Source: Mycoplasmatota bacterium
GTDB lineage: Bacteria > Bacillota_I > Bacilli_A > MAG-NZ
Assembly (NCBI GenBank): GCA_018394315.1
Contig: CP074575.1
Location: 992,001-1,056,000, forward strand
Length of the DNA stretch: 64,000 nucleotides
Direction: 5' to 3'
A program made the translations under genes and the position numbers. Each line of letters starts with the position of its first letter. Position 1 is the first letter of the stretch. This document shows positions 1 through 64,000 of this stretch, one piece after another. The notes beneath the pieces were generated by a model. It did no database searches, was not told the DNA's origin, and was given only the letters and a program-made list of their open reading frames with translations.

Positions 1-1
1 T

Positions 2-226
2 CCCAAAATGGCAAACGAAACTTGCAGTGATATTAGAAACATAGTTGAAAAACTGTTCTCTAAAGAAGTAGCTGATAAAGTTCGTATTCAGTACGGAGGA
101 AGTGTAAACACAGGTAATATTAAAGAACTTATGAGTATGGAGCATATCGATGGAGCACTTGTTGGTGGAGCTTCATTAGATGAATTATCTTTCATAGAAT
201 TAGTAAATGTCGCAAAAGAAGCTTAA
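2..226 (+). CDS. tpiA: Triosephosphate isomerase, C-terminal part (5' end outside window)
   Basis: RIQYGGSV and [11 protein letters not shown] motifs. Confidence 0.97.
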
Positions 227-240
227 GCTTCTTTTTTTTA
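215..240 (+). terminator. Rho-independent terminator after tpiA
   Basis: AAAGAAGC-TTAA-GCTTCTTT stem followed by T run. Confidence 0.8.
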
Positions 241-283
241 TATTGATACTTATGGTATACTTTGTGATATAGGGGGAATGTAA

Positions 284-1582
284 GTGTTTACTTCAAGTGA
301 AAAGAGAAAAGCAATTTTATCTATAGTTTTTATGTATTCCTTTATCTTATTATTTCCTGCATTTGGACCGGTTTTAAATAAATTATTCAGTACTAATCAA
401 AGTGGAATTTATAGTTCAATTTTTTTACTCTTTTTATCAATTGGGTTTTTAATACCATTTGGCAAAATAGATAAAAAGATGATTCATATATATAAATTAA
501 TAATTATCTTATTGACAGTTTTAATTTTTAATTCTAGTAACTTTGTGATTATATCATTTATATTTCTAGGTCTAATTATCGCAAGATGTATAGTAGGTTG
601 GATATATACTTATTATTACTTATATCTAGACAAAAACATAAGTCGTTTTTTTGGTTGGATTTTATTTTTAACTTATGGAATACTTTATATTGGAAATGCT
701 ATTACTCCATCATTACAAAAGAATTTATTGTTTATTTTGATGCTTTTATTTCCAGTAATATCGTTTATCTTTAGTTTAAATAAAAGTGGTTTACTATATA
801 GTGTAGATTCGGTTTATAAGAATAATAACAAAAGTTCATACAAAAAAATTATAATAATAATATTAATAGTCTATATAGCTGCAGGGACTACTTACAATGG
901 AATTTACCCAAGGCTAATGATTTATAGTTTATATGAAAGATATTATAATGTGTTGCCTTTTTTACCAGCTGTATTAATAGCCGCATATTTAAATAAAAAG
1001 AGTTCATTTATTTTAATCTATCTTGGGATTATTTTCTTAGGATTTTCATTTATTAGTTTGTTTATTCCTATTGGAGTAGGACAGTATATTCTAGTACAGA
1101 GTAATCTACAGATAGCGTGGGCATTGCTTGATTTTTATGCTTGGTATGCAGGCGCTAAATATGCTATGCACCACAATAATCCTAGACTTCAAGTTATCTT
1201 TATTGCTTCATTTTTGTTAGGCACCTCTCTTGGAAGTTTTGTGAATCAGTATCTAAATTTTAATATACTTGATGATTTTGGGTTTTATCATGCAGTAATT
1301 ACTTTACTTCCCTTATTCGTAGGATTGCTGATCGCATCAACTTTTAATTTAGGAGATGACGAAGAAAGAGTTAATCAAAGTATTAAAGCATATCAATTTA
1401 TAAAAAACGATAACCTTACAAAACGAGAAAAGGAAATTACTAGATTATTACTTCAAGATAAAACTTATTCTGATATTTGTACTGAGTTGAGTATTTCCAT
1501 TAATACTCTTAAAACGCACAGTAAAAGTATTTATAGAAAATTAGGAGTATCGAATAAATCAGAACTTAGTGAGTATTTATAA
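284..1582 (+). CDS. Multi-pass (about 12 TM) membrane protein with C-terminal LuxR-type HTH
   Basis: About 350 aa of hydrophobic helices, then LTKREKEITRLLLQDKTYSDICTELSISINTLKTHSKSIYRKLGV. Confidence 0.85.
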   Translation: MFTSSEKRKAILSIVFMYSFILLFPAFGPVLNKLFSTNQSGIYSSIFLLFLSIGFLIPFGKIDKKMIHIYKLIIILLTVLIFNSSNFVIISFIFLGLIIARCIVGWIYTYYYLYLDKNISRFFGWILFLTYGILYIGNAITPSLQKNLLFILMLLFPVISFIFSLNKSGLLYSVDSVYKNNNKSSYKKIIIIILIVYIAAGTTYNGIYPRLMIYSLYERYYNVLPFLPAVLIAAYLNKKSSFILIYLGIIFLGFSFISLFIPIGVGQYILVQSNLQIAWALLDFYAWYAGAKYAMHHNNPRLQVIFIASFLLGTSLGSFVNQYLNFNILDDFGFYHAVITLLPLFVGLLIASTFNLGDDEERVNQSIKAYQFIKNDNLTKREKEITRLLLQDKTYSDICTELSISINTLKTHSKSIYRKLGVSNKSELSEYL

Positions 1583-1654
1583 AATAACCCCATAAGGGTT
1601 ATTTTATTTTAATGGATATTATAATATATTTTTTAAAAAGGAAAGGAGATAAAT

Positions 1655-2191
1655 ATGACATCGAGTGTGAATTTAGTCTTAGCGACTGATAAAAAGGAGG
1701 GATTCTTCAAGTCAGTTCCATGTTATTTAGTTTTCACAAATGATGAGGTAGTATTTGCGTTTTTAAGTAAAGAAAGACAGAAAACCGAAAATGAAGAGGT
1801 TAGAAGAAGGCTTAAAGAAGAGGGTAAGGGATTCTTTAAAGGTACTGCTGCTTTAATGAGTTTTTGGAATACATATGGAGATAGATATTATGATATTTCA
1901 AAAGAAGATATATTAAAAGAGGATGGAAGAAATTTTTCAACTACTCATGATAAAATTGAAAGATTTGTATTTAGGGGAATGAGGAGCAATGTTGATGAAT
2001 CTCAAACTGAAAGTTCGGGGAAAATTGTAATTCTTATGAATGGTGAAAAAATCAAACTAAAGCATAAATACAGAGATCACAATAAAAAGATTAAGGGTAT
2101 CCTAAAGGGGTTATACTCTAATAGACTTAAATATTCAGGGCAACAAGGGTTAACACTTACTTTAGGCAAGAATAAAGATAAGATTACATGA
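1655..2191 (+). CDS. Hypothetical protein (possible PH-like fold)
   Basis: 178-aa ORF with strong AAGGAG RBS. Confidence 0.7.
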   Translation: MTSSVNLVLATDKKEGFFKSVPCYLVFTNDEVVFAFLSKERQKTENEEVRRRLKEEGKGFFKGTAALMSFWNTYGDRYYDISKEDILKEDGRNFSTTHDKIERFVFRGMRSNVDESQTESSGKIVILMNGEKIKLKHKYRDHNKKIKGILKGLYSNRLKYSGQQGLTLTLGKNKDKIT

Positions 2192-2976
2192 TAGAAGTTT
2201 TGCGTAATTTCTTTAAACATACAAATGACTTACCAATTAATCCAAGTTGGGGAATAAAGCCTTTTGGGATATTGCAACTATCTACCGCAATTTTTTGTAT
2301 TATTATAATAGTATCAACTCTATTACTTATTAAGAAAAATAAGGGTAAAGTAAGTTATTACTTAAAGATTTTAAGTGCTATATTGTTATCTTTAGAGCTA
2401 TCAAGGATGATTTGGTTAATCTTAGTTAACCGAGTTGACCTAGCTACTAACTTACCACTTCATTTCTGTTACTTTTCATCACTAATAATATGTTTATCTG
2501 TATTCTTCGATATAAAATTTCTTAAATCATTTTCTTTTCTATATATAATGCCGATGGGATTTGCATCTTTATTTATGTATGATCCTAAAAGTTATCATAT
2601 ATTCAGTTTTGCATATATAGAAATATATATATATCATTCTTTATTAGTAATTATTCCATCAATTGGGATAGTAACAGGTTTACATAAGATAGAAAAAAGA
2701 CATTTTGTTTATTCAGTTTTGTTGTTTGCATTTATTGTTTTAATAGTTTATAAGCTAAATCTTATTATTGGTAATGGTGCTGACTATATGTATTTAATAA
2801 CTGTACTAAATCCCAAACTAGCAACTTATCAAATGCCATTTTATCCATTCTTTAAAGTATTGATGGATAAATTTAGTTATTTTGGTTCACATTTATCAAG
2901 TACGGTAGCATTTATTGTTTTTCCAACCTTAGGATTACTTATTTCAAATATATTTAAAAGGAGAGAAATAAATTGA
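2188..2976 (+). CDS. YwaF-like integral membrane protein
   Basis: LPLHFC motif, GADYMYL motif, several TM segments; ATGA overlap with the upstream gene. Confidence 0.75.
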   Translation: MIEVLRNFFKHTNDLPINPSWGIKPFGILQLSTAIFCIIIIVSTLLLIKKNKGKVSYYLKILSAILLSLELSRMIWLILVNRVDLATNLPLHFCYFSSLIICLSVFFDIKFLKSFSFLYIMPMGFASLFMYDPKSYHIFSFAYIEIYIYHSLLVIIPSIGIVTGLHKIEKRHFVYSVLLFAFIVLIVYKLNLIIGNGADYMYLITVLNPKLATYQMPFYPFFKVLMDKFSYFGSHLSSTVAFIVFPTLGLLISNIFKRREIN

Positions 2977-3668
2977 AATTATTACAAAAGTTATTTTTGT
3001 TTGTTTTTGTAGCCGCTGTGGCTATAGTGTTATACTTATATTCAAGTGCGTTTTGGTTCGGTCCTAAAGATTTAGGAGTGAAATATACTGAGGATGATTT
3101 ATCTCGTATCTCTTTGGCCATTGGTGGAGATAGAATTTATCCAGATGACATGAGTGAGGATGACGATATTTTCGAAGATTATTACCTTAACTATTCTGAT
3201 CCAAAAGCATACAATCTAGAAATAACTGGGCCTGAATTGGGTGCTATTATAGAGGAAATATTACCACCAGCGTTTCCGATAAAAGATTTACAAATGAAGA
3301 TCAATGATGATGACTCGGTTGAAGTAAGTTGTCGAGCTAATATTGGGGTATTAGTAGAACATTTCTTTAGTGATGTAGCAGATGATATTCCTATTAAATT
3401 ACCAGAAAAAGCGAATATCTATCTTAAAGGTAAGCTTGAGACTACTAATGGTGTATCTGAAGTTAATATTGATGAAGCTAAAATTGGTTCAATAAGTATT
3501 CCTAGTAAATATTTAACACCAGAAAAACAAGTATCAATCGCTAGGTACGCAGACAGGTTCCAAACAGCAGTTCCAGGTGTTGTTATTAGGAAACTAAGAT
3601 TCGATAACAATAAAATTATTTTTGATGGAGATTTTCCTGATAGTTACTACATAACATCTAAGGGTTAG
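2973..3668 (+). CDS. Hypothetical protein with N-terminal membrane anchor
   Basis: TTG start with AAGGAG RBS, N-terminal hydrophobic helix, followed by a terminator. Confidence 0.7.
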   Translation: MKLLQKLFLFVFVAAVAIVLYLYSSAFWFGPKDLGVKYTEDDLSRISLAIGGDRIYPDDMSEDDDIFEDYYLNYSDPKAYNLEITGPELGAIIEEILPPAFPIKDLQMKINDDDSVEVSCRANIGVLVEHFFSDVADDIPIKLPEKANIYLKGKLETTNGVSEVNIDEAKIGSISIPSKYLTPEKQVSIARYADRFQTAVPGVVIRKLRFDNNKIIFDGDFPDSYYITSKG

Positions 3669-3694
3669 AAAGAAGCAATAGCTTCTTTTTTTTA
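3669..3694 (+). terminator. Rho-independent terminator
   Basis: AAAGAAGC-AATA-GCTTCTTT plus T run. Confidence 0.8.
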
Positions 3695-3736
3695 GTCATA
3701 TATTTTGTTATAATCATATTACTTAGGAGTGATTTG

Positions 3737-4228
3737 ATGGAATTCATTAAATTTGGAAAGTTAGTTAACACACACGGTTTAAGAGGAGAAGTTAAAATTA
3801 ATTCTAAATCGGATTTTAAAAGTGAGCGATTTAAAAAAGGAAATAAGCTTTACATTGACAAATCAATTGAAGTTACAGTGAAGTCTCATCGAACACATAA
3901 GAATCTTGATTTAGTTATGTTTGAGGAATATAGTAATATCAACGATGTTGAAAAATATAAGGGATTAGATGTTTTTGTTAAAAAAGATAATATAAAAAAA
4001 TTAGACGAAGACGAATATTATTTCTTTGAATTAGAAGGCCTAGATGTTTTTGAGAATAATCAATACTTAGGCAAAGTTAAGGAAATAAGAGAAAATCCTG
4101 CAAATCCGATTTTAATACTATCTACGGAGAGTAAAGATGTTATGATACCATTTGTAGCTGAGTTTATTATAAAGGTTGATATTGATAATTCAAGAGTAGA
4201 CATTTCAACCATAGAGGGAATGTTATGA
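3737..4228 (+). CDS. rimM: 16S rRNA processing protein RimM
   Basis: [14 protein letters not shown] and MIPFV motifs; lies upstream of trmD. Confidence 0.96.
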
Positions 4229-4968
4229 GAATAGATATCTTAACTATTTTTCCCAATATGTTTACAGGGGTTTTAAATGAATCGATTATTAAAAGAGCTA
4301 TTCAAAATAATCATTTAGAAATTAATATTATTGACTTTAGAACTTATTCTAAGAATAAACATTTTAAGGTAGATGATTACCCATATGGTGGTGGACAAGG
4401 GATGGTCTTAACACCAGAACCAATTTATAGTGCTGTAAGAGATATAGAAGGCTGGGAAAAAGCTACTAAAGTAATGATGAGTCCTCAGGGAAATAAATAT
4501 AGTCAAAGTGATGCAAAAAGATATAGTCATAAAGAGCATTTAGTTTTTCTTTGCGGCCATTATGAGGGATTTGATGAAAGAATTAGAGATCTTGTTGATG
4601 AAGAGATGAGTATTGGGGATTACGTTTTAACTGGTGGGGAATTAGCTAGTATGGTTATTGTTGATAGCGTTGTGAGATTACTAGATGGTGTTTTAGGTAA
4701 TGAATTATCACATGAAGAAGATTCTTTTAGTGATGGACTTTTGGAAGGGCCTCAATATACAAGACCAGTTGTATTTGAAGGAATGGAGGTACCTAAAGTA
4801 TTATTAAGTGGTCATCACAAGAACATAAATCTATTTAGAAAAAAAGAATCTCTTAAGAGAACATACTTAAGAAGACCAGATTTACTAACTGGATTGAATG
4901 ATGAAGAAAACATATTGTTAGAGGAAATCAAACTTGAAATAAAATATGATAAAAATCTTGATAAATAG
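4225..4968 (+). CDS. trmD: tRNA (guanine-N1)-methyltransferase
   Basis: [33 protein letters not shown]. Confidence 0.98.
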
Positions 4969-5003
4969 TATATATTATGATATTATTTTTAGGCAGTAAA
5001 AAG

Positions 5004-5034
5004 AGTGTTCCGATGGCTTTTGACTATGAGCACC
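5004..5034 (+). ncRNA. L19 ribosomal protein leader
   Basis: GTGTTCCG...GAGCAC hairpin just upstream of the rplS RBS, like Firmicutes L19 leaders. Confidence 0.65.
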
Positions 5035-5055
5035 AATTATAAGGAGCGTGGGATT

Positions 5056-5403
5056 ATGAGTCAACAACTAATTAATGAGATAACAAATGAGTACATGAAA
5101 ACTGATGTGCCAGAGTTTAGACCTGGAGATACTGTTAAAGTTAGTGTTAAAATTAAAGAAGCTAATAGAGAACGTATTCAGATATTTGAAGGTTTAGTTA
5201 TTAAGCGTCAAAATGGTGGAATTAGTGAAACTTTCACTGTAAGAAAAATATCTTACGGTGTTGGTGTAGAGAGAACTTTCCCTATTCATACACCTTCAAT
5301 TGATAGTATCCAAGTTATGCGTCGTGGTAAAGTGCGAAGAGCTAAATTACATTACATTCGTAAATTATCTGCTAAAGCGGCTCGTATTAAAGAACGTAGA
5401 TAA
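5056..5403 (+). CDS. rplS: 50S ribosomal protein L19
   Basis: [37 protein letters not shown] before ATG 5056. Confidence 0.98.
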
Positions 5404-5856
5404 AAAAGGCACAATTGTGCTTTTTTTTTATAGTAATAACTATAGTCTATATAATAATTATTTATGGGGTTTAATATGTTTTGCCAGAAAATAGATAGAA
5501 AAAGTTTTGAGAATTTATTTGAATTAAATCAAATTTGTAGATTATGTTTTACTATTGATTTTTTTTATATCGGTTTCATTAGAGTATATTTTATTTATGC
5601 TGAAAATGATCTAGACGTTTTATGTTTAATTTCGACAATTCTTCATTATGATGATGTCGATATGAATATATTATTTACATTTAGTGATGATTTCCTTGAT
5701 AATCGACATGCTCTCTCATATTATGATTTCGACATTGATAAACTCTTTATTATCGGCGATTTTTACCTTGATTGTCGGAATATGTCTTTGAAATATTATT
5801 GAATCTTTTGGGTGAATATTTTAAAGTGTTTATAGAGAATTATTAGGAGGTAAAAA

Positions 5857-6057
5857 ATGAAAGGTACAGTAAAGTGGTTTAATAATGAGAAAGGTTATGG
5901 ATTTATTGTAAAAGACACATATGATGACATTTTTGTACATTACTCTGCTATAAACACTAATGGTTATCGTACACTTATAGAAGGTGAGATTGTCGATTTT
6001 GAATTGGTTGAAAGTGAAAAAGGGTTACAGGCAAGTAATGTTGAAAAAATAGCCTGA
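5857..6057 (+). CDS. Cold-shock protein
   Basis: KGTVKWFNNEKGYGFI and DIFVHYSAI (RNP1/RNP2). Confidence 0.96.
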   Translation: MKGTVKWFNNEKGYGFIVKDTYDDIFVHYSAINTNGYRTLIEGEIVDFELVESEKGLQASNVEKIA

Positions 6058-6070
6058 TATATATTGTATT

Positions 6071-6151
6071 GTGGTTTACTAATATTGAAAGCCGTAGGTG
6101 GTTTACTAATATTGAAAGCCGTAGGTGGTTTACTTATATTGAAAACCGTAG
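6071..6151. repeat. Three tandem 27-bp repeats overlapping the hpf promoter
   Basis: GTGGTTTACTAATATTGAAAGCCGTAG twice plus a third copy with 2 mismatches; TATAAT follows at 6152. Confidence 0.95.
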
Positions 6152-6181
6152 TATAATTTAATCAAAGATTGGAGTGATAAT

Positions 6182-6724
6182 ATGTTAGTAGAAGTAGTAG
6201 GTAAAAACGGCTTAGAAATTACTCAAGCTATTAATAATTTCGCTACAGAAAAAATGAGTAAATTAGAAAAGTTTTTTAATTATCGCGATGAGTTAAGGGT
6301 AAGGGTCCTATGTAAGGTTTATAACGATCATCATAAAGTTGAGGTTACAATCCCTTCTAAGCATTTTACTCTTAGAACTGAAGTATCAGACAAAGATATT
6401 TATTCAGCTATTGACTTATCTGTTGATAAGTTAGAACGACAAATTAAAAAGTTCAAAACTAAAGTGAATAAGATACTTAAAGATCGTGAAGGTATTTCCG
6501 AGTTCTTCGCAAAAGAACAAGACAGAGATAAAAAAATCGATCCACAAACAGAAATTGTTAGAATTAAATCTTATGACTTAACTCCGATGAATGTTACTGA
6601 AGCAATTGATCAAATGGAAATGGTAGATCATGACTTCTTTATCTTCTTAGATGAGACTACATTAAAGGTTAATGTTCTGTATATTCGTGAAGACGGAAAT
6701 TATGCATTAATAGAAACTAATTAG
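6182..6724 (+). CDS. hpf: Ribosome hibernation promoting factor (long HPF)
   Basis: YSAIDLSVDKLERQIKKFK and C-terminal EAIDQMEMVDHDFFIF; upstream of secA. Confidence 0.95.
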   Translation: MLVEVVGKNGLEITQAINNFATEKMSKLEKFFNYRDELRVRVLCKVYNDHHKVEVTIPSKHFTLRTEVSDKDIYSAIDLSVDKLERQIKKFKTKVNKILKDREGISEFFAKEQDRDKKIDPQTEIVRIKSYDLTPMNVTEAIDQMEMVDHDFFIFLDETTLKVNVLYIREDGNYALIETN

Positions 6725-6883
6725 GTTGTGAATATCACAACCTTTTTTTTGTCTCTACCTTGTAAATATTTGGGTATGGTGGTATCATAAAGGATGAGAA
6801 AATACACAATTTAATATGCTTATCAAAATGAAAATAATGTCCAGAGGGATTTTTATAAATTAAGTTTTCTAGGAGGAAATTCA

Positions 6884-9370
6884 ATGTTAAAGAGATTATT
6901 TGATTCATCAATAAAAGAGTTAAAAAATTCAGAAAAAATTGCAGATAAAGTAATAGCTTTAGAGTCCAAATATAGAAGTTATTCAGACGAGGATTTGAAA
7001 GCAAAAACTATTGAATTTAGAGAGTTATTAGCTAATGGTAAAAGATTAGATGATATCATAGTTGATGCTTTTGCGGTAGTAAGAGAAGCTGCATATAGAG
7101 TAACAGGAGAATTGGCTTATAAAGTACAGATAATGGGTGCTTGTGTTTTACAGGGCGGTAATATTGCGGAAATGAGAACTGGTGAGGGTAAAACATTAAC
7201 GGGTGTTCTTACAGCTTATTTAAATGCTTTGCCAGGTAAAGGTGTTCATATTATAACTGTAAATGAGTATTTGGCTGCGCGTGAGACAGAAGGTTCATAT
7301 GGAGAAGTTTATAAATTCTTAGGCTTGACTTTAGGTTTAAATATCAGAGCTTTAACAAAGGCAGAAAAACGAGAAGCATATGCATGTGATATTATGTATT
7401 CTACAAATTCTGAAGTTGGATTTGATTATCTAAGAGATCATATGGTTATTTATAAAAAGGATATGGTTCAAAGACCATTAAATTTTGCGATTATTGACGA
7501 GGTCGACTCTATCTTAGTGGATGAGGCAAGAACTCCTTTAATTATATCTGGTGGTCAAAAGAAAACTCAGAGTATGTATAAACAAGCTGATATGGCAGTT
7601 AAGACTTTAAGGGATGATACGGATTATGAAATTGATGTAAAAGCTAAAGGTATTCAATTGACTGATTCGGGAATGAGTAAGATTGAAAAATTCTTTGGAA
7701 TTGATAACTTATATGATTTAAAATTTGTTAGTTTATTACATAGAGTAAACAATGCATTACGTGCTAACTATATAATGGCAAAAGATGTTGATTATGTTGT
7801 ACAAGAAAGCCAAGTAATAATAGTAGATCAATTTACTGGACGTTTAATGCAAGGTAGACAATTCAGTGAAGGGTTACATCAAGCATTAGAAGCTAAAGAG
7901 AACGTTGAAGTTAAAAAAGAAACAACTACTATGGCGACCATTACTTATCAAAATTTCTTTAGAATGTATAAAAAGTTATCAGGAATGACAGGTACGGCAA
8001 AAACAGAGGAAGAAGAATTTAGGAACATTTATAATATGTATGTTGTGGAAGTTCCAACTAATAAACCTATCATTAGAAAAGATATGCCTGACTTGTTATT
8101 TGCAACAATGGAAGCAAAATATAAGGCTATTGCGAAAGAAATTAAAGAACGCCACGTAAAAGGGCAACCAATTCTAGTTGGTACTATCTCGATAGAAACA
8201 AGTGAGTTATTATCAAGACTATTAAATAAACACGGTGTTAAGCATGATGTGTTGAACGCTAAACAGCATGAACGAGAAGCTGATATCATTCTAAATGCTG
8301 GTCGAAAGGGCTCAGTAACGATCGCAACAAACATGGCAGGTCGTGGGACTGATATCAAATTAGGTGAAGGTGTTATTGAACTTGGTGGATTAGCAGTAAT
8401 CGGAACAGAAAGACATGAGTCTCGCCGTATTGATAATCAGTTAAGAGGTCGTTCGGGTCGACAAGGTGATCCTGGTTACACTAGATTTTATTTGTCTGCG
8501 GATGATGAACTAATGGTTCGATTCGGTGGAGATAGATTTAAAATGTTAGTAGAAAGATTATCTGGTGCTGGCTCTGAAAAGCCTATTGAATCTAAAATGA
8601 TCTCAAAGACAGTTGAGTCCGCTCAAAAGCGTATTGAAGGTAATAACTTTGATCAACGTAAAACAATACTTCAATACGATGAAGTTATTAGAAAACAAAG
8701 AGAAGTAATTTATGGTCAAAGAGAGGAACTATTAATCAGTGAAAATGTTGATGATATAGTATTTGGAATGATAGATAATTGTATAACTGATATTGTTTAT
8801 CAATACCAAGGTGATTCTGAGTTCAATTATGAATCTTTAGTAAAAAAAGTAGATGGCGATTTATTTGTTCCAAACACGTTATCACTTGAAGATATTGATG
8901 AATTGGGGATTGATGAAGTTAAGGATGTATTAACTGATACTGTTAAAGAAATACTAACGAATAAAACAAGTAAATTTTCTAAAGAAGTATATAATGAATT
9001 CTTGAAGGTAGTTACTTTAAGAGTTCTAGATACTTATTGGACTGAGCACATAGATCAAATGAGTGCTTTAAGACAAAGCATTAGACTTCAAGCCTACGCA
9101 CAAGTAAATCCGTTAAGGGAGTATCAAAATATTGGATTCCAAATGTACAATGATTTGATATCTAATATTTCTAGAGATGTGACTAAATTTATTTTAAGAG
9201 CTGAAGTTAGAAGTAATCTAGAAAGAAAACAAGTTGCGAAGCCAACCAGAGAAATTTCTGGAAAAGAGGATCAATCAAAAAGAAAACCAGTTACTAGTAA
9301 AAAAGTAGGAAGAAACGAGCCTTGCCCATGTGGTTCAGGAAGAAAGTATAAACAGTGCTGTGGTAAGTAA
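6884..9370 (+). CDS. secA: Preprotein translocase ATPase SecA
   Basis: MRTGEGKT, DEVDSILVDEARTPLIIS, C-terminal GRNEPCPCGSGRKYKQCCG. Confidence 0.99.
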   Translation: MLKRLFDSSIKELKNSEKIADKVIALESKYRSYSDEDLKAKTIEFRELLANGKRLDDIIVDAFAVVREAAYRVTGELAYKVQIMGACVLQGGNIAEMRTGEGKTLTGVLTAYLNALPGKGVHIITVNEYLAARETEGSYGEVYKFLGLTLGLNIRALTKAEKREAYACDIMYSTNSEVGFDYLRDHMVIYKKDMVQRPLNFAIIDEVDSILVDEARTPLIISGGQKKTQSMYKQADMAVKTLRDDTDYEIDVKAKGIQLTDSGMSKIEKFFGIDNLYDLKFVSLLHRVNNALRANYIMAKDVDYVVQESQVIIVDQFTGRLMQGRQFSEGLHQALEAKENVEVKKETTTMATITYQNFFRMYKKLSGMTGTAKTEEEEFRNIYNMYVVEVPTNKPIIRKDMPDLLFATMEAKYKAIAKEIKERHVKGQPILVGTISIETSELLSRLLNKHGVKHDVLNAKQHEREADIILNAGRKGSVTIATNMAGRGTDIKLGEGVIELGGLAVIGTERHESRRIDNQLRGRSGRQGDPGYTRFYLSADDELMVRFGGDRFKMLVERLSGAGSEKPIESKMISKTVESAQKRIEGNNFDQRKTILQYDEVIRKQREVIYGQREELLISENVDDIVFGMIDNCITDIVYQYQGDSEFNYESLVKKVDGDLFVPNTLSLEDIDELGIDEVKDVLTDTVKEILTNKTSKFSKEVYNEFLKVVTLRVLDTYWTEHIDQMSALRQSIRLQAYAQVNPLREYQNIGFQMYNDLISNISRDVTKFILRAEVRSNLERKQVAKPTREISGKEDQSKRKPVTSKKVGRNEPCPCGSGRKYKQCCGK

Positions 9371-9394
9371 TCTTATATAAGGGAGGGTTTGTTA

Positions 9395-10483
9395 GTGGAG
9401 AAATATGAAATAAATAAATATATAAACATCTTTCAAAATAAGATTAATGCATTTACTGGTATTATAGACTTAGATAAACAAAAGAACATAATAAAAGAAT
9501 TAGAAACTAAGATGAGTGATATTAACTTCTGGAATGATTCAGTTAGTGCTAAAAAAACTGTAAATGAGCTTAATAATGCTAAAGAAAAAATATCTGGGCT
9601 TGAGGAAGTTATAGGTGACTTTAATGAAATATTAGAGTTTATCGAGCTAGATGATGAATCTTTACATAATGATTTAGTCGAAAGTATTTTAAGTTTAGAT
9701 GAATTGATTAATAAACTAGAGATTAGTATTCTTTTATCAGATAAATATGATTCAAATAATGCTATACTAGAGATTCATCCAGGTGCTGGAGGAACAGAGA
9801 GCCAGGACTGGGCTAGAATGCTTTATGATATGTACTTAAAATATACTGATAAGAAGAAATTCAAGGTAGAAGTAATAGATTATATTAACGATGAGAAAGC
9901 TGGCTTGAAAAGTGTTTCATTATTAATTACCGGAAAAGACGCATATGGATATTTGAAATCTGAAGCTGGTGTTCATAGATTAATTAGAATATCACCATTT
10001 GATTCAAACTCTAGAAGACATACATCTTTTGCATCGGTTGATGTAACACCTGAAATTGATGATTCTATTACTATTGATATTAATGAAGATGATTTGAGGA
10101 TAGATACTTTCAGAGCTAGTGGTGCTGGGGGACAGCACATTAATACAACTGATTCAGCTGTAAGGATAAAGCATATCCCTACTGGACTTACAGTAAGTTG
10201 TCAAAGCCAAAGAAGTCAGTTAGCTAATAGAAAGAAAGCTATGGACTTACTTAAGGCTAAGATTTATAAATTAAGAGAAGACGAATTAGAGGAAAACTTA
10301 AAAAATATCAGTGGAGAAAAGATGGAAATAGGTTGGGGGAGCCAAATAAGATCATATGTTCTACATCCTTATAGTTTGGTTAAAGATCATAGAACTAATT
10401 ATGAAGTTGGAAACCCAGATAAAGTACTTAATGGAGAACTTGATGATTTTATTAACGAATATTTAAGAAATAGGGCTAGATAA
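9395..10483 (+). CDS. prfB: Peptide chain release factor 2 (no internal frameshift)
   Basis: SPF and GGQ motifs; GGAGG RBS before GTG 9395. Confidence 0.97.
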   Translation: MEKYEINKYINIFQNKINAFTGIIDLDKQKNIIKELETKMSDINFWNDSVSAKKTVNELNNAKEKISGLEEVIGDFNEILEFIELDDESLHNDLVESILSLDELINKLEISILLSDKYDSNNAILEIHPGAGGTESQDWARMLYDMYLKYTDKKKFKVEVIDYINDEKAGLKSVSLLITGKDAYGYLKSEAGVHRLIRISPFDSNSRRHTSFASVDVTPEIDDSITIDINEDDLRIDTFRASGAGGQHINTTDSAVRIKHIPTGLTVSCQSQRSQLANRKKAMDLLKAKIYKLREDELEENLKNISGEKMEIGWGSQIRSYVLHPYSLVKDHRTNYEVGNPDKVLNGELDDFINEYLRNRAR

Positions 10484-10484
10484 G

Positions 10485-11330
10485 ATGAATAAAAGAGTTT
10501 TTGAATATGTAATGATTACTTTAGGTGTTACTGCAATGGGATTTGGATTTCACTTCTTTAATGCACCTTATAACTTAGTAATTGGAGGAGTGTCTGGTAT
10601 TGGGATTATTGTAAAGGAGTTATTTAATCTTGATCCAGTACTATCAATTTTAGTATTAAATATATTATTTCTATTATTAGGACTTTTGGTATTTGGGAAA
10701 GGTTTTTTCTTAAAGACAATTTATGGATCCTTACTTTTCCCGCTTTCAATTTATTTAATAGATTTACTAGATAAACTTTATGATGTATCCCCGATTACAA
10801 ATGATGTCTTGCTTGCGGTGATTTTTGCAGCTTTATTAATTGGGATTGGGTTAGGAATAGTTTTACGTTTTGGTGGAACGACTGGAGGTATGGATATCCC
10901 TCAAAAGATTCTTCACCAATATTTAAAAATTCCATTTTCTTATGTAATGTACGTAGTTGATGGAATTATTATAGTTTTAGGCTCAATTGTATTTGGTTTA
11001 GAAATAGGACTATATTCTTTACTAAGTATGCTTTTAATTGGTAGGTTTGTTGATCTTGTATTGATAGGTGGTAAGAATCGTAAGAGTGTATATATAATTA
11101 CGAATTACCCTGACGAGATTAAGCAATCTATTTATGATTCTATAAGACGTGGAGTATCTGAAGTTCCAATAGTTGGTGGGTTTTCAAAGGACAAAAAAAC
11201 AATGTTGTTATGCGTTGTTGAAAATAGAGAATATTATAGTATAGTAACAATAATTAATCAAATTGATAAAAACGCATTTGTTTTTGTTAACAATTCTTCA
11301 GAGGTGTTGGGAGAAGGATTCTATGGTTAA
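10485..11330 (+). CDS. YitT family membrane protein
   Basis: GGVSGIG and GGTTGGMDI motifs, C-terminal soluble domain ending EVLGEGF. Confidence 0.9.
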   Translation: MNKRVFEYVMITLGVTAMGFGFHFFNAPYNLVIGGVSGIGIIVKELFNLDPVLSILVLNILFLLLGLLVFGKGFFLKTIYGSLLFPLSIYLIDLLDKLYDVSPITNDVLLAVIFAALLIGIGLGIVLRFGGTTGGMDIPQKILHQYLKIPFSYVMYVVDGIIIVLGSIVFGLEIGLYSLLSMLLIGRFVDLVLIGGKNRKSVYIITNYPDEIKQSIYDSIRRGVSEVPIVGGFSKDKKTMLLCVVENREYYSIVTIINQIDKNAFVFVNNSSEVLGEGFYG

Positions 11331-12072
11331 AATATTAAAGATTGAATTAAAGGGAACTAAATACATAGTTACTACAGAGGACGGAGAATATAAATTTACT
11401 GAAGATGTAATTATTAAGTATATAATCTCAAAAAACAAACAATATAGTAAAGAACAATTCGCTGAAATTGTTTCTTTTTCAAATGAGAGTATGTTTTATA
11501 ATAAAGCACTCAAATTTCTCTCTTATAAAGATCGTTCAACTCACGAGGTTAGAGAGTACTTAATTAGTAAAGGCTGTATTGATACTAAACCAATTTTGAA
11601 TAAACTTAAAGATAATAAATTGTTAGATGATTCAAGATATGCACTTAATATGCTAGAGTCTGTGATTTATAATAAAAAAGGACCCATTTATCTTAAACAG
11701 CAACTAATATTAAAGAAAATTAGTGAAGAACTAACTAATGAAATGATTGAGAAATATAGTTACAAGCAGAGAATGGATAATTTGAATCTATTAATTGATA
11801 AGGAGCTTGGTAAAAGATATGTTTCATCTTTTAAGAAGTATCTGAATCAACTAAGAAGTAGATTATCAAGAAGTGGATTTAAATTAAATGAAATAAATGA
11901 TGTTTTAAGTGATAGAATAGATGAAATTAAAGATAATATAGATGAGGATATCTCACTTTTAAAAGAATATCAAAAGTTAGAGAGTAAGGATTTACCAAAG
12001 CATAAATTGATTGCTAAGCTGTGTGGTAAAGGGTTTGATTATCAAAATGTAAAAAATATTGTCAATAAATAG
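11323..12072 (+). CDS. recX: Regulatory protein RecX
   Basis: ALKFLSYKDRSTHEVREYL, LDDSRYA, KKGPIYLKQQLILKKI. Confidence 0.85.
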   Translation: MVKILKIELKGTKYIVTTEDGEYKFTEDVIIKYIISKNKQYSKEQFAEIVSFSNESMFYNKALKFLSYKDRSTHEVREYLISKGCIDTKPILNKLKDNKLLDDSRYALNMLESVIYNKKGPIYLKQQLILKKISEELTNEMIEKYSYKQRMDNLNLLIDKELGKRYVSSFKKYLNQLRSRLSRSGFKLNEINDVLSDRIDEIKDNIDEDISLLKEYQKLESKDLPKHKLIAKLCGKGFDYQNVKNIVNK

Positions 12073-12138
12073 TAATTCTTAGAATAATTTCGGATTTCTT
12101 GGGGAAGATATGCGTACACTACACTTAAAGGAGTAACT

Positions 12139-12318
12139 ATGCATACTAGAAGAAGAAAAAAAAAGGATGTTGAGTTCTCAAACGAAATGCTTGTTAGAGG
12201 TAATAACATCGATCCAAAAGTGAAAAAAGAGATTGACAAAAAAATAAAAAATGATAAAATTAATAAGCAATTAAATAATTCTTCAGGGCAGGGTGAAATT
12301 CCCGACCGGCGGTTATAG
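12139..12318 (+). CDS. Possible 59-aa basic small protein (below the ORF-track cutoff)
   Basis: AAGGAG RBS; MHTRRRKKKDVEFSNEM...; 3' part overlaps the FMN riboswitch promoter and aptamer. Confidence 0.3.
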   Translation: MHTRRRKKKDVEFSNEMLVRGNNIDPKVKKEIDKKIKNDKINKQLNNSSGQGEIPDRRL

Positions 12319-12384
12319 TCCGCGAGCGTAAGCTGATCTGGTGTAATTCCAGAACCGACAGTAAAGTCTGGATGGTAGAAGATA
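12277..12384 (+). ncRNA. FMN riboswitch (RFN element)
   Basis: TCTTCAGGGCAGGGTGAAATTCCCGACCGGCGGT...CCGACAGTAAAGTCTGGATGGTAGAAGA; TTGACA/TAAAAT promoter upstream; terminator hairpin about 12405-12440. Confidence 0.97.
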
Positions 12385-12454
12385 TACTTTTTGTGTAAGA
12401 TTCGTCCGAAAGAATTAATTTCTTGCGGATATTTTTTTATTCAAGGAGGTAATT

Positions 12455-13312
12455 ATGAAAGATTTTTTTAGAAAGAACAGATTATTTTTTGGTGTTGCGG
12501 TGGTATTATTATTAGTTTCATTCTTTGTTAAAATTGTTTTTAGCAAAGAAAATTGGTCAGGAAGCATAGTTTATGAGGGTATGACTGGCGTTAAAGAGTT
12601 TTTGAATTCGCTTGGTGGTAATACAATTTTGAATTACTTTATTGTTGGGTTTTTAATTGTTCTAGCAATAATTATTCTAGCTACACTCTTTACTAAAATA
12701 TCTGATTCAAACAGTGAGATGTCAGATGTGAAAAAACTATCATTAGTAGGTATATTTAGTGCACTTGCATACATCTTTATGTTTTTTGGAATACCATTTA
12801 TCCTTCCATTTTTAAAGGTTGAAATTAGTGTAGTGATAATAATTCTTGTAATGAGCTTTGTAGATTATAAGAGTGGAATTTTAATTGCGTTAATTATTAG
12901 TGTACTTGATTTTCTTGTTAAAGGATCAGCAGTTGGATATCCAATAGATCAATTTGCATATTTTATTGCCGCATTCTTCTTCATTACTCCAATTTTCTTT
13001 ATTAAAAGAAAAACTAAAACTAATAAAGGGATTGCAGTTGGATTAATTACATCAACACTTATTACTACAGTGATTATGGTAATTCTGAATTATATTTGGA
13101 TTCTACCGGTTTATATTAAGTTATATGGATTAGACTCTATTACTCAATATGCAAATGCCGTTGATGTGAATTTAGGAAGTGCTAATCAAGAATTTATCTG
13201 GGTAGCAGTTACTTTTGGAGCTTTCAATCTTGTTAAATGGGGGATTGTAGCTGTTATTGGATACATTTCTTTAAGAACTACAGGACCATTAATTAAATCT
13301 TTGTCAAAATAA
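12455..13312 (+). CDS. ribU: ECF transporter S component, riboflavin (RibU-like), with N-terminal extension
   Basis: Downstream of FMN riboswitch; PFLKVEIS, VILNYIWILPVY, FNLVKW motifs. Confidence 0.8.
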   Translation: MKDFFRKNRLFFGVAVVLLLVSFFVKIVFSKENWSGSIVYEGMTGVKEFLNSLGGNTILNYFIVGFLIVLAIIILATLFTKISDSNSEMSDVKKLSLVGIFSALAYIFMFFGIPFILPFLKVEISVVIIILVMSFVDYKSGILIALIISVLDFLVKGSAVGYPIDQFAYFIAAFFFITPIFFIKRKTKTNKGIAVGLITSTLITTVIMVILNYIWILPVYIKLYGLDSITQYANAVDVNLGSANQEFIWVAVTFGAFNLVKWGIVAVIGYISLRTTGPLIKSLSK

Positions 13313-13369
13313 ATATAGGCTCTATGTAATGCACCCCAAAATCCGGAAATGGATCAGGGGTGTTTTTAA

Positions 13370-13848
13370 ATGGCAAAATATAGTGTACAATTTAAGAGAA
13401 AAATTTTGAATTACTATGAACAGTATGGCCAAGCTGCAACAGTGAAAAAGTTTAATGTCCATGGGCCTACTCTTCATAGATGGAAACGGAAAAGTGAGAC
13501 TGTAGGATTTATGAGAAAGAAAAATAAGACATATACTCAACATGAAAAGCTGGATATCTTAACTTACTATTGGAAGAATGGAATAAGTCAAACTGAATTG
13601 AAGTTTGATATAAATTGTGGAGTAATTCATAATTGGGAACGATTGTTTAGAGAATATGGCGTTGAAGGATTAGCTTATGATGGAAGAGGTAGAAAGCCTA
13701 AAGACCTAGGACCAAAAAAGATGTGAACAAGGATAAAGACTTATTAGATGAAGTTCAGTATCTTAGGATGGAGAATCTTTACTTAAAAAAGCTGGACGCC
13801 TTGGTTCAAGAACGGGAAGAGCGAGAATTGAAGAAAAAATCAAAATAG
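13370..13848 (+). CDS. IS3 OrfA (HTH); frame breaks at A6G 13714-13720 and continues in the -1 frame to 13848
   Basis: Two HTH repeats; the -1 frame continues DVNKDKDLLDEVQYLRMENLYLKKLDALVQ, a typical IS150 OrfA C-terminus. Confidence 0.85.
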
Positions 13849-14705
13849 TATATGAACTAAGGCAAGATTATGAGTTTAAAATATTGCCGCTTCTTGAAAT
13901 AGCAGAATTGGCTAAATCAACTTACTACGATGGGGTTAAACGTTTCGATAGAGTAGATAATGATAAGTTTTTAAAGGACAAGATTATAGCTGTTTATAAT
14001 GAAAATTTAGGTAGATACGGTTATAGAAGATTAACTATAGCTTTAAATAAAGATATAGATGTAATTGAAACTTATGGCAATATTAATCACAAAAGAGTAC
14101 AGAGACTAATGAAAGTATTGGGTCTTAGAGCTAAAATAAGAGTTAAGAAATATAGATCATATAAGGGTAAAGAAGGTGTAATAGCTCCTAATATACTTGA
14201 TAGAGATTTTACTTCTCATAAATCTGAAGAAAAAATGGTTACAGATGTAACTGAGTTTAGAGTGTGTAATAAGAAAATATATTTATCACCACTAATTGAC
14301 TTAAACACTTCTGAAGTGGTAAGTTATTCAGTTAGCACATCACCAAGTGTATCTTTTGTCATGGAAATGATGGAAAAAGGATTAACTAAGAAACAATATG
14401 ATAATTTAACAATACACACAGATCAAGGATTTCAATATCAGAATAACAGGTATCAAAATTTTTTAGGATATAAAGGAATAAAGCAAAGCATGTCTAGAAA
14501 AGGTAATTGTTTTGATAATGCAAAAGCAGAAAACTTTTTCTCACAACTGAAAGCAGAATTTTTTCATATTAATCAGTTTAAGTCCATAGAAGAATTCAAG
14601 TTAGGATTAGATAAATATATAAATTATTATAATAACAAAAGAATCGTAACAAAACTAAAAATGGCACCTGTTGAGTACAAGTACCATCAATTAGCAAATA
14701 TTTAA
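13785..14705 (+). CDS. IS3 OrfB DDE transposase, entered by -1 frameshift at A AAA AAG 13785-13791
   Basis: YGYRR, VTDVTEF, HTDQGFQY, SRKGNCFDNAKAENFF; SD-like GGAG about 11 nt before the slippery site. Confidence 0.93.
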   Translation, partial: KKAGRLGSRTGRARIEEKIKIVYELRQDYEFKILPLLEIAELAKSTYYDGVKRFDRVDNDKFLKDKIIAVYNENLGRYGYRRLTIALNKDIDVIETYGNINHKRVQRLMKVLGLRAKIRVKKYRSYKGKEGVIAPNILDRDFTSHKSEEKMVTDVTEFRVCNKKIYLSPLIDLNTSEVVSYSVSTSPSVSFVMEMMEKGLTKKQYDNLTIHTDQGFQYQNNRYQNFLGYKGIKQSMSRKGNCFDNAKAENFFSQLKAEFFHINQFKSIEEFKLGLDKYINYYNNKRIVTKLKMAPVEYKYHQLANI

Positions 14706-14741
14706 TTTTAAAATTTATTCCGGATAATAGGGGTCAGTACA

Positions 14742-15554
14742 CTATGAGCCTATAATTTTTTTTAGGATATTAACAACACCATTTTCATTATTCGTATCAG
14801 TTACAAGATTAGCTAAATCCTTTATTGCATCTCTGGCATTACCCATTGCAACTCCATAATTAGCATATTGAATCATTTCAATGTCATTACCACCATCTCC
14901 AACAGCGATGGTTTGTTCAATTGGTATATTATAATACTTTCTAACTACTTCTAGTGAAGTTGCTTTACTTGCGTAAGGTGTGTATAATTCAACAACAGTA
15001 TAATCCTTTCTACTTTCTGAGTGCCATATTCTAAAGCCAAGTAAATCGTGATAGTTATTATTTATAAAGTTTTCAAACTCAGAAACAATTTCTTTATTAA
15101 TGAAAAATACTGCACCACTAAGTGGTTCGCTGATTGTTTCACTTAAATCACCCACTACTAATTCATCAACATTTTGACTAAGCCATTTTATTAGTCCTTC
15201 ATTCTCTTTGTATAAATAAACTTTATCTTCTATTTCGCAAAATCCATTAATTATATCATCCTTGAAGTGTTTAAATGTATTTGTAAGATACTCATGATTC
15301 ATCTTGTAAGAGTAATTTGGAAAGTCGGTATTGCTAGGGTGATGTAAAGAAGATCCGCTGTAATTAGCAATTGGAGTATTTAATTCTAACTGGTCATAAA
15401 TTGGTTTAGAAGTTCTGAATGGTCTACCAGTCTGTAGAGTTACGATATGTCCCCTTCTTGAAAGAATTTTTATATATTCTTCTGTTTCTTTTGAAATTTC
15501 ACCTTTATCATTTAAAATTGTTCCATCAATATCAAGTCCAATAAGATATTTCAT
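14742..15554 (-). CDS. Cof-type HAD-IIB hydrolase
   Basis: DIDGT, TGR, GDGGNDIEM, AMGNA motifs. Confidence 0.95.
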   Translation of the reverse strand: MKYLIGLDIDGTILNDKGEISKETEEYIKILSRRGHIVTLQTGRPFRTSKPIYDQLELNTPIANYSGSSLHHPSNTDFPNYSYKMNHEYLTNTFKHFKDDIINGFCEIEDKVYLYKENEGLIKWLSQNVDELVVGDLSETISEPLSGAVFFINKEIVSEFENFINNNYHDLLGFRIWHSESRKDYTVVELYTPYASKATSLEVVRKYYNIPIEQTIAVGDGGNDIEMIQYANYGVAMGNARDAIKDLANLVTDTNNENGVVNILKKIIGS

Positions 15555-15662
15555 ATTTATAGCCTCCCTTCAACAGTAATAATATATTATCAATAAATAC
15601 TCTCTATGTCTAGTTGTTAATACTATTAGATTATTGTATAATTTAGATTAGGAGAAGATATT

Positions 15663-16430
15663 ATGTTTGATTCATTTGAATGGGAAAAATTAATAAATAT
15701 TTTTAATGTATCTGCTTTTTTGATTGGGATATTCCTAGGTCTTTTTATAGCTGGATTTGTGTACGCTATATTAGTCATAGGTGCAATTAAGAAATCTGAA
15801 AAAATTATTTTAAGAAAGCCTAAAAATACGGATCAAGCAGAATGTTTGAAGTTCGTAAGGCAGGCTAGACATGATTACAGGAAGAGAAAGAGACGCAAAT
15901 CAATGAGCGAGAGATTTACTCTAGCAAAAGATTTAGCGGAGCGGATTTCTTATGAAATAGCTAGATTTCACTTTCCAGATTCAAAACAACCATTTTTAGA
16001 AATATCAACTTATGAAGCATTAGAAAGTATTAAGTATATATGTTCAAGGATTGAACAGATATTAGAAAGAAAGCCATTAAACCAACTGAAGGATTTAAGT
16101 GGTATTCAAGTATTAGCGATGTTTGAGTTTAAAGAAAAGATGGAAGAAAATAAGACTTTGAAATTAGCAAAGATTGCTAATGATTCAACATTACTAAAAG
16201 CCGCGAAAAGTGCAATTAGTTTACTTAGTCCAGCATACCTAGTTAGAAGAACTGTTGTGAATTCAACTATTAACTTATCTATTGATACATTATGTTTAGT
16301 ATTTATAAATATTGTAGGTGAAGAAGTATATAAATTATATAGTAAGCAACTTTTTGAAGATAATGAGATTGAAGAATTATTAGTGGAAGGACTGGATATA
16401 GATGTTCAAGAAAAAAGAAAAGAAGCATAA
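15663..16430 (+). CDS. Hypothetical protein with N-terminal TM helix
   Basis: 255-aa ORF, AGGAG RBS, TATAAT upstream, overlaps the start of the next gene. Confidence 0.75.
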   Translation: MFDSFEWEKLINIFNVSAFLIGIFLGLFIAGFVYAILVIGAIKKSEKIILRKPKNTDQAECLKFVRQARHDYRKRKRRKSMSERFTLAKDLAERISYEIARFHFPDSKQPFLEISTYEALESIKYICSRIEQILERKPLNQLKDLSGIQVLAMFEFKEKMEENKTLKLAKIANDSTLLKAAKSAISLLSPAYLVRRTVVNSTINLSIDTLCLVFINIVGEEVYKLYSKQLFEDNEIEELLVEGLDIDVQEKRKEA

Positions 16431-18471
16431 GCCAGAGGCTATAAAGACTCCATTTACTATTCCTGAAATAAAAGGTAAAACTAAGAAAAATAATTATAAA
16501 TCATTTGTGAGCCCATATTTTGGAGATAATGTCAAGGACGAATTAATTGTTCCAAAGAGTACTCTTAAAGGCGACATCAATGAAAGATTTGATGTTTTTC
16601 GTTCTGAGAGAAAAATTAAAGAAGAAAAAAAATATAAAGAGTTTAATATTCTTTCATCTGATGACGTAAGACAAATGCTAAATAAAAAAGGTAGAAATGA
16701 TTCTGTTAGCACCGAGAGATTTCAAAAACTTGAAGAGAAAACTGAGGAGGAAGAAGTATCTATTTCTATTCCATTTGGATTACGAGATGAGTTGGATGAA
16801 GAAAATAAAGAAAATGAAGAGATTAAGTCTAAGGAGGATGTGTATGAGCATATTGAATTAGATGAAAATATCCCACCAGAAGAAAAAGAAGAAGCAGTCC
16901 CCGATGATATATTAAACTTCTTATTCGGTGAGGAAGAAACTGAAGTCTCAAGTAGTAAATCTCAGAAAGTAAGTAATGAAGTTAAGAAAGAGACTACTAA
17001 TCTAGAAGACAGTGAAAGTGATTCTACTTTTAGAAACAAACATGCATATCAAAATTATCAGAATCCAAGCTTAGATTTACTCAAATATCATGATGATAAT
17101 GGTGAAGATGATGCTGAATACTTATATGAACAAGAACAAATTATTAATAACACGTTAGAACAATTTAGAGTTGGAGGAAGGGTTGTTAATTATACTCATG
17201 GGCCAACTGTCACTCAATACGAAGTGAAATTAGATAGTGGTGTTATAATCAGTAAGTTAACTAATATAGCTTCTAACTTAAAAATGAATTTAGCTGCGAT
17301 AGATATACGTATTGAAGCACCAATTCCTGGAAAGACTACTATAGGTATTGAAGTTCCTAATAAAGTTAAAAAACTAGTCAATTTCGGAAATTATATAACT
17401 AAGGAATTTATTGAAAACTCAAAACCACTAGAAGTTACCTTAGGTGTAGATTTAGGTGGAAATGTCATTAATGCTGACATTTGTAAAATGCCACACGGAT
17501 TAATTGCAGGAGCGACAGGAAGTGGAAAATCTGTTTGTATTGATACTATTCTAATGAGTTTATTACTAAAAGCTAATCCCAAGGATTTGAGATTAATACT
17601 AATTGATCCAAAAAGAGTAGGACTAGCTGCCTATAGTAAAATACCTCATTTAGCATCTCCAATTATCCATGACTCTAAAGTTGCAGCTCAGTGTTTAAAA
17701 TGGGCTGTAGATGAAATGGAAAGAAGATATAATTTACTATTTAGTGTTGAGGCAAGAGATTTAGATAGTTATAATAAAAAGATCAAAGAAAGAACAAATG
17801 AAGGATTCGAGCACTTACCTAATATTGTAATTGTTATAGAAGAGATGGCGGACTTAATGAGTCAAGCCTCAAGTGATGTAGAACAATTTGTAATGCGAAT
17901 CGCTCAAAAGGCTAGAGCTGCTGGGATTTATATGTTAATTGCTACACAAAGGCCAAGTGTTGATGTGATTAAGGGTTCTATTAAGTCAAATATTCCTACT
18001 CGTATAGCTCTTAAAGTCGCTTCGAATACTGATTCGATGACGATTATTGATTTTGGTGGAGCAGAGAGTTTACTAGGTAATGGAGATATGCTATTTTCAT
18101 TCGCTGGGCTACCACTTAAACGACTACAAGGAGCATTCGTTTCTGATGATGAAATTGATAGTGTAACGAAATATTTAAGTCAGTATGATAAAGATTATTT
18201 ATTTACCACTGATTCTTTATTAGTTGAAGTAGAAAAATCAAATAGAAATAATGATCTAGATGATATATTTGTTGATGTGGCTAAGTATTGTATAGAAAAT
18301 AATTATGCGTCAATAAATAAAGTTCAACGCGAATTTAATATTGGATATAATCGTGCGAGTGAGATTTTTGCTCAATTAGAAGAAAATGGGATTGTTACAT
18401 CTCCTAATAGTAAAAATCCAAGAAAAGTTATTATTGATATGGATGCATTTTATGATAGATTTGGAGATTAG
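16402..18471 (+). CDS. ftsK: FtsK/SpoIIIE-family DNA translocase lacking the N-terminal TM domain (SftA-like)
   Basis: RIEAPIPGK, PHGLIAGATGSGKS, ATQRPSVDVI, C-terminal gamma domain IGYNRA. Confidence 0.93.
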   Translation: MFKKKEKKHKPEAIKTPFTIPEIKGKTKKNNYKSFVSPYFGDNVKDELIVPKSTLKGDINERFDVFRSERKIKEEKKYKEFNILSSDDVRQMLNKKGRNDSVSTERFQKLEEKTEEEEVSISIPFGLRDELDEENKENEEIKSKEDVYEHIELDENIPPEEKEEAVPDDILNFLFGEEETEVSSSKSQKVSNEVKKETTNLEDSESDSTFRNKHAYQNYQNPSLDLLKYHDDNGEDDAEYLYEQEQIINNTLEQFRVGGRVVNYTHGPTVTQYEVKLDSGVIISKLTNIASNLKMNLAAIDIRIEAPIPGKTTIGIEVPNKVKKLVNFGNYITKEFIENSKPLEVTLGVDLGGNVINADICKMPHGLIAGATGSGKSVCIDTILMSLLLKANPKDLRLILIDPKRVGLAAYSKIPHLASPIIHDSKVAAQCLKWAVDEMERRYNLLFSVEARDLDSYNKKIKERTNEGFEHLPNIVIVIEEMADLMSQASSDVEQFVMRIAQKARAAGIYMLIATQRPSVDVIKGSIKSNIPTRIALKVASNTDSMTIIDFGGAESLLGNGDMLFSFAGLPLKRLQGAFVSDDEIDSVTKYLSQYDKDYLFTTDSLLVEVEKSNRNNDLDDIFVDVAKYCIENNYASINKVQREFNIGYNRASEIFAQLEENGIVTSPNSKNPRKVIIDMDAFYDRFGD

Positions 18472-18474
18472 ACA

Positions 18475-19206
18475 ATGGAAAAAAAGATAATAAGAATGGC
18501 CAATAGGATGTTAGTCTTTTCAATACTAATTTTAGTGATTGATTTATTTAATTCTAATTTAGTTGCTGAGTTTTATAGCTTGTTAGTTTATGTATTAGGT
18601 CTTAGTGGTATTATAATTAGTTTGATTTTGAGATATTTTTCTGGTACTAACTTAATCAAGCAAAGAATGTATGAACTTATTGATACAATAAGCGTAGTTT
18701 GGACGTTCTTCTTAGTGTTCTATGCAGTTACTAGTTTTGTAGCTTATCCAGCTAAGGTAAATGGAAGTAGCATGGAGCCTAATTATAAAGATAAAGACAT
18801 AATATTCATTTGGCATTTGGCATTACAACCTGATAGGTTTGATGTCGTGTTTGTTAATGTATCCGATGAAGACTATTTTCATCCAAGTGACGAATATTTC
18901 TTAAAAAGAATTATTGGTCTACCTGGAGAGAGAGTAGACTATATAGATAATGATTTATATATAGACGGGAAAATGGTAGAGACAGACTTTTTGACTAACA
19001 CTATGACTAATGATTTCACTTTCGAGGAAGTCTGTATAATTAAGAATAAAGATGAATTATGTAATTATAATGTAATACCTAAAGATTATTATTTTGTTTT
19101 AGGTGATAACCGCAGTAACAGTACAGATTCAAGGAGAATTGGGTTAGTACATAAAAGTGATATTTTTGGAAAAACAATTTTCAATTTATCGAAGGTAGTA
19201 AGATAA
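18475..19206 (+). CDS. lepB: Signal peptidase I
   Basis: GSSMEP, KRIIGLPGE, GDNRSNSTDSR. Confidence 0.95.
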   Translation: MEKKIIRMANRMLVFSILILVIDLFNSNLVAEFYSLLVYVLGLSGIIISLILRYFSGTNLIKQRMYELIDTISVVWTFFLVFYAVTSFVAYPAKVNGSSMEPNYKDKDIIFIWHLALQPDRFDVVFVNVSDEDYFHPSDEYFLKRIIGLPGERVDYIDNDLYIDGKMVETDFLTNTMTNDFTFEEVCIIKNKDELCNYNVIPKDYYFVLGDNRSNSTDSRRIGLVHKSDIFGKTIFNLSKVVR

Positions 19207-19207
19207 T

Positions 19208-20056
19208 ATGGATAGAGTAATTCAGTGGTATCCTGGTCATATGCAAAAGGCCAAAAGGCTTATGACAGAGAAAATGAATTTAATAGATGTGGTTTTTGAA
19301 CTTGTGGATGCAAGAATTCCTTTTTCAAGTACTAATCCATTTGTTAATGAAATAATAAAAAATAAGCCTCGAGTAGTTTTACTTAATAAGGCTGATAAAG
19401 CAGATGAAAGAAAAACGAAAGAATGGATTAAGTATTATCAATCTATTGGTGTTATTGCTTTAGCAATAGATTCATTAAATGGTGATGGAGTCAATAAAAT
19501 AATAAATGGAGCAAAAACCGCATTAAAAGAAAAAATTGAAAAAGATAAAGCAAAAGGACTAAAAGAAAAGTCTATTAGAGCTTTAATTGTTGGGATTCCA
19601 AATGTAGGAAAATCAACTTTAATAAATCGACTAGCAAAACGTAAAGTTGCGAAGATTGGTGATAGACCGGGAGTGACAAAATCTGAACAGTGGATTAAAG
19701 TAGGAAATGAATTAGAGTTACTTGATACACCTGGTATTTTGTGGAATAAGTTTGATGAAGTTGAGACTGGTTATAGACTGGCTTTAACTGGAGCAATAAA
19801 AGATGAGATACTACCAATTGATGATGTTGTTATTTATGGTATAAAGTATTATGCGAAAAATCATCCAAATAGAATAATCAAAAGATATAATCTATCTCAA
19901 ACAGATGATCCTATTACTGTATTGGATGAAATAGGTAAATCAAGAGGGTGTTTAAGGGGTAGAGAGATTGATTATGAGCGTGTTTATACTATTTTTTTGA
20001 ATGATTTAAGAGGAGATAGATTAGGGAGAATAACTTTAGATGATGTACCAGTTTGA
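19208..20056 (+). CDS. rbgA: Ribosome biogenesis GTPase RbgA/YlqF
   Basis: IQWYPGHM, NKAD, GIPNVGKST, DTPG (circularly permuted GTPase). Confidence 0.97.
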   Translation: MDRVIQWYPGHMQKAKRLMTEKMNLIDVVFELVDARIPFSSTNPFVNEIIKNKPRVVLLNKADKADERKTKEWIKYYQSIGVIALAIDSLNGDGVNKIINGAKTALKEKIEKDKAKGLKEKSIRALIVGIPNVGKSTLINRLAKRKVAKIGDRPGVTKSEQWIKVGNELELLDTPGILWNKFDEVETGYRLALTGAIKDEILPIDDVVIYGIKYYAKNHPNRIIKRYNLSQTDDPITVLDEIGKSRGCLRGREIDYERVYTIFLNDLRGDRLGRITLDDVPV

Positions 20057-20651
20057 AAATGAATTATATAGTAAAGGACTTAGATATATTGCTGGTGTAG
20101 ATGAAGTAGGCCGAGGTCCTTTAGCTGGACCTGTTGTTGCCGCTGCAGTTGTTTTAGATAAAGATATAATTATTGAGGGATTAGATGACTCTAAAAAGTT
20201 ATCGGAAAAGAAAAGAAAATATCTATTTGATCAAATTAATTTATACGCTTTGGAAGTAGAATATTGTTTTATTTGGCCTAATGAAATTGATCAAATTAAC
20301 ATACTTGAGGCAAGTAAAAAGGCAATGATGAACTCGATTAACTCCTTGAAGAACTGTGATCATATTTTAATTGATGCTGTTAAACTCGACTATGAGAATT
20401 CAACGAGTATTATAAAGGGAGATTCTAAAAGTGCAAGTATTGCTGCAGCAAGCATTATTGCTAAAGTTATTAGAGATAGATACATGGTCGAATTAGGTAA
20501 AAAATATCCAAGTTATGATTTTGAAAATAATAAAGGCTACGGAACAAAAAAACACATTCTAGCTCTAGAAGAGTTTGGAGCAATAGATGAGGTTCACCGT
20601 AAAAGTTTTGCACCTGTTTCAAGACTAAATCAGGTTAAGTTTAATTTTTAA
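20040..20651 (+). CDS. rnhB: Ribonuclease HII
   Basis: GVDEVGRGPLAGPV, DSKKL, SIAAASIIAKVIRD. Confidence 0.97.
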   Translation: MMYQFENELYSKGLRYIAGVDEVGRGPLAGPVVAAAVVLDKDIIIEGLDDSKKLSEKKRKYLFDQINLYALEVEYCFIWPNEIDQINILEASKKAMMNSINSLKNCDHILIDAVKLDYENSTSIIKGDSKSASIAAASIIAKVIRDRYMVELGKKYPSYDFENNKGYGTKKHILALEEFGAIDEVHRKSFAPVSRLNQVKFNF

Positions 20652-20777
20652 GAGAAATATATAAATGTATAGTAATTATTTAAGTAGTATTAATACTACT
20701 TTTTAATTTATTTGACAAAAGTGTTGACATTACATAAAAATATGATTATAACTAATTATGCAAGAGAGGATGATATA

Positions 20778-22817
20778 ATGAACGTTGTGATTGTAGAATC
20801 TCCATCTAAGGCAAGTACGATTGGAAAGTATCTTGGTAGTGACTACAAAGTATTATCGAGTGTAGGTCATATTCGAGATTTGGCTATCTCAGGTCCAGGT
20901 GGATTAGGTCTAGATATAGAAAACAACTTTAAACCTAAATATGCAAATATTAAAGGTAAAGAGAAAATTATAAAAGAGTTAAAGAGTGCTATTAAGAATG
21001 CTGACAAAGTATTTTTGGCTACCGACCCTGATAGGGAAGGAGAGGCAATTAGTTGGCATATTTTTGAAGTGCTTAAATTAAAAAGCGAATTAACTAACAG
21101 AGTAGTATTCAACGAAATAACGAAGAACGCAGTTATAAACTCAATTAATAATCCAAGAAAAATCAATATGGAATTAGTTAAATCTCAAGAAACAAGACGA
21201 ATAATAGATCGAATAATTGGATTTAAACTTTCAAACTTACTTCAAAGAAAAATTAATTCAAAATCAGCAGGACGTGTACAAAGTGTTGCATTAAAACTAA
21301 TTGTTGATCTAGAGAAACAAATTTTAGCATTTGTTCCAGAAGAGTATTGGGAAGTAAAAGCCAATTTTGATGGTCTAATTGCAAAGTTATCAAAGTATAA
21401 AAAGAAGACTTTAAAATTAACTAATGAAAAAGAAGTTAATGAGGTCTTAGATTCGCTAGGTGAGGATTTTATAATCGAAGAAATCCAAAAGTCTGATAAA
21501 AAGAAAGCTAGTAGAGCTCCATTTATCACATCAACCCTTCAGCAAGAAGCCTCTAATAAACTTAATTTTGGTGCTAAAAGAACAATGATGATAGCTCAAA
21601 AATTATATGAGGGTATAGAGATTGGTGGAGAAGTAGTTGGTCTTATTACTTATATGCGTACCGATTCTACTCGATTAAGTAAAGAATTTATATCAACCCT
21701 TAAGACTCACATAACTAATAATTATGGTGAGAACTATTATAAAAACTATTTCATCAAGAATAAGAAAAACGTTCAGGATGCACATGAAGCTATAAGACCA
21801 ACATTCATTAAGTTACATCCAGAAGAAATTAAGAAGTACTTAAAGAATGATGAGTACAAACTATATAAATTAATTTATAATAGAGTGGTTGCTGCTTTAA
21901 TGTCTGATGCAATCTATGAAGAAACTAAACTTAATATTGTTAATAATGATTATTTATTTAATGTAGCGGGTAAAGTTCTCAAGTTCGATGGATTTACTAA
22001 AGTTTACGATTATGATAGTGAAAAAGATAAGTTACTTCCTAAGTTCGAAGAAAATCAAATATTAAAAACAAATGAAGTAATCCCAGAACAAAAGTTTACT
22101 AAACCATCAACTAGATTTACTGAAGCAAGACTTATTAAAAAAATGGAAGAATTAGGGATAGGTAGACCGAGTACCTATGCACAAACTATGGATACTATCA
22201 AGAAGAGAAATTATGTTTCTATTGAAGAAAAGAAATTCATTCCTACTCAACAAGGAATAATGACTACAGATAAATTAGATGAATTTTTTAAAGGAATAAT
22301 AAATGTTGATTATACTGCTAAAATGGAAGATACTCTTGATAAAATAGCAGTCGGAGAGAGTGAAGGTACGGGAGTTGTTGGTGAATTTTATAATGAGTTC
22401 ATTCCTCTGGTAGAAAATGCATTTGAGAAGATGGAAAAGTTGCCACCTAAGAGTGCAGGAAGGGATTGCCCTGAATGTGGATCTGAGCTTGTTGTTAGAA
22501 ACGGCAGATACGGTGAGTTTGTAGCTTGTAGTAATTTTCCTACTTGTAAATTCATAGAAAAGGAAGAGAAGAAGGAAGTAATCTCAACTGGAGTTCAATG
22601 TCCAAAATGTAAAAAAGGGGAAATGGTTGAGCGAACTGCTTTGAAAGGAAAAAACAAAGGGAAGAAGTTTTATGCTTGTAATAATTTTCCTAAATGTAAA
22701 AATCTTTTAACTTATAAACCAACAGGAGAGTTATGCCCTGAATGTGATAGTTTATTAGTTGATTCTCCAAATGGAATAATTTGTAGTAATAAAAGTGAAT
22801 GCGGATACGAAAAATAA
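20778..22817 (+). CDS. topA: DNA topoisomerase I
   Basis: IVESPSKA, DPDREGEAI, SAGRVQS, ITYMRTDS, C-terminal Zn ribbons. Confidence 0.98.
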   Translation: MNVVIVESPSKASTIGKYLGSDYKVLSSVGHIRDLAISGPGGLGLDIENNFKPKYANIKGKEKIIKELKSAIKNADKVFLATDPDREGEAISWHIFEVLKLKSELTNRVVFNEITKNAVINSINNPRKINMELVKSQETRRIIDRIIGFKLSNLLQRKINSKSAGRVQSVALKLIVDLEKQILAFVPEEYWEVKANFDGLIAKLSKYKKKTLKLTNEKEVNEVLDSLGEDFIIEEIQKSDKKKASRAPFITSTLQQEASNKLNFGAKRTMMIAQKLYEGIEIGGEVVGLITYMRTDSTRLSKEFISTLKTHITNNYGENYYKNYFIKNKKNVQDAHEAIRPTFIKLHPEEIKKYLKNDEYKLYKLIYNRVVAALMSDAIYEETKLNIVNNDYLFNVAGKVLKFDGFTKVYDYDSEKDKLLPKFEENQILKTNEVIPEQKFTKPSTRFTEARLIKKMEELGIGRPSTYAQTMDTIKKRNYVSIEEKKFIPTQQGIMTTDKLDEFFKGIINVDYTAKMEDTLDKIAVGESEGTGVVGEFYNEFIPLVENAFEKMEKLPPKSAGRDCPECGSELVVRNGRYGEFVACSNFPTCKFIEKEEKKEVISTGVQCPKCKKGEMVERTALKGKNKGKKFYACNNFPKCKNLLTYKPTGELCPECDSLLVDSPNGIICSNKSECGYEK

Positions 22818-22850
22818 GATAGTATGACTATCTTTTTTTTTGGAGGAAAT

Positions 22851-22961
22851 ATGGGATTTTTAATTTTAGGTACTGTGGTTTTTCTTATAAGCTTATTTTA
22901 TATAATTACGTTTTCTAAAGATGGATTATTCGAATATGAAGAAAACCTTACCAAGGAGTAA
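22851..22961 (+). CDS. 36-aa single-TM small protein (not in ORF track)
   Basis: GGAGG RBS; MGFLILGTVVFLISLFYIITFSKDGLFEYEENLTKE*. Confidence 0.6.
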   Translation: MGFLILGTVVFLISLFYIITFSKDGLFEYEENLTKE

Positions 22962-23146
22962 GTCTTTTATTCATACTTATATAATGTACAACTTTATCTC
23001 CTTGTCTATAAGCGATGATTCATCATATGCATCAGTTCCACAACAAAGTCTAGATTCTTGTCCTTAAATTTAGTAGAACATGAATAATCTGTTTATTTTA
23101 TATTCTTTTCTTATCAGAAAATATATATATTTTAATAGGTGATAAA

Positions 23147-24415
23147 ATGGATAAGTTCTATTTAATAGGCATTAAAGGTTCAGGAATGAGCTCACTGGCA
23201 AACATCCTTTATGACTTAGGATATGTTGTTGAAGGCTCTGATAAATCTGATCATTTCTTTACTGAAGATTTATTAAGAGAAAAGCAAATTGTTATAAATG
23301 AATATTCAGAAAATAATATTAAGGAAGGCTTTATATATATAAAGGGTAACTCAGTAGACAATGAAGAAGTGATGTGTGTAAAAAACAAAGGGTATAAAAT
23401 GTATTCTTATAATGAGTTCATTAATGACTTTTTCAAAGGAGTTAAAATAGCTGTTTCTGGTACACATGGAAAAACTACTACATGTATGATGATAGCTCAT
23501 ATATTAAAGAGTTATTATAAGACAACTTATTTGGTTGGTGATGGAACAGGTGTTGGAGAAAGAGAGTACACTCATTTTGTATTTGAAGCATGTGAATATA
23601 AAGATCATTTCTTAGCTCATAATGTAGATTATGGAGTAATTACTAACATAGACTTTGATCATCCCGATTATTTTAATAGTCTTTCGGATGTTCAAAACTC
23701 TTTTGATAAATTCTCTTTGAAAGCTAATGAGGTAGTAATAAATGGAAAACACAATGTAAAAAACAATAATCAGACCTCATTTGGATTTAGTAATAATTAT
23801 GATGTATCATGCAAAGTACTTTATAAAGATGAAATGGGTTATAAAATAAAGATTGACTATGGGGAATCTATAGAACTATTCTTACCATTTTATGGAGAGT
23901 ATATGATTGAAAACTTCTTAGCTACATTTACTCTTTGTCTAGTCTTAGGTATACCTATTGATCATATTAATAAGGAAATATTAACTTTTCGATTGCCTAA
24001 GAGAAGGTTTACGGAGTATCTAATAAACAGTCAAGTGGTTATAGATGATTATGCACATCATCCGAACGAAATTAAAGCAAGTTTATCAGCTATAAGACAA
24101 AAATATAGTGATAAGTTGATTGCACTAACATTTCAACCGCACACTTATTCAAGGACAAGAATGTATAAAGATGAATTTGTAGAGATTTTATCTACAGTAG
24201 ATGTTTTGTTTATTGATTCAGTTTTTTCTTCTGCTAGAGAATTAGAGTCTAATGAAGAAATTCTTATAGATTTAATAGAAAATTCTAATAAATACTCTTT
24301 AAATGAGTTGGGGCCATTCATCGGAAAAAAGGATTATATTTTAGTTTTTATGGGAGCAGGTGATATAAACAATGAAATAAACAAGTTATATATAGATAAT
24401 CATTGTTGTTTTTGA
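23147..24415 (+). CDS. murC: UDP-N-acetylmuramate--L-alanine ligase
   Basis: IGIKGSGMSSLA, GTHGKTTT, FEACEY, DDYAHHPNEI, FQPHTYSRT. Confidence 0.93.
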   Translation: MDKFYLIGIKGSGMSSLANILYDLGYVVEGSDKSDHFFTEDLLREKQIVINEYSENNIKEGFIYIKGNSVDNEEVMCVKNKGYKMYSYNEFINDFFKGVKIAVSGTHGKTTTCMMIAHILKSYYKTTYLVGDGTGVGEREYTHFVFEACEYKDHFLAHNVDYGVITNIDFDHPDYFNSLSDVQNSFDKFSLKANEVVINGKHNVKNNNQTSFGFSNNYDVSCKVLYKDEMGYKIKIDYGESIELFLPFYGEYMIENFLATFTLCLVLGIPIDHINKEILTFRLPKRRFTEYLINSQVVIDDYAHHPNEIKASLSAIRQKYSDKLIALTFQPHTYSRTRMYKDEFVEILSTVDVLFIDSVFSSARELESNEEILIDLIENSNKYSLNELGPFIGKKDYILVFMGAGDINNEINKLYIDNHCCF

Positions 24416-24440
24416 TATAATGTAGTACCGAGGTGATTAC

Positions 24441-25439
24441 ATGAAAAAGAATAAAACAACTATATATAGCGTAGCAAACAAAGCTCAAGTATCTTTAGCA
24501 ACTGTATCAAGAGTATTAAATTATCCTGAAAAAGTTAAAGAAGAAACAAGGAAAAGAGTTCTAGAAGTTATTGAGGAACTAGATTATCGTCCAAATGCAA
24601 TAGCAAGAGGCTTAGCTTCAAGAAAATCAACGTTTATAGGTATTATAGTACCTGATTTTTCGAGAGGGAGTGTTGCGGAGGCTATTAATGGTATTTGTAA
24701 ATTAGCAAATTCTTATGGTTATCAAATTATGGTGTTTCCTGCTGAAGGTGAAAACCGCGTAGCTAAGGATGTTTGGTCAGATGTAATTGCTTCTCAAGTT
24801 GATGGAGTGCTTTATTTAAATGATTTGCTTATAGAAGAAGATTTAGATCATATTAAGAAGATGAATATTCCAGTTGTTATAGCGAGTAATGTTGTTGACG
24901 ATAGTGAAATAGCAAGTGTTAATGTTGATTATTATGATGCTGCATATACTATTACTAAACTATTAATTGATAGAGGTAGAAAAGATATTTTATTTGCAAC
25001 TACAGCTAGAATATATTCTATGAATAATGAAAAAGAAAGAGGATACTTAGCTGCGATTGAAGAGGCTGGGTTAAATCCTAGAATCTTAAAAACTTCAGGA
25101 AAGCCTAAGTTGAATAAACCGGTTATTAATGAATACTTAGATAATAATAAAATAGATGCTGTTGTTGCGGTAAGAGATTCGATTGCAGTTTCAGTAATGA
25201 ATATAGCTATCGATAGAGGTTATGAGGTTCCAAATAAACTTGAGGTATATGGATTCCAAAACACAAGAGCTGCCCTTTTATCTAGACCACAATTATCTAC
25301 AATTGATTCACCAACTTATGAAATTGGGAAAGTTGCGATGGAAATGTTGACAGTGATGATGGAAGATGATAATGTTAAGGAAATGAAAGTATTAGTTCCT
25401 TATGGCATAGTTGAAAGAGGAACAACTAAAACTAAATAG
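24441..25439 (+). CDS. ccpA: LacI-family regulator, CcpA-like
   Basis: TIYSVANKAQVSLATVSRVLN and YRPNAIARGLASRKS (CcpA-like hinge). Confidence 0.8.
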   Translation: MKKNKTTIYSVANKAQVSLATVSRVLNYPEKVKEETRKRVLEVIEELDYRPNAIARGLASRKSTFIGIIVPDFSRGSVAEAINGICKLANSYGYQIMVFPAEGENRVAKDVWSDVIASQVDGVLYLNDLLIEEDLDHIKKMNIPVVIASNVVDDSEIASVNVDYYDAAYTITKLLIDRGRKDILFATTARIYSMNNEKERGYLAAIEEAGLNPRILKTSGKPKLNKPVINEYLDNNKIDAVVAVRDSIAVSVMNIAIDRGYEVPNKLEVYGFQNTRAALLSRPQLSTIDSPTYEIGKVAMEMLTVMMEDDNVKEMKVLVPYGIVERGTTKTK

Positions 25440-25444
25440 ACGAA

Positions 25445-25640
25445 GAATAAGAAGAGTAACTAATATGATGTTAAGTTAAGAGACTTAGTGGTTGGTGGAA
25501 ACTAAGATTAGCAGTTAGTGAAATACACTTAGGAGTTATTCGTATCTTCTGCGATAAAGGAGGTAGAGTGCATAACATACGTTATGAACTAAGGTGGTAC
25601 CGCGAAATCATTCGCCCTTAGATTAGGGGCGTTTTTTATT
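25445..25640 (+). ncRNA. T-box leader (Tyr)
   Basis: AGAGA/GGTGGAA stem-I motifs, specifier TAC at 25524-25526, AAGGTGGTACCGCG at 25591, terminator 25613-25637. Confidence 0.93.
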
Positions 25641-25658
25641 TAATTTAGGAGGAATATT

Positions 25659-26894
25659 ATGAATTTATTTAAAGAATTGGAACTTAGAAATTGTATAGCT
25701 CAAGTATCTGATCCTAATATTGAAAATGTTTTGAATAATGAGAAAGTTACTTTCTATTTGGGTATAGATCCAACAGCTGATAGTATGCATGTTGGACATT
25801 TGTTTGGCCTTATAAATTGTAGGAGATTACAATTAGCTGGACATAAACCAATAATACTAGTTGGTGGAGCTACAGGTATGATAGGAGATCCATCTGGTAA
25901 AAGTGATGAAAGAAATTTACTAACTGCAGACCATATTGATAAAAACGTTCTTGCTTTGAGTAAACAAATCTCTAAACTAATTGATGCTAAAATGGTTAAC
26001 AATTATGATTGGACAAAAGAGTATGATGTTATTACATTCTTAAGAGATATTGGGAAATACTTTAATATTAATTATATGCTAGCAAAAGAGTCTGTGAAGA
26101 CAAGACTTGATAATGGAATTTCTTATACTGAGTTTACTTACCAAATAATGCAAGCATTAGATTTTCTTCATTTGTATAAAGATGACAACTGTACTATGCA
26201 AGTTGGAGGCACTGAACAATGGGGGAATATAACTGCTGGTCTTGAACTTATTAGGAAACATATAGGACACGAAGCAAAAGCATATGGATTAAATTGGCCT
26301 TTAATAACAAAAAGTGATGGAACTAAGTTTGGGAAAACAGCAGGTGGAGCTGTATGGCTTGATCCAAAAAGAACATCTCCATATGAGTTTTATCAGTTTT
26401 GGATTAACACTCCTGATGGAGATGTAATAACTTACCTTAAACAATTTACATTCTTATCCTTGGAGGAGATTGATGAAATTGAAAAAGAAATGATAAAAAA
26501 CCCACATCTAAGAAATGCTCAAAAGATTTTGGGTAAAGAAGTGACTTCTTTAGTTCATAGCGAAAAAGCATATACTGATGCTGTTAGAATAACAGAAGCG
26601 TTGTTTAGTGGAAATATTAAAGAATTATCTGCAAGTGAAATAGAAGTAGGATTCAAGGATGTTCCAAGTACCGAGGTTACTGAAGATGTTGGTATTATTG
26701 ATGCTTTAGTAAATTCGAAATTAGCATCAAGCAAAAGAGAGGCTAGACAATTTTTAAGCAGTAATGCTGTTAGTGTGAATGGAGATAAGGTCTCTGAATT
26801 AGATTTTGTTTTAAGAAAAACTGATGCAATTGAAGGAAAGTTCACTGTTATTAAAAGGGGTAAGAAGAAGTACGCTATAGTAAGTTATAAGTAA
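25659..26894 (+). CDS. tyrS: Tyrosine--tRNA ligase
   Basis: GIDPTADSMHVGH, KFGKT, C-terminal S4 domain. Confidence 0.98.
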   Translation: MNLFKELELRNCIAQVSDPNIENVLNNEKVTFYLGIDPTADSMHVGHLFGLINCRRLQLAGHKPIILVGGATGMIGDPSGKSDERNLLTADHIDKNVLALSKQISKLIDAKMVNNYDWTKEYDVITFLRDIGKYFNINYMLAKESVKTRLDNGISYTEFTYQIMQALDFLHLYKDDNCTMQVGGTEQWGNITAGLELIRKHIGHEAKAYGLNWPLITKSDGTKFGKTAGGAVWLDPKRTSPYEFYQFWINTPDGDVITYLKQFTFLSLEEIDEIEKEMIKNPHLRNAQKILGKEVTSLVHSEKAYTDAVRITEALFSGNIKELSASEIEVGFKDVPSTEVTEDVGIIDALVNSKLASSKREARQFLSSNAVSVNGDKVSELDFVLRKTDAIEGKFTVIKRGKKKYAIVSYK

Positions 26895-26926
26895 AAATCC
26901 ATCCTTATAAGGTTGGATTTTTTTTG

Positions 26927-27217
26927 TTAGATAATGCCTATTATAACTTGACCGTTATCTGAAACTATTAAGCCTTCTGAACGTAATAGTTTAATTTGAA
27001 GATTGAAACTGTATGGATCTTTTATAGAAACTTTCATGCTACTATTGACAACACGGTGCCAAGGTAAGTTATATTTTTTGCTACTTGTATGAAGAATTCT
27101 AGCTACTTGTCTTGCGCCATTGGGATTGCCTGCTAGCTCAGCAACTTCCTTATACGATAAAACATTGCCAAACTTTATAGATTTTATAGTTTCTATTATT
27201 CTTTCTGAAAAATTCAT
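26927..27217 (-). CDS. Alkyltransferase-like protein (MGMT family, Trp in place of catalytic Cys)
   Basis: GNVLSYKEVA, ARQV, LPWHRVV. Confidence 0.9.
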   Translation of the reverse strand: MNFSERIIETIKSIKFGNVLSYKEVAELAGNPNGARQVARILHTSSKKYNLPWHRVVNSSMKVSIKDPYSFNLQIKLLRSEGLIVSDNGQVIIGII

Positions 27218-27221
27218 CTAG

Positions 27222-28982
27222 TTATAGAACTTCTTGTAGCTTATTTATTAATTCGTCCAATCTATTTATAACTGCGACAAATGGATCTTTTGTAGTTAGG
27301 TCTACGCCAGCTTTTTTAACTTGGTCGACAGGATACTCAGACCCACCTGATTTAAGCAATCCTAAATATTTATCTAAAGCACCTTGTTTGCCATTTTTAA
27401 CATCTTCATATATTTTAAGTGATGCTGCATAACTAGTAGCATATTTATAAACATAGAAAGGTGTATAGAATAAATGAGGTATATATGCCCAAACGAACTC
27501 CTTTACTTCCTCATTCTCTAAATCTAAATCATAATACTCTCTATAAAGATTTTTCATTATTGTTGATAGTGCACTATATGTAATTGGATTTCCTTCTTCT
27601 ACTAACTTATGAGCTTGGTATTCATAATCTGCAAATAAGCTCTGTCGATAGAAGGTACCTAAAATATCATCGATTGCTTGTTGAAGTAATACTATTTTTT
27701 CATTATTATCAGTTAAGTTATCGAATAAGTAATCCAATAGCAAATGCTCATTAAATGTTGAAGCTACTTCAGCCACGAATATGGTATAGCCAGCTGTTGC
27801 GAATGGCTGAGCTTTACTTGCGAATAATGTATGCATTGAATGTCCGGCTTCATGAGCTACCGTTAAGACATCTCCTAAAGAGTTATCATAATTCAGTAAT
27901 ATGAATGGATTATATCCATAGATACTTGTTGAGTATGCTCCTGTCCTTTTTCCTGGTTTCTCATAAACATCAACTTGACCATCTTGTAATGCGATTTTTG
28001 CATATTCATTAAATTCACCTGGGATTTTAGAAGCTGCTTTTTCGAATAATTTAAGAGCTTCTTCGTAAGAATAATTGCTTTTTGATTTAACTAAAGGTAA
28101 GAATCTATCATATGTACGATAGTCTGTTATATTAAGAACTTTTTTTCTAAGTTCAATATATTTTTTAATAGGCTTATTGTTTTGTTTTGTAGTGTTAATC
28201 AAAGTTAGATAAACTTCTTTAGGAACGTTATCATTAAATAAGTAACTTTCTAAAGAAGAAGAATAGTTCCTAGACTTTGCATTAGCCCAATCAGCTTGAA
28301 CTCTAGAATCATATATCGCAGCATATGTATTTTTGTGATTAGCGTAATGAGAAAATACAGACTTGAATACATTGAAACGGTCTTCTTGATTTTTTAGTTC
28401 AGCTAAATATTTTCTATAATTACTGTTTGTTACTTCAATTTCTTCCCCATTCGACAAAGTAACCATCTCAGAACTATTATCTGCATTTGCTAGCCCTGAA
28501 TAAAGATTACTAGCTATATTAGATGATTGCGAAAAATTAGCGATAATTGATTCTTTATCTTTATCAAGAATATGTTCTTGCATTCTAAATAAGTTTTCAA
28601 TTTCAAACTTATACTCTTGAAGTTTCTTGCTTTTTTCAAGAAACTTGTTGATTTTATCTTTTCCAGTACTTAATTTCTCTGGTCTACTAAATGCATTTGC
28701 TTGTGTATAATCTGAGTAGACCATCATAATCTCTTTATACTTTTTATCGTTGTGTACATCTTTTGTATTTAAGTCGTTTTGCATATGTGCGTAAACTGCA
28801 AGTTTACGTATTTCCTTGAACAAGTTCTCGTTAAATGTATAGTATTCATCAAATGATTTGAATTCACCTAATTTCGTCTCATAATTTTTAAGTTGTTGAA
28901 TTTGTTTTTTTACTTCATTGAATGAATCACTCCATTCATTCCAACTATTAAATATAGTCGTTAGATCCCATTTTTTTAACAT
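27222..28982 (-). CDS. pepF: Oligoendopeptidase F (M3B)
   Basis: GKRTGAYS, HEAGHSMH, AEVASTFNE, WAYIPH. Confidence 0.96.
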   Translation of the reverse strand: MLKKWDLTTIFNSWNEWSDSFNEVKKQIQQLKNYETKLGEFKSFDEYYTFNENLFKEIRKLAVYAHMQNDLNTKDVHNDKKYKEIMMVYSDYTQANAFSRPEKLSTGKDKINKFLEKSKKLQEYKFEIENLFRMQEHILDKDKESIIANFSQSSNIASNLYSGLANADNSSEMVTLSNGEEIEVTNSNYRKYLAELKNQEDRFNVFKSVFSHYANHKNTYAAIYDSRVQADWANAKSRNYSSSLESYLFNDNVPKEVYLTLINTTKQNNKPIKKYIELRKKVLNITDYRTYDRFLPLVKSKSNYSYEEALKLFEKAASKIPGEFNEYAKIALQDGQVDVYEKPGKRTGAYSTSIYGYNPFILLNYDNSLGDVLTVAHEAGHSMHTLFASKAQPFATAGYTIFVAEVASTFNEHLLLDYLFDNLTDNNEKIVLLQQAIDDILGTFYRQSLFADYEYQAHKLVEEGNPITYSALSTIMKNLYREYYDLDLENEEVKEFVWAYIPHLFYTPFYVYKYATSYAASLKIYEDVKNGKQGALDKYLGLLKSGGSEYPVDQVKKAGVDLTTKDPFVAVINRLDELINKLQEVL

Positions 28983-29050
28983 ATGTACCTCCTCGTATCA
29001 ATTATATCATAACTCTATTTTGAGAACAAAAAAGCAGATTGAATCTGCTT

Positions 29051-30043
29051 TTATCTTTTCCTACCTAAACCAAGTTTATTATTTGCTTTCATGATTTTCT
29101 TATACGCAATTTTACTTATTTTGTCACGACCTACATCAAGAATTTCATCAATCTTAGTAGATTTTATGATGTTGTTATATTTTTCTTGAATTGGTTTTAT
29201 TGTAGCTACAACTATATCTGCCAAATCTGATTTAAATTCTCCGTATCCTTTACCTCTATATTTATCTTCAATTTCTTTGATCGATTTCTTAGTTAAAGTG
29301 GAATAAATAGTCATTAAATTAGAGATGCCTGGTTTCTTTTCTAAATCAAATCTTACATCGCTAAAAGAGTCAGTGACAGCACCTTTAATTTTATTCTTAA
29401 TTCTATTTAGGTCATCAAGTAATAATATATATCCTTTATCTGAATCATCAGATTTACTCATTTTGTTTAATGGATCCTGTAAGTCCATAATTCTAGCGCC
29501 TTGCTTTGGAATTACGGGCTCGGGAACTTTGAAGAAATCCCCGTGTCTTGAGTTGAACCTTTGAGCGATATTTCTAGTTAGTTCTATATGTTGTTTTTGA
29601 TCATCGCCAACTGGTACAAAATCAGCATCGTATAAAATTATATCTGCGGCCATTAACACTGGATATGTAAATAGACTTGCAGTAATTGATTCACCTGCTT
29701 GTTTACTAATTTGGTCTTTATATTGAGTCATTCTACCTAACTCTCCAATGTATGAATGACATTCTAGTAAATACGCTAGCTGCGAGTGTGCTGGTATCTC
29801 AGACTGGATAAATATAGTCACTTTATCAGGGTCTAGTCCACAAGCAATATAAAGTGCAGTAATATCTTTAATTCTCTTTCTTAATTTTAATCTATCTTGT
29901 GGTTTGGTAAGTGCATGTAAGTCAGCTATGAAAATGAACATTTCATATTCATTTTGAAACTCGATAAAGTTTTTAATCGCTCCAATATAGTTTCCAAGTG
30001 TTAATTCACCCGTAGGTTTTATTCCTGAAACCATTCTTTTCAT
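29051..30043 (-). CDS. trpS: Tryptophan--tRNA ligase
   Basis: SGIKPTGELTLGNYIG, YPVLMAADI, VPVGDDQ, KMSKS. Confidence 0.98.
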   Translation of the reverse strand: MKRMVSGIKPTGELTLGNYIGAIKNFIEFQNEYEMFIFIADLHALTKPQDRLKLRKRIKDITALYIACGLDPDKVTIFIQSEIPAHSQLAYLLECHSYIGELGRMTQYKDQISKQAGESITASLFTYPVLMAADIILYDADFVPVGDDQKQHIELTRNIAQRFNSRHGDFFKVPEPVIPKQGARIMDLQDPLNKMSKSDDSDKGYILLLDDLNRIKNKIKGAVTDSFSDVRFDLEKKPGISNLMTIYSTLTKKSIKEIEDKYRGKGYGEFKSDLADIVVATIKPIQEKYNNIIKSTKIDEILDVGRDKISKIAYKKIMKANNKLGLGRKR

Positions 30044-30059
30044 TAAAATCATCTCCTTA

Positions 30060-30285
30060 AATTAAAAAGTCTCTTGCATTTTTGCAAGAGGACGAATTTA
30101 TCCGTGGTACCACCTCGTTTTAGTCTATGACCCTTAAACCCGTAACGAGGGGAACGTGGTCACCTACGCTCTTCAGTGACCCACTCATGAATCCATTCAA
30201 TAAATAAAACTTGTTTGTTTTCACCAACCACAAACTCTCTAGAAAGTTTTATTTTATCTACTACTTTCAATCATTGTTTTATTCA
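30060..30285 (-). ncRNA. T-box leader (Trp)
   Basis: Minus strand: AGAGAG...GGTGAAA, specifier TGG (30193-30195), GAGGTGGTACCACG T-box, terminator CTCTTGCA-AAAA-TGCAAGAG. Confidence 0.93.
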
Positions 30286-31086
30286 TTATAACACAGCAAT
30301 TACTGTTGTCAACGTATTCAAAAGAAGACGTGAAAGGTAAACATAATAATATATAGTTTATTCTAAAATAATATATAAATGACAATTCAGGTGTGAAATT
30401 TAGACAGTATAGAGGAAAAATTGAAGAATAATATTGGTTTACTCCAAATTTCGACAATACTTTATTAATGTCTCAGCGTATAATTGGAAGTAATTAGACA
30501 AGTAGTTTCTTAGACACTTATTGATTGAAGATACCGGTAGTATACTGATATAAAGTTTGTACTTATTTTAAAGACGGAGTATAGGTAAGCATCATTTAGC
30601 AATTAGACTGAAGTAGATAAAAAGAATTCTGCTTTTGTATAATATAAATAGGAGGTGTAAGAATGTCATAACTACATATATAATTCTTGAAATCGAGTGA
30701 GAGTTGGTTTTCATATGATTTTATCTCAGTGGTACTTGAAAAATACCGTACATATTATGACTAATATACATTTTTAATACGGAGGTTATATGAAGTCTAT
30801 ATTTAAAAGCTTGATGGATAGGTAAAGTAAGAAATGAAGATTTAGAAGTATAGGTTTGACTTACAATAAAAAAACAAACTACATTGATATTTACCAAAAT
30901 TAAAAGAAAACGGAATGAAGTTTATAAATATATACAATCTGGATATTGTAAAAACGCTTTCCAAATAAAATTCACAAATTGTTCACACAATATTGGTAAG
31001 TTTTACTTTATTGACTTAGGGTTTATATTTTGGTAGAATGTAGTTAATTAACTAAGAGTTAATATAAATTAAAGGGAGGAAACAAA

Positions 31087-32823
31087 ATGAAGAAATTATT
31101 AGCTTTAACGCTAGTATTAGGTTTATCTCTATCTTTAGGAGCTTGTACAAGAGAAGTTGAAAAGATAGTAGAAGTTGAAAAAGAAGTTGAAGTTGAAGTT
31201 GAAGTTGAGGTAGAGGTTCCTGTAGACGTAGTTGAACCAGAAGGGACTGTACGTGTAGGTAATACTTCTTTCAATGGTCAATTCTTTGATGGTTGGGGAA
31301 ATTCGTCTTACGATAACAATATTAGAAAATTAGTATTCGGTAATGGTGGATTACTATGTATCGGTGAAGATGCGAAATATCATGCAAACTTTATGGTTGA
31401 GAGTTATGAAGATAATGGTATGGAATTCATTTTCCATTTAAAACAAGGTATTCAGTATTCAACTGGTGAAGAATTCACAGCTGATGATGTTATTTATACA
31501 TATGCATTCTATATGGACGTAGAAGCATTAACTGCTGTAGGTAGTTCTACTTCTTTACCTGAGTATTTAGAAAGTGTTGAAAAAATTGATGAGTATACAG
31601 TTAAATTCAACCTTAAAGAGAGAATTTACACTACTTTAGGTACAGTATTTACATATTATATTATCAGTGAAGATCAAATTGAAGAATTTAGACCTGCTGA
31701 CATTACACCACAACAACATGTGTATGACAGTTTATTAAGTCAACCAGTTGGTATGGGTCCTTATAAACTTGAACAATATGCAGAAGGTCAATTTGTTAAG
31801 TTAACTTGGAATCCTTATTATAAAGGTAACTACGCAGGAGATGTACCATCAATTAGAAACGTAGTTGTAAGAGTTGTTTCTGACGTTACTGATATTGATG
31901 AATTATTAACTAATAACATTGATATCTTAGCTGGTATTGTTGATGAAGATAAAATTGATGCAGCTAAAGACTCAGCAGGACATACTTTCAATAACTATGA
32001 CCGTCATGGTTACGGACATATCACATTCCATAATGACTTTGATGTAACTAAATATAAAGAAGTTCGTAAAGCTATCGCTTATGCTACTGATAGAAGAGCA
32101 TTTATCGCTGATTTCTTAGGTTCTTACGGTAGACCAGTTCAAGGTCCTTATTCTACTAACTTCTCAATGGTAACTCCTGAATTTGAAGCAAGCTTAATTA
32201 ACTATCAAGCTGATGCTGATAAAGTTGCTGAAGTATTAGAAGCTGAAGGTTGGGCTAAAGGTGATGATGGTATTTATGCTAAAAATGGTGAAAAATTAAT
32301 CATCAACGTTGCATGTGGTACTAAGTCTTGGAAAGATTCTTTCGCATTAATTTGGGAAGGTTCTGTTGAAGAATACGGTATTCAGTTCAACGTACATCAT
32401 ATCGATTTCGCTGTATTATTAGATCATTATTATGGATTTAGTACATATGGTACAGATGTATCTGAAAGAAAATATCATGCATTCGCATTAGCTACTTCAT
32501 TTAATGGTCCTGACTTTGATGGATATGCAAACTGGCATTCAGATAAAGTTTATGACTTCGGTGCTCAAGCGTCAAATAATAGTTCAAGATTTGAAGATGC
32601 ACAAGCTGATGAGTACTTAATGAACATGAGACAGGCTACTACTTACGAAGTTTATGAAGAAAATTATCAAGCATGGGTTACATTAATGAATGATAATATG
32701 CCATTAATTCCAATGTACTCTAATGATTATCATGATTTATACTCTTCAAAATTAGAAAATCTTAACACTGGTCCTATCTGGGGATGGGCTGATGGAATTG
32801 TTAAAGCTACTTTAAATGACTAG
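31087..32823 (+). CDS. oppA: Oligopeptide/nickel-family ABC substrate-binding lipoprotein
   Basis: Lipobox LGAC, FTADDVIYT, PVGMGPY, VRKAIAYA; (VE)n linker after the Cys. Confidence 0.9.
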   Translation: MKKLLALTLVLGLSLSLGACTREVEKIVEVEKEVEVEVEVEVEVPVDVVEPEGTVRVGNTSFNGQFFDGWGNSSYDNNIRKLVFGNGGLLCIGEDAKYHANFMVESYEDNGMEFIFHLKQGIQYSTGEEFTADDVIYTYAFYMDVEALTAVGSSTSLPEYLESVEKIDEYTVKFNLKERIYTTLGTVFTYYIISEDQIEEFRPADITPQQHVYDSLLSQPVGMGPYKLEQYAEGQFVKLTWNPYYKGNYAGDVPSIRNVVVRVVSDVTDIDELLTNNIDILAGIVDEDKIDAAKDSAGHTFNNYDRHGYGHITFHNDFDVTKYKEVRKAIAYATDRRAFIADFLGSYGRPVQGPYSTNFSMVTPEFEASLINYQADADKVAEVLEAEGWAKGDDGIYAKNGEKLIINVACGTKSWKDSFALIWEGSVEEYGIQFNVHHIDFAVLLDHYYGFSTYGTDVSERKYHAFALATSFNGPDFDGYANWHSDKVYDFGAQASNNSSRFEDAQADEYLMNMRQATTYEVYEENYQAWVTLMNDNMPLIPMYSNDYHDLYSSKLENLNTGPIWGWADGIVKATLND

Positions 32824-32910
32824 TATCTAAACAAACATTAGAATAAATAAAAAAAAATATTGTTATCGGTATCTGATACCGGTAACAATATTTATTGAGA
32901 AAGGATAATT

Positions 32911-33939
32911 ATGGAAGAAACAAAATTTACGAATAGAATAATGAGAATAATTGACACTTCTATTCCGTTTTTGAAGTATTTGGTTAAGAGATTGCTTCTT
33001 ATGATACCAGTTATCATAATAATTTCTTTACTAATATTCTTTATGATCCAAAATATGCCTGGAAACGAACTGAATATGTTCTTCAATCCAGAAGATCCTT
33101 CGTTAACAGAATTGCAAAAACAAATGTTAACTGAGTACTGGACTGAAAAACTAGGACTAAATGACCCATTTTTCGTGAAATGGGGTAAATGGTGGCTTAA
33201 CATGTTCCAAGGTGATTTTGGTATTTCGATTACAAAACAAAAACCTGTTGCAGATTTTGTTGGGGAAGCTATCATGAACTCATTTAGACTAAATATTTCA
33301 GGATTCATCTTAGCATTCTTGATCTCTATTGTTGTTGGTGTTAAGTCCGCAGTAAAAAGATTTTCAAAATTTGATAATTTTTGGACTGTATTTTCAATTA
33401 TAGGTATATCTTTACCAGGTTTCTTTATGTCAATTTTATTGGTATTCGCATTTTCAGTGAATCTTGGCTGGACACCAATTAGTGGTATGCAGGATCCAAT
33501 GAATGAGACACCAGCAATCCTATACTATATATTACCAGTAACGGTTATTACCTTGAGTTCTCTAGCTTCTTTAATTAGATATGTTAGGAATGCAATGTTA
33601 GAAGTTCTAAAACAAGATTATATTAGGACTGCAAGATCAAAAGGTTTAAAAGAAAAGGTAGTAATTTATAGACACGCATTTAGAAATGCACTTATACCAG
33701 TAATTACTCTAGTCGGATTCTATATTCCTTTATTATTTGGTGGATCAATCGTATTGGAAAGAATATTTGTATGGCCGGGAATTGGGTTATTGATGAACGC
33801 GGCTTATACAGGTCGAGATAGAGCGTTAATGATTACAATGTTGATTTTTTATTCATTCTTAACGTTATTAGGAAATTTATTTATGGATATAGGTTACGCA
33901 TTAGCTGATCCAAGAGTACGAGAAGGAGGAGAACGATAA
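32911..33939 (+). CDS. oppB: Peptide ABC permease
   Basis: DYIRTARSKGL and HAFRNALIP. Confidence 0.93.
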   Translation: MEETKFTNRIMRIIDTSIPFLKYLVKRLLLMIPVIIIISLLIFFMIQNMPGNELNMFFNPEDPSLTELQKQMLTEYWTEKLGLNDPFFVKWGKWWLNMFQGDFGISITKQKPVADFVGEAIMNSFRLNISGFILAFLISIVVGVKSAVKRFSKFDNFWTVFSIIGISLPGFFMSILLVFAFSVNLGWTPISGMQDPMNETPAILYYILPVTVITLSSLASLIRYVRNAMLEVLKQDYIRTARSKGLKEKVVIYRHAFRNALIPVITLVGFYIPLLFGGSIVLERIFVWPGIGLLMNAAYTGRDRALMITMLIFYSFLTLLGNLFMDIGYALADPRVREGGER

Positions 33940-35039
33940 TGAGTAAAACTGAATTACTTGAGTCAAAAGCTCATGAGAAGATTTTATCTCCTACGCAATT
34001 AATGATTAATAAATTTAAATCAAACAAACTAGCTATGGCAGGTTTGATTACGTTTATTATTATAGTATTGTTAATAATAGGTACTCAGTTGTACATTAAG
34101 TTTACTGGATATCCTTTAGGTATTAAAGATCCATCTGTATTAGGTGGAAAATATGAGTCTCCTAATGCTGAATTTTGGTTTGGTACTGATAAACAAGGTA
34201 GAAACTACTTTATTCGTGTATTAGCTGGAGGTTGGTTATCGTTATTAGTTGCTATCTTAGCGACAGTACTACAAATTACAATTGGTATGTTTGTTGGAGC
34301 TGTAGCAGGTTTCTTCGGTGGAAGAATTGACAATATATTGATGAGAATAACAGAGATTGTATCTTCATTCCCATTCATAGCAATAGCGATGACAATTTCA
34401 TTTCTATTTATTGATATGCCAGAAGAATCTAGATTATTTATAATGGTATTTATTCTAGGAATTTTGAGATGGACAGGTTTAGCACGTATGGTACGTGGTC
34501 AAATTCTGTCGTTAAGAGAACAAGAATTTATAGTAGCCGCAAAGGCTTTAGGAATTAGTACGAGACATCAAATTACTCGCCACTTACTTCCGAATGTAGT
34601 AGCATATGTTATAGTAAGTGCTACAATCGGTTTTGCAACTGCAATCCTTGCTGAGGCAACTCTAGCTTTCCTAGGACTTTCTGTAGCAGAGCCTGTTCCA
34701 ACATGGGGTAGTTTAATCCAAAGGGTTAAGAGTACATCTATGGGACCTAGATGGTGGCTATGGGTATTCCCTGGTGGATTACTTGTAATGTTTATTATGA
34801 GTGTTAACTTAATTGGGGAAGGTTTAAGAGACGCAGTAGATCCAAAAGCAGTTGCTGGTGTCAAAAATAAAGTTAATGGTTGGGCAATACTTGCAAAATT
34901 TATTGTAAGTATATTATTATTCTTCGTATTTAGTGTATTTGTATCAATTCTATTATTATTTGTAGTTTGGAATGTGGAAAGCATTTATTTCTTCTTCAAG
35001 AAGTATGTTTCTAAAAATGAGGTGAATGCAAATGGGTAA
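33939..35039 (+). CDS. oppC: Peptide ABC permease
   Basis: FGTDKQGR, EFIVAAKALG, GEGLRDAVDP. Confidence 0.93.
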   Translation: MSKTELLESKAHEKILSPTQLMINKFKSNKLAMAGLITFIIIVLLIIGTQLYIKFTGYPLGIKDPSVLGGKYESPNAEFWFGTDKQGRNYFIRVLAGGWLSLLVAILATVLQITIGMFVGAVAGFFGGRIDNILMRITEIVSSFPFIAIAMTISFLFIDMPEESRLFIMVFILGILRWTGLARMVRGQILSLREQEFIVAAKALGISTRHQITRHLLPNVVAYVIVSATIGFATAILAEATLAFLGLSVAEPVPTWGSLIQRVKSTSMGPRWWLWVFPGGLLVMFIMSVNLIGEGLRDAVDPKAVAGVKNKVNGWAILAKFIVSILLFFVFSVFVSILLLFVVWNVESIYFFFKKYVSKNEVNANG

Positions 35040-36018
35040 ATTATTAGATATTAAGAACTTACATACTTACTTCTTTACAGATAAAGGAACAATTAAAGCT
35101 GTAAATGGAGTAGACTTATCCATTGATAGTGGTAAAACACTAGGTGTTGTTGGTGAGTCTGGTTCTGGTAAATCAATTACTTCATTTAGTATACTAAGAT
35201 TACTAGAAAACCCAGGTAGAATTGTTGAAGGTGAAATTTTATTTGATGGTATAGACCTAACACAATTATCTGAAGAAGATATGATGAAAATTCGTGGAAA
35301 TGACATTTCAATGATATTCCAGGAGCCAATGACATCATTAAATCCTGTTTTTAGAATAGGTCATCAAATTAGCGAACCATTAATTTTACATCAAGGGATG
35401 AATAAAAGAGAAGCGTGGGAAAGATCAATTGAGCTTCTAAGAGAAGTAAAAATACCTAATCCTGAGCGTGTCGCTACAAATTATCCTCATCATCTATCTG
35501 GTGGTATGAGACAACGTGTAATGATCGCTATGGCATTAGCATGTAAACCTAAACTTTTGATTGCTGATGAGCCTACTACAGCTTTAGATGTTACAATACA
35601 AGCACAAATATTTAATCTAATGAATGATTTAAAAAATAATCACAATACCGCAGTGTTATTTATTACTCATGACTTAGGTGTTATCGCTGAACTTGCAGAT
35701 GATGTAGTAGTTATGTATACAGGTGAAGTAGTTGAAAAAGCATCTGTAGAAGAAATATTCGGTAATAGTAAATATCGTCATCCTTATACTGAGGGATTAT
35801 TAAGATCGATTCCGAGTTTGGATGAAGAAGTTGAGTATTTAGATCAAATTGATGGAAGTGTACCTCATCCTCTTAACTTACCAGTTGGTTGTAGATTTGC
35901 TCCAAGATGTAAATATGCTACAGAAAAATGTCAGAAAGAAATACCAAGTTTGATTGAGGTTGAAAAGGGACATCTTGTAAGATGTTTCTATCCGGAATTG
36001 AGGGAAAGAAATGAATAA
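35032..36018 (+). CDS. oppD: Peptide ABC ATPase
   Basis: [25 protein letters not shown]-terminal GCRFAPRC. Confidence 0.95.
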
Positions 36019-37183
36019 TAAAGTACTAGTTGAAACTAAAGATTTAAAGCAATACTTTCCTACTGGCAGAAGACGTAACGAAAGTAAAGTTTTAAACCAA
36101 CTTAAATCAGAAATTCTTGAACTTTATAGAAAAGAATTAGCTGATTCAGATCAAAAATTGACATTTAAGCATATAATAAGGGAACATGAAGAGGGAAAAA
36201 TTTCCAACGAAAATATTAAAGATTTAATTGAAGAATATAATAAAGTAAAAGAAGTTCATAAAGAAAAACTATATGTAAAAGCTAATGATGGTATTAATTT
36301 AAAAATACATGAGGGTGAAACAGTTGGACTTGTAGGTGAGTCTGGATGTGGTAAATCTACACTTGGAAGAGCAATATTAAAACTTTATTCTTTAACTGCA
36401 GGGAAGGTATTATTTGACGGTAATGATATAACTGATTTGTCAGTTGGTAAAATGAAAGAATTAAGACAGGATATGCAAATCATCTTCCAGGATCCGTACT
36501 CTTCACTAAATCCAAGAATGACTGTTGGTCAAATTATTGGTGAGGCTCTTGTAGAACAAGGACTATATCAAAAAGGTTCTCAAGAGTGGGAAGACTATGT
36601 AAAAGAAATTATGAAAACTTGTGGACTTGACGATTATATGATTTATCGTTTCCCACATGAGTTTTCTGGGGGACAACGTCAAAGAATCGGAATCGCTCGT
36701 GCTTTGGCATTGAAACCAAGATTTATTGTATGTGATGAAGCAGTATCAGCACTGGATGTTTCGATTCAATCGCAAGTTATTAACTTATTACAAGACTTAC
36801 AAAAAGACTTCGGGTTGTCATACTTATTTATTTCACACGATCTATCTGTAGTTAAACATATTAGTGATAGAATTGGTGTTATGTATTTAGGTGATATAGT
36901 TGAGTTAGCCGACAAAAGAGCTATTTATAATAATCCACAACATCCTTATACTAAAGCATTACTTTCTGCAATTCCTGTTACAAACTTGGAAATTGCTAGA
37001 AACAAGAAAAGAATTATTTTAGAGGGAGATATTCCTTCTAATGTAATTACTCCAACAGGATGTAAGTTCCATACTAGATGTCCAATTGCTAAGAGTATAT
37101 GTAAAACAACGGAACCAGAGTGGAGAGAAGTAGAAAAAGATCACTTTGTATCTTGTCATTACGCAGGTGCTGAAGTTAAATAA
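36011..37183 (+). CDS. oppF: Peptide ABC ATPase with helical insertion before Walker A
   Basis: GESGCGKST, FSGGQRQR, GCKFHTRC. Confidence 0.95.
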   Translation: MNNKVLVETKDLKQYFPTGRRRNESKVLNQLKSEILELYRKELADSDQKLTFKHIIREHEEGKISNENIKDLIEEYNKVKEVHKEKLYVKANDGINLKIHEGETVGLVGESGCGKSTLGRAILKLYSLTAGKVLFDGNDITDLSVGKMKELRQDMQIIFQDPYSSLNPRMTVGQIIGEALVEQGLYQKGSQEWEDYVKEIMKTCGLDDYMIYRFPHEFSGGQRQRIGIARALALKPRFIVCDEAVSALDVSIQSQVINLLQDLQKDFGLSYLFISHDLSVVKHISDRIGVMYLGDIVELADKRAIYNNPQHPYTKALLSAIPVTNLEIARNKKRIILEGDIPSNVITPTGCKFHTRCPIAKSICKTTEPEWREVEKDHFVSCHYAGAEVK

Positions 37184-37386
37184 TGAAAAGAAACTATAAA
37201 GATCAATTTGAATCTAAACGAGCACGAAAATTAAGAGAACGAGAAGAATTTGAGAAATACAGCAAGAAGACTGAGTTTGAAAAGGGAGACTTTTTAGCAC
37301 TAGTTATTGCTGCACTAACAACTTTTTTTCCAATAGCATTGGGTATCTTCTTGTTAGTATTCTTGATCATGATGTTAATTTTTTAA
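37183..37386 (+). CDS. Small membrane protein at the end of the opp operon
   Basis: TAATG coupling; EKGDFLALVIAA followed by a hydrophobic C-terminus. Confidence 0.75.
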   Translation: MKRNYKDQFESKRARKLREREEFEKYSKKTEFEKGDFLALVIAALTTFFPIALGIFLLVFLIMMLIF

Positions 37387-37781
37387 GTATATTATTTACA
37401 AGAGCACTATAAGGTTACGATTTATTAATTACAATGGCTTTTAGTCAAAAAAAATGGAATTTTAAGGGGTGTCATTCGAAAGATTGATCCCTTTTTAATA
37501 GATAGAAAATTCAGTATTTCCAACTATTATTAATTCTAATTGTGAATTAACTCCTAGTAGCCCGAATTTCTAATTGGCCGGTAGACATATCTGATACTAA
37601 AATAATGATTTATGTTATTATTAAATATGTTAATCTGAATTTAAGTGTAATTTCCAGGATTAATGTATGAAGAAATAAAGACTTTTAGAATTATCTACAA
37701 GTGTTTATATTATTGTTAGTATTAGGTGGTTGATTAATTATCGATGATTTAGTAAAATTACTTAAGAGGGAGGTTGAAAAT

Positions 37782-38213
37782 ATGATTCAAATGTATACAA
37801 CTCCATCGTGTGGGTCTTGTAGAAAAGCAAAAAAATGGTTTAACGATAGAGGTATTCCTTTCACCGAAAAGAATATTTTTAGTGTTAAAATGACTCAAAA
37901 CGAAGTGATGAACATTTTAAGAAATACTGAGAATGGTGTTTTTGATATAATCTCATCAAGATCAAAATTAATTGTTAATAGCGATATAGATTTAAATAGT
38001 TTATCTATGAATGAACTTATTAATTTCATAATTGATAATCCTAGTGTCCTTCGTAGACCGATTATTTTAAGTGATACTAATATTCAAATTGGATACAATG
38101 AAGATGACATTAGAGTTTTTATTCCAGTAGAGTATCGTAGAAAGATGATGTGTCTTGATTGTTCTAATAATGATGAATGTGATTATAAAGCTGGATTGCT
38201 AAAAAAGGGATGA
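37782..38213 (+). CDS. spx: Spx-family transcription regulator
   Basis: YTTPSCGSCRKAKKW, LRRPII, IGYNEDDIRVF. Confidence 0.9.
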   Translation: MIQMYTTPSCGSCRKAKKWFNDRGIPFTEKNIFSVKMTQNEVMNILRNTENGVFDIISSRSKLIVNSDIDLNSLSMNELINFIIDNPSVLRRPIILSDTNIQIGYNEDDIRVFIPVEYRRKMMCLDCSNNDECDYKAGLLKKG

Positions 38214-38217
38214 TAAT

Positions 38218-38985
38218 ATGTTTGCTACAGTTGTAAAGAACGATTTAGTAAGTAAAAGAATAGAGAAGAAACTAAAAGATAGATTAAGTATAGGCGAAAC
38301 TAATACCCCAAAGATAGTTTTTTGTATTGGTGGTGACGGAACTATCTTAAGAGCTATACATAAGTATAGTGATATTTTGGATGATATTATTATATTTGGC
38401 ATTCATACTGGTCACTTAGGATTCTTTATGGATTTCAACGAAAAGAATCTTGATAACATGATAGATAGCGTTATTAATGAATCGTTTGAAGTTCATGGAT
38501 TCAATATTGCTGAAGCTGAATTAAAAACTAAGAATAAAACTTTTACTTATTTTGCATTAAATGAGTTTCAACTAATTAAGGTTGACCGAGTTATAGTATT
38601 AGATGTTTACATAGATGATAAAAAGTTTGAAACCTTTAGGGGAACAGGACTATGTTTTTCCACTCCTGGAGGATCAACAGGAATGAATAGATCTTTAGGT
38701 GGAGCAATAGTTGATCCTGATCTTCATTCAATTCAGTTAACTGAACTTGCAAGTATTAATTCAAATGCTTATCGCACTATTGGGTCTTCTTTGATATTAG
38801 GACGTGATCGAACATTACATTTGAAGCCTGAAGCACCGATCGATGTTGACTTTTGTTATGACCATCTAACTATGAATATTAGGGGAATGATAGAATTTAG
38901 TTGTTCTCTATCAGATAGAAAAGTAAGAATTGCTTATAATAAAAATAACCCTTTCTTCGAAAGAGTTAAACAAGCATTTTTGTAA
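38218..38985 (+). CDS. nadK: NAD kinase
   Basis: GGDGT, GHLGF, NE and STPGGSTG motifs. Confidence 0.93.
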   Translation: MFATVVKNDLVSKRIEKKLKDRLSIGETNTPKIVFCIGGDGTILRAIHKYSDILDDIIIFGIHTGHLGFFMDFNEKNLDNMIDSVINESFEVHGFNIAEAELKTKNKTFTYFALNEFQLIKVDRVIVLDVYIDDKKFETFRGTGLCFSTPGGSTGMNRSLGGAIVDPDLHSIQLTELASINSNAYRTIGSSLILGRDRTLHLKPEAPIDVDFCYDHLTMNIRGMIEFSCSLSDRKVRIAYNKNNPFFERVKQAFL

Positions 38986-40491
38986 GGCTCTAAGTCAAGG
39001 ATTGGGGTAAACTCAATAAAAGAGTAAGAGCTCAAAGGATGTAGATTGAAAAATCTATGTCCTTTTTTTGTGCATAACTATGCAGATACAACGTGTCTTG
39101 AATTATTGTGATGATAAAGGATCTTGTTTCTAAAGGTATTGAAACATCTGAACCCATATGAAGTACGTTTAATCACTTTGATATAGTTGTTAGATCCTTC
39201 TATAAAAGAACTAGTATATTTAGTATTCGTATCAGAATTAATCATAAATGAATTGACTATTTCAGGTAACCATCGTTCAATTGATAATGCTGCTTCTCTA
39301 TATTCACCAATGTTAGATTTTTTAGATTCAATTATCCAATTAGAGATTTTAGAATAAACATCAGGATAAGTAGAGCTATGAACAATCTCATAAAATGATT
39401 CTAGTAGTTCCCTAGCTGTAGCTAACTCTGGATGGATGTTTCTCATATAATCTAGTAAGTAAGAATCGCTAGTCCATTGTTTAGTTCTTTTGTCAAACTT
39501 CCAATCATTAGAGATGTTTTCCGACTTTGTATTAAATAATCTCCACCTAGACTTGAGAACTTTATATTCTTTATCAGTACGATTAAATTTCTTCATAATC
39601 CGTATTCTTATCTTTTTAGCTGCATTGGTGACTAGTCTCACAAAATGAAATGTATCAATAACTATAGTAGCGTTAGGGAAGAACTCCTTACAAATATCAT
39701 AGTAAGTATGATACATATCCATAGTAATAACCTCTACATTATTAAGTTCTTCAGAACTAAACTTACTAAAGTAATGATGTAAATAATCCTTATACCTACA
39801 TGGTAATATGTCGATTATCTTTCTGTTCGACGGATCACATAGAGATAGATTATACTTATAACCACCACTGTTACCTTTAAATTCGTCTATGCTTAATACT
39901 CTAGGTAATTTCTGTCTAGATTGCTTACAGTGTAAGTTAAAAATTATTCTTACAGTAGTAGAAGACATATTAAGTCTTTTACCCATATCTTTGAATGAAG
40001 ATACTAGTATTGCTTCTTTAATAACACTCCATTTAGAGTTAGCACTTATCTTATTGTATTTCTCTACGAATTGAGTAGGTAAAGAGAATCTCTTACCACA
40101 ATCACAACGATATCTACGTTGCTTGTATTTGATGAAACACTTACGGTTATTGAAAACACCATGATTAATAGTTCGAGTATAGTAGTCATGAACTTTATCA
40201 GTTAGCTCTCCGCATACAGGACATTTAGATAACTGAAGCTCTCTGGATAAGTTAATTATAATTTCATCTCCTACATGTTCATAACCATCAATGTGAATAT
40301 TTTGATCATCAATGTTGAATAGTGATTTCAAATCTTCATTAAATGTGATAAAATTTCTTTGCATAATACACCTCTTTTAATTGGGTTTCGTCGCTTTAAT
40401 TATAACGTGTTATTATGCACTTTTTTTATTTCCGCTAAAAAAGTTTGAAATAAGAGAATAACTCTCTTACCCCAAACTTAATTTTACAGCC
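38986..40491 (-). mobile_element. ISL3-family insertion sequence, about 1506 bp
   Basis: Imperfect IRs starting GGCT (GGCTCTAAGTCAAGGATTGGGGTAA and, from the other end, GGCTGTAAAATTAAGTTTGGGGTAA); no clear target duplication. Confidence 0.9.
39078..40364 (-). CDS. ISL3 transposase
   Basis: CPVCG and CDCG Zn finger, SIDEFKG, TMDMY, DTFH, IEGSNNYIKVIKR. Confidence 0.95.
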   Translation of the reverse strand: MQRNFITFNEDLKSLFNIDDQNIHIDGYEHVGDEIIINLSRELQLSKCPVCGELTDKVHDYYTRTINHGVFNNRKCFIKYKQRRYRCDCGKRFSLPTQFVEKYNKISANSKWSVIKEAILVSSFKDMGKRLNMSSTTVRIIFNLHCKQSRQKLPRVLSIDEFKGNSGGYKYNLSLCDPSNRKIIDILPCRYKDYLHHYFSKFSSEELNNVEVITMDMYHTYYDICKEFFPNATIVIDTFHFVRLVTNAAKKIRIRIMKKFNRTDKEYKVLKSRWRLFNTKSENISNDWKFDKRTKQWTSDSYLLDYMRNIHPELATARELLESFYEIVHSSTYPDVYSKISNWIIESKKSNIGEYREAALSIERWLPEIVNSFMINSDTNTKYTSSFIEGSNNYIKVIKRTSYGFRCFNTFRNKILYHHNNSRHVVSA

Positions 40492-40493
40492 TT

Positions 40494-41069
40494 TTACTTT
40501 GTGATTATTTTATCTACAATTCCATATTCAAGTGCTTCTTCAGCGAACATGTATTTATCTCTTTCTGTGTCTCTTTCGATTACTTCTATAGCTTGGTTAG
40601 TGTTTTCTGCTAACAATTTATTAATTCTACTTTTTATTTTAAGAATATGTTCAGCTGCAATTTGAATTTCAGTGGCTTGACCTTTTGCCCCACCCAAAGG
40701 TTGGTGTATTAACACTTCACTATTTGGTAATGCATATCTTTTTCCTGGAGCACCACTACTAAGGAGAAAGGCACCCATGCTTGCTGCCATTCCCACGCAT
40801 ATAGTAATTACTTCTGGCTCTATATAATTCATAGTATCGTATATAGCCATTCCTCCTGTAACACTTCCGCCTGGAGAATTAATATATAGATTAATTTCTT
40901 TTTTACTGTCTTGTGCAGCTAGGAAAAGTAATTGTGCAACTATACTGTTTGCTACCATATCATTAATTTCACCGCTTAACATTATTACTCTATCTTTTAA
41001 GAGTCTTGAATATATATCATAAGTTCTTTCTCCAAATGATGTTTGTTCTACTACGATTGGAATATTCAT
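40494..41069 (-). CDS. clpP: ATP-dependent Clp protease proteolytic subunit
   Basis: [28 protein letters not shown]. Confidence 0.98.
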
Positions 41070-41138
41070 AAAATCTCTCCTTATTTTTTTATTTATTATA
41101 ACTTACATAAAATGTAAAATTTGTCGTAATAATATTAT

Positions 41139-41154
41139 ATGATAACGTTTCCCA
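41139..41154. promoter_or_regulatory. cre-like (CcpA) site in the clpP-gap divergent region
   Basis: ATGATAACGTTTCCCA resembles WTGNNARCGNWWWCAW. Confidence 0.5.
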
Positions 41155-41232
41155 TATATGATACCCATTGAATTAAGGAACGTTTAAGGTTAAAATGGTT
41201 ATGGATAGAATATAAGAAGGAGAGTGATTTTA

Positions 41233-42240
41233 ATGGCAGTAAAAGTAGCAATAAATGGTTTTGGGAGAATAGGTCGTTTGGCATTTAGACTAATGAATGA
41301 AGACGATAATTACGATGTAGTAGCAATAAATGATTTAACTGATGCTACAACATTAGCTTATTTGTTGAAGTACGACTCAGCTCAAGGTAATTATATGGTT
41401 AATTCTATTGAAGCAAAAGATAGCTCAATAATAGTAAATGGAAATGAAATTGAAATTTATGCCAATCCTAATCCCGCGGAATTACCATGGGGTGAACTAG
41501 ACATTGATGTAGTATTAGAATGTACTGGATTCTTTACCTCAAAGGAAAAGGCTGAAGCACATATAAGTGCAGGAGCGAAGAAAGTTGTAATTTCTGCACC
41601 AGCTAAGGGAGATTTAAAATCTATCGTTTATAACGTAAATCATGAGATTCTAGATGGTAGTGAAACAATTATATCAGGTGCTTCATGTACTACAAATTGT
41701 TTGGCTCCAGTTGCAAAAGTATTAAATGATGAGTTTGGTATTGTTAAAGGATTTATGACTACAGTTCATGCTTATACAAATGATCAAAGCACTCTAGATG
41801 CACCACACCAAAAGGGTATTCATGCAAGACGTGGTAGAGCAGCAGCAGCAAACATCGTTCCTACTTCAACAGGAGCAGCAGTAGCTGTTGGTAAAGTACT
41901 ACCTGATTTATTAGGAAAATTAGATGGTGGAGCATTACGTGTTCCGACTATTACTGGTTCTTGTGTTGATTTAGTTATCGAATTAGCAAAGACAGTTACT
42001 GAAGAAGAAGTAAATGCAGCAATGAAAAGTGCTGCTAATGAGAGTCTAGGTTATACAGAAGATCCAATAGTTTCAAGTGATGTTATTGGAAGTAGTTTTG
42101 GTTCTTTATTTGATGCTCAATGTACTAAGGTTATGGAAGTTGATGGTAAACAATTAGTTAAAGTGTTAACTTGGTATGATAATGAAATGAGTTATACTGC
42201 ACAAATGGTAAGAACTATTAAGTATTTGATGGAAATTTAA
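41233..42240 (+). CDS. gap: Glyceraldehyde-3-phosphate dehydrogenase
   Basis: [24 protein letters not shown]. Confidence 0.99.
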
Positions 42241-42291
42241 GACTGCAATAGCGGTCTTTTTTTGTGGTATAATATTTTTGAGGTGTGATGT

Positions 42292-42954
42292 ATGTGGGAT
42301 GAGTTTTTAATGAAAGAAAAGAAAAAGAATTATTATAATGAGTTAATGTTAAGACTGGATTATGAATATTCTAATTTTACTGTTTATCCTAAAAGGGAGG
42401 ACTTATTCAATGCGTTTAAGTGTAAAGATGTAAAAGTAGTAATACTTGGGCAAGATCCATACCATAATCCTAATCAAGCACATGGATTAGCCTTTAGTGT
42501 GAATGATCACATAAAAACTCCTCCTTCGCTTAGAAATATATTTAAGGAACTTGCAGATGATATTGGACATAATATCCCTATGTCAGGTAATTTAAGTAAA
42601 TGGGTTGATGAAGGTGTTTTGTTATTAAATACTACTTTATCAGTTAGAAAGAATCAACCAAATAGTCATAAAAATATTGGGTGGATGACATTTACTGATA
42701 ATGTAATAAAGTATTTATCTGATCGAAATGACTCAATAGTTTTTATTCTTTGGGGTAACAATGCAAGAAGTAAAAAAAAACTTATTGATGAAAGACATTT
42801 AGTGATTGAAAGTTCACATCCTTCTCCTTTAAGTGCTAGTAGAGGTTTTTTTCAAAGTAAGCCATTTTCTAGAGCTAATGAATTTTTAATTAATAATGGA
42901 AAAGAAAGTGTCGAATGGTGCCTCGAGAATATTGACTTATTTAGTTTAAAATAG
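42292..42954 (+). CDS. ung: Uracil-DNA glycosylase
   Basis: GQDPYH, GVLLLN, HPSPLS. Confidence 0.97.
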   Translation: MWDEFLMKEKKKNYYNELMLRLDYEYSNFTVYPKREDLFNAFKCKDVKVVILGQDPYHNPNQAHGLAFSVNDHIKTPPSLRNIFKELADDIGHNIPMSGNLSKWVDEGVLLLNTTLSVRKNQPNSHKNIGWMTFTDNVIKYLSDRNDSIVFILWGNNARSKKKLIDERHLVIESSHPSPLSASRGFFQSKPFSRANEFLINNGKESVEWCLENIDLFSLK

Positions 42955-42964
42955 TATAACTATT

Positions 42965-43064
42965 ATGCAGAGTAGTTATTGAGCGTTAAGTGTTGTACCA
43001 TGGGATGTCGGGTACAAACGAACTATCTTTTGATAGGCGGTTTAATAACGCGTCCGCTAGCATA
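42965..43064 (+). ncRNA. THF riboswitch
   Basis: GCAGAGTAG...GCGTTAAGTG...GGGATGTCG...AACGAA...GCGG...CCGCT matches the THF aptamer; upstream of folT. Confidence 0.93.
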
Positions 43065-43098
43065 AAGTGGACTCTCTAATTTATTTAGGAGGGTATAT

Positions 43099-43593
43099 AT
43101 GAAGCAAACTAGAATTTTAGCCATAGGCGGCATATTAGCAGCTATGGCAATTGTTTTGAAGGTATTTTCTTTTACTACATTAGATTATCGTTTTACGTTT
43201 TACGATATTCCTTTGATGGTAGCAGGAATTGCATTTGGTCCAGTAGTTGGTGGTATTACTGGATTTGTAACTGATTGGATATATGCAACAACACATGGGT
43301 GGCCTATAGGACTTTTTACAATCTCAAGTATTCTTTGGGGATTACTACCAGGTTTACTTATGATAATGATTAAAGAAGTAAATGTAAAAGTTATCATTCT
43401 AATAGTACTAATTACTTCAATATCTGCATTTGCGATGAACACATTGGCATTATATCAATTAAGTGGTTCAGGTGTGTTCGCACTTATGCCAGCCAGAGCA
43501 ATCACAATGGTAATAAAGTGGCCAATTGAAGTTATTCTTTTATCACATATTTATCAAAGAGTAATGATACCGTTTAAAATTAAAAGAGTTTAA
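43099..43593 (+). CDS. folT: ECF S component, folate (FolT)
   Basis: Six-TM S-component pattern (FGPVVGGITGFVTD); THF riboswitch upstream. Confidence 0.88.
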   Translation: MKQTRILAIGGILAAMAIVLKVFSFTTLDYRFTFYDIPLMVAGIAFGPVVGGITGFVTDWIYATTHGWPIGLFTISSILWGLLPGLLMIMIKEVNVKVIILIVLITSISAFAMNTLALYQLSGSGVFALMPARAITMVIKWPIEVILLSHIYQRVMIPFKIKRV

Positions 43594-43607
43594 GCTCTTT
43601 TTTTTAT

Positions 43608-43623
43608 TTAGAAACGTTTTCAT
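43608..43623. promoter_or_regulatory. cre-like site upstream of gpmI
   Basis: TTAGAAACGTTTTCAT. Confidence 0.5.
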
Positions 43624-43707
43624 TTTATTAATAAATGATTAATTCATGATATTTTTGTATAATATACTAAAGGGAAATGTAAAAATGTACCTAATATGGA
43701 GGTAGTA

Positions 43708-45207
43708 ATGAAAAAACCAATAGCTTTAATAATTTTGGATGGATATGGTGTAGGTGAAAATTATAAGGGTAATGCAATTTCTTTAGCTAATACGCCAAAC
43801 ATTGATAGATTTAAAGAAATATATCCGTATCAAGAATTAGAGGCTTCAGGATTAGGTGTTGGATTACCTGAAGGACAGATGGGTAATTCAGAAGTTGGGC
43901 ATTTAAACTTAGGCGCGGGAAGAATTGTTTATCAATCTTTAACTAGAGTTAATATGTCTTTAAAAAATGGAGAATTTAAGAAAAACGAAGAGTTCTTAAA
44001 TGCAATTAACCACGCAAAAGAAAATAATAGTAAATTACATTTATTGGGATTATTGTCTGATGGTGGTGTACATTCACATATTAATCATTTTAAAGCTCTG
44101 TTCGAATTGGCTAAAGAAAATGATGTTGAAGTTTATTTACATGCGTTTACAGACGGAAGAGACACTCCTCCGAAAAGCGCAATAGATTTCCTAACTGATT
44201 TTGAAAATTTTATTTCAAAATTAGGTCATGGTAGTGTTGCTACTATTTCAGGAAGATATTATGCGATGGATAGAGATAAAAACTGGGATAGAACTCATAA
44301 TGCTTATAAAACTCTAGTAAATGGAGATGGAATAAAATATAGTACAAGTAAAGAAGCAATAGAATCATCTTATGAAAATAATATATTTGATGAGTTTATA
44401 TTACCTACTGTTATTGACAGTGAAGGAGTTATTCAAGATAATGACTCAGTTATATTTTGTAATTTTAGACCAGATAGAGCAATTCAAATTTCTACGGCTA
44501 TTACTAATATAAAAGAAACTTCAATAAATGAAAGGCAACTTGATAATATTAAGTATGTCTGTATGATGCATTACTCAGAGAGTGTTAACGGTGAATTAGC
44601 ATTCGGATTACAAAATTTAAATAATACGTTTGGTGATGTGATCTCAAGTAACGGTTTAAAGCAATTAAGAATAGCTGAGACTGAAAAATACGCTCATGTA
44701 ACTTTCTTTTTCGATGGTGGAGTTGATAAGCAATTAGAAAATTCAACAAGAGTTCTGATACCATCGCCAAAAGTAGCAACATATGATTTACAGCCTGAGA
44801 TGAGTGCTTATAAAATTACTGATAAAATGTTAGAAGAATTAGATAAGGATTATGATACTATAATCTTAAACTTCGCTAATTGTGATATGGTTGGACATAC
44901 TGGTAACGTGGAAGCTACGATTAAAGCGGTAGAAGTAGTTGATGAATGCGTTGGAAGAGTAGTGAATAAAATTATTGACAAAGGTGGAGTAGCGCTAATA
45001 ACTGCAGATCACGGAAATGCTGATAAGCTATTAGATGAGAATGGACAAATGTTTACTGCTCATACATTAAATCCAGTTCCACTAATTGTTACTGATAAAT
45101 TTATTGAGCTTACTAGTGGGAACTTAGGAGATATTGCTCCTACAATGCTAGAACTATTAAATATTAATAAACCTAAAGAAATGATTGGGAATAGTTTGAT
45201 AAAGTAA
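43708..45207 (+). CDS. gpmI: 2,3-bisphosphoglycerate-independent phosphoglycerate mutase
   Basis: MGNSEVGH, SDGGVHSH, GRYYAMDRD, DMVGH, TADHGN. Confidence 0.98.
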   Translation: MKKPIALIILDGYGVGENYKGNAISLANTPNIDRFKEIYPYQELEASGLGVGLPEGQMGNSEVGHLNLGAGRIVYQSLTRVNMSLKNGEFKKNEEFLNAINHAKENNSKLHLLGLLSDGGVHSHINHFKALFELAKENDVEVYLHAFTDGRDTPPKSAIDFLTDFENFISKLGHGSVATISGRYYAMDRDKNWDRTHNAYKTLVNGDGIKYSTSKEAIESSYENNIFDEFILPTVIDSEGVIQDNDSVIFCNFRPDRAIQISTAITNIKETSINERQLDNIKYVCMMHYSESVNGELAFGLQNLNNTFGDVISSNGLKQLRIAETEKYAHVTFFFDGGVDKQLENSTRVLIPSPKVATYDLQPEMSAYKITDKMLEELDKDYDTIILNFANCDMVGHTGNVEATIKAVEVVDECVGRVVNKIIDKGGVALITADHGNADKLLDENGQMFTAHTLNPVPLIVTDKFIELTSGNLGDIAPTMLELLNINKPKEMIGNSLIK

Positions 45208-45286
45208 GCATTAAATGATAGTATAAATTGAAAGTTAAGAGCAAACTAGTTTTGTTATTATAAATTAAGGTAAAAAGGAGATTTAA

Positions 45287-46582
<1,296 letters not shown>

Positions 46583-46646
46583 TCTAGAGAGCCATTAAAT
46601 GGCTCTTTTTTCCTTTAGTTATCGCATTTTCATAATTAAATTAAAA

Positions 46647-46675
46647 TTGACATAAACTATAAAATGAAGTATAAT
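46647..46675 (+). promoter_or_regulatory. Consensus sigma-A promoter
   Basis: TTGACA (46647)-17 bp-TATAAT (46670). Confidence 0.8.
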
Positions 46676-46756
46676 TAATAATCGTGAAATAAAAATTTAA
46701 CTTCTAAAAAAATGAAGTATAATTAATAATCGTGAAATAAAAATTTAACTTCTAAA
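46661..46756. repeat. Exact 48-bp tandem duplication
   Basis: AAAATGAAGTATAATTAATAATCGTGAAATAAAAATTTAACTTCTAAA twice. Confidence 0.95.
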
Positions 46757-46762
46757 AAAAGA

Positions 46763-47782
46763 GTGACTCTTGTTGTTTATGCATCAATGACGGTGGGTAC
46801 TTTAGTTGATGAATTTGATAATAGAACTAATCTTTCTGGGGCTTTTGTTGGTGGATTATTATTAGCTGCGGTTACTAGTTTACCTGAGTTTATTACTAGT
46901 ATTACATCAACTGTAGTCTATAATGAACCCGGATTAGCGTTTGGTAATATTTTTGGTTCTAATATTTTTAATTTAGTTATATTAGCTGTAATGGATATAA
47001 TTTTTGTAAGGAAAATTGTATATACCAAAATAACTGAAATAGATAAAGCAAACAAATTATCAATTCTTATATATTTTATAATCTTAATACCTTTCATTAC
47101 TAATATATTATTAGGTAATGGTATCTTAAATATAGATATTGATAATAAATTCTTTAATATAGTTCAAAATGCTGAGATTCTAGGATTTTCCTTATTATCG
47201 ATAGCCATACTAGTTATATATTTTATTAGCGCTAAAACATTATCAGAAGGTGATGATGTAGAAAGTGAAGATAATACTGAAGGTAAATTTTCTAAGTATA
47301 GTATGAAGGTCGTTACACTCTTGTTTATCTTTTGGGCAGGTGTGTTAGTAGCTGCGAGTTACTTTATCACTGGTACTACAAATGAAATTGCTAGTTTAAC
47401 TGGACTTAGTGCATCATTTGCTGGAGCGCTATTCTTAGGAGTTGCGACTTCATTACCTGAATTAACGACATGTTATACTTTAATTAAGTTAAACAACTAT
47501 GAAGCAGCAGCGGGAGGAATTGTTGGAAGTAACATTTTCAACTTTACGATAATTGCGGTTGTAGATTTATTTGTTAAAGATAATATTATAGATTTGATTG
47601 TAAATGATCCAACAGTTAGTCAAAATGAATTAACACTATTGATTTTAGGACTAATAAATTCTATAATATTAATGTTAGCACTTATGCGTAAGAAGAAATT
47701 CGGTAGAAAAATTGTTTATTTAGTACCATCTGTGTTGATAATTACAAACTATTTGTTTTATTTGGTCATATCATTTGTTTAG
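46763..47782 (+). CDS. Na+/Ca2+ (CaCA) exchanger family protein, possibly 5'-truncated
   Basis: Two alpha repeats TSLPE...GSNIFN; GTG start without an obvious RBS. Confidence 0.85.
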   Translation: MTLVVYASMTVGTLVDEFDNRTNLSGAFVGGLLLAAVTSLPEFITSITSTVVYNEPGLAFGNIFGSNIFNLVILAVMDIIFVRKIVYTKITEIDKANKLSILIYFIILIPFITNILLGNGILNIDIDNKFFNIVQNAEILGFSLLSIAILVIYFISAKTLSEGDDVESEDNTEGKFSKYSMKVVTLLFIFWAGVLVAASYFITGTTNEIASLTGLSASFAGALFLGVATSLPELTTCYTLIKLNNYEAAAGGIVGSNIFNFTIIAVVDLFVKDNIIDLIVNDPTVSQNELTLLILGLINSIILMLALMRKKKFGRKIVYLVPSVLIITNYLFYLVISFV

Positions 47783-47793
47783 GAGGAATTGTT

Positions 47794-48042
47794 ATGAACT
47801 TTTTGTGGGTAGATATTTTATTAATAATCGTTGGAGTTTTCTTGATTACACTAGTTGTTTTACAAGGAACTAAGGATGATGTAGCTAGAGCTTTTTCTGG
47901 GGAAAAGTCTGAATTATTTGCTAATAAAAAAGAACGTGGATTTGAGTTATTATTAAGTAGAGTTACTTATGGTACTGCATTCGTATTCTTAGCGTTAGCA
48001 TTTACTGCAACATTCGTAGTTGAGCGCGGTTTATTAGGTTAA
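47794..48042 (+). CDS. secG: Preprotein translocase subunit SecG
   Basis: Two TM helices, AFSG..ELF..KKERGFE; secG-rnr-smpB-ssrA synteny. Confidence 0.93.
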   Translation: MNFLWVDILLIIVGVFLITLVVLQGTKDDVARAFSGEKSELFANKKERGFELLLSRVTYGTAFVFLALAFTATFVVERGLLG

Positions 48043-48120
48043 GAACACCCAGATGGTGTTCTTTTTTTTGATAAATGTATTTAAGATGGAAAACTATACA
48101 AAATATAGTGGAGGTGTAAT

Positions 48121-50295
48121 ATGAAAGAAAGACTACTTGAACTTATTACTAAACCAACCACAATAGAAGAATTAAAGGATGTACTAGCAATAACTGATGC
48201 TAGTAATTTTAGGTTACTAGTTAAATCTTTAAATGAATTAGAAGATGAAGGATATTTAGTAATTAGCGGTGACTATTATGATTTAGCTATTAATCATGGT
48301 GTTTATATTGGTGAGTTAAGTATAAATAAAAAAGGTTTTGGTTTTTTAGAAACTGAAAGTTTAAAAGATGATATATATATACCTAAAAGTGACTTATCTA
48401 ATGCAATGCATAGAGATAAGGTTTTAGTTAAAGTAACTAGAGACAAAGGTCATGGTTTAAAAACTGAAGGAAAAGTAATTAGAATACTAGAAAGAAAGAA
48501 TGAATATATAATTGGTACCTTTATTGAGAATAGAGATAATGGTTATGTTAAACCAGATGATTCAATATTTGCAAAAAGAATCCAAATAGTTAAGAAGAAA
48601 TCTTTAGGTGCTGTAACTAATCATAAAGTAAGAGTTAAAATAGTAGATTATTTTAAAGATCTTATAAAGGGTGAAGTAGTAGAAATACTTGGACATAAGA
48701 ATGACCCAGGTATGGATATTTTAAGTATTGTTTATAAGCATCACTTTAGACCGGAATTTCCAAAAGAAGTTCTAAAAGAAATAGAAGATATAAATGAAGT
48801 AAGTGAATATGATTTAGATAACAGAGTAGATTTAAGAGATAAGTTATTTATCACAATTGATGGTGCTGACGCTAAAGATTTAGATGATGCAGTATGTTTA
48901 GAAAAGAAGGGCGAGAATTTCGTTTTAAGCGTAAGTATCGCAGATGTAAGTTATTATGTTAAAGAAGATTCTAAACTAGATAAGGAGGCTCTTAAACGTT
49001 CTACAAGTGTATATTTAGTTGATAGGGTTATTCCAATGATACCTCATAAGTTATCTAATGGGATATGTTCGTTAAATCCTAATGTAGATAGACTAACTTT
49101 AACATGCGAAATGGAATTAGATAAACATGGTACAGTTATAAATCATGATATTTTTCAATCAGTAATAAATTCTAAATACCGAATGACTTATACTGAGGTT
49201 AATGATATTTTAAAAGGTGATAAGGAAACACAGACAAAATATGCTAATATAGTATCGCTATTTTATGATATGAATAGGTTAGCTAAAGTCCTTAATTCAA
49301 GAAGAAGTAAACGTGGATCTATTAATTTTGAAACGAATGAACCAAAGATTTTAGTTGATGAAACAGGTTTTCCTATTGAAATATTTGTAAGAGATAGAGA
49401 AGATTCAGAAAAACTAATTGAAGAGTTTATGTTAGTAGCAAATGAAACTGTTGCTGAACACTTCCATTGGTTGAATTATCCGTTTATTTACCGTGTTCAT
49501 GAAGAACCAAATGAAGATAAATTAAAAAATTTATTTAAACTTACTGGAATGTTAGGCTTTAAAGTAAAAGGTACAACTAACTCAGTACATCCAAGTGCAT
49601 TGCAAGATTTACTTAAGTCAATAGAGGGTCTTCCAGAAGAACGAGTGATTAATACTCTTATGCTTAGAAGTATGGCAAAAGCAAAGTACTCTAATCAGTC
49701 ACTTGGTCATTACGGATTAGCTACTAAATTCTATACACATTTTACTTCGCCAATAAGAAGGTATCCTGATTTAATGGTACATAGATTAATTAGAGAGTTT
49801 ATTATAAATGAAAATGTTGATAGAAGATCTATAAAACATTATGATTTAATAATGCCTGAAATAGCAAATCAAACAAGTAAGAAAGAACGAGATGCAGTAA
49901 ACTGCGAACGAGATGTTGATTCAATGAAAATGGCTGAATATATGATTGATAAAGTTGGTCAAGAATTTGAAGGTATTGTTTCTAGTGTTACCTCATTTGG
50001 AATGTTCGTAGAAGTAGATAGAGCTATTGAAGGATTAGTGCATATAAATGACATGAAAGATGACTATTACGAATACCATCAAGATAGATACATCCTAGTT
50101 GGTAGAAGAAGCAAAAAGGTGTATACTATAGGGGATAAAGTTAAAATCAAATGTATTAATGCTAATAAAGAAGAAGCTAAAATTGATTTTGAATTAATTA
50201 GCGGAAAAGAAAGAAGAGCAAGAAGAACTGAAGGTGAGAGAAATGCCCAAAGGAGAGGGAAGAATAATCGCTCAAAACAAAAAAGCAAGACATGA
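48121..50295 (+). CDS. rnr: Ribonuclease R
   Basis: [27 protein letters not shown] and S1 domains. Confidence 0.97.
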
Positions 50296-50704
50296 TTATC
50301 ATATTGAAGAGGAGTTAGAGTGTGGTATTGTTTTGCATGGGACTGAGATTAAATCGATTAGAAAAGGTCAAATAAATCTAAAAGATTCTTATGCTAGAAT
50401 TAAGGATGATGGTATGTATGTTATAAACATGCATATATCTCCTTATGAGCAAGGGAATCGTTTTAATCATGATCCAATTAGAGATAGAAAACTGTTATTA
50501 CATAAAAATGAAATAAGAAAACTGAATCAAAAAATACAATTACAAGGAGTTACTCTTGTTCCACTAAAAGTCTATATTAAAGATGGATATGCTAAACTAG
50601 AATTAGGTGTAGCGAAAGGTAAAAACGTAAGAGATAAAAGGCAAGACTTAAAAGCTAAACAAGCGAAAAGAGATATGGCTTCAGCCATGAAATACAAATA
50701 TTAA
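50243..50704 (+). CDS. smpB: SsrA-binding protein
   Basis: [23 protein letters not shown]; adjacent to ssrA. Confidence 0.98.
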
Positions 50705-50748
50705 CACTTGATAATAATTTATAAATAATATATTATTATTAAGCATAT

Positions 50749-51096
50749 GGGGTTGTTACGGATTCGACGGGGTACGTGGAGTATTGTAAGCATGTCTTGG
50801 TTGCGCAAGTAAAAACGTTCGAGGTTTAATAACCGGAAACAAACAACAATTAGCATTCGCGTAATATAAACGCATGCATCGCTCCTAACTGGTGCCTATA
50901 CAGTTAGTGTAGCGATACGTTCATAGGCTGGGTTATAGTTGTGCCGTCTTAACAATTGTAACTAAGATCAATAAGACTCGCGAACGAATCGGGTGTCTAT
51001 TCCCAGTTCTAAGCTAAATCTAATAATAGAATAAACATGTAGAAAGCAGTATAAAATTTGCTTCGGACGGGGGTTCGACTCCCCCCAACTCCACCA
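50749..51096 (+). ncRNA. ssrA: tmRNA; tag peptide (A)GNKQQLAFA at 50835-50864
   Basis: 5' GGGGTTGTTACGGATTCGAC, 3' GGTTCGACTCCCCCCAACTCCACCA; TTGATA-17-TATTAT promoter upstream. Confidence 0.97.
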
Positions 51097-51125
51097 AAAA
51101 AATCGCTTAGATTACCCAGAAAGTA

Positions 51126-52112
51126 CTACTTCAGTTGTTGGGGGTTAGTTGAAAGGGGATTATCTAAATTTAATATATTTATAGGTGTACATACCTTATG
51201 CTCATCTTTAAGTTTATTATTGGATAAATGTAGATATTTTTGTGTAATTGTTATACTTGAATGTCCTAGTGTTTTTCTAATAAACTCTAAACTTGCGCCT
51301 TGTTCTAAACAAGTAGTAGCATATGTATGCCTGAATTTATGAAAACTCAAACTTATCTCACCAGGTAGATTGAGTTTTCTTTTTATTTCCTCAAAAAATT
51401 TATACATCCCATAGTAAGTTAATTGTCTTCTCGATATGTCATCTATTAATAGATAATCCGTAGGCTTAACAACTGATATATATTCTTCAATACTTTGCTT
51501 AGTATAATCTGTTATAAAGACACTTCTATGTTTCTTAGTTTTTGTAAACTTAAGGTTTATTTGGTTATTTTCCAAATCTAAGTCAGTAACCTTAAGTTGT
51601 CTAAGCTCATTTCTTCTTATGCCTGTGTCTAATAAGATATACACAATCGCTCTTGATCTTAAAATATGAGGTTTAGATGGTGCTGTTTGGAAAAAAGCGA
51701 ATACAGCGTTCAATATATCTTTTTGAATAATTACTGTTTCAATATCGTCTTTGTCTAGTAGTTTAAAATTACTCATTGGATTAGTATCTATATATTCTTG
51801 TGACACACAGTATTTCAGAGCTTGTTTGAGAGTCTCCAGCCTCTTGTTTATGGTATTGTTCTTATTACCTTTTGCCTTCTCGAACTCGATGAATCTATAT
51901 ATACTATTGTTTGTTATATCCTTGGTAGTGTTAACTTTTATTCGTTTAAGGTAACTAATAATCACATCTAAATGTTTATTATAGTACTTATACGTTTCAT
52001 ATCTATTGGTGTGCTTGCACCTATTTAAGTATATAGTTCTTACCTCATCTAAAGGTAGACCTTTATCATTTTTCTTGATTAACTCTGAGATTAAGTTCTC
52101 AATGGTATTCAT
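51126..52112 (-). CDS. Tyrosine recombinase/integrase
   Basis: DTGIRRNEL, HKFRHTYAT, LGHSSITITQKYLH catalytic residues. Confidence 0.96.
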   Translation of the reverse strand: MNTIENLISELIKKNDKGLPLDEVRTIYLNRCKHTNRYETYKYYNKHLDVIISYLKRIKVNTTKDITNNSIYRFIEFEKAKGNKNNTINKRLETLKQALKYCVSQEYIDTNPMSNFKLLDKDDIETVIIQKDILNAVFAFFQTAPSKPHILRSRAIVYILLDTGIRRNELRQLKVTDLDLENNQINLKFTKTKKHRSVFITDYTKQSIEEYISVVKPTDYLLIDDISRRQLTYYGMYKFFEEIKRKLNLPGEISLSFHKFRHTYATTCLEQGASLEFIRKTLGHSSITITQKYLHLSNNKLKDEHKVCTPINILNLDNPLSTNPQQLK

Positions 52113-52201
52113 ACAATCAATCCCTTCTATATTGTTATAACTTCCATTATAAGAATTAGAAGGACAGTCTCTTACTCTCTGTTGAAAATGATTAAATAGT
52201 A

Positions 52202-52411
52202 TTATTTAGATAGATCTTTGAAAACTAGATCATCAATTGGAATGTTAAAAATCTCTTTAAGTTTCATTAGAAAATCTAACGTAGGATTTGATAGAGATCC
52301 ACTTTCATATCTGCGAAGGTAACTGTCAAAAATACCAAGCTCATCACTTAGTTGTTTTTGTGTCATTTTGGCTCCTAGACGAAGATACTTAATGTTAGAT
52401 CCTAAGAACAT
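52202..52411 (-). CDS. Xre/HTH_3 repressor (HTH only, no S24 peptidase domain)
   Basis: NIKYLRLGAKMTQKQLSDELG...YESG..NPTL; AAGGAG RBS. Confidence 0.9.
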   Translation of the reverse strand: MFLGSNIKYLRLGAKMTQKQLSDELGIFDSYLRRYESGSLSNPTLDFLMKLKEIFNIPIDDLVFKDLSK

Positions 52412-52424
52412 ACTAAACTCCTTA

Positions 52425-52483
52425 TTGACAAGAACATATATATTCTATATAATGTATTTATCAACCGAACATATATATTCTAT
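52425..52483 (+). promoter_or_regulatory. Early promoter with two operator copies
   Basis: TTGACA (52425)-17-TATAAT (52448); GAACATATATATTCTAT at 52432 and 52467. Confidence 0.85.
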
Positions 52484-52580
52484 TGTTAAGTGTAAAAACG
52501 AGAACACCTGGTCGTGTCCTAGTTTCTGTAAAGCTATAATCATTCTCAACATCTTTGATTATAGCATATTTACTGGGAAA

Positions 52581-52777
52581 TTTCTATCAGGAAGAGTCGA
52601 CATGATTCTCCTGATGGGGATAGAAAATACAATGCACGAGGATTTCATTTTAATTTCTCCTTCTATATAAGACTGCTATCAATTCGATGTTTTTATATTA
52701 TTGGACTTGGTGAGCCTGTTCCTAGATGGCAGTCGTGGGGATGGGTTCACTAAGTCCAATAATTCTATATGGGAGGA
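52581..52777 (+). ncRNA. Structured 5' leader (G-U-rich hairpins plus anti-SD pairing)
   Basis: Hairpins 52581-52620 and 52697-52763; 52658-52668 pairs with the RBS region 52767-52777. Confidence 0.6.
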
Positions 52778-52782
52778 TCTTT

Positions 52783-52959
52783 ATGTTTGTAATATATCAC
52801 AAAGGCAAACCAATGTTAGCAGGTCATGCAACTATTGAGGATGCTAAGAGAATATATGAAGAGCGTAACCCTGATGTAGTATCAAAATCAAAGAGTAACG
52901 AGCGCACAGAGCGATCAAGAAAGAGTTTTGTGGGCAATAACCCACGTCAGTTTGTATGA
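52783..52959 (+). CDS. 58-aa hypothetical early protein
   Basis: GGGAGG RBS before ATG 52783; MFVIYHKGKPML... Confidence 0.6.
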   Translation: MFVIYHKGKPMLAGHATIEDAKRIYEERNPDVVSKSKSNERTERSRKSFVGNNPRQFV

Positions 52960-52983
52960 GAGTTCTATTACGAGGGGGTTACT

Positions 52984-53142
52984 ATGGAAAATAGTCATAG
53001 AGTGATAAAAAGTATCAATAAAATGATTGAAGACCTATGCAATGTTACTGAGTATAAGAGTGAACATTTTAATGATTGTAATTGGGATTGTAAAACATGT
53101 TCGCATAGAGAGTATTGTGAAGATTCAGACTTGTATTTATAA
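52984..53142 (+). CDS. 52-aa Cys-rich protein (not in ORF track)
   Basis: GAGGGGG RBS; MENSHRVIKSINKMIEDLCNVTEYKSEHFNDCNWDCKTCSHREYCEDSDLYL*. Confidence 0.7.
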   Translation: MENSHRVIKSINKMIEDLCNVTEYKSEHFNDCNWDCKTCSHREYCEDSDLYL

Positions 53143-53166
53143 ACGATCACAGAGTTATTACTATCA

Positions 53167-53412
53167 GCCAAAATTGGCGCGTGCGGCTACGCCGCTATTG
53201 TGCTCTGCTCTTTGTTTTTGTTATAAAAACAAATAAATGCCAGCAAGCTGTCATCGTATTTATTTTTATTATAGTTTTGGTTTTTTGGTTTATACGTTTT
53301 CGTACAGTGCGCGCCAGTAGCATTGTTGCCGAAAGTGCGACATGCTTCCGCTCTCGATGGGAACAGCTTAGACCCATTTCTTCCATTGTGTTTTTGGATG
53401 AACTGGGCTAGA
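53167..53412. other. Multi-hairpin non-coding element with GC-rich stems (ncRNA or single-strand origin/packaging signal)
   Basis: Closing stem 53175-53182/53309-53316 around four hairpins, plus a GAAA-tetraloop hairpin at 53319-53346 and a further hairpin at about 53369-53410. Confidence 0.55.
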
Positions 53413-53434
53413 CGATATATCAGGGAGGGATATT

Positions 53435-53641
53435 ATGAAAGTATCAAAGAAGATGTTAAATCATTACTTATGTTATTTACTTGATGTTGTATCACTATTG
53501 TTTACTGTATTAGGTATCTATTCTTTTGCAGAGTTAATGATAGCAGTAGGTTTATTGTGTTTAATAATAAGTTTTCTACTCCATAAGTACTTATGGGATC
53601 AGGATTATTATAAATATAAGTTCAGAGGAGAGAAGGAATGA
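53435..53641 (+). CDS. Small 2-TM protein
   Basis: GGGAGG RBS; two hydrophobic helices. Confidence 0.75.
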   Translation: MKVSKKMLNHYLCYLLDVVSLLFTVLGIYSFAELMIAVGLLCLIISFLLHKYLWDQDYYKYKFRGEKE

Positions 53642-53904
53642 AAGTGAAGTATGTAATTGAGACAAAGAAGATTACAACATGTAAAGATTGTTTCTTTAAC
53701 ACTATAGAGTTAGGACAGTTTGTAGATGTGCATAGTTGTGGTTTAAATGAATTTATTAATACTGAGTTTCACTCTGTAAAGTTAAACAAACCACCTCATT
53801 GTCCATTAGTAAGGTTTAACGATATTTCTACTGATGGAGTTATTGCAGTTCATGGTAGTGTGGATAATTGTGAGGAGGGCTATAGTGGTAAGGATTCCAA
53901 GTGA
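53638..53904 (+). CDS. Hypothetical Cys-containing phage-type protein
   Basis: CKDC...C...PPHCPL; ATGA coupling. Confidence 0.7.
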   Translation: MKVKYVIETKKITTCKDCFFNTIELGQFVDVHSCGLNEFINTEFHSVKLNKPPHCPLVRFNDISTDGVIAVHGSVDNCEEGYSGKDSK

Positions 53905-54211
53905 AAGTATAGTGAGTCAAGTGACTTCAACAGATGATAAATCAAATGTGTTGAGTGCATCTGATATAATATCAGGTTTAAAGGACTTGATAGATGATAG
54001 AAAAAGTTCCATTACAAATTATGAAGTTGAGAGCGATAACATCTACAAGTACGATATTGAAGTATTAAGTGATGCTATCAAAATAATAGAGAACTCACTT
54101 GTGATACAGTGTTTCTTAAGTGAGATTAAGGCTCTATTGAATGTAACTGGTGTTAACTCTAAGGGGCAAGCGATTAAACGTATAGAAAAGTTTTTAAAGA
54201 GATTTAATTAA
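53885..54211 (+). CDS. Hypothetical protein
   Basis: GAGGAGG RBS before GTG 53885; helical, charged sequence. Confidence 0.65.
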   Translation: MVRIPSESIVSQVTSTDDKSNVLSASDIISGLKDLIDDRKSSITNYEVESDNIYKYDIEVLSDAIKIIENSLVIQCFLSEIKALLNVTGVNSKGQAIKRIEKFLKRFN

Positions 54212-54260
54212 TTGATGATCTAGTTTTTAATATCTACATATTAAAATGGAGGATATTTAA

Positions 54261-55031
54261 ATGCTAGGAAAATATTGTTATAACAAAATATACAACGAAG
54301 ATAGTTATAAAGCTATTAAGCAGTTACCTGATAATTGTATAGATCTAATTGTTATAGATCCACCTTACAAGTTAAACGTGAACACTTGTGAGAATGGATT
54401 AAAAAGCTCTAACCCAGTTACTAGAGGTATGAGTCAAACACAACATGAACTAAAGAAAAAGAACTTGCATGTTGGAATAGATGATGAGCTACTTACTGAA
54501 ATGGTAAGAGTTATGAAAAAGATTAATATTTACATTTGGTGCAACAAGAGACAGCTAAAACAGTACTTCGATTTCTTTGAGAAGTATGAGTGTAATTTTG
54601 AATTGTTAGTGTGGTGTAAAACAAACCCAACACCAGCAACTAATAATACGTTTTTGCCTGATATAGAGTATTGTTTCTACTTTAGAGAAAAAGGAGTAAA
54701 GTTACGAGGCTCATATGACACAAAGCATAAATTTTATATTAGAAAGACAAACCAGGAAGAGAAGGCTTTGTACTTGCATCCGACTATTAAGCCACTGCAG
54801 TTCATAAAGAACTTCATTATTAATTCTAGTGATGTAGGGAATGTAGTAGCTGATTTCTTTATCGGAAGTGGAACTACAGCAGTAGCATCTAAAGAGTTAC
54901 ATCGTAATTATATTGGGTTTGAAATAGATCCTGAATATTATAAGATAGCTGTGGACCGTATTAATGGTATTACTGCAGGAGGTCAGACAAGTATATTTAC
55001 AGATTTTGAGCAAGAGGAAGTGATTCTGTGA
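54261..55031 (+). CDS. Orphan N6-adenine/N4-cytosine DNA methyltransferase (beta class)
   Basis: DLIVIDPPY, HPTIKP, DFFIGSGTT, GFEIDPEY. Confidence 0.93.
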   Translation: MLGKYCYNKIYNEDSYKAIKQLPDNCIDLIVIDPPYKLNVNTCENGLKSSNPVTRGMSQTQHELKKKNLHVGIDDELLTEMVRVMKKINIYIWCNKRQLKQYFDFFEKYECNFELLVWCKTNPTPATNNTFLPDIEYCFYFREKGVKLRGSYDTKHKFYIRKTNQEEKALYLHPTIKPLQFIKNFIINSSDVGNVVADFFIGSGTTAVASKELHRNYIGFEIDPEYYKIAVDRINGITAGGQTSIFTDFEQEEVIL

Positions 55032-55935
55032 ATGTAGGACTAATTGATGTTGAAATGAAAACACATAAATTTCCTAATTTAGCATTAATGAAAATAAGTT
55101 CCTATCATAAAGAACTGGGAGATAACGTTGAGTGGTATGACCCTCTTAAAGGGTCATCAGAAGAGTACGACATAGTTTATATGAGTAAGGTATTTGATGA
55201 GACCTACAGCTCTGATTATAAATATCCAGTATACGCAAAAAAAATTATCAAAGGTGGATATGGGTATGGTATTTACGACTTACCATTCGAGAACTATGAG
55301 AGTCAGTTTCCAGATTACTCACTTTATCATGATATCTATCCAAAATATAAATATACAGCATTTGGATATTTAACGCGAGGGTGTCCAAGAGATTGTGAGT
55401 TCTGTATGGTAAGTGATTACGAAGGACTTAAGAGTAGAGTTGTTTCTAATGTTGATAATTTCTATGAACCAGCTTTTCACAAAGAGATTAAGTTATTGGA
55501 TCCGAACTTGCTAGCTTGCAGAGATAATATTGAATTATTAACACAGTAACAAATACTAATGCGTTAATAGATATTACGCAAGGTTTTGATATAAGACTGT
55601 TAACGCAAGAACAGGCTAGTATAATCAATAAATTTAGAGTTACTGCATTACACTTCGCTTGGGACAACATGGACAATGTCACTGAGAAACTATTAGAAAT
55701 AAAGAGAGAGTGGCTTGTATTTGAAAGAAGAAAACTGAGGGTATATGTACTATGTAATTTTAACACCACGTTCAATGAAGATTTATATCGAGTTAACAAG
55801 CTCAGACAACTTGATTATGATCCTTATGTAATGATTTATGATAAACCTAGTTCGCCACACAATATTAAAAGATTAGCGAGATGGGTAAATAATAAATTCA
55901 TTTGGAACACAGTTAAGTCTTTCGAACAGTATTAG
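55028..55935 (+). pseudogene. Phage-type radical SAM protein with a 1-bp frameshift near 55547
   Basis: FPNLALMKISSYHK, RGCPRDCEFC (CxxxCxxC); restoring one T joins it to DITQGFDIRL...LHFAWD...DPYVMIYDK. Confidence 0.85.
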
Positions 55936-55949
55936 AAATACTTTGTGAG

Positions 55950-56147
55950 GTGATTCTATTGGAGTTATGTAAGGCTGACAATGGTAAGTACTTTAGAGGA
56001 ATTTATGAAGGTTGTTTTGAAGATATAGAGATTAGTGGAAAGATTAAAAAGGTTAATCCAAATAAAGTGACTGTGGAAGTACTCACAACAATAGATGGAT
56101 GGAATTATTCAACACTGATACTTAGTAAGTTTATACATGAAGTATAG
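55950..56147 (+). CDS. Hypothetical protein (frame stays open to 56252 after the TAG)
   Basis: GAGGTG RBS-like sequence; start uncertain. Confidence 0.55.
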   Translation: MILLELCKADNGKYFRGIYEGCFEDIEISGKIKKVNPNKVTVEVLTTIDGWNYSTLILSKFIHEV

Positions 56148-56282
56148 GACAAGCCATTAAGATGTATTGATGTTGAAGAAATAAAAGCAGCGATTGAGCA
56201 TCATCGAGAGCTAGATAGAAAGAAAAGAAGTGTCAATATAACTAGGTATTGAGTGTTAAATTTTGGATCGTGAGGTGATCGT

Positions 56283-56621
56283 ATGAGTTTTATACATAAA
56301 ACATTCAAAACTTACGATGAACTTCGTGAGGAACTTCAGTTCTTGGAACTGAGAAAGATAGTACTAGAGAGTCGAGGTACTAAGAAAGAATTGAAGATAT
56401 GCTTAAACCGAATTACTGAATTGAAGAGTATCATTGATGTTATTGAAAGTAGAATAGAGAAGTTCGCTGAAAACAATGATAGACGATATAAAGTGCTGTA
56501 TTTACGAATAGTAAAACGTAGAAGTAATCCTGAAATAGCAGATGATCTTGATTACAGTATAAGACATGTTAGAAGAATATGTAGCGACTTCAATAAAGAT
56601 TTCCTGCAAAGTAGTGCATAG
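56283..56621 (+). CDS. ArpU/RinA-like late transcription activator (sigma region 4-type HTH)
   Basis: Coiled-coil N-terminus, then YKVLYLRIVKRRSNPEIADDLDYSIRHVRRI. Confidence 0.75.
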   Translation: MSFIHKTFKTYDELREELQFLELRKIVLESRGTKKELKICLNRITELKSIIDVIESRIEKFAENNDRRYKVLYLRIVKRRSNPEIADDLDYSIRHVRRICSDFNKDFLQSSA

Positions 56622-56643
56622 ATAGTTAAAAGGGGGTGGAGCG

Positions 56644-57480
56644 ATGAGAAAAGTAAGTTATCATATCGAGGGTTCAGATCCTCAGGGAATAATTATGGAT
56701 TCAAATGTATCAGCAGCTGTAAAGCTATTCCATACAATAGTCCCCTGGATGCTCAATAAGGATTTAACTGAGATACAAGCGTCATCGCTCACATTTGCAG
56801 TAAGGTGTGGATTCGTAGATTCATCATTTCAAGAAGAGTATAATGCTGCTAGATCGGTAAATGAAATTAGTACCGAACTAAAATTGAAGAAAGATAGAAT
56901 TGATAGTAAAGTGAATAAGGTTATTGATACGCTTAAGAAACTAAGATTAATCAATACTAGACAAGTTCACAATAACTATAGAGGATCTAAAAGATATATA
57001 TCACTAAATAACTCAGAAGTACGCAAACTGCTGAGTAATTTTGACGATAACCTAACTGATTATGAAATTGATAATACTAGTTATGACATCAAAAATAATA
57101 GAGGAACAATTATTGTAATCAGGAAATTTGTTAGATACAGAATATTTTCTTTAGTCGAGGCGATTAAGAATCTTAAAGAAGATTTTAACAAGTATAGAGT
57201 AAGACAAATTAGAAACTTAAAGAAAAAAGGTTTGAGATTGATTGAGAAAGATAACGGAGACATAGTTGAGCTAATAGAAATTGAGTACAAGCGAAAACTT
57301 AACTCTAAGGAAAGGTTTATTATTGATAGGTGGAAATACTCCTACGATGATGTAAAATGGGCTGTATTGGAAACACTCAAGCGCAAGATCCATAAAGTCG
57401 AGTACCTGTATAAGATACTTGAGAACAATGAAAAACAGATTAAGAAGAATCACGAGTATTACAATCAATTTATGAGCTAA
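56644..57480 (+). CDS. Putative replication initiator (wHTH-like middle, DnaD-like C-terminus)
   Basis: SVNEISTELKL...IDTLKKLRLI; C-terminal RKLNSKERFIIDRW...YLYKILEN resembles DnaD-C; repeat array follows. Confidence 0.55.
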   Translation: MRKVSYHIEGSDPQGIIMDSNVSAAVKLFHTIVPWMLNKDLTEIQASSLTFAVRCGFVDSSFQEEYNAARSVNEISTELKLKKDRIDSKVNKVIDTLKKLRLINTRQVHNNYRGSKRYISLNNSEVRKLLSNFDDNLTDYEIDNTSYDIKNNRGTIIVIRKFVRYRIFSLVEAIKNLKEDFNKYRVRQIRNLKKKGLRLIEKDNGDIVELIEIEYKRKLNSKERFIIDRWKYSYDDVKWAVLETLKRKIHKVEYLYKILENNEKQIKKNHEYYNQFMS

Positions 57481-57533
57481 ATAATAAAGAGGATCCAACG
57501 GATTCTACTTTTCAATGTTAACTATATTATGAG

Positions 57534-57556
57534 ATGAGTAGAACTCATTTTTTTTT
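57534..57556 (+). terminator. Terminator of the early operon
   Basis: ATGAGT-AGA-ACTCAT followed by a T run. Confidence 0.7.
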
Positions 57557-57575
57557 GCATATACCTCTTAAGATA

Positions 57576-57659
57576 GGTAGGTTAAGTTGATACGGTAGGT
57601 AGGTTGAAAATGTAAGAAAGGTAGGTTGATACCTGGTTTTAGATATGAGATGGGTAGGT
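57576..57659. repeat. Helically phased GGTAGGT repeats (candidate origin iterons)
   Basis: Copies at 57576, 57594, 57598, 57620, 57653. Confidence 0.75.
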
Positions 57660-57768
57660 CAGTATAGTTATAATAGAGAACACTTAGAGAAAGTTAGTAA
57701 TCGATTTACGAGAACATCTTTACTTTTTTTAAATAATTTTTTTGTAAATATAATCATTTTCTTTTGAG

Positions 57769-57804
57769 ATGTCCTTTTTATGTCCTACCAACTTAGTGTA
57801 TATT
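57769..57804 (+). promoter_or_regulatory. Candidate activator-dependent late promoter
   Basis: ATGTCC-N5-ATGTCC over the -35 region; TATATT -10 at 57799. Confidence 0.55.
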
Positions 57805-57832
57805 GAACTAAATTTGATAAGGAAGTGGTTTT

Positions 57833-58147
57833 ATGAACGTGATTTTAAACGTTCCTGAACTTGATAATTTAACAGACTCAGCTCGTAGATTCTTCTGTGA
57901 CTTGGTATCAAGAGAATTTATCTTAACGGATAGAATAAAAGCCACGAATGGTCAGCTACTCGATGCGATTCCAACAGCAACATCGACTAGATCTATAAGT
58001 AGATGGTTGAAATTGATTAGAGAGGAAGGACTCATTGAAGTCAAAAAAATTAAAATTAGAGAAGACTATTTTAAGCGAGAGCTATCTTTATCAGAAAAAG
58101 GAAAGAGGGTCCAGGATTATATCATAGCAGGCTCTCAAATAAATTAG
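57833..58147 (+). CDS. Winged-HTH-like DNA-binding protein
   Basis: ATNGQLLDAI...STRSISRWLKLIREEGLIEV...LSEKG. Confidence 0.65.
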   Translation: MNVILNVPELDNLTDSARRFFCDLVSREFILTDRIKATNGQLLDAIPTATSTRSISRWLKLIREEGLIEVKKIKIREDYFKRELSLSEKGKRVQDYIIAGSQIN

Positions 58148-58157
58148 GAGGATTTGT

Positions 58158-59261
58158 ATGGCAGGAAAAAAAAACAATATTCCAGGTATCAATTTACCTT
58201 GGGAGTATGCAATATTTATTGCAATCATTGTAATAGTGATTGGTGCTATTCAATGGGGATGGTTCCAGTTTGGTGGAGTTCATGAGATTGATCGTGTAAA
58301 TCCAGTCGTACTATTAGATGTTGATTCAGAAGTCAGCACTGTTGAGAAAGAAGGTACATTTGATATAGAAGTTAAAGTAGACAATGGTGAGGATACGGAA
58401 ATTATTGCATTTATTATTAATGCTGTGGAGTATACTGAGTTCGTTCAGTCTTCAACCGAAGATGGACTATATACTATAAACGTTACAGCTGACGATCTAA
58501 TCGGAACAAAAGTGTACGAAGTACAGAAGATCAAGTACCAGGTGGACTCAGAAGATAAGACACTTAGTATTATCGAGGATGATTCTATTACATCAGCAGT
58601 AACAATGACACTTACTCATAATGAACCGAAATTCATGGGAGTAGCAGTTAATGAAAATGTAGCTGTAGGTACTGCAGCAGCTGTTGTAATCAGCTTTGAT
58701 GATGTTGAAGGTATATCTGAAGTCGTAATTGATGGTATTACTTATGATGAAGAGACTGACTTTGATGTAGTTGACAATGCAGAAGAAATTACTGTTAACA
58801 TTGCTGGTTTATCTGTAGGTGAACATGAGTATATCTTAGAGTCATATACGTTTGATACTGGAACTCAAAGTATAAAAGTTGAATTAACTTCGAGTAATAC
58901 AATGACGTTTGATGTTGTTAAAGCAGTACCTGAGCTATTATCAATAATACCAAGTGTTGACACATTTACAACTTCAGGAGTAGTAGAAGGGACTGCAGAT
59001 TACAACTTAGTAATTACATTTGATGAGGTTGATGATATCTTCAGTATTACAATTAGTGATACTAAGTATGTTTTATCTAGTAATAATGATGTTACAGTGA
59101 ATGCAGTATCTGATACTATTACGATTGCATTAAGTCAAACAGATGATACAGTTGGAACGTACTCGTTTGAGCTAGAAGAGTTTGAATTCTATAATTCACT
59201 TGAAATGATTATTGAGGCGTTAACTGAAGAAAACACGTATAGTATTTCAGTAACTGCATAG
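58158..59261 (+). CDS. N-terminally anchored acidic surface protein with about three beta-rich (Ig-like) repeats
   Basis: TM at aa about 16-38; repeats VKVDN..IIAFIINA, ISFDD..ISEVVIDG, ITFDE..IFSITISD. Confidence 0.75.
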   Translation: MAGKKNNIPGINLPWEYAIFIAIIVIVIGAIQWGWFQFGGVHEIDRVNPVVLLDVDSEVSTVEKEGTFDIEVKVDNGEDTEIIAFIINAVEYTEFVQSSTEDGLYTINVTADDLIGTKVYEVQKIKYQVDSEDKTLSIIEDDSITSAVTMTLTHNEPKFMGVAVNENVAVGTAAAVVISFDDVEGISEVVIDGITYDEETDFDVVDNAEEITVNIAGLSVGEHEYILESYTFDTGTQSIKVELTSSNTMTFDVVKAVPELLSIIPSVDTFTTSGVVEGTADYNLVITFDEVDDIFSITISDTKYVLSSNNDVTVNAVSDTITIALSQTDDTVGTYSFELEEFEFYNSLEMIIEALTEENTYSISVTA

Positions 59262-59278
59262 GAAAGTGGTGAATATAT

Positions 59279-59590
59279 ATGGAAGTAATTCTTAAATTAT
59301 TTGAAAATACAAGAGAATTCATTACTTCAATATATACAGTAGCACGATTAGGGACCGCATTTAGTTACTTCATGTGGGCCCTTCTTTTTATAATTGCTGT
59401 AATGTTGTTAGTAATTGTAATTCTTTTACTTAGAGGAGTAGCCTTTATATTTGAATTTATATTCGCATTACCTGACTTCTTTAGAGATAGTGACGGTGAT
59501 GGGATAAAAGATAGAAAAGATACTGATAAAAATGGTGATGGTATCCTTGATTGGATGCAACCTAAGAATATCTTTAAAAGAAGGAGGTAA
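59279..59590 (+). CDS. Membrane protein with C-terminal DxDxDG Ca-binding-like motifs
   Basis: Long hydrophobic segment, then DSDGDGIKDRKDTDKNGDGILD. Confidence 0.75.
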   Translation: MEVILKLFENTREFITSIYTVARLGTAFSYFMWALLFIIAVMLLVIVILLLRGVAFIFEFIFALPDFFRDSDGDGIKDRKDTDKNGDGILDWMQPKNIFKRRR

Positions 59591-59595
59591 TTTGA

Positions 59596-62292
59596 ATGAA
59601 GAAAGTTTTAAGTATATTTAGTTTATTTGTAGGTGGTTTAGTTGCTTTCACTTATAACAATCCATTAGCTGTGGATCATTCATATACACCTTCAGTAAGT
59701 GCAGCTGAAGTAACAGCTACAGATGCATCAACTTATAATCTAAATTATCCGTTTTATGTGAGACAAGCAAGCGATGATAATGGGACTACTACATACTCAC
59801 TAACAAACCTGATCCAGGACGAGAGTGAGTTAAGTACATTATCTAACACGTACTTTCATGATGAAGTAAATGGAGCTGATATTGAGAGTCACCCATTAAG
59901 TAAACATATTGCGACTAAAAGTGCTGATGCTTTTGAGTCAGGTGGTTTTGAAGGGCGAACAGGATCATACGCACAATTTAGATATATCGATTTCTATCAT
60001 ATAAGTCCTAGTACAAGTATAACAATCAGTGGGGATTATTATTGGACCAATGATTCAGGGACTGAATGGGAGAGTAGACATTACTGGCGTATTTATATAA
60101 GAATGTTTGATGAAAACTATAATTTTATAGCTGAAGAATACGCAAATAGTGCTGCAACTTTTACAACACCAGCTAATGCTGCTTACTTTAAGATGGAGTT
60201 CTCATTGCATAGATATTCAGGGGATGGTTCGCCTAAAGCAGACCAAAGGACTTTGACATATGCGATAAGCAAATATAACTATGTTTATGATAATGATACT
60301 TCATACACCTCAACAACGTATACACCAGCAACTATTAGTACATCTAATTATGTTGAGTACTCATATGACGATATTGACTACACTATTATGAGTGCAACGT
60401 CCGATACGATAGAGGAGTATTATTCATTTACTAATGTAACAACATTAGGTAGTCCTATTTCACTTACAGAGATTGCTTTTAGTGAAGAAACCATAACTGC
60501 AGTGGATCAAGAGTATTACATGTTACTTACATTAAATAATTCAGATGGATTACCTTTTGGTGATATAGTTGTGGATGGTACGTTAATAAGACATGAGACT
60601 GATATTGCATCAGGGTATGTAATAAATGATGAAAATACTGAGATAGCAATACCACTCACTAATACACTTACAGAAGACGGATCTATAACACATGCGATAG
60701 AAACGATTGAGGTATTTGATAATGGAACTTATGAAATATGGACCATTAATAATAATCATTCTATTTCAGTAGAGTTACCAATCCAACAAACAGCTAGTTA
60801 TGTTGACTCGTACATCGACAAAACTTCTGTAACGTTCGGTGAGGACTATAATCTTATAATTGAGCTTGATAACCCTGACGAATATTATACTGGTACCTTA
60901 GTGATCAACGGGATTGAGTACGAGGAAAACGCAGGATATACAGCTAGTCCTGGTTATTATTTAGTTACTGTTCCTTTAACAGCTCAGAGTGTTTATGGAG
61001 ACAATGTACACCATATAGACTCAATTGAGTTTATTGAACAAGTATCGCCATTCGATAGTTATGTAATCAATATCGATAAGTTGAAGTATGTTAGATCTGA
61101 TTTAACTTTTACCAACGATATTACCGTAACTGATATTGATGTACCAGGAACTTCTTACTTAGGGGATATTATCGAAGTAAACATTTCCTTAGATAACCCT
61201 GAACAATTACCAGTAAATTTTATTCAAATGAATGGGGATCAATATTCTGTATTTGAATCAAACGATACTAATACATTAATCACTATTGAATTATTAGTAG
61301 GAACTGAAGAAGGATCCTTTGACTACTTAATTGACTATATAAACTTTAGCAAAACATTTGGAGAGGATGTTTACAATTCTAGTAAAGTAATAGATTCGCC
61401 TTTTAGTTATACAGTTAATAATCCGATAGATCTAGCTGGAGTTAGAGTTAAGAACTTTAGAAGTGCCGAGTTGAAAGCCACAGTTGATAGTCCAGTAGAT
61501 CTAGTAGTAACACTCGATAATCCAAATGCTTATGAGATACACTCGATAATTATCAATGGAGTAAGTTATAAAGATTTCACTCATGACGATAACTACACAG
61601 TGATGACAATTCCATTTATTGCAGCAGATGAAATAGGAGACATGTATATATCACTAGATGGAGTAAGATTTGAACACTTTAATAATATTCAAACATTCAA
61701 CTCGTTCTTGATTGATGATATCGCTATTGTTCTTCCAGTACAGACATATGAATTCACTAAAGAAGTAGAAGTGAAATCAGTCAGCCTAGATACAGAGAAT
61801 GTATATGTTGGGGATAAAACTAATTTACTATTAACACTTGATAATCCTAACAATTACGAGATTACAGCTTTATCAATAAATGGTAGAGAATATTCAGCTA
61901 GTGAGTTTGATATGAACGAAGATTACACTTCAGTAACTATCCCAACAAGTGTCGGAAATGTATCAAGTATTATATTTAACCTGGACTCGATTACATTCAA
62001 GAGATTTACTGAACTAGGAACTAGAATATTTGAGTCGATAACGGAGTTTGTTGTAGGTTCAGAATATGAAAAACAAATTGCGCTTACAAACAATGTATGG
62101 TGGGCAGTGTTCTTGTATTCAACATTAGCACCAAGAGTAGATTGGTTACTTATGAGTGATGCAGGCCACATATGGATGTTATCTGTATTTGCTGTCATAT
62201 TACTATCATTCTTAATATATTTAATTGCTAGAAAGAAGAAAGAAAAAATTAATAATACTAAAGTCATAAAGGGTAAGAGGGTGAGAAAATGA
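59596..62292 (+). CDS. 898-aa type I membrane protein: signal peptide, N-terminal head, five 108-111-aa repeats, C-terminal TM and basic tail (spike/adhesin-like)
   Basis: LDNP motifs at 60868, 61192, 61516, 61840; C-terminal WMLSVFAVILLSFLIYLIA-RKKKEK. Confidence 0.8.
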   Translation: MKKVLSIFSLFVGGLVAFTYNNPLAVDHSYTPSVSAAEVTATDASTYNLNYPFYVRQASDDNGTTTYSLTNLIQDESELSTLSNTYFHDEVNGADIESHPLSKHIATKSADAFESGGFEGRTGSYAQFRYIDFYHISPSTSITISGDYYWTNDSGTEWESRHYWRIYIRMFDENYNFIAEEYANSAATFTTPANAAYFKMEFSLHRYSGDGSPKADQRTLTYAISKYNYVYDNDTSYTSTTYTPATISTSNYVEYSYDDIDYTIMSATSDTIEEYYSFTNVTTLGSPISLTEIAFSEETITAVDQEYYMLLTLNNSDGLPFGDIVVDGTLIRHETDIASGYVINDENTEIAIPLTNTLTEDGSITHAIETIEVFDNGTYEIWTINNNHSISVELPIQQTASYVDSYIDKTSVTFGEDYNLIIELDNPDEYYTGTLVINGIEYEENAGYTASPGYYLVTVPLTAQSVYGDNVHHIDSIEFIEQVSPFDSYVINIDKLKYVRSDLTFTNDITVTDIDVPGTSYLGDIIEVNISLDNPEQLPVNFIQMNGDQYSVFESNDTNTLITIELLVGTEEGSFDYLIDYINFSKTFGEDVYNSSKVIDSPFSYTVNNPIDLAGVRVKNFRSAELKATVDSPVDLVVTLDNPNAYEIHSIIINGVSYKDFTHDDNYTVMTIPFIAADEIGDMYISLDGVRFEHFNNIQTFNSFLIDDIAIVLPVQTYEFTKEVEVKSVSLDTENVYVGDKTNLLLTLDNPNNYEITALSINGREYSASEFDMNEDYTSVTIPTSVGNVSSIIFNLDSITFKRFTELGTRIFESITEFVVGSEYEKQIALTNNVWWAVFLYSTLAPRVDWLLMSDAGHIWMLSVFAVILLSFLIYLIARKKKEKINNTKVIKGKRVRK

Positions 62293-63407
62293 AAAAACTG
62301 CTAATCATATTAATGGTACTTGCAATATTCATGATACGTATTCCTGAAGGAGTCGCATCTGAAGAACTAAAACAGATTGGTGATAAACAGATACCACCAA
62401 CAGAACATCCTCTTTTAATTCATCAGTCATTCGAGACTGTAGGGGATAGAAAATATAGGATGGAGTTAGGTTTTGGAACTAAAACACCCTTTGTAAGAAA
62501 TTATTTTCTTACCTATTATGACCTCAATTATAAAATTGAATACATAGTTATTAATAATCAGAAGATATATCCTAAATGGGCTGTCGAAGGAAGAGATGAC
62601 GTATATTATGAATTTGGTTATAAAGTAGTAAACCTATTTTCTCCTGTACCGAGTGACGTGTGGATGTGGTATGAGATTACATTTGACAAAGTACTACCAC
62701 CCGACATCAATAATAAGTGGTATGTAAATGAAATTAAATTTCAAAATATGAGTTATGACTTTGTGAGTGATAATGGAGAGAAATATCCAACCTACTTGTT
62801 TGAGTATGATGACTTGAGTAAATATCCTAGGATTGTTCTTGAGCATGGAGATGTATTTCATCACGAACTAGGTTATTTATTCGTAGAACCAGGATATACA
62901 GCATTCTCAACTTACGATGAAACATTGTCACTCGAGGAAAGAGACATTACAAATAGGGTTGTTGAAGACTACGGATCCATAACACCAGGAGAGCCTATTG
63001 AGGTCGAAGATTCATATATCATTAACTATACTGTTGAGGACGATTTTGGAAATGTTGGATCTACTACTAGGCTATTAGTCATTGGTGATGCAGAACCACC
63101 TTTAATAAATGAGGATCCTGAGCCTGAGACACCTTTTGTAGAAGATGGCACAGATACAGCAACTGACAACACAGAGTCTTCATTCGACTTCGAGCAATTT
63201 TTACTCGATTACTGGTGGGTAGGATTAATTATAGCCTTTGCAATTATTATGTTTGCAACCAATAGCTTTACAAAGTCATTTGCAGTGACGATTATTATAT
63301 TCGTCATACTACTTATGATATACGGAAATGAGTTGATTGACTTATCACTTGAAGGATTGATAATAGATGGACTCACAGAAACAGTAGAAAGTAGAATTAC
63401 AAGTTAA
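62289..63407 (+). CDS. Exported membrane protein with DUF5011-like Ig domain and two C-terminal TMs
   Basis: Signal peptide; PRIVL...FVEPGYTA...DITNRV...INYTVEDDFGN...TRLLVIGD. Confidence 0.75.
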   Translation: MKKLLIILMVLAIFMIRIPEGVASEELKQIGDKQIPPTEHPLLIHQSFETVGDRKYRMELGFGTKTPFVRNYFLTYYDLNYKIEYIVINNQKIYPKWAVEGRDDVYYEFGYKVVNLFSPVPSDVWMWYEITFDKVLPPDINNKWYVNEIKFQNMSYDFVSDNGEKYPTYLFEYDDLSKYPRIVLEHGDVFHHELGYLFVEPGYTAFSTYDETLSLEERDITNRVVEDYGSITPGEPIEVEDSYIINYTVEDDFGNVGSTTRLLVIGDAEPPLINEDPEPETPFVEDGTDTATDNTESSFDFEQFLLDYWWVGLIIAFAIIMFATNSFTKSFAVTIIIFVILLMIYGNELIDLSLEGLIIDGLTETVESRITS

Positions 63408-63679
63408 TGTTTAAGCTGTTTCAGATTGATAGTTTTGAAGAATTTATGGTGTACTTCAATGACTTTAATCCTTCTGTTAAGCTGATACTTTATATAATAA
63501 TTTTTGCTTTAATAGTTTTTATCGCAAAAAAAATAAAGTGGGCCGGAAAGGTAATGAACTATCTAGTGGGGATCACAATAGTCTTAAAACTAGTTTCTAT
63601 GGCTGGATTCCAAGTCACTTGGATAGAAGGTTGGCTTGAAATGGTTAGCTATGCAATAATGTTTTGGGGGTTGGCGTAA
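63407..63679 (+). CDS. 90-aa small multi-TM protein
   Basis: TAATG coupling at both ends; 2-3 hydrophobic helices. Confidence 0.75.
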   Translation: MFKLFQIDSFEEFMVYFNDFNPSVKLILYIIIFALIVFIAKKIKWAGKVMNYLVGITIVLKLVSMAGFQVTWIEGWLEMVSYAIMFWGLA

Positions 63680-64000
63680 TGTTTGAAGTAGAAAGAGTGG
63701 ATAAAATTAAAAATTTCCTAGATAGACTTGCTAGAATACTTAAGCAGCTACTCTTAATAGCAGTAATATATATAGTATATAACTTAATTATAGGAACAAT
63801 TACTCCTGAACAATTATTGAGAATGTCTTTGGTGATTGCTGCAGTAGTTGCAGTAATCGCCATTGTTATATCTCTATTGTATAAGTTTATTTGGGAGTAT
63901 GTTGAATGTGAGATACTAAGGAAGAAATCAGCACAAGTACTTGTAGACACTAAAAAGATACCAATGGTGAGACAAGTATCAGGCGATCAGGGACGAGGTA
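63679..64000 (+). CDS. Partial gene: two N-terminal TMs followed by a probable P-loop NTPase (truncated by window end)
   Basis: Open from ATG 63679 to the edge; ends ...PMVRQVSGDQGRG with the next codon starting with A (GxxxxGK candidate). Confidence 0.7.
   Translation, partial: MFEVERVDKIKNFLDRLARILKQLLLIAVIYIVYNLIIGTITPEQLLRMSLVIAAVVAVIAIVISLLYKFIWEYVECEILRKKSAQVLVDTKKIPMVRQVSGDQGRG

Follow-up and report, generated by a model that had tools for sequence, protein, structure and literature searches.

A membrane-anchored Zot/pI-like ATPase with exchanged Walker A and Walker B residues in a probable plasmavirus-like provirus of a wall-less bacterium

In this study, we describe P0002, a 695-aa membrane-anchored Zot/pI-like ATPase in which aspartate aligns with the Ser/Thr that follows the Walker A lysine and threonine aligns with the Walker B aspartate. 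We consider it probable that P0002 is an active ATPase serving the assembly of a temperate dsDNA provirus, enveloped, budding and plasmavirus-like, that resides in the tmRNA gene of a wall-less bacterium, a reading in which hydrolysis, site geometry, oligomer state and virions are what we infer. Two residues are near-invariant in P-loop NTPases, namely the Ser/Thr that follows the lysine of Walker A and the aspartate of Walker B, and it is debated whether they serve as metal ligands only or take part in a proton relay. The ATPase gene begins at the end of the window, by which we mean the whole stretch of 64,000 nucleotides analyzed, taken from the genome of a Mycoplasmatota bacterium (contig CP074575.1 of assembly GCA_018394315.1, here G000:C1). 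Coordinates are those of the window unless the contig is named, and the features are as follows.

51067..64000, no strand: window part of the integrated element of 28.5 kb (G000:C1:1043067-1071548), defined by a 31-bp att repeat
51067..51097, plus strand: 31-bp left attachment core at the tmRNA 3' end (tmRNA 50749-51096)
51126..52112, minus strand: tyrosine integrase, abutting the tmRNA and related to L2 ORF5 (E 7.7e-24 among 14 L2 proteins)
52202..52411, minus strand: HTH_3 repressor (E 5e-13)
54261..55031, plus strand: N6/N4 DNA methyltransferase of the early region (PF01555, E 4e-29)
56644..57480, plus strand: Rep-like protein of 278 aa, distinct from the rolling-circle Rep_trans (homologues in the G005, G151, G207, G263 and G333 elements)
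57833..58147, plus strand: winged-HTH protein ahead of the membrane module (family profiles)
58158..59261, plus strand: 367-aa protein with an N-terminal TM anchor (repeats common to the 898-aa family)
59279..59590, plus strand: 103-aa membrane protein
59596..62292, plus strand: 898-aa beta-repeat surface protein with a C-terminal TM anchor, candidate spike or adhesin (weak Ig-like neighbours)
62289..63407, plus strand: 372-aa protein with an N-terminal signal or anchor and two C-terminal TM helices, candidate envelope protein
63407..63679, plus strand: membrane protein of 90 aa with two or more TM helices, its translation coupled to that of the ATPase (also conserved in G005 and G001)
63679..64000, plus strand: P0002, 695-aa membrane-anchored Zot/pI-like ATPase (whole gene G000:C1:1055679-1057766)
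63982..64000, plus strand: Walker A variant GDQGRGKD (Gly102-Asp109), in the window up to 64000, the first base of the Lys108 codon; the codon of Asp109 follows outside
G000:C1:1056558-1056563, plus strand: Walker B variant, Thr294 at the Asp position followed by Glu295 (register from profile alignment)

The integrated element and the ATPase gene

The right attachment copy, an identical 31 bp, lies outside the window at G000:C1:1071518-1071548. Downstream of the integrase, HTH repressor, methyltransferase, Rep-like and winged-HTH genes stands a membrane module of six genes (367, 103, 898, 372, 90 and 695 aa), of which the ATPase is the last. The 278-aa Rep-like protein would act in replication, judging from the position of its gene. 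At 55028-55935 the phage radical-SAM gene phrog_9298 is split in two (173 and 88 aa). The 367-aa protein matches the orthologue of the 898-aa protein in the element of another genome, G005 (E 9e-11). For the 898-aa protein itself the ESM Atlas gave weak Ig-like neighbours only (TM-score by query at most 0.30), and the 372-aa protein, whose model was of too low a quality for a structure search (pLDDT 44.7), gave a faint signal for the Ig-like PF16403 (E 0.086, and E 0.0022 for its G005 orthologue).

The distal 12 kb of the element, after the ATPase, holds mostly defence-like cargo, namely a GapS1-like protein (a faint match), a PD-T4-7-like protein, an IS6 transposase, a type II methyltransferase with a GHKL/restriction-like partner, and an NB-ARC-like NTPase. 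In one cargo operon (L001:9476-14335) a methyltransferase gene stands with genes for a protein that joins two GHKL domains to an N-terminus resembling a restriction enzyme, and for a 431-aa partner outside all known families. The 27 element proteins, 19 of which were also covered by a second scan, gave no match to a terminase, capsid, relaxase, VirB4 or other T4SS family, although diverged forms could be missed, and neither, at E 1e-4 or better, did 49 proteins of related elements (48 of 72 ORFs and one more, the rest having been scanned before, being evident by homology or being likely shadow frames). A promoter scan around the ATPase gave a result near chance level (33 vs 27.6).

The source genome carries other traces of this kind of element. 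A remnant of the 3' end of the integrase gene, 87% identical, lies 6.6 kb past the right attachment site (G000:C1:1078184-1078488; L002) and suggests an older insertion at the tmRNA. Two further elements, at tRNA-Ser and tRNA-Arg (G000:C1:657908-662578 and 1475022-1479699), share the genes for the integrase, the repressor, the methyltransferase and the Rep-like protein with the element in the window, followed by cargo; they lack the ATPase and the membrane module and are either stripped relatives or satellites.

With regard to the ATPase gene, a sequence-only reading of the window had proposed an ORF that starts at ATG 63679, coupled to the 90-aa membrane gene, encodes two hydrophobic helices and stays open to the edge, where it was taken to enter a Walker A motif. 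The start does overlap the TAA of the membrane gene (TAATG), although an in-frame TTG at 63664 provides an alternative, the helices start at about residues 24 and 49, and the frame continues past the window edge and ends 1,766 bases beyond it, for a full length of 695 aa. The 695-aa product is already recorded as a called gene product, so that the truncation is a matter of the window edge only, and the stop of the window at the P-loop is fortuitous. The letters read at the edge, MVRQVSGDQGRG, are present there, and the next codon is AAA, the lysine that had been anticipated (Lys108). It is at the following position that the prediction fails, for the expected Ser/Thr is replaced by GAT, Asp109, which makes the motif GKD and not GK[ST]; likewise, the hhhhDE Walker B foreseen downstream is absent, and the corresponding strand (residues 289-293 in the model) ends in Glu293-Thr294-Glu295 (IVVETE). 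Further downstream are RH (325-326), TQ (338-339) and Arg349. The P-loop core spans approximately residues 90-515; a helical insert separates Walker A from Walker B, and the AlphaFold2 model shows a coiled coil at 368-453.

Family of the ATPase and exchange of its Walker residues

A homologue search with P0002 over 1.84 billion representatives returned 37 matches, and the AlphaFold2 model was built from an alignment of 31 full-length sequences (pLDDT 81, pTM 0.70); the ESM Atlas model, at a pLDDT of 0.37, was uninformative. Among 48,161 chains the best solved fold for the model was the Zot N-domain 2r2a (Z 12.4, rmsd 4.1, 173 aligned), after which came RecA, the STIV2 packaging ATPase B204, HerA, VirB4 (Z 9.4), TcpA (Z 8.8) and FtsK, all at Z 8.8-9.8; in a second structure comparison other P-loop ATPases reached Z 10.3, and the lead of Zot over HerA and B204 is about 2. 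Foldseek E-values against solved structures were weak (best 0.014), and in BFVD the top named rows included inovirus Zot proteins and L2 ORF3 (P42538, rank 7, E 0.019). In Zot/pI ATPases the motifs run in the order Walker A, Walker B with Glu, RH, TQ and Arg, and the FtsK-HerA/Zot type has a Gln closing the strand after Walker B and an Arg further downstream. P0002 shares with the Zot/pI ATPases the fold, the order of motifs and the membrane anchor, and differs from them in having GKD and ETE for GK[ST] and DE, a long coiled coil, and no Pfam Zot score. The best match to Zot and the other fold matches place it with the Zot/pI-type FtsK-HerA ATPases, as the sequence-only reading had supposed in calling it a TM-anchored ATPase with such affinities (the closest solved folds being Zot, then B204 and HerA); nevertheless, since P0002 fails the GK[ST] and DE tests, we classify it as a variant rather than an ordinary member of the family.

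The profile searches that had been proposed as the way to recognize the protein did not do so, as P0002 had no match in Pfam, PHROGs, NCBIfam or PADLOC. The Pfam Zot family PF05707 also failed to match the canonical relatives described below and L2 ORF3. There was no match of the profile of the P0002 clade (A2) to PDB sequences, no tblastn match of P0002 in phages or plasmids (nor of the canonical relative P0045 in phages), and none was found in IMG/VR contigs. GKD is also present in the other P-loop division, in certain kinases of deoxynucleoside monophosphates and of phosphomevalonate; a kinase reading based on GKD and faint dNMP-kinase profile scores was dismissed because the fold disagrees.

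The profile of P0002 run over 399 genomes of the same class gave 24 matches, nine of them strong, and among the weak ones were proteins of about 440 aa that contain the insert and have the usual GK[ST] and DE. These canonical ATPases (P0044, P0045 and P0066, from Acholeplasma and related proviruses) share with P0002 the insert and 396 homologous columns, the profiles of the two sets (A2 and A3) aligning by hhalign with a probability of 99.8 (E 1.2e-29); unlike P0002, they keep GK[ST] and the Walker B Asp and often stand beside Rep_trans. In this alignment Asp109 takes the Ser/Thr position of Walker A, Thr294 the Asp position of Walker B and Glu295 that of the catalytic Glu. Each of the two profiles has one match in the source genome. 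The spacing between Walker A and Walker B in the P0002 clade is 178-207 residues.

From 97 non-redundant homologues, one without a P-loop and nine fragments missing one site were dropped. The remaining 87 rows comprise 40 with Asp after the Walker A lysine (K+1) and Thr/Ser at Walker B, 42 that are canonical, five with Thr and Thr/Ser, and none with Asp at both sites, counts that are not independent events because the rows are kin. In trees built without the two motif columns, 37 rows with Asp at K+1, P0002 included, form one clade, while a second pair arises within a multi-TM sister group in which Walker B is Ser/Thr in 8/8 and K+1 is Thr in five, Asp in two and Asn in one. A single clade for all Asp(K+1) rows was rejected (p-AU 9e-17), in a test on 40 selected rows and with the group named after the first tree. 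As judged from the trees, Asp at K+1 arose in two lineages; in these sequences it never occurs together with the Walker B Asp, whereas the Walker B change can stand alone. Strict co-dependence of the two substitutions is ruled out by the multi-TM sister group, six of whose eight members lack Asp at K+1.

Within the swapped clade, K108, D109, E295, H326 and R343 are kept in 37/37 rows, as is T/S294, and Q339 and R349 are each kept in 36/37 (41/41 and 40/41 in the canonical relatives). Invariant columns number 9/471 and mean identity is 26%; that Lys108 and the catalytic Glu are invariant at such divergence favours an active enzyme, and the conservation pattern as a whole favours a working ATP site. 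Conservation also rules out a sequencing error at Asp109 or Thr294. The orthologue in G001 (L004:1011-2471) is broken by one stop codon.

It might be argued that P0002 serves the same virus by binding nucleotide, as a switch or scaffold that hydrolyses it hardly or not at all, since the loss of the K+1 hydroxyl removes the proposed catalytic alkoxide and Asp109 may merely tighten the binding of Mg or ATP. In the accessible part of their paper, Kozlova et al. (PMC9599734) tie activity to Ser/Thr at K+1 and note that the slow enzymes torsinA and DnaC have Asn there, which would agree with a switch, and conservation alone does not separate binding from turnover. However, conservation of the catalytic Glu, of the Gln at the strand end and of the candidate Arg finger is as strict as in the canonical relatives, and P0002 is the only such ATPase found in the element. 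We regard a switch as unlikely, and an active assembly ATPase as the better account.

The exceptions to the P-loop pattern that are listed in the same part of that paper have Gly or Asn at K+1, or Glu, Asn or Thr at Walker B, and MglA, with Thr at Walker B, is rescued by an Asp on the next strand (Kozlova et al., PMC9599734). P0002 resembles them in that one canonical partner is lost, the Walker B residue of MglA being Thr as well. It differs in that its acid sits in Walker A, and Asp at K+1 is absent from the exceptions given there (PMC9599734). A literature search in full text, with most subscription journals outside its scope, returned no paper on GKD with Walker A, and in the literature on plasmaviruses and related elements no description of the P0002 ATPase family was found.

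Related elements and the comparison with plasmavirus L2

Acholeplasma virus L2 is the only classified plasmavirus in the 2018 ICTV profile, according to which its integrase alone has homologues in other viruses (PMC12662186). The Plasmaviridae are described there as temperate viruses of Acholeplasma with a tyrosine recombinase, integration in tRNA genes, a genome of about 12 kb and all ORFs on one strand, whose pleomorphic, enveloped virions contain circular dsDNA and leave the cell by budding (PMC12662186). The element studied here has an L2 ORF5-related integrase and a 31-bp att in the tRNA-like 3' end of the tmRNA, and shares with L2 the wall-less host group and a run of membrane genes that closes with a small TM gene and an ATPase (ORF1-ORF2-ORF3 in L2), so that the 90-aa membrane protein is the positional analogue of L2 ORF2. 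Unlike L2, it measures 28.5 kb as against 12 kb, and its integrase and repressor are on the opposite strand. L2 ORF3 (L057:2278-3216), a 37-kDa protein annotated as unknown, carries GGGKS, LILDE and RH...SQ, which are Zot-like ATPase motifs; however, it is half as long as P0002, without the insert and without the swapped residues, and hhalign of the P0002 family against it (probability 0.4 and 16) showed no sequence-level link.

The element's own surface proteins did not match the L2 ORF13/14 and ORF1 profiles, with faint links for the 372-aa protein only, and G000 and G005 encode surface proteins of another set than L2 does, with faint links at most. It is in the relatives that the connection is found. 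Homologues of L2 ORF13 stand beside the swapped ATPase in 8 of the 13 clade loci examined (E 1e-17 to 1e-36), three of the five loci without one being contigs of less than 5 kb. These matches exceed background, the best ORF13 score among 2,485 frames of G000 being E 9e-4, and the similarity is in part that of the widespread PF16403 Ig-like repeat. Moreover, G333 encodes a protein of the L2 ORF1 family (E 6e-26), which has no Pfam domain. The neighbours of the canonical ATPases are of the same kind as those of the clade, with homologues of L2 ORF13, ORF14, ORF1 and ORF12, and one canonical-ATPase element has homologues of L2 ORF1, ORF5, ORF12 and ORF14.

The same membrane module, in the same order, is found in G005 at tRNA-Leu, in an element of about 40 kb with tRNA att repeats, and in the relatives in G151, G255, G263 and G333 flanking tRNA repeats lie 14.0-22.5 kb apart. 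Close ATPase relatives with a named source come from Izemoplasmatales, Mollicutes, Mycoplasmatota and Bacillales MAGs, and canonical insert-bearing ATPases occur in Acholeplasma. The one Izemoplasmatales phage found in the literature, with a 47.9-kb extrachromosomal genome and a hexagonal particle, as given in the accessible part of its description (PMC10470597), is unlike this integrated 28.5-kb element.

Several observations concern the gene content of the relatives. In three loci a membrane-anchored trypsin-like protease directly follows the swapped ATPase (L039:15997-16761, L044:4275-5057 and L046:15974-16753), and it is possible that this is an envelope maturation protease. The G207 element carries as cargo a 2,234-aa RHS-repeat protein (L046:6033-12737), the G005 cargo after the ATPase consists of Shedu-like SduA, E1/E2-like and PDC-M43A-like proteins (L006:660-9192), and the G343 element, which has a canonical ATPase, is present in two tandem copies 10.5 kb apart (L048:3582-19697). 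In L049, L051, L052, L053 and L096, proviruses combine L2 envelope homologues, a canonical ATPase and Rep_trans (e.g. L052:4442-5770). Such Rep_trans-bearing proviruses could be kin of L172, an unsequenced enveloped ssDNA phage (PMC13375369).

The sequence-only reading referred to inovirus pI/Zot-like and FtsK-HerA motors, and held the ATPase to be the best gene for classifying the element; P0002 did classify it, and the features point to a plasmavirus, enveloped and with dsDNA, rather than to an inovirus. It is conceivable that P0002 drives extrusion, as the pI of a large filamentous phage of inovirus-like kind that integrates in monoderm hosts. Its closest fold is Zot/pI, its two N-terminal TM helices fit the pI criterion of one or two TM domains in the accessible text of Roux et al. 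(PMC6813254), and Rep_trans genes adjoin many canonical and multi-TM relatives. Yet there is no Pfam Zot match, and the criteria in that text want a rolling-circle-type initiator (PMC6813254), while neither G000 nor the loci of the GKD clade yielded a Rep_trans. Short genes and short coat proteins (30-90 aa, single-TM) are a further criterion; no typical coat gene of this kind was found in the module, where the 90-aa protein has at least two TM helices and the larger genes encode 367-898 aa, and the early region contains a hydrophobic ORF of 68 aa. The long genes, the 28.5-kb length and the L2 envelope homologues that neighbour the ATPase in relatives likewise stand against a filamentous phage, which we consider quite improbable; elements of the P0002 type might be among the rejected pI-like clusters of Roux et al.

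Finally, it is highly improbable that P0002 pumps DNA, or acts in coupling, for an integrative element of non-viral nature spread by cell contact or vesicles with defence cargo: the N-terminal TM helices and the helical insert between the Walker motifs do resemble coupling proteins, VirB4 and TcpA are among the fold matches and the defence cargo is large, but the scan of 27 element and 49 relatives' proteins gave no relaxase (the neighbour that the sequence-only reading had named as refuting its view, in company with VirD4/TcpA), VirB4 or other T4SS family, there is no plasmid match, and the envelope proteins of the relatives are common to a proven virus.

Proposed role and significance

If P0002 is the assembly ATPase of an enveloped provirus, the exchanged side chains would keep a hydroxyl-carboxylate pair at the Mg site, with Asp109 as a direct Mg ligand and Thr294 as its hydrogen-bond partner, and Lys108, Glu295, Gln339 and Arg349 would act as in the canonical members. 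Anchored on the inner face of the membrane, P0002 may draw on ATP to deliver the circular genome, once excised, to patches of membrane that contain the large surface proteins, from which particles would bud without lysis.

A broader proposal, which we put forward tentatively and hold to be somewhat short of probable, is that wall-less Bacilli are host to a widespread and undescribed group of enveloped, budding viruses, of the rank of an order, which takes in dsDNA as well as rolling-circle members, has L2 as one small branch and uses a fully active motor in which Walker A gives the aspartate and Walker B the hydroxyl, and that this inversion evolved twice via a Thr+Thr/Ser intermediate. Should this be true, the Ser/Thr-Asp pair of the P-loop would work in either orientation, and an active swapped motor would contradict the need for a Mg-bound Ser/Thr alkoxide.

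The P0002-type ATPase offers a marker for plasmavirus-like proviruses that are missed by Pfam, PHROG and NCBIfam. Moreover, a family that has exchanged these residues and kept the Lys, Glu, Gln and Arg makes the question of metal ligand versus proton relay directly testable, with the canonical and half-swapped relatives as built-in controls for the swapped ATPase.
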